From: a bacterium
Lineage (GTDB): Bacteria; UBA8248
Assembly (NCBI GenBank): GCA_965213685.1
Contig: CBDBZY010000030.1
Coordinates: forward strand, 1 to 15,835
DNA: 15,835 bases
Direction of reading: 5' to 3'
The notes under the pieces were generated by a model. It searched no databases and was not told the origin of the DNA. It was given only the letters and a program-made list of their open reading frames with translations. The translations under genes were made by a program, and so were the position numbers. This document shows, piece by piece, positions 1-15,835 of the stretch (position 1 is the stretch's first letter; every line of letters begins with the position of its first letter).

Positions 1-84
1 GCCGCCCTCGACGTCATCGCCCGAAGACGCCCGGCCGGCCTCCTGAACCCGGAGGTGCTGGAGAGGGCGGGCATCCAGGGCTAG
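1..84 (+). CDS. 3' end of a gene truncated by the window, probably a D-isomer-specific 2-hydroxyacid dehydrogenase
   Basis: Frame 1 reads AALDVIARRRPAGLLNPEVLERAGIQG* (TAG 82-84). The RP..LLNPEV ending is typical of this family, but only 27 aa are visible. Confidence 0.5.
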   Translation, partial: AALDVIARRRPAGLLNPEVLERAGIQG

Positions 85-165
85 GGGGGGGACCGCTTCC
101 CCCTGGCCGCCGCGCCCGCGGGGGTCTTCGGGTTCACCGCCGCCGCCGTCATCAGGGATGGACTC

Positions 166-1548
166 ATGCTGAAAACGACCATCAAGCTGTTCGCTCCCCT
201 CACCCTCTGCGTGCTCCTCCTCGCCGCCCCCCCCGCGCCCGCGCGGCCGACGCGCTGCGCGTTCCCTGGAACGTGACCGAGCACAGGATGAAAAACGGGA
301 TGCGCGCGCTGCTGTTGCCGGATCGCAGCGCCCCCATGGTGGTGTTCAAGGTCTGGTACGCCGTTGGCAGCCGGGATGAGCAACCGGGCCTCACGGGCAT
401 GGCCCATTTTCTCGAACACATGATGTTTCGCGGCACCCGGAAATACGGCCCCGGAAAATTCAACGCCACCATCAAGAAAAACGGCGGCTCGAGCAACGCG
501 TTCACCAGCTTCGACTACACGGCATACTTCGAGCGCATCGCCTCGGACAGGCTCGAGCTCGTCATCGCGCTCGAGGCCGACCGCATGGTGAACATGGTCC
601 TCGAAAAAGAGGGGTTCGACACGGAGAAGAAGGTGGTGCACGAGGAGAGGCGCACCCAAACCGACAGGCCGACGGGCAGGTTCTGGGAGCAGCTGCGCGC
701 CGTCGCCTACACGAACCACCCCTACAAAAACCCGATCGGCGGCTGGCCCGAGGACATAGAGGCCATCACCAATCCCGGACATGGAGGCGTTCTACAGGCG
801 CTACTACAGCCCCGAGAACGCCACCGCCGTCATCGTGGGCGATTTCCGGGTGGACGAGGCCATCGCGCTCCTCGAAAAGCATTTCGGCACCATTCCCCGA
901 TCCCCCTCCTTCCAGAAAAGGCCGGCGCTCTTCGAGTTCCCCCAGAAATCGGAGCGCCGGGTGCGCGTGCGCGCCGACGCGCAGCTTCCCTACGTGGCGA
1001 TTGGCTATCACGCCCCCAACTGGAAGAGCCCGGACGCGCCAGCCCTCGTCCTGCTCAAATCCATCCTGGGCGGGGGGAATACCTCGCGCTTTCACCAGAG
1101 GCTGGTGCGAAAAGACGCCATCGCGCTCGGGGCGGGCGCGAACTACACCTACCTGTCGGTGGACCCGATGATCTTCTACCTCTACGCGCGGCCCGTTCCG
1201 GGGAAGAAGGTCGCCGAGGTGGAGGGGGCGCTGCGCGAGGAGGTGCGAAAGCTCATCGAGGAGGGCGTGGGGGAGGAGGAGTTTCGCCGCGCGCTCCGCA
1301 ACATCGAGGCGAACACGATTTTCGCCATGGACTCGCATTTCTACCGCGCAATGCTCCTCGGCCAGGCGGCGGTGACGGGCGACTGGCGGCTGCTGAAAGG
1401 CTATCTGCCCGCCCTGCGGAAAGTGAAGCCCGCCGACGTCGTCCGCGTCGCCGAGAAATATCTGGGCCACCCGAACAGGACCACCGCCGTGCTCATCCCG
1501 CAGGAGGCGGGCGGACGCAAAACGGCCCGAAGCGGAGGAGGACGCTAA
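166..1548 (+). CDS. M16 (pitrilysin-family) zinc metallopeptidase, catalytic subunit with signal peptide; two apparent frameshifts
   Basis: ATG 166 gives the signal peptide MLKTTIKLFAPLTLCVLLLAAPP. A frame change at ~227-246 leads into ORF 273, which has VGSRDE..G.TGMAHFLEH (HxxEH), NAFTSFDYTAY and EKKVVHEERR. A second change at ~771 leads into ORF 781..1548 (MEAFYRRYYSPENATAVIVGD, M16 C-domain). Confidence 0.85.
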
Positions 1549-1549
1549 C

Positions 1550-2885
1550 ATGAGGCCAGGACGCATTTGCTGCTGGACGCTGGCCGTCGCGGCGCTCCTC
1601 CCCCCCGCGCTCTCCCGCGCCTCCGCCCTCAGCTACGACCGCGCGGAGCTGCCGGGCGGTGCGGTGCTGCTCGTGAAAGAAAACAGGCAGTTGCCCATGG
1701 TGCGGATCACCGTCTCGATTCCGGCGGGCGCGCGCCACGAGGCGCCCGAGCGGGCGGGGCTTGCGAACCTCACCGCCGCCCTGCTCCTCCGGGGGACAAA
1801 GACGAGAAGCGCACTCGAGGTCGAACGGATGAACGACTCCCTGGGCGGGGGCGTGGGCGTCGAAGGCGGACGGACGCGGGCGAAGGCCTCGCTCCGCTTG
1901 CTCACCCGGGATTTGGACGCGGGCGTCTCCCTGCTGGGCGACGTGCTCCGAAACCCCACCTTCCCGGCCGGGGAGATTGCGAAGACGAAGCGGCGCATCC
2001 TGGGCGCGCTGCGCCAGCGACGCGAGCGCCCCGCCCATCTCGCGGACAGGGCGTTCAGAGAGAGCCTATACGGCGAGACGCCCTTTGGCCGCATGGCGAA
2101 GGGAACGGAGGAGTCGCTCCGGAAGCTGGGGAGGGACGACGTCGTCCGCTTCCACAAGAAATGGTATGGCTTGCGGGGTGCGGTATTCGTCTTCACGGGC
2201 GACGTCTCCCTCTCGCGGGCGCGAGCGCTCGTCCTCTCCCGCTTCAGGGGCTGGCGGGCGGGCGGGGGAGAACTCCCCGAGGCGGCGACGCCCGAGGCAC
2301 CCGCGCAAGATGCGGGTCATCCGGATCGACCGTCCCCTCTCCCAGTCCACGGTGATTCTGGGCAACCGCTCGCTCCGACGGACGCACCCGGACTTCTACG
2401 CCGCGCGCGTGATGAACCACATTCTGGGCGGGGACTCCTTGCTCAGCAGAATCGGGAACAACCTGCGGCACAAGAGAGGCCTCGTCTATGCCGCCTACAG
2501 CTATTTCGCGTCCAGCCGGCATTCCGGCCACTGGCGGCTCGCGCTTCAGACGAAGAACAAGAGCGCGAACGCGGCCATCGGCGAGACGCTCCGGGAGATA
2601 AAGCGCATCCAGGCCCAAGGGGTGAGCGACGCGGAGCTGCGCGACGCCAAGGACATCATCACCGGAAACTTCGCCACGCGCTTCGGCTCCTCCAACCGCA
2701 TCTCGAAATACATGCTGGCGGTGGAGCTGCTGGGCTTCTCCCCCGGCTACGCGGAGGAATACCTGAAAAAGATTCGCGCCGTCACGAAGGCGCAAGTCCT
2801 CGCGGCGGCGAAAAAATACATTCGCCTGGGGGAGGCCTCCCTCGTGGTGGTGGGAAATCTCGCCGAGGCGAAAATATCCTATTGA
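1550..2885 (+). CDS. M16 peptidase non-catalytic partner subunit with signal peptide; one apparent frameshift
   Basis: Signal peptide, then GLANLTAALLLRGT with no HxxEH. The frame changes at ~2300-2302 (PEAP to RKMRVIRIDRPLSQS) into ORF 1977..2885, which has NHILGG..SRI..NLRHKRGLVY (the R-Y pair of partner subunits). Starts 1 nt after the upstream stop. Confidence 0.85.
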
Positions 2886-2900
2886 TCCGCTGCGGGAGGG

Positions 2901-3311
2901 GTGAAGGTGAAGCGCGAGACAGTATCCCCCGAGGGGCTGGCCAGGCCGGCCGGACATTTCTCGCACGGGGTGATCGCTGCGGGCGGTCGAACGCTCTATG
3001 TGGCGGGGCAAACGCCCCTGGACGAGAACGGAAGGATCGTCTGTCCGGGAGATCCCGAGGGACAGGCGCGCCAGTGCTACCGCAACATGCGGAAGGTGGT
3101 GGAAGCGGCGGGCGGGCGCATGGAGGACGTCGGCAAGATTCAGGTCTTCGTCACGAGCCTCGACTACAGGCGCGCCGTCGGGAAGGTGCGGGCCGAGTTC
3201 TTTCCCGACGCTCCGCCCGCCAGCACGTTTCTGGTGGTCTCCAGCCTGGCCGAACCTGATTTTCTGGTCGAGGTCGAGGCCATCGTCCCGCTCCCCGGAG
3301 AAGACCGGTGA
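2901..3311 (+). CDS. Rid/YjgF/UK114 family protein
   Basis: FSHGV, LYVAGQTP, QARQCYRN, PPASTFLVVSSLAEPDFLVEVEAI; GGGAGG immediately upstream of the GTG start. Confidence 0.9.
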   Translation: MKVKRETVSPEGLARPAGHFSHGVIAAGGRTLYVAGQTPLDENGRIVCPGDPEGQARQCYRNMRKVVEAAGGRMEDVGKIQVFVTSLDYRRAVGKVRAEFFPDAPPASTFLVVSSLAEPDFLVEVEAIVPLPGEDR

Positions 3312-3703
3312 ACCCTCTCCACCTCCTGCGCTGGCTCCTCGCACTGGGCTATGCGGCGGCGATTCACCTCAAGACCGCCACGGGCGCGCTCAATCCCTCC
3401 TCGCCCCTTCCCTACGAGACGGACAAAATCGTGCACGCCTGCGAATTCGGGCTCCTCGCCTGGCTGCTCTGGCGGCCCTGCCGGAAGACGTTCACGAATC
3501 AGGACAGAGGGGAAACCTGCGCCCTCATCTTCGCCTTCGCCGCCCTGAACGCCGCCGCCGATGAGTTACACCAGCTTCTCATCCCCGGTCGCTCCGCCGC
3601 ATGGGGCGACTTCGCGGCGGACTGCGCGGGCGCTGGAATCGCCCTTGCGTGTTGCCTGTTCATGGAAAAGGCGAGACCTCGCGCGGCGGTGGCGAAATCA
3701 TAG
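3308..3703 (+). CDS. vanZ: VanZ family membrane protein
   Basis: DKIVHACEFGLL and DELHQLLIPGRSAAWGDFAAD motifs, hydrophobic segments, GTGA overlap with the upstream stop. Confidence 0.85.
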   Translation: MNPLHLLRWLLALGYAAAIHLKTATGALNPSSPLPYETDKIVHACEFGLLAWLLWRPCRKTFTNQDRGETCALIFAFAALNAAADELHQLLIPGRSAAWGDFAADCAGAGIALACCLFMEKARPRAAVAKS

Positions 3704-3713
3704 GAGCCTGCCC

Positions 3714-4163
3714 ATGGCCAGCATCCGGGACGCACTCGCCCAAGACATGAAAGCCGCCATGCGCGCGAAGGAGTCCCTCCGGCTCTCCGCCATACGCATG
3801 GTGCGCGCCGAGATACTGCACAAGGACAAGGAGAACGGCGAGGAAACATCGCCGGAGGAGATTCTCCGGATACTCCAAAGTATGATAAACAAGCGAGAGG
3901 AAGCCGCAGCCCAGTACGCAGCGGCCGGACGCGAGGACATAGCGCAGAAGGAGCGCGATGAGATTCGCGTCATCCAGGCCTATCTGCCCGCCCAGATGGA
4001 CGATGCGGAAATTCGGGCCGCCGCCCGGGCGGCCATTCACCAGACGGGGGCCTCCTCGATGAAGGACATGGGGAGGGTCATGGGAATCTTAACGAAAACA
4101 CTGGCCGGGCGCGCCTCGGGCGCCCGCGTTTCCCAGGCGGTCAAGGATCTCTTGGGCGCATGA
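3714..4163 (+). CDS. yqeY: GatB/YqeY domain protein
   Basis: AGGAG at 3702-3706 before ATG 3714. DMKAAMRAKE..RLSAIRM, YLPAQM and SMKDMGRVMG motifs. The ORF-track start at 3561 is an over-extension. Confidence 0.92.
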   Translation: MASIRDALAQDMKAAMRAKESLRLSAIRMVRAEILHKDKENGEETSPEEILRILQSMINKREEAAAQYAAAGREDIAQKERDEIRVIQAYLPAQMDDAEIRAAARAAIHQTGASSMKDMGRVMGILTKTLAGRASGARVSQAVKDLLGA

Positions 4164-4185
4164 AACTATCGGAGGATTTCTCCAG

Positions 4186-4581
4186 ATGACGAAACCGGCC
4201 TATCGCTTGGAGGATGTCGCCACGGCGTACCAATGCGAGCCAGAGCAGGAGGAGATCATCTCCGCCCTGGCCGAGCGCGACTACCGCGTCTTCGAGGTCG
4301 AGCAGCCCGCCGGCGCTTTCGTGCCCTATCACACGCACCGGGAGGAAGAGGCCGTTATCGTCGTCGAAGGACAGATGCAGTTCAACGTGGAGGAAGAACT
4401 CGTCCTTGTCCAGACGGGCGAGGTCATCACCATCCGCGAGGAGGCGATTCACAGCGCAGCCCAGGTGGGAGACGAGAAAGCCAGGCTCCTGCTCGCCTTT
4501 CCCAACGACGGAGACGATCCGCCGGTCATCGACCTTGACTGGGAGGGCGACGAGGAGGAGGAGGACATCGGCTACGCCTGA
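4186..4581 (+). CDS. Cupin domain protein with acidic C-terminal tail
   Basis: Cupin motif 1 (PYHTHREEE..IVVEG) and motif 2 (GEVITIREEAIHS); GGAGG SD at 4171-4175. Confidence 0.85.
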   Translation: MTKPAYRLEDVATAYQCEPEQEEIISALAERDYRVFEVEQPAGAFVPYHTHREEEAVIVVEGQMQFNVEEELVLVQTGEVITIREEAIHSAAQVGDEKARLLLAFPNDGDDPPVIDLDWEGDEEEEDIGYA

Positions 4582-5020
4582 GTCATACTACTTCGCCTAC
4601 GGGGCGAACCTGCACGCCGCGCAGATGAAATCCCGCTGCCCCCGCAGCGTCCCCGTTGCCCCCGCGCTCCTGGAGGGCTACCGTCTCGCCATCGCCCTGC
4701 CCGCCGATGCGCCGGCGGGCGAGACCGGCTGGGCGACCGTGACGCGGCAAGAGGGGGCGCGCGTCCCCGGTGCGCTGTTTCGCCTGCACGCCGACGATCT
4801 GGCGGCACTGGATCGATTCGAGGATTTTCCCACGCTCTACCGCCGTGAACGCCTGAAAGTATCCACGGCGACCGGTGCCGCCCACGCGATGCTCTACATC
4901 ATGCGCACACCCCTGAGGGCGGCGCGGCCGACAGCGGGATACGCCGCGACCATCCAGGAAGGATACCGGAACTTCGGCCTGCCGACGGCGGCACTGGAGA
5001 GGGTTCTTCAGGGAGGTTGA
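4574..5020 (+). CDS. Gamma-glutamylcyclotransferase (GGCT/AIG2-like) family protein; start uncertain
   Basis: YYFAYGANL, GWATV, VPGALF, LDRFED..P.LYRR, P...Y...I.EGY..FGLP. No ATG/GTG near the domain start; in-frame ACG at 4574 behind a strong SD, or TTG at 4535. Confidence 0.8.
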   Translation, partial: TPESYYFAYGANLHAAQMKSRCPRSVPVAPALLEGYRLAIALPADAPAGETGWATVTRQEGARVPGALFRLHADDLAALDRFEDFPTLYRRERLKVSTATGAAHAMLYIMRTPLRAARPTAGYAATIQEGYRNFGLPTAALERVLQGG

Positions 5021-5188
5021 AGCCGCGCGCACCGAGAAGGCACTCAAAGCGGCCGATCAAGCCTGCGATGCGGAGAATCCCGGCATGGCCGCCGAGAGGG
5101 GACGAAGCAATCCGGGGAGCGCAGCGTCAGACGAACCAGAATGTATGTCCGCCCTCCCCCCGCCGAAAAAACATCCGGACCAAGCCCC

Positions 5189-5300
5189 CTGGAAATCTCC
5201 TTTCGCCCGGAGAAACGGCACCCGCCCGGAGGATATGGAATACATTCTCGGGCTGATGAGCTAGAAATCTCCCTGCGCCTGGAGAAACGGCACCAGCCCG
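5189..5300. repeat. Degenerate 40-bp direct repeat, two copies with a 72-bp period; the second copy is the 3' end of leuD
   Basis: 5189-5228 ctggaaatctcctttcgcccggagaaacggcacccgcccg versus 5261-5300 ctagaaatctccctgcgcctggagaaacggcaccagcccg, 35/40 identical. Confidence 0.85.
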
Positions 5301-5740
5301 CCCGCTTCGAGCATCGCCCACAGGCCGTCGGGGAACGGGGGAAAGGAAATGACCTCATCGCCGACGCGGGCCTCTCCCGCCATCGGGTCCACCAGGATGT
5401 CGTCGCCCGCGCGGATCGCCCCGGTGTCGCACGCGATGGCCGGAAGTCCCGAGTTAATCGCGTTTCGATAAAACATGTGCCCGAAGCTCTTGGCCAGGAC
5501 GCAGCGCACGCCCAGCTCCCGGAGGACGACGGCGGCGTCCTGCCGGCTGCTGATGAGGCCGAAATTCTCCCCCGCCGCCACCACGTCGCCCGCCTTCACG
5601 TTTCGGGAAAAATCCGGGTCGAGCTCCCGGAACGCATCGCGCTTGAGCTGCGCCATCGAGGTGCCGGGCGGACGGTATTTCACCGACAGATGCACGTCCG
5701 TGCTGATGTCGTCGCCAAAGCGGTGCACCTTCCCCCGCAT
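5261..5740 (-). CDS. leuD: 3-isopropylmalate dehydratase/homoaconitase-family small subunit (LeuD/HacB-like)
   Basis: MRGKVHRFGDDISTD, GDVVAAGENFGLISSRQDA, AKSFGHMFYRNAINSGLP, MLEAGGLV; ATG at 5740. Substrate not certain. Confidence 0.88.
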   Translation of the reverse strand: MRGKVHRFGDDISTDVHLSVKYRPPGTSMAQLKRDAFRELDPDFSRNVKAGDVVAAGENFGLISSRQDAAVVLRELGVRCVLAKSFGHMFYRNAINSGLPAIACDTGAIRAGDDILVDPMAGEARVGDEVISFPPFPDGLWAMLEAGGLVPFLQAQGDF

Positions 5741-5814
5741 CGCCAAAACACGCCCTCCCCGCTGGATACGTCCCGCCCTTCGGAGCACAAGCGACGCCCC
5801 GCCGCCTGCGCCGG

Positions 5815-7071
5815 CTACAGAAATTCCCTGGGGTCCGTGATGCGCCCCGTCAGCGCACTCGCCGCCACCGTGGCCGGCGACCCCAGAAATATCTCGGCCT
5901 CCTTGCTGCCCAGCCTCCCCGGGAAGTTCCGGTTGGCGGAAGAGATGGCGCGCTCCCCATCGGCCAGGCAGCCGTTGCCCGTCATCGAGGCGCACGGGCC
6001 GCAGGCGGCCGTGAGCACGGCGGCGCCCGCCGCGGCCAAATCCGCGATAGCCCCGCTGGCGGCGGCCGCCTCGTATATTCTCCTGCTTGTGGGAGCGACG
6101 TAGAAGCGCACGCCCGGCGCGATTCTCCTGCCCCGAACGACGCGCGCCGCGATTTCGATATCCTCCAGCCGCCCGTTCGTGCACGTGCCCACGAACGCCT
6201 GCTGCACCGGAAGGCCGGCGTAGGCGTCGACGGGATGTGCGTTCCCCGTGGCGGGCGGGGCCGCCACGACGGGCGTGAGCGCGGAGATGTCGAGATGAAT
6301 CCGCCGCGCATAGGCGGCGTCCGGGTCCGGCGCTACGGGCGCTTCGCACCGCGCGCCATGCGACCGCGCCCAGGCGAGCGTTTTCTCGTCCGCCTCCATG
6401 ATGCCGGTCTTCGCCCCCATGTCGACCGACATGTTGGCGATGGTGAAGCGCGCGTCCATCGACAATCCGGCCAGGGCCGGCCCGCCGTATTCCACCGCCA
6501 TGTAATTCGCCCCGTTCTCGCCCATCTCCCTCGCCAGGGTCAACTCCATGTCCTTCGAGAACACCCCGCGCGCGAGCGCGCCCGCAAACTCCACGCGAAC
6601 GCTCTCGGGCGCCTTGAACCAGAGTTTTCCGGTGGCGTAGGCGGAGGCGATCTCCACGCTCTCCACGGCCACGCCCATCGCGCCCAGCGCCCCGTAGGTG
6701 CAGACGTGGCTGTCGCCGCCCACGACGAGGTCGCCCGGGCCGACGCGCCCCTCCTCCGTCACCACGGTATGGCAGACGCCCGCGCCCGGCTCAAAAACGC
6801 GGATACCGAATTCGGCGCCGAACTCCCGGAGCTTCTTGTGGTGGTTCGCCCAGAGAACGTCCTGGGCCGGCACGAAATGATCGATGACGAAATCCGTCTT
6901 CTCCGGGTCCATCCGGAACGCGAAGCCCGCCTCCCGGAATATGTCAATCGCCTTGGGCCCCTTGGCGTCGCCCGCCATGACGTAATCCAGCGCGGCGATC
7001 ACCAGCTCGCCCGCCCTCACCTTCCGCCCCGAGCGGGCGGAGAGAATTTTTTCCGCCATCGTCTGGCCCAA
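5815..7071 (-). CDS. leuC: 3-isopropylmalate dehydratase/homoaconitase-family large subunit (short LeuC/HacA type, [4Fe-4S])
   Basis: TTG at 7071 with GGGGAG 7 nt upstream gives MGQTMAEKIL. IDHFVP, GVCH, GDSHVCTYGA, CTNGRLED, CGPC, NRNFPGRLG and SPATVAASA motifs. Confidence 0.9.
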   Translation of the reverse strand: MGQTMAEKILSARSGRKVRAGELVIAALDYVMAGDAKGPKAIDIFREAGFAFRMDPEKTDFVIDHFVPAQDVLWANHHKKLREFGAEFGIRVFEPGAGVCHTVVTEEGRVGPGDLVVGGDSHVCTYGALGAMGVAVESVEIASAYATGKLWFKAPESVRVEFAGALARGVFSKDMELTLAREMGENGANYMAVEYGGPALAGLSMDARFTIANMSVDMGAKTGIMEADEKTLAWARSHGARCEAPVAPDPDAAYARRIHLDISALTPVVAAPPATGNAHPVDAYAGLPVQQAFVGTCTNGRLEDIEIAARVVRGRRIAPGVRFYVAPTSRRIYEAAAASGAIADLAAAGAAVLTAACGPCASMTGNGCLADGERAISSANRNFPGRLGSKEAEIFLGSPATVAASALTGRITDPREFL

Positions 7072-7272
7072 GATTTTACTCCCCCGCTTCATCGGAAAGG
7101 GAAAGTGCGACCCCCGCCTGTATACACCAAAACCCGCAAGGACGGAATATGGGGTGCGGCGCGGCTTCCGACGCTGGAGCGACGCGCACCCGAATCGGAT
7201 GCGGATGTAAAAACGCCTCCGCCTGTGTCATCCTTCACGGACGGGCCGGGCGGGGAGGAGGGACCGGGAATC

Positions 7273-7911
7273 TTGAGAGCGCATCGGCCCATCCTGCTTG
7301 CCCTGCCCCTCCTCATGCTCGTGGCGGGCTGCGGCCAGCGGCAGATAGTGCGGGGCGCGCCGGTGCGAATCCAGAAAAGATTGCTGGCTCCGATCTCCAT
7401 CGGCTACCGGCTCGCGCGCCAGGGGCCGGGCCGGGTGGTGCTGCGCCGCACGGCGCTTTGTCCCTATCAGGAGAGAAAGGTGTATCAGAAGGTGGAACTG
7501 CGGCGGGAATCTCCCGCCATCGTGGGGGCGCGGGGCGTGGGCTGCGCGCTGCGGATCGTGGGCGAGGCGTTCGAGAATCTGGCGGGGCAGAGAACGGGCG
7601 ACGTCACCAACTGCAAGGGGGAGAGCCGCACCGACAGGCGCGAGCGCGCGGGGCGCATCATCGGCGAATGGAAGACGCTTCGCGCGCAGGCCTGCGGCGA
7701 GATGACGCCGCTCCCAGGCGGCGGCGCGCTCCGCGTGCGATTCCTCCAAACCGGAACGACGAAAGAATATGCGCTGGGCCCGAACGGCGTCCTGGAGTTT
7801 CCCCCGAAAGACCTCGCCGAACTCAGGCTCTATCTCACCATACTAAAAGGCGTGGACCTGTATCTGCGGTTTCAGGACAAGACCTGGCGGCAGCGGGTAG
7901 ACCTGGAATAA
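7273..7911 (+). CDS. Hypothetical lipoprotein
   Basis: GGAGGAGG SD then TTG 7273. MRAHRPILLALPLLMLVAG|C is a lipoprotein signal with lipobox; GC3-rich codons; four further Cys. Confidence 0.7.
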   Translation: MRAHRPILLALPLLMLVAGCGQRQIVRGAPVRIQKRLLAPISIGYRLARQGPGRVVLRRTALCPYQERKVYQKVELRRESPAIVGARGVGCALRIVGEAFENLAGQRTGDVTNCKGESRTDRRERAGRIIGEWKTLRAQACGEMTPLPGGGALRVRFLQTGTTKEYALGPNGVLEFPPKDLAELRLYLTILKGVDLYLRFQDKTWRQRVDLE

Positions 7912-7952
7912 AGGCGCGCGCGCGCATCGCCCCGGCAAGCGCCCCGACCGCC

Positions 7953-8079
7953 ATCGCCCACGTTCGGGCGCCTCTCCTCGCGGTTCAGTTCGATTTGCGG
8001 AGGATTTTTCGCCTCATCCAGCCCGCCACGCCCCGCACGACCGCGAGGAGGAGCATGCCGCTCGGTCACGTGGGACAAT
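7953..8079. other. Long imperfect intergenic hairpin between convergent genes
   Basis: Nested stems: cccacgt 7957-7963 / acgtggg 8068-8074; tcgggcg 7964-7970 / cgctcgg 8059-8065; perfect 11-bp ctcctcgcggt 7974-7984 / accgcgaggag 8040-8050. Confidence 0.65.
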
Positions 8080-8136
8080 CCCTTTGTTGCGGCGGCGCCT
8101 GGTTTTTCGCGTCCGCCGCCCCGGACGTGCGGGTAT

Positions 8137-8499
8137 TCACGATTTGCTCTCCTGCGCTCCGGGCGAGCGTTTGACGCGCTGCGGGTCGATGTCATGAAGA
8201 TAATCGAACGAATAGATGCCGGCGCCGCATCCGCCCTGCCAGATGAAGTTGATCGCGTAGCGCCCCACCATCTCCGCGTTCTCCAGCTCCGCCGGCCCGC
8301 TCGGCCCCGAGAGGACGACGAGCGGGTTCTTCTCCCGCTCCCTGCGCTTCTCCTTGCAATTCGCGCAAGGGCAGAGGGCGGAGAGGTAGTCGAACCCGAA
8401 CACGCTCCTCCTGCCGTCCGCCCACTCCACGCGAAACTCGCGGGTGCGCTTGTCCACCGTGAGATCGACGGGCTGGCCCGCATTCCCCGCATCGCTCAT
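8137..8499 (-). CDS. DUF971 / gamma-butyrobetaine hydroxylase-like N-terminal domain protein
   Basis: VEWADG, YLSALCPCANC, VGRYAINFIW.GG..AGIYSFDYL; GAGGAGG SD before ATG 8499. Confidence 0.88.
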   Translation of the reverse strand: MSDAGNAGQPVDLTVDKRTREFRVEWADGRRSVFGFDYLSALCPCANCKEKRREREKNPLVVLSGPSGPAELENAEMVGRYAINFIWQGGCGAGIYSFDYLHDIDPQRVKRSPGAQESKS

Positions 8500-8524
8500 G
8501 GGACGGAGCCCCCCTCCTCGCGCC

Positions 8525-9184
8525 TCACCTCGCCTTGATCCCGTATTTCTCATACTTCTTCGCCGAGGCGGAGGTGCGCCTGGCGGATTCCGGCGTCTTG
8601 AGCTCCAGGAGATAGGGCCTCTGTGCCGAGACGGCCCGCACGGCGTCGAACAGCCCCTCCTCGTCGCCGCCCTTTTCCCACTCGCCTTCCTCGAGCTTCA
8701 CGAAGACGGGCTTCCCCTCGCCGAAGTCCAACGTGGGCACTCCGAAAACGCCCTGCTCCGCCGCCGCCTCGTGCTCCTGCGCGATCAGGGGGATGGTGGC
8801 GCCGCTCTTCATGTCCTCCTCCCAGCGGCCGACGTCCAGGCCCGTCTGCACGGCGATGTCGCGCAAAACCAGCTCGCTCGTGATGTCCTTGCCGTCGCGG
8901 TGCTTCGCCCTGTGGAGGGCCACGTGGTATTTATCGAACTCTGTCTCGCCCTGCAGCCCCGCGCACTTGGCCGCCTGGTGCGGAGGCATGTCCCTGCTCG
9001 GGAAGGTCCGATCCTCCCAGGCCCTCCAGTCCTCCCCCCGTGCGGGGCCGAAATTCACCTGCTCCAGCACGAAGGCCTTGTAATCGACCTGCAGGTCATT
9101 CCTCTTCTCCTGAAGGCGAACGAGCCATTCCATGGCCCTGTAGGCATAAGGTCAGACATAGCAATTCCACATGGTGGCTTTCAT
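8525..9184 (-). CDS. DsbA/FrnE-like thioredoxin-fold protein, probable selenoprotein (in-frame TGA 9154-9152)
   Basis: GAGGAGG SD and ATG 9184 give MKATMWNCYV-TGA-PYAYRAMEW, in frame with ORF 8525..9133. That ORF has the DsbA helical insert (ALHRAKH.DGKDI...L..IA...GLD) and the GVFGVPTL cis-Pro loop. Confidence 0.85.
9122..9138 (-). promoter_or_regulatory. Candidate bacterial SECIS element
   Basis: mRNA GGGCCAU-GGA-AUGGCUC forms a 7-bp stem (one G-U). It starts 13 nt after the UGA and its G-containing apical loop is 20 nt from the UGA. Confidence 0.65.
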
Positions 9185-9228
9185 GGTTTCCTCCTCGCAG
9201 GCAAGGCGTCCAGAAACACGGCTTCGCC

Positions 9229-9257
9229 ATCATACACCATACAAACCGACATGAGAA
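9229..9257 (-). promoter_or_regulatory. Possible sigma70-type promoter for the DsbA-like/DUF971 genes
   Basis: On the - strand, TTCTCA (9257-9252), 17 nt, TATGAT (9234-9229), in the gap after DUF4202. Confidence 0.35.
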
Positions 9258-9294
9258 AACGAGGCGGGCCTCCGAAGAGCGTCGCCCCTCCCCC

Positions 9295-9903
9295 CTATCC
9301 GGAGGAGGAGAGCGCCTGATGGAGCAACGCCTCCGCCCCGCTGTGCAGCGTCATCTCCCTGGCGGCCTCCTGCCCGCGCGGGGACATCTTCGCCCATGTT
9401 TTCCGCAAAATATCGACGATTTTCGCCTCCTCGTGGAGTCGGGAGAAATCCCACAAATAGTTCTCCAGAAACACCAGACACGCGACATCCTCGAGCGTCT
9501 GGGTTTCCGGGTCGGACTTCAGCCCCTGCTTTTTCAGCAACATCCGCACCCGCGCTATCGTCTCCTCCCCATAGCCCGCCTCCCTGAGAATCCCGGCCGC
9601 CCTCTCCCCGTGGTAGGCGTAGAGATACGTTCGCCACCGGTGATACCCCCTGCGACCGGGCGGATAGTCCGAGCGCGGAACCTCCCACCTGCATATGTGC
9701 TGGCTGCGCACCGCCAGACGCAGGGCTTCGGAGGCTTCCGGTGCGACGGCCTCCAGCCACTTCGTCATGCGCATCGAATACAGCAGCGCCTTCGGGTAGT
9801 CCTTGCCCTCAAAACTCTCGGCGTTCGGGTCCTTGGCGTTCGCTTCATCTATCCGGCGCAGCGCATCTTCCAGGCGGGCCAGGCGGGTGGATGGGGGGGT
9901 CAT
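9295..9903 (-). CDS. DUF4202 domain protein
   Basis: IDEANAKDPN, LRLAVRSQHICRWEVPRSDYP.GR.GY..WR, DPETQTLEDVACLVFL, KTWAKMS (the LED and KMS motifs). Start 9903 or 9921; the ORF-track start at 10020 lies in the promoter region. Confidence 0.88.
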   Translation of the reverse strand: MTPPSTRLARLEDALRRIDEANAKDPNAESFEGKDYPKALLYSMRMTKWLEAVAPEASEALRLAVRSQHICRWEVPRSDYPPGRRGYHRWRTYLYAYHGERAAGILREAGYGEETIARVRMLLKKQGLKSDPETQTLEDVACLVFLENYLWDFSRLHEEAKIVDILRKTWAKMSPRGQEAAREMTLHSGAEALLHQALSSSG

Positions 9904-9986
9904 CTTCCGTGCTTCCTCCATGCGGGAGGGGGGCGTCAGCGGCGGCACGCCAGGTGCGGCCATTCCGGAATGAACGCCTCCTCCCA

Positions 9987-10016
9987 TTGACAAGCGTGAA
10001 AGAACCGATATATTTT
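9987..10016 (+). promoter_or_regulatory. Sigma70-type promoter of the cobA-reductase operon
   Basis: Perfect TTGACA at 9987-9992, then TATATT 10009-10014 (16-nt spacer) or TATTTT 10011-10016 (18-nt spacer), in an AT-rich island. Confidence 0.65.
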
Positions 10017-10024
10017 CCATAAAA

Positions 10025-10043
10025 GTTAAGTTTTACACTTAAC
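10025..10043. promoter_or_regulatory. Palindromic operator candidate
   Basis: GTTAAGT-tttac-ACTTAAC, a perfect 7-bp inverted repeat just downstream of the -10 box. Confidence 0.6.
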
Positions 10044-10080
10044 AATAAATAAAATACCACCTCAAGACAGGAACCTCCTC

Positions 10081-10890
10081 ATGTACCCAGCGAAAGTCCA
10101 GATCGTGGGAGCAGGCCCCGGGGACCCGGACCTCCTCACGCTCAAGGCGGCCAGAGCATTGAGAAGCGCGGATGTGGTGATTCATGATCGTCTCGTCAAC
10201 CCGGAGATTCTGCAACTTTGCCCGGGAGGCTGCGAGTTCATGGACGCTGGAAAATCCGCCGGACGCCACGCCATGAGCCAGAGGGACATCAACGCATCTC
10301 TCATCCGTTTCGCCCATAGCGGCTTGCAGGTAGTGCGCCTGAAGGGTGGAGACCCCTTCGTGTTCGGCCGCGGGGGCGAGGAGGCGCAGGCACTCGCCGA
10401 AGCGGAGGTTCCCTATGAAATCATACCGGGCATCAGCTCCGCCATCGCCGTGCCCGCCTATGCGGGCATTCCGGTCACGCACCGAAACATCGCCTCGTCC
10501 TTCACCGTCGTGACGGCCCATGAGGACCCAGGGAAACCGGAGGCGCAGGTGGATTACGCGCATCTCGCCCAGAGCACCGGAACGCTCGTCTTTCTCATGG
10601 GGGCGCGCTCCATCGGGCGCATATCCGCCGCCTTGATGGAAAATGGCATGTCGAAAGACACGCCCGCCGCGATCATCGAAAACGGAACGACGGGCAAGCA
10701 GGCAGCCTATCGCTCTCCGCTGGGGGAGGCGTCCAGCCTCGCGCAGCGCGAAGAGGTCTCCCCGCCCGCCGTTTTTCTCGTCGGCCCGGTCGCCGGACTC
10801 GAAGACCTCGTCTGGTTCGAGGCCGATGAAAGCCAGGAGATCTCCTGGCGCTGTGCCGCGAAAGAATTCCTCGCCAAAGTCGTTTCATAG
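10081..10890 (+). CDS. cobA: Uroporphyrinogen-III C-methyltransferase (SUMT)
   Basis: VGAGPGDPDLLTLKA, DRLV, VVRLKGGDPFVFGRGGEE, PGISS..AVPAYAGIPVTHR, TLVFLMG. Confidence 0.96.
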   Translation: MYPAKVQIVGAGPGDPDLLTLKAARALRSADVVIHDRLVNPEILQLCPGGCEFMDAGKSAGRHAMSQRDINASLIRFAHSGLQVVRLKGGDPFVFGRGGEEAQALAEAEVPYEIIPGISSAIAVPAYAGIPVTHRNIASSFTVVTAHEDPGKPEAQVDYAHLAQSTGTLVFLMGARSIGRISAALMENGMSKDTPAAIIENGTTGKQAAYRSPLGEASSLAQREEVSPPAVFLVGPVAGLEDLVWFEADESQEISWRCAAKEFLAKVVS

Positions 10891-10965
10891 ACGCCCGGGC
10901 TTCGTCCCGGCGCCAACAAATTCATCATCTGTCATCTGGACAGTCGTTCATCGCAGGAGCATACG

Positions 10966-12771
10966 ATGCATGAGCAGTCTCTCATCAAACCGGCGTCTCG
11001 GGAAAAATCAGGCGTCATTCCGGTAATCGCGGCAGAGCTGGACGATTTTGAAACGGAAGCCACGAAATTTCAGAACGGGGAGCTGGACAACAGCGCCTTT
11101 CTCCCCTATCGCCTCAAACGCGGAGTCTACGGCCAGCGGCAGGCCGACGCGCAGATGGTGCGCGTGAAAATACCTTTCGGGGGGCTGAGCGCCTCTCAAC
11201 TCGAAGCCCTGGGGCGCGTATCCCGCGACTACGCTCCTCTGGGGAAGGGCCATGTGACGACGCGGGAAAACGTGCAGTTTCACTTTGTGCCGCTCGGCGA
11301 AGCCGCCGACGTGCTGAGGCTCCTCGGCGAGGTGGGGCTCACCACGCGGGAGGCGTGCGGAAACTGCGTGAGAAACGTCACCGGCTGCCCGTATGCGGGC
11401 GTCTGCAAGGATCAGGTTTTCGACGCCACGCCCTATGCGGGCGCGTTCGCCCGCTACTTCGTGCGCAAGGACTTCACGCAGGATCTCCCGCGCAAATTCA
11501 AGGTGGCCTTTTCCAGTTGCGCTTCGGACTGCGTGGCGGGCGGAATCCATGACATCGGCTTCATCCCTCTCATCGAGGAGGTCGAGGGGAGCGCCGTCCG
11601 CGGATTCCGGATGCTCGTCGGCGGCGGCCTCGCCACCTTCGCGCGCACGGCGGAAACGCTGTATGAGTTCGTGGCGGTTTCTGATTTCCTGCGAGTGAGC
11701 GAAGCCCTCATCCGGGTTTTCGATCAGGCCGCCGAACTGCGGAAATCCCGCTTCAAGGCGCGCATCAAGTTTCTGGTGGCCCGGATCGGCATAGACGGGC
11801 TGCGCGCGCGCGTGGAGGCGGAACTCCGAAAGGATTGGGCGAAAGCGCCCGTCCATCCCGACCCCTATCTCTGGCGGGATGACGAGGACGCCGACGCCCC
11901 GCCCGTCCTGAACACCCTTGACGGGACGGGATTCCACCCGAACGGGGACGCAGCGGATTACGAGAGATGGAGAAACACGAACGTCCTCGCGCAAAGGCAG
12001 GAAGGTTATTTTGCCGTCGAAATCCAGCTGCCGCTGGGAAACATTCTGACAGAGCAGTTCTTCGCCTTGGCCGACCTCGCCCGACGTTTTGCGCGAGGGC
12101 GCGCGAGGACGAGCTTTGAGCAGAACCTCGTCCTCCGGTGGGTGCGGGCGGGCGAGCTGTATCCCCTGTGGAAGGAGCTGCGGCGCATCGGGCTGGCGGA
12201 AGGGGGCGCCCGCGAGATATCCGACGTCGTCTCTTGCCCGGGGACGGATTCCTGCAAGCTCGGCATCACTTCCTCGATGGGACTGGCGGGCGCCATACGC
12301 GAAACCCTCCGGGAGATCGACCATGACCCGCTCACGCGGGAGGTGCGCATCAAGATGAGCGGTTGCCCGAATTCGTGCGGCCAGCATCACATCGCCCACA
12401 TCGGCTTTCATGGCGGAACGCTCAAGGCGGACGGCGTGATGCTCCCCGCCTACGAGGTTTTCCTGGGCGGCCAATACGAAAGAGCGGACGGGCAAATCCG
12501 CATCGGCAAGCGCATTCAGGTGCGCATCCCCGCAAAGCGCGTTCCCGAGGCCCTCCGGAAGATGTTGTCCCGATACCGGGAGAACAGGCGCGCGGGCGAG
12601 CGCTTCAACGATTTTCTGGAGCGCGTCGGCAGCGGTTTCTTTGAAGACCTGTTGCGCGAATTCCACCTTTCTGGTTCATTCAACGACAAGCCGGACACCG
12701 ATTTGTTCGTGGACTGGAGCCAGGACAGGCAATACGTGCTGGAGAGAGGGGAGGGGGAATGCCTGGCCTAG
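10966..12771 (+). CDS. Siroheme-[4Fe-4S] sulfite/nitrite reductase hemoprotein (ferredoxin-dependent type), probably sulfite reductase
   Basis: GVYGQRQ, MVRVKIPFG, HVTTREN, LPRKFK, RFKARIKFL, CPGTDSC and SGCPNSCGQH; AGGAG SD upstream. Confidence 0.92.
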   Translation: MHEQSLIKPASREKSGVIPVIAAELDDFETEATKFQNGELDNSAFLPYRLKRGVYGQRQADAQMVRVKIPFGGLSASQLEALGRVSRDYAPLGKGHVTTRENVQFHFVPLGEAADVLRLLGEVGLTTREACGNCVRNVTGCPYAGVCKDQVFDATPYAGAFARYFVRKDFTQDLPRKFKVAFSSCASDCVAGGIHDIGFIPLIEEVEGSAVRGFRMLVGGGLATFARTAETLYEFVAVSDFLRVSEALIRVFDQAAELRKSRFKARIKFLVARIGIDGLRARVEAELRKDWAKAPVHPDPYLWRDDEDADAPPVLNTLDGTGFHPNGDAADYERWRNTNVLAQRQEGYFAVEIQLPLGNILTEQFFALADLARRFARGRARTSFEQNLVLRWVRAGELYPLWKELRRIGLAEGGAREISDVVSCPGTDSCKLGITSSMGLAGAIRETLREIDHDPLTREVRIKMSGCPNSCGQHHIAHIGFHGGTLKADGVMLPAYEVFLGGQYERADGQIRIGKRIQVRIPAKRVPEALRKMLSRYRENRRAGERFNDFLERVGSGFFEDLLREFHLSGSFNDKPDTDLFVDWSQDRQYVLERGEGECLA

Positions 12772-12812
12772 GGCGACAAGCGGAACTTCCGGGCGAAACA
12801 TCCGGAGACGCG

Positions 12813-13211
12813 GTGAAAACGGCGGTGCTGCTCGTTGGCCATGGCAGCCGCGCGCAGAACGCCAACCACGCGCTCCTCCTCGTGGTGGAGCATTTCCGGG
12901 AAGCCTGGCCGCACCGCGTCGTGGAGGCCGCTTTTCTGGAGATCAGCCGCCCCTCCATTCCCGAGGGGGTCGACCTTTGCGTCGAGAGGGGCGCGGAGCG
13001 GATCATCGTCATCCCCTACTTCCTCTTCCGGGGCAATCACGTGCAGGTCGATTTGCCCGGATTCGTCCAGGAAGGCCAAAACAAACACCCGGCCATCGAC
13101 ATCGTTCTGGGCCCGCACCTAGGCTTTCATCCCAGGATGATCGAGATAGTCGAGGATCGCGTCCAGCAGGTGATCGGGACGCTGAAATCAGAGGAGCGCG
13201 CACTCCCATGA
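12813..13211 (+). CDS. sirB: Sirohydrochlorin chelatase (short CbiX/SirB type)
   Basis: GGAG then GTG 12813. LLVGHGSR, AFLE...PSI, PYFLF.GNHVQVDLP, HLGFHP. Context favours a ferrochelatase for siroheme. Confidence 0.85.
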   Translation: MKTAVLLVGHGSRAQNANHALLLVVEHFREAWPHRVVEAAFLEISRPSIPEGVDLCVERGAERIIVIPYFLFRGNHVQVDLPGFVQEGQNKHPAIDIVLGPHLGFHPRMIEIVEDRVQQVIGTLKSEERALP

Positions 13212-14173
13212 GGGATGACAACGGTTCCGACCGGCCCATCGCCATCTATTACGAACACCCCGAGTGGTTCCAAAAACTCTTCGATGAACTCGACGGGCGG
13301 GGCGTGGCATATGAGAAGGTGCAAGCCCACAACCACCGATTCGACCCCGCCGAAACGCAGTCGCCCTACGCGCTGGTTCTCAACCGGATGAGCCCATCCG
13401 CATGGGCGCGCGGACACGGGCATGCGATTCCCTATACGCTGGAGTATTGCGCCCATCTCCGGGACATCGGCGCCAACGTGATCAACGGCTACGAAGCCTA
13501 TCTCCATGAATTCTCCAAGGTGCGGCAGGCCCGCCTGCTGGAGCGCCTGGGGGTAAGGCATCCGAAATCGCGGGTGATCAACCATCCCTCCCAGGCGCCT
13601 GCGGCGGCCGAGGGACTCCGCTTTCCCGTCATCACGAAAGCGAACGTCGGGGGAAGCGGCGCCGGCATACAAAGATACGACACGCCGGAGGCGCTCCGGG
13701 AGGCGGCGAACGCGGAGTCCATCGATTTCGGCATCGACAACGTCGCCCTCGTGCAGGAATACGTTCGGCCGCGCGGAGAGCGGATCGTCCGCGTCGAGGT
13801 GCTGAACGGCGAGTTTCTTTACGCGATCCAGCTGGTGCTGGTGGACCCGCATTCCTTCAACCTCTGCCCGGGCAGCTATTGCCGGCGCAACGACGAAATC
13901 GCATGCGGCGGGGACGCCCTGATCCAGAAGGTCACGCCGCCGGGAGAGGTCATCGACACCGTCGAGCGCATCATGCGGGAGGCGGGCATAGAGGTGGGCG
14001 GAATCGAATATCTGGTCGGGGATGCAGACGGGGAGATATATTATTACGACATCAACGCGCTCTCGAATTTCGTGGATGACGCGCAAAACGTCGTCGGTTT
14101 CGACCCCTGGCCGCTGATGGCCGACTTCGTTCTTGAACGCGCGAAACATCCCGCCTCGATGCGAAAAGCGTGA
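13208..14173 (+). CDS. ATP-grasp domain protein (RimK/glutathione-synthetase-like)
   Basis: ATGA overlap with the chelatase stop. VING, SKVRQ..LL, FPVITKANVGGSGAGI, LVQEY, GIEY, YYDINALSNF. Confidence 0.85.
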   Translation: MRDDNGSDRPIAIYYEHPEWFQKLFDELDGRGVAYEKVQAHNHRFDPAETQSPYALVLNRMSPSAWARGHGHAIPYTLEYCAHLRDIGANVINGYEAYLHEFSKVRQARLLERLGVRHPKSRVINHPSQAPAAAEGLRFPVITKANVGGSGAGIQRYDTPEALREAANAESIDFGIDNVALVQEYVRPRGERIVRVEVLNGEFLYAIQLVLVDPHSFNLCPGSYCRRNDEIACGGDALIQKVTPPGEVIDTVERIMREAGIEVGGIEYLVGDADGEIYYYDINALSNFVDDAQNVVGFDPWPLMADFVLERAKHPASMRKA

Positions 14174-14206
14174 GGAGCAGGATCAAAGGCGCTTTGACGG
14201 GCTCCC

Positions 14207-15130
14207 ATGCCCTCTAATGATGGGGGCGTGCTTGAGCCAGCCGCCATATACGCCCTCCTGTCGGCCGTCCTGCTTGCGCTCCGAGACGTCTTTGGCCGCC
14301 TCGCCGTTCGCGGCATCGACCCCATCGCGGGCTCCGCCTTCACCGCCATCGTCGGTCTCCCCGTTCTGTGGGCCGTCTCCGCCTGGAGGGGAGATTTTTC
14401 CGATCCTCCGCCAGGCCCGGGCTGGCCCCTCCTGTTCATCGCCATCGCGGGGATTCTCAGGGTCACCCTGGCGCGCACCATGCTTTTCGCCGCCACGCAG
14501 CACATCGGCGCCGCGCGCACGAGCGTCATCGTCGCGACAAACCTGATATTCGCCGTCCTACTCGGCGTCGTCCTACTGGGGGAGAGCCTCACGCCCGCCA
14601 TCGGGCTGGGCACCGTCCTGGTGTTCAGCGGATACGTTTTTATCTCCAGGAGCCATCCCGACTACCGAGGGGGCAGGGGCAAATCCCCCCGGAGCCTGTA
14701 CGTCGGCTTGGGCCTGGCACTCGGCTGCGCGCTGGCGTTTGGAGCGGCCGCCGTGCTCGTCCGCCCGGCGGTGGGATTTTTCACCTCCGCCAACGAAGCG
14801 AACCTGTATTCCAACATTTTCGCCGTCCTGCTCTTTTTGCCCTTCCTCTCGCGCAGGGGAGCGACAGGCGAAATCAGGGGCTGGACCATGAGCCACTGGA
14901 GGTTTCTCGTTCTGGCCGGCCTGTCCGCAAGCCTCGGCGTCACCTTCCTCTATCTCGCTCTGGCGAACGCGCCCGTCGTCTACGCCTTTCCCATCGCCCA
15001 ATCCAGGCCGTTGTTCGCCATCGCGGCGTCGTGGGTTTTTCTCCAGTCCGACGAGAAGGTGAACTGGCGCGTCGTGGCGGGCGCACTCGCCATCCTCCTG
15101 GGCACGGCGTCCCTGATTCTCGGTGGGTGA
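14207..15130 (+). CDS. EamA/DMT family transporter
   Basis: About ten hydrophobic segments in two repeats (IGAARTS...FAVLLGVVLLGE; PIAQSRPLFA...FL..EKV). Alternative start GTG 14228. Confidence 0.88.
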   Translation: MPSNDGGVLEPAAIYALLSAVLLALRDVFGRLAVRGIDPIAGSAFTAIVGLPVLWAVSAWRGDFSDPPPGPGWPLLFIAIAGILRVTLARTMLFAATQHIGAARTSVIVATNLIFAVLLGVVLLGESLTPAIGLGTVLVFSGYVFISRSHPDYRGGRGKSPRSLYVGLGLALGCALAFGAAAVLVRPAVGFFTSANEANLYSNIFAVLLFLPFLSRRGATGEIRGWTMSHWRFLVLAGLSASLGVTFLYLALANAPVVYAFPIAQSRPLFAIAASWVFLQSDEKVNWRVVAGALAILLGTASLILGG

Positions 15131-15144
15131 AGCACCCCCCGGGA

Positions 15145-15604
15145 CTATGCGCTCCCCGCCGTTTTTCTGCGCACCAGATGGACGGCGCGCAAGGCGAGAA
15201 CCAGTTCATCGTCCTGGTTCCGCGTCCGGAAATCCATGAGGGACGATCCCGCGGCCGGGCTCCGAGCGGGACGCTCTCGCCTCCATGACTTCCGCCTCCA
15301 CGGCCAGGGTGTCTCCGGGGCGCACGGGCTTCATCCAGCGGACAGAATCCATCCCGGGCGAGCCCATGCCCGTCGTGCCGATGACTCCCGTATCGAGGAA
15401 CAGCCGAAACGACGTCACTATCGTATGAAATCCGCTGGCGATAATGCCGCCATACGGGGATTCCGCCGCCGCCTTCTCGTCCACGTGGAACGGCTGCGGG
15501 TCATACAACCTGGCGAATTCCACGATTTCCTTCGCTGAGAGCGTCTTCTCTTTCGTCCGAAACTTCTCGCCCACCCGGAAATCCTCAAAATACTTTTCTC
15601 TCAT
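15145..15604 (-). CDS. MaoC family dehydratase; apparent frameshift near the 3' end
   Basis: YFEDF.VG, FA..YDPQPFHVD...A..SPYGGIIASGFHT, RW.KPVRPGDTL. Removing one base at 15240-15242 restores GIVLMDFRTRNQDDELVLALRAVHLVRRK, ending at TAG 15147-15145. Confidence 0.88.
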
Positions 15605-15628
15605 CAAAACCGCCCGTCACATTTCATG

Positions 15629-15835
15629 TCATGTCATTCCCCGGCTCCGGGATATTTTTTCTCCGCCTCCTCGGGCCCCTTCCGCCCTGTTGTAATCCGC
15701 ATCCAGATCCCCCGTTCCGGCGGGGAATTTCACGGTGAAAAAAGTGGCCTCGCCGTCCACCGCCCGGCTTCTGTGGTTCGTATGCCTGGGGATATGAATC
15801 AAATCGCCGCACTCGACGATTTTGTCCTCCTCCCC
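15629..15835 (-). CDS. 3' part of a cupin domain protein, truncated by the window
   Basis: The - frame from 15835 reads GEEDKIVECGDLIHIPRHTNHRSRAVDGEATFFTVKFPAGTGDLDADYNRAEGA..., containing cupin motif 2 (G-x5-P-x4-H). Not in the ORF track. Stop at 15629, or 15634 if one extra base lies near 15673-15675. Confidence 0.7.
   Translation of the reverse strand, partial: GEEDKIVECGDLIHIPRHTNHRSRAVDGEATFFTVKFPAGTGDLDADYNRAEGARGGGEKISRSRGMT

Follow-up and report, generated by a model that had tools for sequence, protein, structure and literature searches.

DsbA-like selenoproteins have been catalogued in two forms, form 1 with a UxxC motif and form 2 with a DxxUP motif (the 2026 review PMC13188914, Table 1, which credits Peng et al. 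2016 for form 2); the preliminary description of the locus studied here had rightly stated that Sec-containing DsbA-like proteins were already on record. Form 1 is represented in the Sargasso Sea selenoproteome (PMC1088965). Thioredoxin-like selenoproteins with a CxxU motif, among them the SelW-like and AhpD-like families, appear in the same catalogue, and their Cys and Sec are taken as a redox pair (PMC13188914). Cys-containing relatives include DR2335 from Deinococcus radiodurans (PDB codes 7DK9 and 7DKA), a single-Cys DsbA-like protein for which the available portions of PMC8945050 and PMC6300522 report no function, and the disulfide reductase FrnE (DR_0659), which has a CXXC motif and a C-terminal CXXXXC tail according to part of PMC8945050. 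The gene described here, found in a 15,835-nucleotide stretch of DNA (the window), encodes a CxxUP variant of the catalogued DsbA-like selenoprotein family and not a new kind of system. The literature searched describes no CxxUP DsbA-like form, and nothing was found in it on DUF971 and a selenoprotein together; the clade may be listed in BSepDB or in the supplementary material of Peng et al. 2016, both of which lay outside the search.

The gene lies on the minus strand, which had previously been left unstated. An ATG at 9184 to 9182 opens a 219-codon frame that reads MKATMWNCYV-TGA-PYAYRA-M18 and, past the TGA at codon 11, stays open until its stop codon (Table 1). The list of open reading frames under translation table 11 contains only positions 8525 to 9133, a product of 202 amino acids from Met18 (codon 18). 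The called frame is without strand 1 and the active site, as the preliminary description held, and the 17 in-frame codons upstream do lie behind a GAGGAGG Shine-Dalgarno sequence; they supply the start of the domain, because the match to PF01323 runs from residue 9. An ATG with a Shine-Dalgarno sequence is found 10 to 14 codons 5′ of the TGA in 49/49 orthologs; in 42 of them the Shine-Dalgarno sequence is GGAG or GAGG, no more than 20 nt ahead of the corresponding ATG, and in the remaining 7 it is a weaker AGGA, GGGG, or AAGG. The annotated Met18 is a threonine in 19 of the 49 orthologs and thus offers no conserved alternative start. All 50 close copies found in the database start at or after residue 18 and therefore have no active site. 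The annotation takes in only the tail of a longer, mis-annotated selenoprotein gene. A promoter consensus scan returned one site where 0.2 was expected from shuffles, which is no evidence of function.

Table 1. Features of the selenoprotein locus, in coordinates of the window.
Feature	Position	Strand	Description and basis
Downstream DUF971/GBBH-like_N gene	8137..8499	-	120 aa; 25 nt past the selenoprotein stop; PF06155, E 8.3e-18
Full selenoprotein coding sequence	8525..9184	-	219 residues plus TGA stop (8527-8525); translation, Pfam, AlphaFold2 model, Foldseek, orthologs
Pro150 codon (G-V-P-T loop)	8735..8737	-	F147, G148, V149, and P150 invariant across Sec and Cys forms
Codon 74, Cys (A-A-K-C-A)	8963..8965	-	Helical domain; Cys in 49/49 orthologs
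SECIS-like hairpin	9122..9138	-	7-bp stem (9138-9132 with 9128-9122), GGA loop (9131-9129); RNAalifold
Codon 11, TGA almost certainly read as selenocysteine	9152..9154	-	Nucleophilic position of the C-P-x-x motif; ortholog conservation, Cys alignment
Codon 8, Cys (TGC)	9161..9163	-	Position -3; Cys in 49/49 orthologs (TGC 43, TGT 6)
Shine-Dalgarno sequence GAGGAGG	9190..9196	-	5 nt before ATG 9184; read directly
Promoter-like site TTCTCA-17-TATGAT	9229..9257	-	About 45 nt 5′ of the extended start; consensus scan
Upstream DUF4202 gene	9295..10020	-	110 nt before the start codon; PF13875, E 6.1e-75

To characterize the TGA at codon 11, we compared orthologs and more distant homologs. Of 51 genomes from the phylum, 49, representing 15 genera, encode a full-length ortholog interrupted by a single in-frame TGA. 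In every one of these the TGA occupies the same codon, within the invariant motif C-Y-V/I-TGA-P-Y/F-A-Y-R-A. The TGA, Cys(-3), Tyr(-2), and Pro(+1) never change, even in orthologs with as little as 48% identity, so that the motif is conserved beyond chance. Variation in the codons preceding the TGA is almost only synonymous (TGC 43 and TGT 6; TAC 40 and TAT 9; GTC 38, GTT 10, and ATC 1). Cys homologs of the type D-F-L-C-P-W-A-Y-R-G carry their Cys in the column of the window TGA: 38 Cys-form homolog loci read D-x-x-C-P at this site, all 81 cluster representatives that cover it have Cys there, and Cys24 of DR2335 aligns with the TGA codon. These alignments bear out the claim that the UGA falls on the nucleophilic Cys, and a search for homologs with either Cys or TGA at codon 11, proposed as a check on it, yielded both. 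Eight further TGA-form homologs were found, seven in records of other phyla; the eighth, L105, duplicates one of the phylum's distant orthologs. Reassignment of the genetic code was rejected, since TGA is the ordinary stop codon of 10 of the 49 orthologs, the others using TAA or TAG in the same place. Sequencing error was likewise rejected, the TGA being present in 49 independent assemblies and its letters identical in contigs of runs from two studies, and so was a nonsense mutation, given the same TGA in each ortholog.

A SECIS-like hairpin occupies nucleotides 17 to 33 counted from the U of the UGA, starting 13 nt downstream of that codon, and the annotated start codon (9133 to 9131) falls inside it. 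The published limits for a bSECIS element (PMC13188914, Fig. 2) are a loop of 3 to 9 nt with a G within the first two positions, a stem of 4 to 16 bp, a UGA-to-loop distance of 16 to 37 nt, and a minimum free energy of -7.5 kcal/mol or lower. The window hairpin lies within all of these, with a 3-nt loop starting GG, a 7-bp stem, 20 nt between UGA and loop, and -7.6 kcal/mol. The limits on loop, stem, and distance hold for every one of the 49 orthologs, that on energy for 44 (-7.6 to -9.2 kcal/mol); in the other 5, the 17-nt hairpin alone reaches -6.4 to -7.1 kcal/mol, above the limit. RNAalifold gave this hairpin as the sole consensus helix of the orthologs, with 98.7% of cells paired, and its closing pair covaries (CG 19, UG 18, UA 12, never CA). 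Within the stem, all 49 orthologs encode Ala with GCC, whereas for the Ala three codons earlier 34 use GCC, 8 GCA, and 7 GCT. Counting against the hairpin, the 55 nt after the UGA are no more stable than shuffles (z 0.12).

The preliminary description had called for selA, selB, selC, and selD to be sought in the genome, and all four were found above curated cut-offs: selA at 564.2 bits, selB at 369.8 bits, selD at 172 bits, and tRNA-Sec (selC) at 78.6 bits with anticodon TCA. The genome's selD is of the Sec type, and its UGA is followed by a GGGUCC-GGA-GGACCU hairpin like that of the window gene. As assembled here, selD is broken by several single-base homopolymer indels, so that the Sec machinery is not formally intact; among the 22 genomes of the genus, 21 carry an unbroken selD with a single TGA. 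Collectively, ortholog conservation, the Cys homologs, the SECIS-like hairpin, and the Sec machinery support the original reading of a hidden DsbA-like selenoprotein, and on this comparative evidence the in-frame TGA almost certainly encodes an active-site selenocysteine.

The full-length protein matches the Pfam DSBA family (PF01323) over residues 9 to 154 (profile positions 8 to 172; E 2.1e-16; 60.7 bits against a cut-off of 25.6). An AlphaFold2 model (pLDDT 90.5) shows a thioredoxin fold of the DsbA-like type into which a helical domain is inserted: a strand-helix-strand start, helices from 40 to 143, and strands at 151 to 153. Strand 1 spans residues 2 to 7, residues 8 to 11 form a loop, and helix 1 spans residues 12 to 27. 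Pro150, in the invariant loop, is at what we take to be the conserved cis-Pro position of thioredoxin folds. Since strand 1 of the model begins at residue 2, the N terminus leaves no space for a signal peptide, in agreement with an earlier claim. Judged from the model and from the start codon and Shine-Dalgarno sequence conserved at this place, the N-terminal signal peptide of a periplasmic DsbA is absent, and a cytoplasmic location is supported for the modeled protein. No NCBIfam family matched the selenoprotein above its cut-off (the best, the Rcas_1661 family, gave 26.6 bits against 190).

Comparison of the model with the PDB using Foldseek gave 167 matches at an E value of 0.001 or below, with DsbA-like proteins on top and DR2335 as the best (7dk9; TM 0.77/0.80). 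DR2335 is also the best match by sequence (profile versus PDB, E 2.9e-29, residues 7 to 202). Its D-F-L-C-P-Y-A-W-R aligns residue by residue, and the C-terminal region is shared up to a K-x-P motif; it differs in having Cys for Sec, Asp for Cys8, and Ala for Cys74. The window protein thus belongs to the DR2335-like group with a single nucleophile, with Sec in place of Cys and the Asp not kept. Rv2466c, the mycothiol-dependent nitroreductase of Mycobacterium tuberculosis, carries a C-P-W-C pair. It shares the cytoplasmic DsbA-like fold (TM 0.64-0.71), but the window protein scores 19.7 bits against its family, PF22234, under the cut-off of 27. FrnE, another cytoplasmic member of the DsbA family, gives a weak profile match (E 2e-08, residues 61 to 158) and a poorer structural one (TM 0.57), and neither its CXXC motif nor its CXXXXC is present in the window protein, whose C-terminal tail contains no Cys. 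The earlier label "DsbA/FrnE-like" is thus apt in its first half only, the nearest relatives being the single-Cys DR2335 group and not FrnE proper.

The window protein resembles form 2 of the catalogued selenoproteins in its PF01323 domain, in the U-P of 49/49 orthologs, and in having no Cys at +3, but the window clade has Cys at -3 throughout, hence CxxUP, and additionally Cys74. Loci reading D-Y-L-U-P-Y/W-A and D-F-R-U-P are homologs of the window protein at 30 to 42% identity; D-x-x-U-P homologs occur in Desulfobacterales, Deltaproteobacteria, Dehalococcoidia, and SAR202 records. With form 1 the protein has in common the DsbA-like fold and a Sec that occupies the first, N-terminal Cys position of the C-P-x-C register. 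The difference lies at +3, where U-P-Y-A has Ala, so that there is no UxxC pair. The same genome does encode a form-1 paralog, D-F-L-U-P-W-C, about 30% identical to the window protein. A Cys three residues before Sec is shared with the CxxU families; in those, however, the canonical motif has its Sec at the C-terminal position, whereas the Sec of the window protein is at the N-terminal (nucleophilic) one, and the Cys is found outside the helix, one turn farther upstream.

Motif statistics were drawn from the 81 Cys-form cluster representatives that cover the active site. Position -3 is Asp in 79 and Cys in none, and position +3 is A in 25, V in 18, S in 17, C in 16, and T in 5, which agrees with the D-x-x-C-P-x-(C/A/S) pattern given beforehand for the family. 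The orthologs replace this Asp with Cys to give CxxU, again as described. The claim that a downstream resolving Cys is missing also stands, Ala at +3 being invariant in 49/49 orthologs; calling this unusual was mistaken, since 65 of the 81 representatives do without it. Cys8 was found only alongside Sec, in the 49 orthologs and in the Planctomycetia locus L106, whereas Sec forms in other phyla retain Asp at -3, and the enzyme family therefore works without Cys8. At position 74, 65 of the representatives have Ala and 8 have Cys. Beyond the clade, each Cys occurs without the other: L106 carries Cys8 alone and L109 Cys74 alone. As far as the aligned sequences go, only the Asp-to-Cys change together with the conserved Cys74 is unusual.

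The downstream gene encodes a small, Cys-rich DUF971 protein with C-P-C-A-N-C and G-G-C motifs. It lies directly downstream in 41 of the 49 ortholog loci (32/32 for loci L073 to L104) and is probably co-transcribed with the selenoprotein gene. This neighbor is absent beside more distant orthologs and homologs of other phyla. The upstream DUF4202 gene adjoins the selenoprotein gene in 25 of the 49 ortholog loci, most of which belong to the genus of the window. NCBIfam gave no match for either the DUF971 or the DUF4202 neighbor. In other phyla the homologs have no consistent gene neighborhood, and no function was drawn from these surroundings: the Planctomycetia CxxU form adjoins an AhpC/TSA gene, a Dormibacterota homolog neighbors a luciferase-like monooxygenase, and a Desulfobacterales homolog neighbors a DUF1858/hemerythrin/PAS protein.

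We propose that translation from ATG 9184 behind GAGGAGG would yield a 219-residue cytoplasmic DsbA-like selenoprotein. UGA codon 11 would be decoded as Sec by SelB and Sec-tRNA(Sec), recruited by the 7-bp GGA-loop hairpin, which would also hold the ATG that gene callers mistake for a start. Predicted to sit at the N terminus of helix 1, in the place of the nucleophilic Cys of the DR2335 group (C-P-Y-A), Sec11 would be the attacking residue of a thiol/selenol-disulfide oxidoreductase. The Sec would attack a substrate disulfide or mixed disulfide, and Cys8 might then resolve the intermediate via an intramolecular selenenylsulfide. Such a C-x-x-U center would be shifted one turn towards strand 1, with Cys8 sitting where the family keeps Asp. 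As a conserved, Cys-rich neighbor, the DUF971 protein would be a candidate partner or substrate. Taken as a whole, a Sec-decoded cytoplasmic DsbA-like oxidoreductase that includes the Cys8 step is the explanation we consider likely. A C8-U11 selenenylsulfide is plausible; that Cys8 resolves the Sec intermediate in this way is a tentative proposal, to which we give somewhat less than an even chance, and the equally conserved Cys74 could be the resolving residue in its place. Rather doubtful is the most elaborate version, in which Cys8 would attack from the strand side of the register-shifted center, Cys74 would act as a third relay, and DUF971 would be a dedicated substrate or partner. If true, such an arrangement would amount to a selenium-dependent redox pair specific to a lineage related to nitrite oxidizers.

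Three other accounts of the locus were weighed against this one. The TGA might be a true stop, the product being the 202-residue frame from Met18, or it might reflect a nonsense mutation or a sequencing error. That the close database proteins are all annotated from a Met18-type start speaks for a stop, but Met18 is not conserved, the codons upstream change synonymously while their amino acids are conserved, each ortholog has a Shine-Dalgarno sequence and ATG 5′ of the TGA, and the shortened product would have neither strand 1 nor the active site. A mutation or error is opposed by the recurrence of the TGA across assemblies and studies. This account, already contradicted by the comparative data, we consider extremely improbable. 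A larger but still small chance goes to a Sec enzyme in which Cys8, Sec11, and Cys74 would form a metal or metalloid site, the protein acting with DUF971 as a chaperone, sensor, or cluster-handling factor and not as an oxidoreductase. These three conserved chalcogen ligands co-occur only in this clade, the DUF971 neighbor with its C-P-C-A-N-C and fourth Cys is present in most ortholog loci, and several metal-binding CxxU or CU selenoprotein families are tabulated in PMC13188914. Against such a site, Cys8 and Cys74 are uncoupled outside the clade, and the phylum's more distant orthologs retain the three residues but have no DUF971 gene beside them.

The third account is one in which Sec is real but works in a monothiol-type mechanism: a low-molecular-weight thiol, CoA being a candidate, or a partner protein would resolve the Se-S intermediate, no C8-U11 bond would form, and Cys8 would merely take over what the Asp does structurally or in acid-base chemistry. 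This would fit the many representatives with Asp at -3 and no resolving Cys at +3, as well as the D-x-x-U-P Sec forms in Desulfobacterales, Dehalococcoidia, and SAR202 records. Dephospho-CoA kinase (CoaE) is fused to such a DsbA-like domain in three independent cluster representatives, and the structural relatives Rv2466c and DsbM are mycothiol-dependent or were solved with GSH, going by their Pfam and PDB titles. However, the Cys at -3 is invariant, under purifying selection, and found only with Sec, which is hard to explain as purely structural, and within the window no coaE or thiol-biosynthesis gene adjoins the selenoprotein gene. We judge this account unlikely, if the strongest of the three, and retain the Sec-decoded oxidoreductase, with Cys8 as its tentative resolving residue, as the preferred reading.

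The change of a near-invariant Asp(-3) to Cys only where the nucleophile is Sec offers a natural experiment on the placement of resolving residues around a selenol. Among the best 150 family representatives, 41 begin just past the active site. Because these and the close database copies start beyond the motif, Sec forms of the DsbA-like group are probably far commoner than records show. Part of PMC13326102 ranks Nitrospinota-type organisms among the bacteria richest in selenoproteins. Retention of the gene in 49 of the 51 genomes, whose records are titled Nitrospinota, makes it part of the core selenium-dependent redox set of this lineage.

The minus-strand frame from 9184 to 8525 is almost certainly a genuine, mis-annotated selenoprotein gene. 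A preliminary description had placed a hidden DsbA/FrnE-like selenoprotein here, and its frame, Shine-Dalgarno sequence and missed 5′ codons proved right in every checkable detail; all of these are on the minus strand. When codon 11 is read through, the protein scores 60.7 bits against the DSBA profile (PF01323; cutoff, 25.6), with residues 9 to 154 aligned to profile positions 8 to 172 (E = 2.1e-16). Because this match starts at residue 9, strand 1 and the turn of the active site come from the upstream codons.

Features of the selenoprotein locus, its neighbors, and related genes of the same genome
Feature	Position	Strand	Remarks
Promoter-like site	9257-9229	minus	ahead of extended start; consensus match only
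Shine-Dalgarno-type GAGGAGG	9196-9190	minus	5 nt before ATG
Start codon ATG	9184-9182	minus	opens extended frame
In-frame TGA, codon 11	9154-9152	minus	after M-K-A-T-M-W-N-C-Y-V, before P-Y-A-Y-R-A-M18
SECIS-like hairpin	9138-9122	minus	RNAalifold consensus, 49 orthologs
ORF as listed mechanically	8525..9133	minus	202 aa, begins at M18
Terminal stop TGA	8527-8525	minus	no further stop between codon 11 TGA and here
DUF971/GBBH-like_N gene	8499-8137	minus	25 nt past stop; PF06155, E 8.3e-18
DUF4202 gene	upstream of selenoprotein gene	minus	
Uroporphyrin-III methyltransferase-like (TP_methylase) and sulfite/nitrite reductase (NIR_SIR)	10081-12771	plus	divergent, beyond DUF4202
Form 1 paralog	L157:277-936 (contig C36, outside window)	minus	table-11 ORF starts past active site
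selB	window's genome		369.8 bits
selA	window's genome		adjoins selB; 564.2 bits
tRNA-Sec	window's genome		78.6 bits; ARAGORN anticodon TCA
selD	L010, contig C31, about 100950-102150	minus	172 bits

A six-frame search of the phylum's 51 genomes recovered a full-length ortholog in 49 of them, representing 15 genera at 50 to 100% identity and covering residues 1-5 through 212-220. Of the two exceptions, one held only a 53-residue piece ended by a contig edge and the other, in 350 contigs, only a paralog. An ATG lies 10 to 14 codons 5′ of the TGA in all 49 orthologs, preceded within 20 nt by GGAG or GAGG in 42 and by a weaker purine run in 7. Met18, the gene caller's start, is Thr in 19 of the 49, so many orthologs have no start codon at all at that place. 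Each ortholog contains exactly one in-frame TGA, always at the identical codon within C-Y-V/I-TGA-P-Y/F-A-Y-R-A (two rows also count a TAA, which is the ordinary stop). The three preceding codons are fixed in the protein, bar one Ile that is the sole protein-level change, but vary in the DNA (TGC 43 and TGT 6 for Cys at −3; TAC 40 and TAT 9 for Tyr at −2; GTC 38, GTT 10, and ATC 1 at −1), indicating a translated region under purifying selection. The orthologs end in TAA (28), TAG (11), or TGA (10); thus, without recoding, TGA acts in these genomes as a normal stop. The preliminary description had allowed for other letters in the reads, and contigs from public runs of two studies, one of which may be the assembly source, match 9084 to 9211 and keep an identical TGA. 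By this comparison, the frame is evidently translated from the ATG at 9184 and its UGA maintained by selection.

Exchange of Cys and TGA at a nucleophilic position is a classical mark of selenoproteins. The preliminary description had looked to homologs with either at codon 11, and both kinds were found. With each species represented by one genome, a scan yielded 91 relatives; the top 80 were retained, and the motif was read for 50 of them (L073, L088, and L105 to L152). Among the 48 loci L105 to L152, 38 carry Cys at the TGA column (D-F/Y-L-C-P-W/F-A-Y/F-R; records titled Dormibacterota, Chloroflexota, and others), 8 carry TGA, and 2 lack the active-site region. The TGA forms comprise L105 (C-Y-V-U), an untitled record repeating a distant ortholog of the phylum; L106 (C-Y-V-U-P-Y-A-Y-R-V; titled Planctomycetia); three D-Y-L-U-P loci titled Desulfobacterales; one D-Y-L-U-P-W-A locus titled Deltaproteobacteria; and two D-F-R-U-P loci, one titled Dehalococcoidia and one SAR202. 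Beyond the phylum, C-Y-V-U-P was seen in L106 alone (L106:2501-3775; 42% identity), which may have been acquired by horizontal transfer; an AhpC/TSA peroxiredoxin gene lies ~150 nt downstream of it.

The selenocysteine machinery, for which the preliminary description had proposed a search, is encoded in the window's genome (7.97 Mb, 71 contigs, 94% complete): selA, selB, selD, and tRNA-Sec all score above curated cutoffs. Alignment with a relative from the same genus (81% DNA identity) shows selD divided among three frames in this assembly by single-base gaps, most of which fall in runs of G or C; of the genus's other 22 genomes, 21 have the gene intact with one TGA. This suggests homopolymer assembly errors rather than a dead gene, although as assembled selD is not intact. 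These 22 congeneric genomes span 2.9 to 4.6 Mb, well below the size of this one, for which the stated contamination is 3.7%.

When RNAalifold was given, for each of the 49 orthologs, the 63 nt that begin with the TGA, it returned a single consensus helix, in which nucleotides 17 to 23 (from the U of UGA) pair with 27 to 33 around a GGA loop. Standard pairs fill 98.7% of paired cells, versus 38 to 48% after the 3′ side is shifted by 1 to 3 columns, and the closing pair is C-G in 19, U-G in 18, U-A in 12, and C-A in none; codon 18 changes from Met to Thr (AUG to ACG) only alongside GAG, not GAA, at codon 19. The in-stem Ala codon is GCC in 49 of 49, and Ala three codons earlier is GCC in 34, GCA in 8, and GCT in 7. 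For bacterial SECIS elements, the 2026 review PMC13188914 (section 5 and Fig. 2 legend) gives a loop of 3 to 9 nt with G among the first two letters, a stem of 4 to 16 bp, a UGA-to-loop distance of 16 to 37 nt, and an MFE of at most −7.5 kcal/mol. The window's hairpin lies within all of these limits (loop GGA, 7 bp, 20 nt; alone, −7.6 kcal/mol). Two results count against a SECIS: for 5 of the 49 orthologs the 17-nt hairpin piece gets no lower than −6.4 to −7.1 kcal/mol, and the 55 nt after the UGA have no extra stability versus shuffled sequence (z = 0.12). As an internal control, the UGA of selD in the same genome, at the known Sec position G-G-U-G-S-K, is followed 17 nt later by a hairpin of the same kind and loop (GGGUCC-GGA-GGACCU). 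We strongly infer that SelB and this hairpin direct the insertion of Sec at codon 11 (Sec11).

The AlphaFold2 model (pLDDT, 90.5; pTM, 0.84), for which 19 Sec forms (Sec read as Cys) and 3 Cys forms were aligned, consists of a strand (2-7), a loop (8-11), a helix (12-27), a strand (32-37), a helical domain (40-143), a strand (151-153), and C-terminal helices, with confidence falling after residue 190. With strand 1 starting at residue 2, the model would leave no space for a signal peptide, in agreement with the preliminary description. Foldseek placed DR2335, a single-Cys DsbA-like protein of Deinococcus radiodurans, first in the PDB (7dk9; E = 5.4e-13; TM 0.77/0.80), ahead of Rv2466c (0.64 to 0.71), FrnE (about 0.57), and classical DsbAs. 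The alignment profile likewise matched DR2335 (E = 2.9e-29; residues 7 to 202), with D-F-L-C-P-Y-A-W-R falling on the motif. Two reviews (PMC8945050, PMC6300522) treat DR2335 as DsbA-like and predicted to be cytoplasmic, with one conserved Cys and no functional data. FrnE has a CXXC and a C-terminal CXXXXC; the window protein has neither and is therefore not FrnE-like in the strict sense. Against the Rv2466c family it scores 19.7 bits, under the cutoff of 27.

DsbA-like selenoproteins have, as the preliminary description stated, been reported: the Sargasso Sea analysis listed nine UxxC sequences (PMC1088965), a 2016 count found them in 41 organisms (PMC5029168, Table 3), and two forms, UxxC (form 1) and DxxUP (form 2), are catalogued in Table 1 of PMC13188914. 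The window protein departs from form 1 in having Ala at +3 from the nucleophile and agrees with form 2 except for that form's Asp at −3; it is a CxxUP variant of an already known selenoprotein kind. We found no description of this variant in the literature, though the supplements of the 2016 survey and BSepDB may list its genes. The organism of ortholog L095 (by title) is ranked among the most selenoprotein-rich bacteria in the BSepDB paper (PMC13326102). A form 1 paralog, likewise hidden behind a TGA (M-D-S-E-R-V-R-F-T-V-Y-S-D-F-L-U-P-W-C), occurs in the window's genome, and matches of its type turned up in almost every one of the phylum's 51 genomes.

Searching 1.84 billion cluster representatives with a profile yielded 4344 matches at E ≤ 0.001 (62 at E ≤ 1e-30); the best 150 were realigned locally, and 81 of these have the active-site residue. 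In all 81 the nucleophile is Cys. Position +3 is A in 25, V in 18, S in 17, C in 16, and T in 5, so the absence of a resolving Cys, correctly noted in the preliminary description, is normal in this group and not unusual as it had held. Its Asp-to-Cys exchange at −3 is borne out: this position is Asp in 79, Asn in 1, Glu in 1, and Cys in none of the 81, versus Cys in 49 of 49 orthologs and L106, and among the loci and representatives compared Cys occurs there only with a Sec nucleophile. Recoding itself is textbook; a switch from Asp to Cys accompanying Sec poses a neat, small biochemical question.

By homology, Sec11 would be the nucleophile of a cytoplasmic, DR2335-type thiol/selenol-disulfide oxidoreductase. 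Cys8 might then resolve the Se-S intermediate by forming an intramolecular selenenylsulfide that spans the loop of residues 8 to 11, a speculative role that we hold somewhat less probable than even. Its main rival is that the enzyme remains "monothiol" and that a small thiol or a partner resolves the intermediate. Coenzyme A is a candidate thiol for the family at large: in P0074, P0093, and P0180, representatives of 50%-identity clusters, dephospho-CoA kinase (CoaE, PF01121) is fused to a single-Cys DsbA-like domain (D-F-S-C-P-Y-V-Y-R-A and similar), a lead that the DsbA-like family may work with coenzyme A. It is also conceivable that C8, U11, and C74, with the Cys-rich DUF971 neighbor, form a metal site. 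Every one of the 49 orthologs has Cys74 (A-A-K-C-A), a residue of the helical domain, against just 8 of the 81 representatives; elsewhere it is not strictly coupled to Cys8, since L106 has only Cys8 of the two and L109 only Cys74. In an alignment of 15 orthologs, the DUF971 protein invariably has C-P-C-A-N-C and, further on, G-G-C, whose Cys stands within G-G-C-x-x-G-I-Y. Since other DUF971 proteins have His where this Cys stands, the neighbor may carry a four-Cys site.

Of the 49 ortholog loci, 41 have the DUF971 gene as their immediate downstream neighbor, as do all 32 loci L073 to L104, whose organisms overlap with the 49-locus set; among the loci compared, it is missing beside the most distant orthologs and beside the homologs of other phyla. 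Seven distant orthologs (L065 to L071) have an extra Cys at −6 (C-Y-V-C-Y-V-U), and these seven are without the DUF971 neighbor. The methyltransferase keeps its place in 25 of 49 ortholog loci. Among the best 150 representatives, 41 begin within 10 residues of profile positions 18 to 37, just past the active site. Such a start is the gene-caller outcome when TGA occupies the nucleophile, and Sec forms of the DR2335-like DsbA group may be widely mis-annotated.
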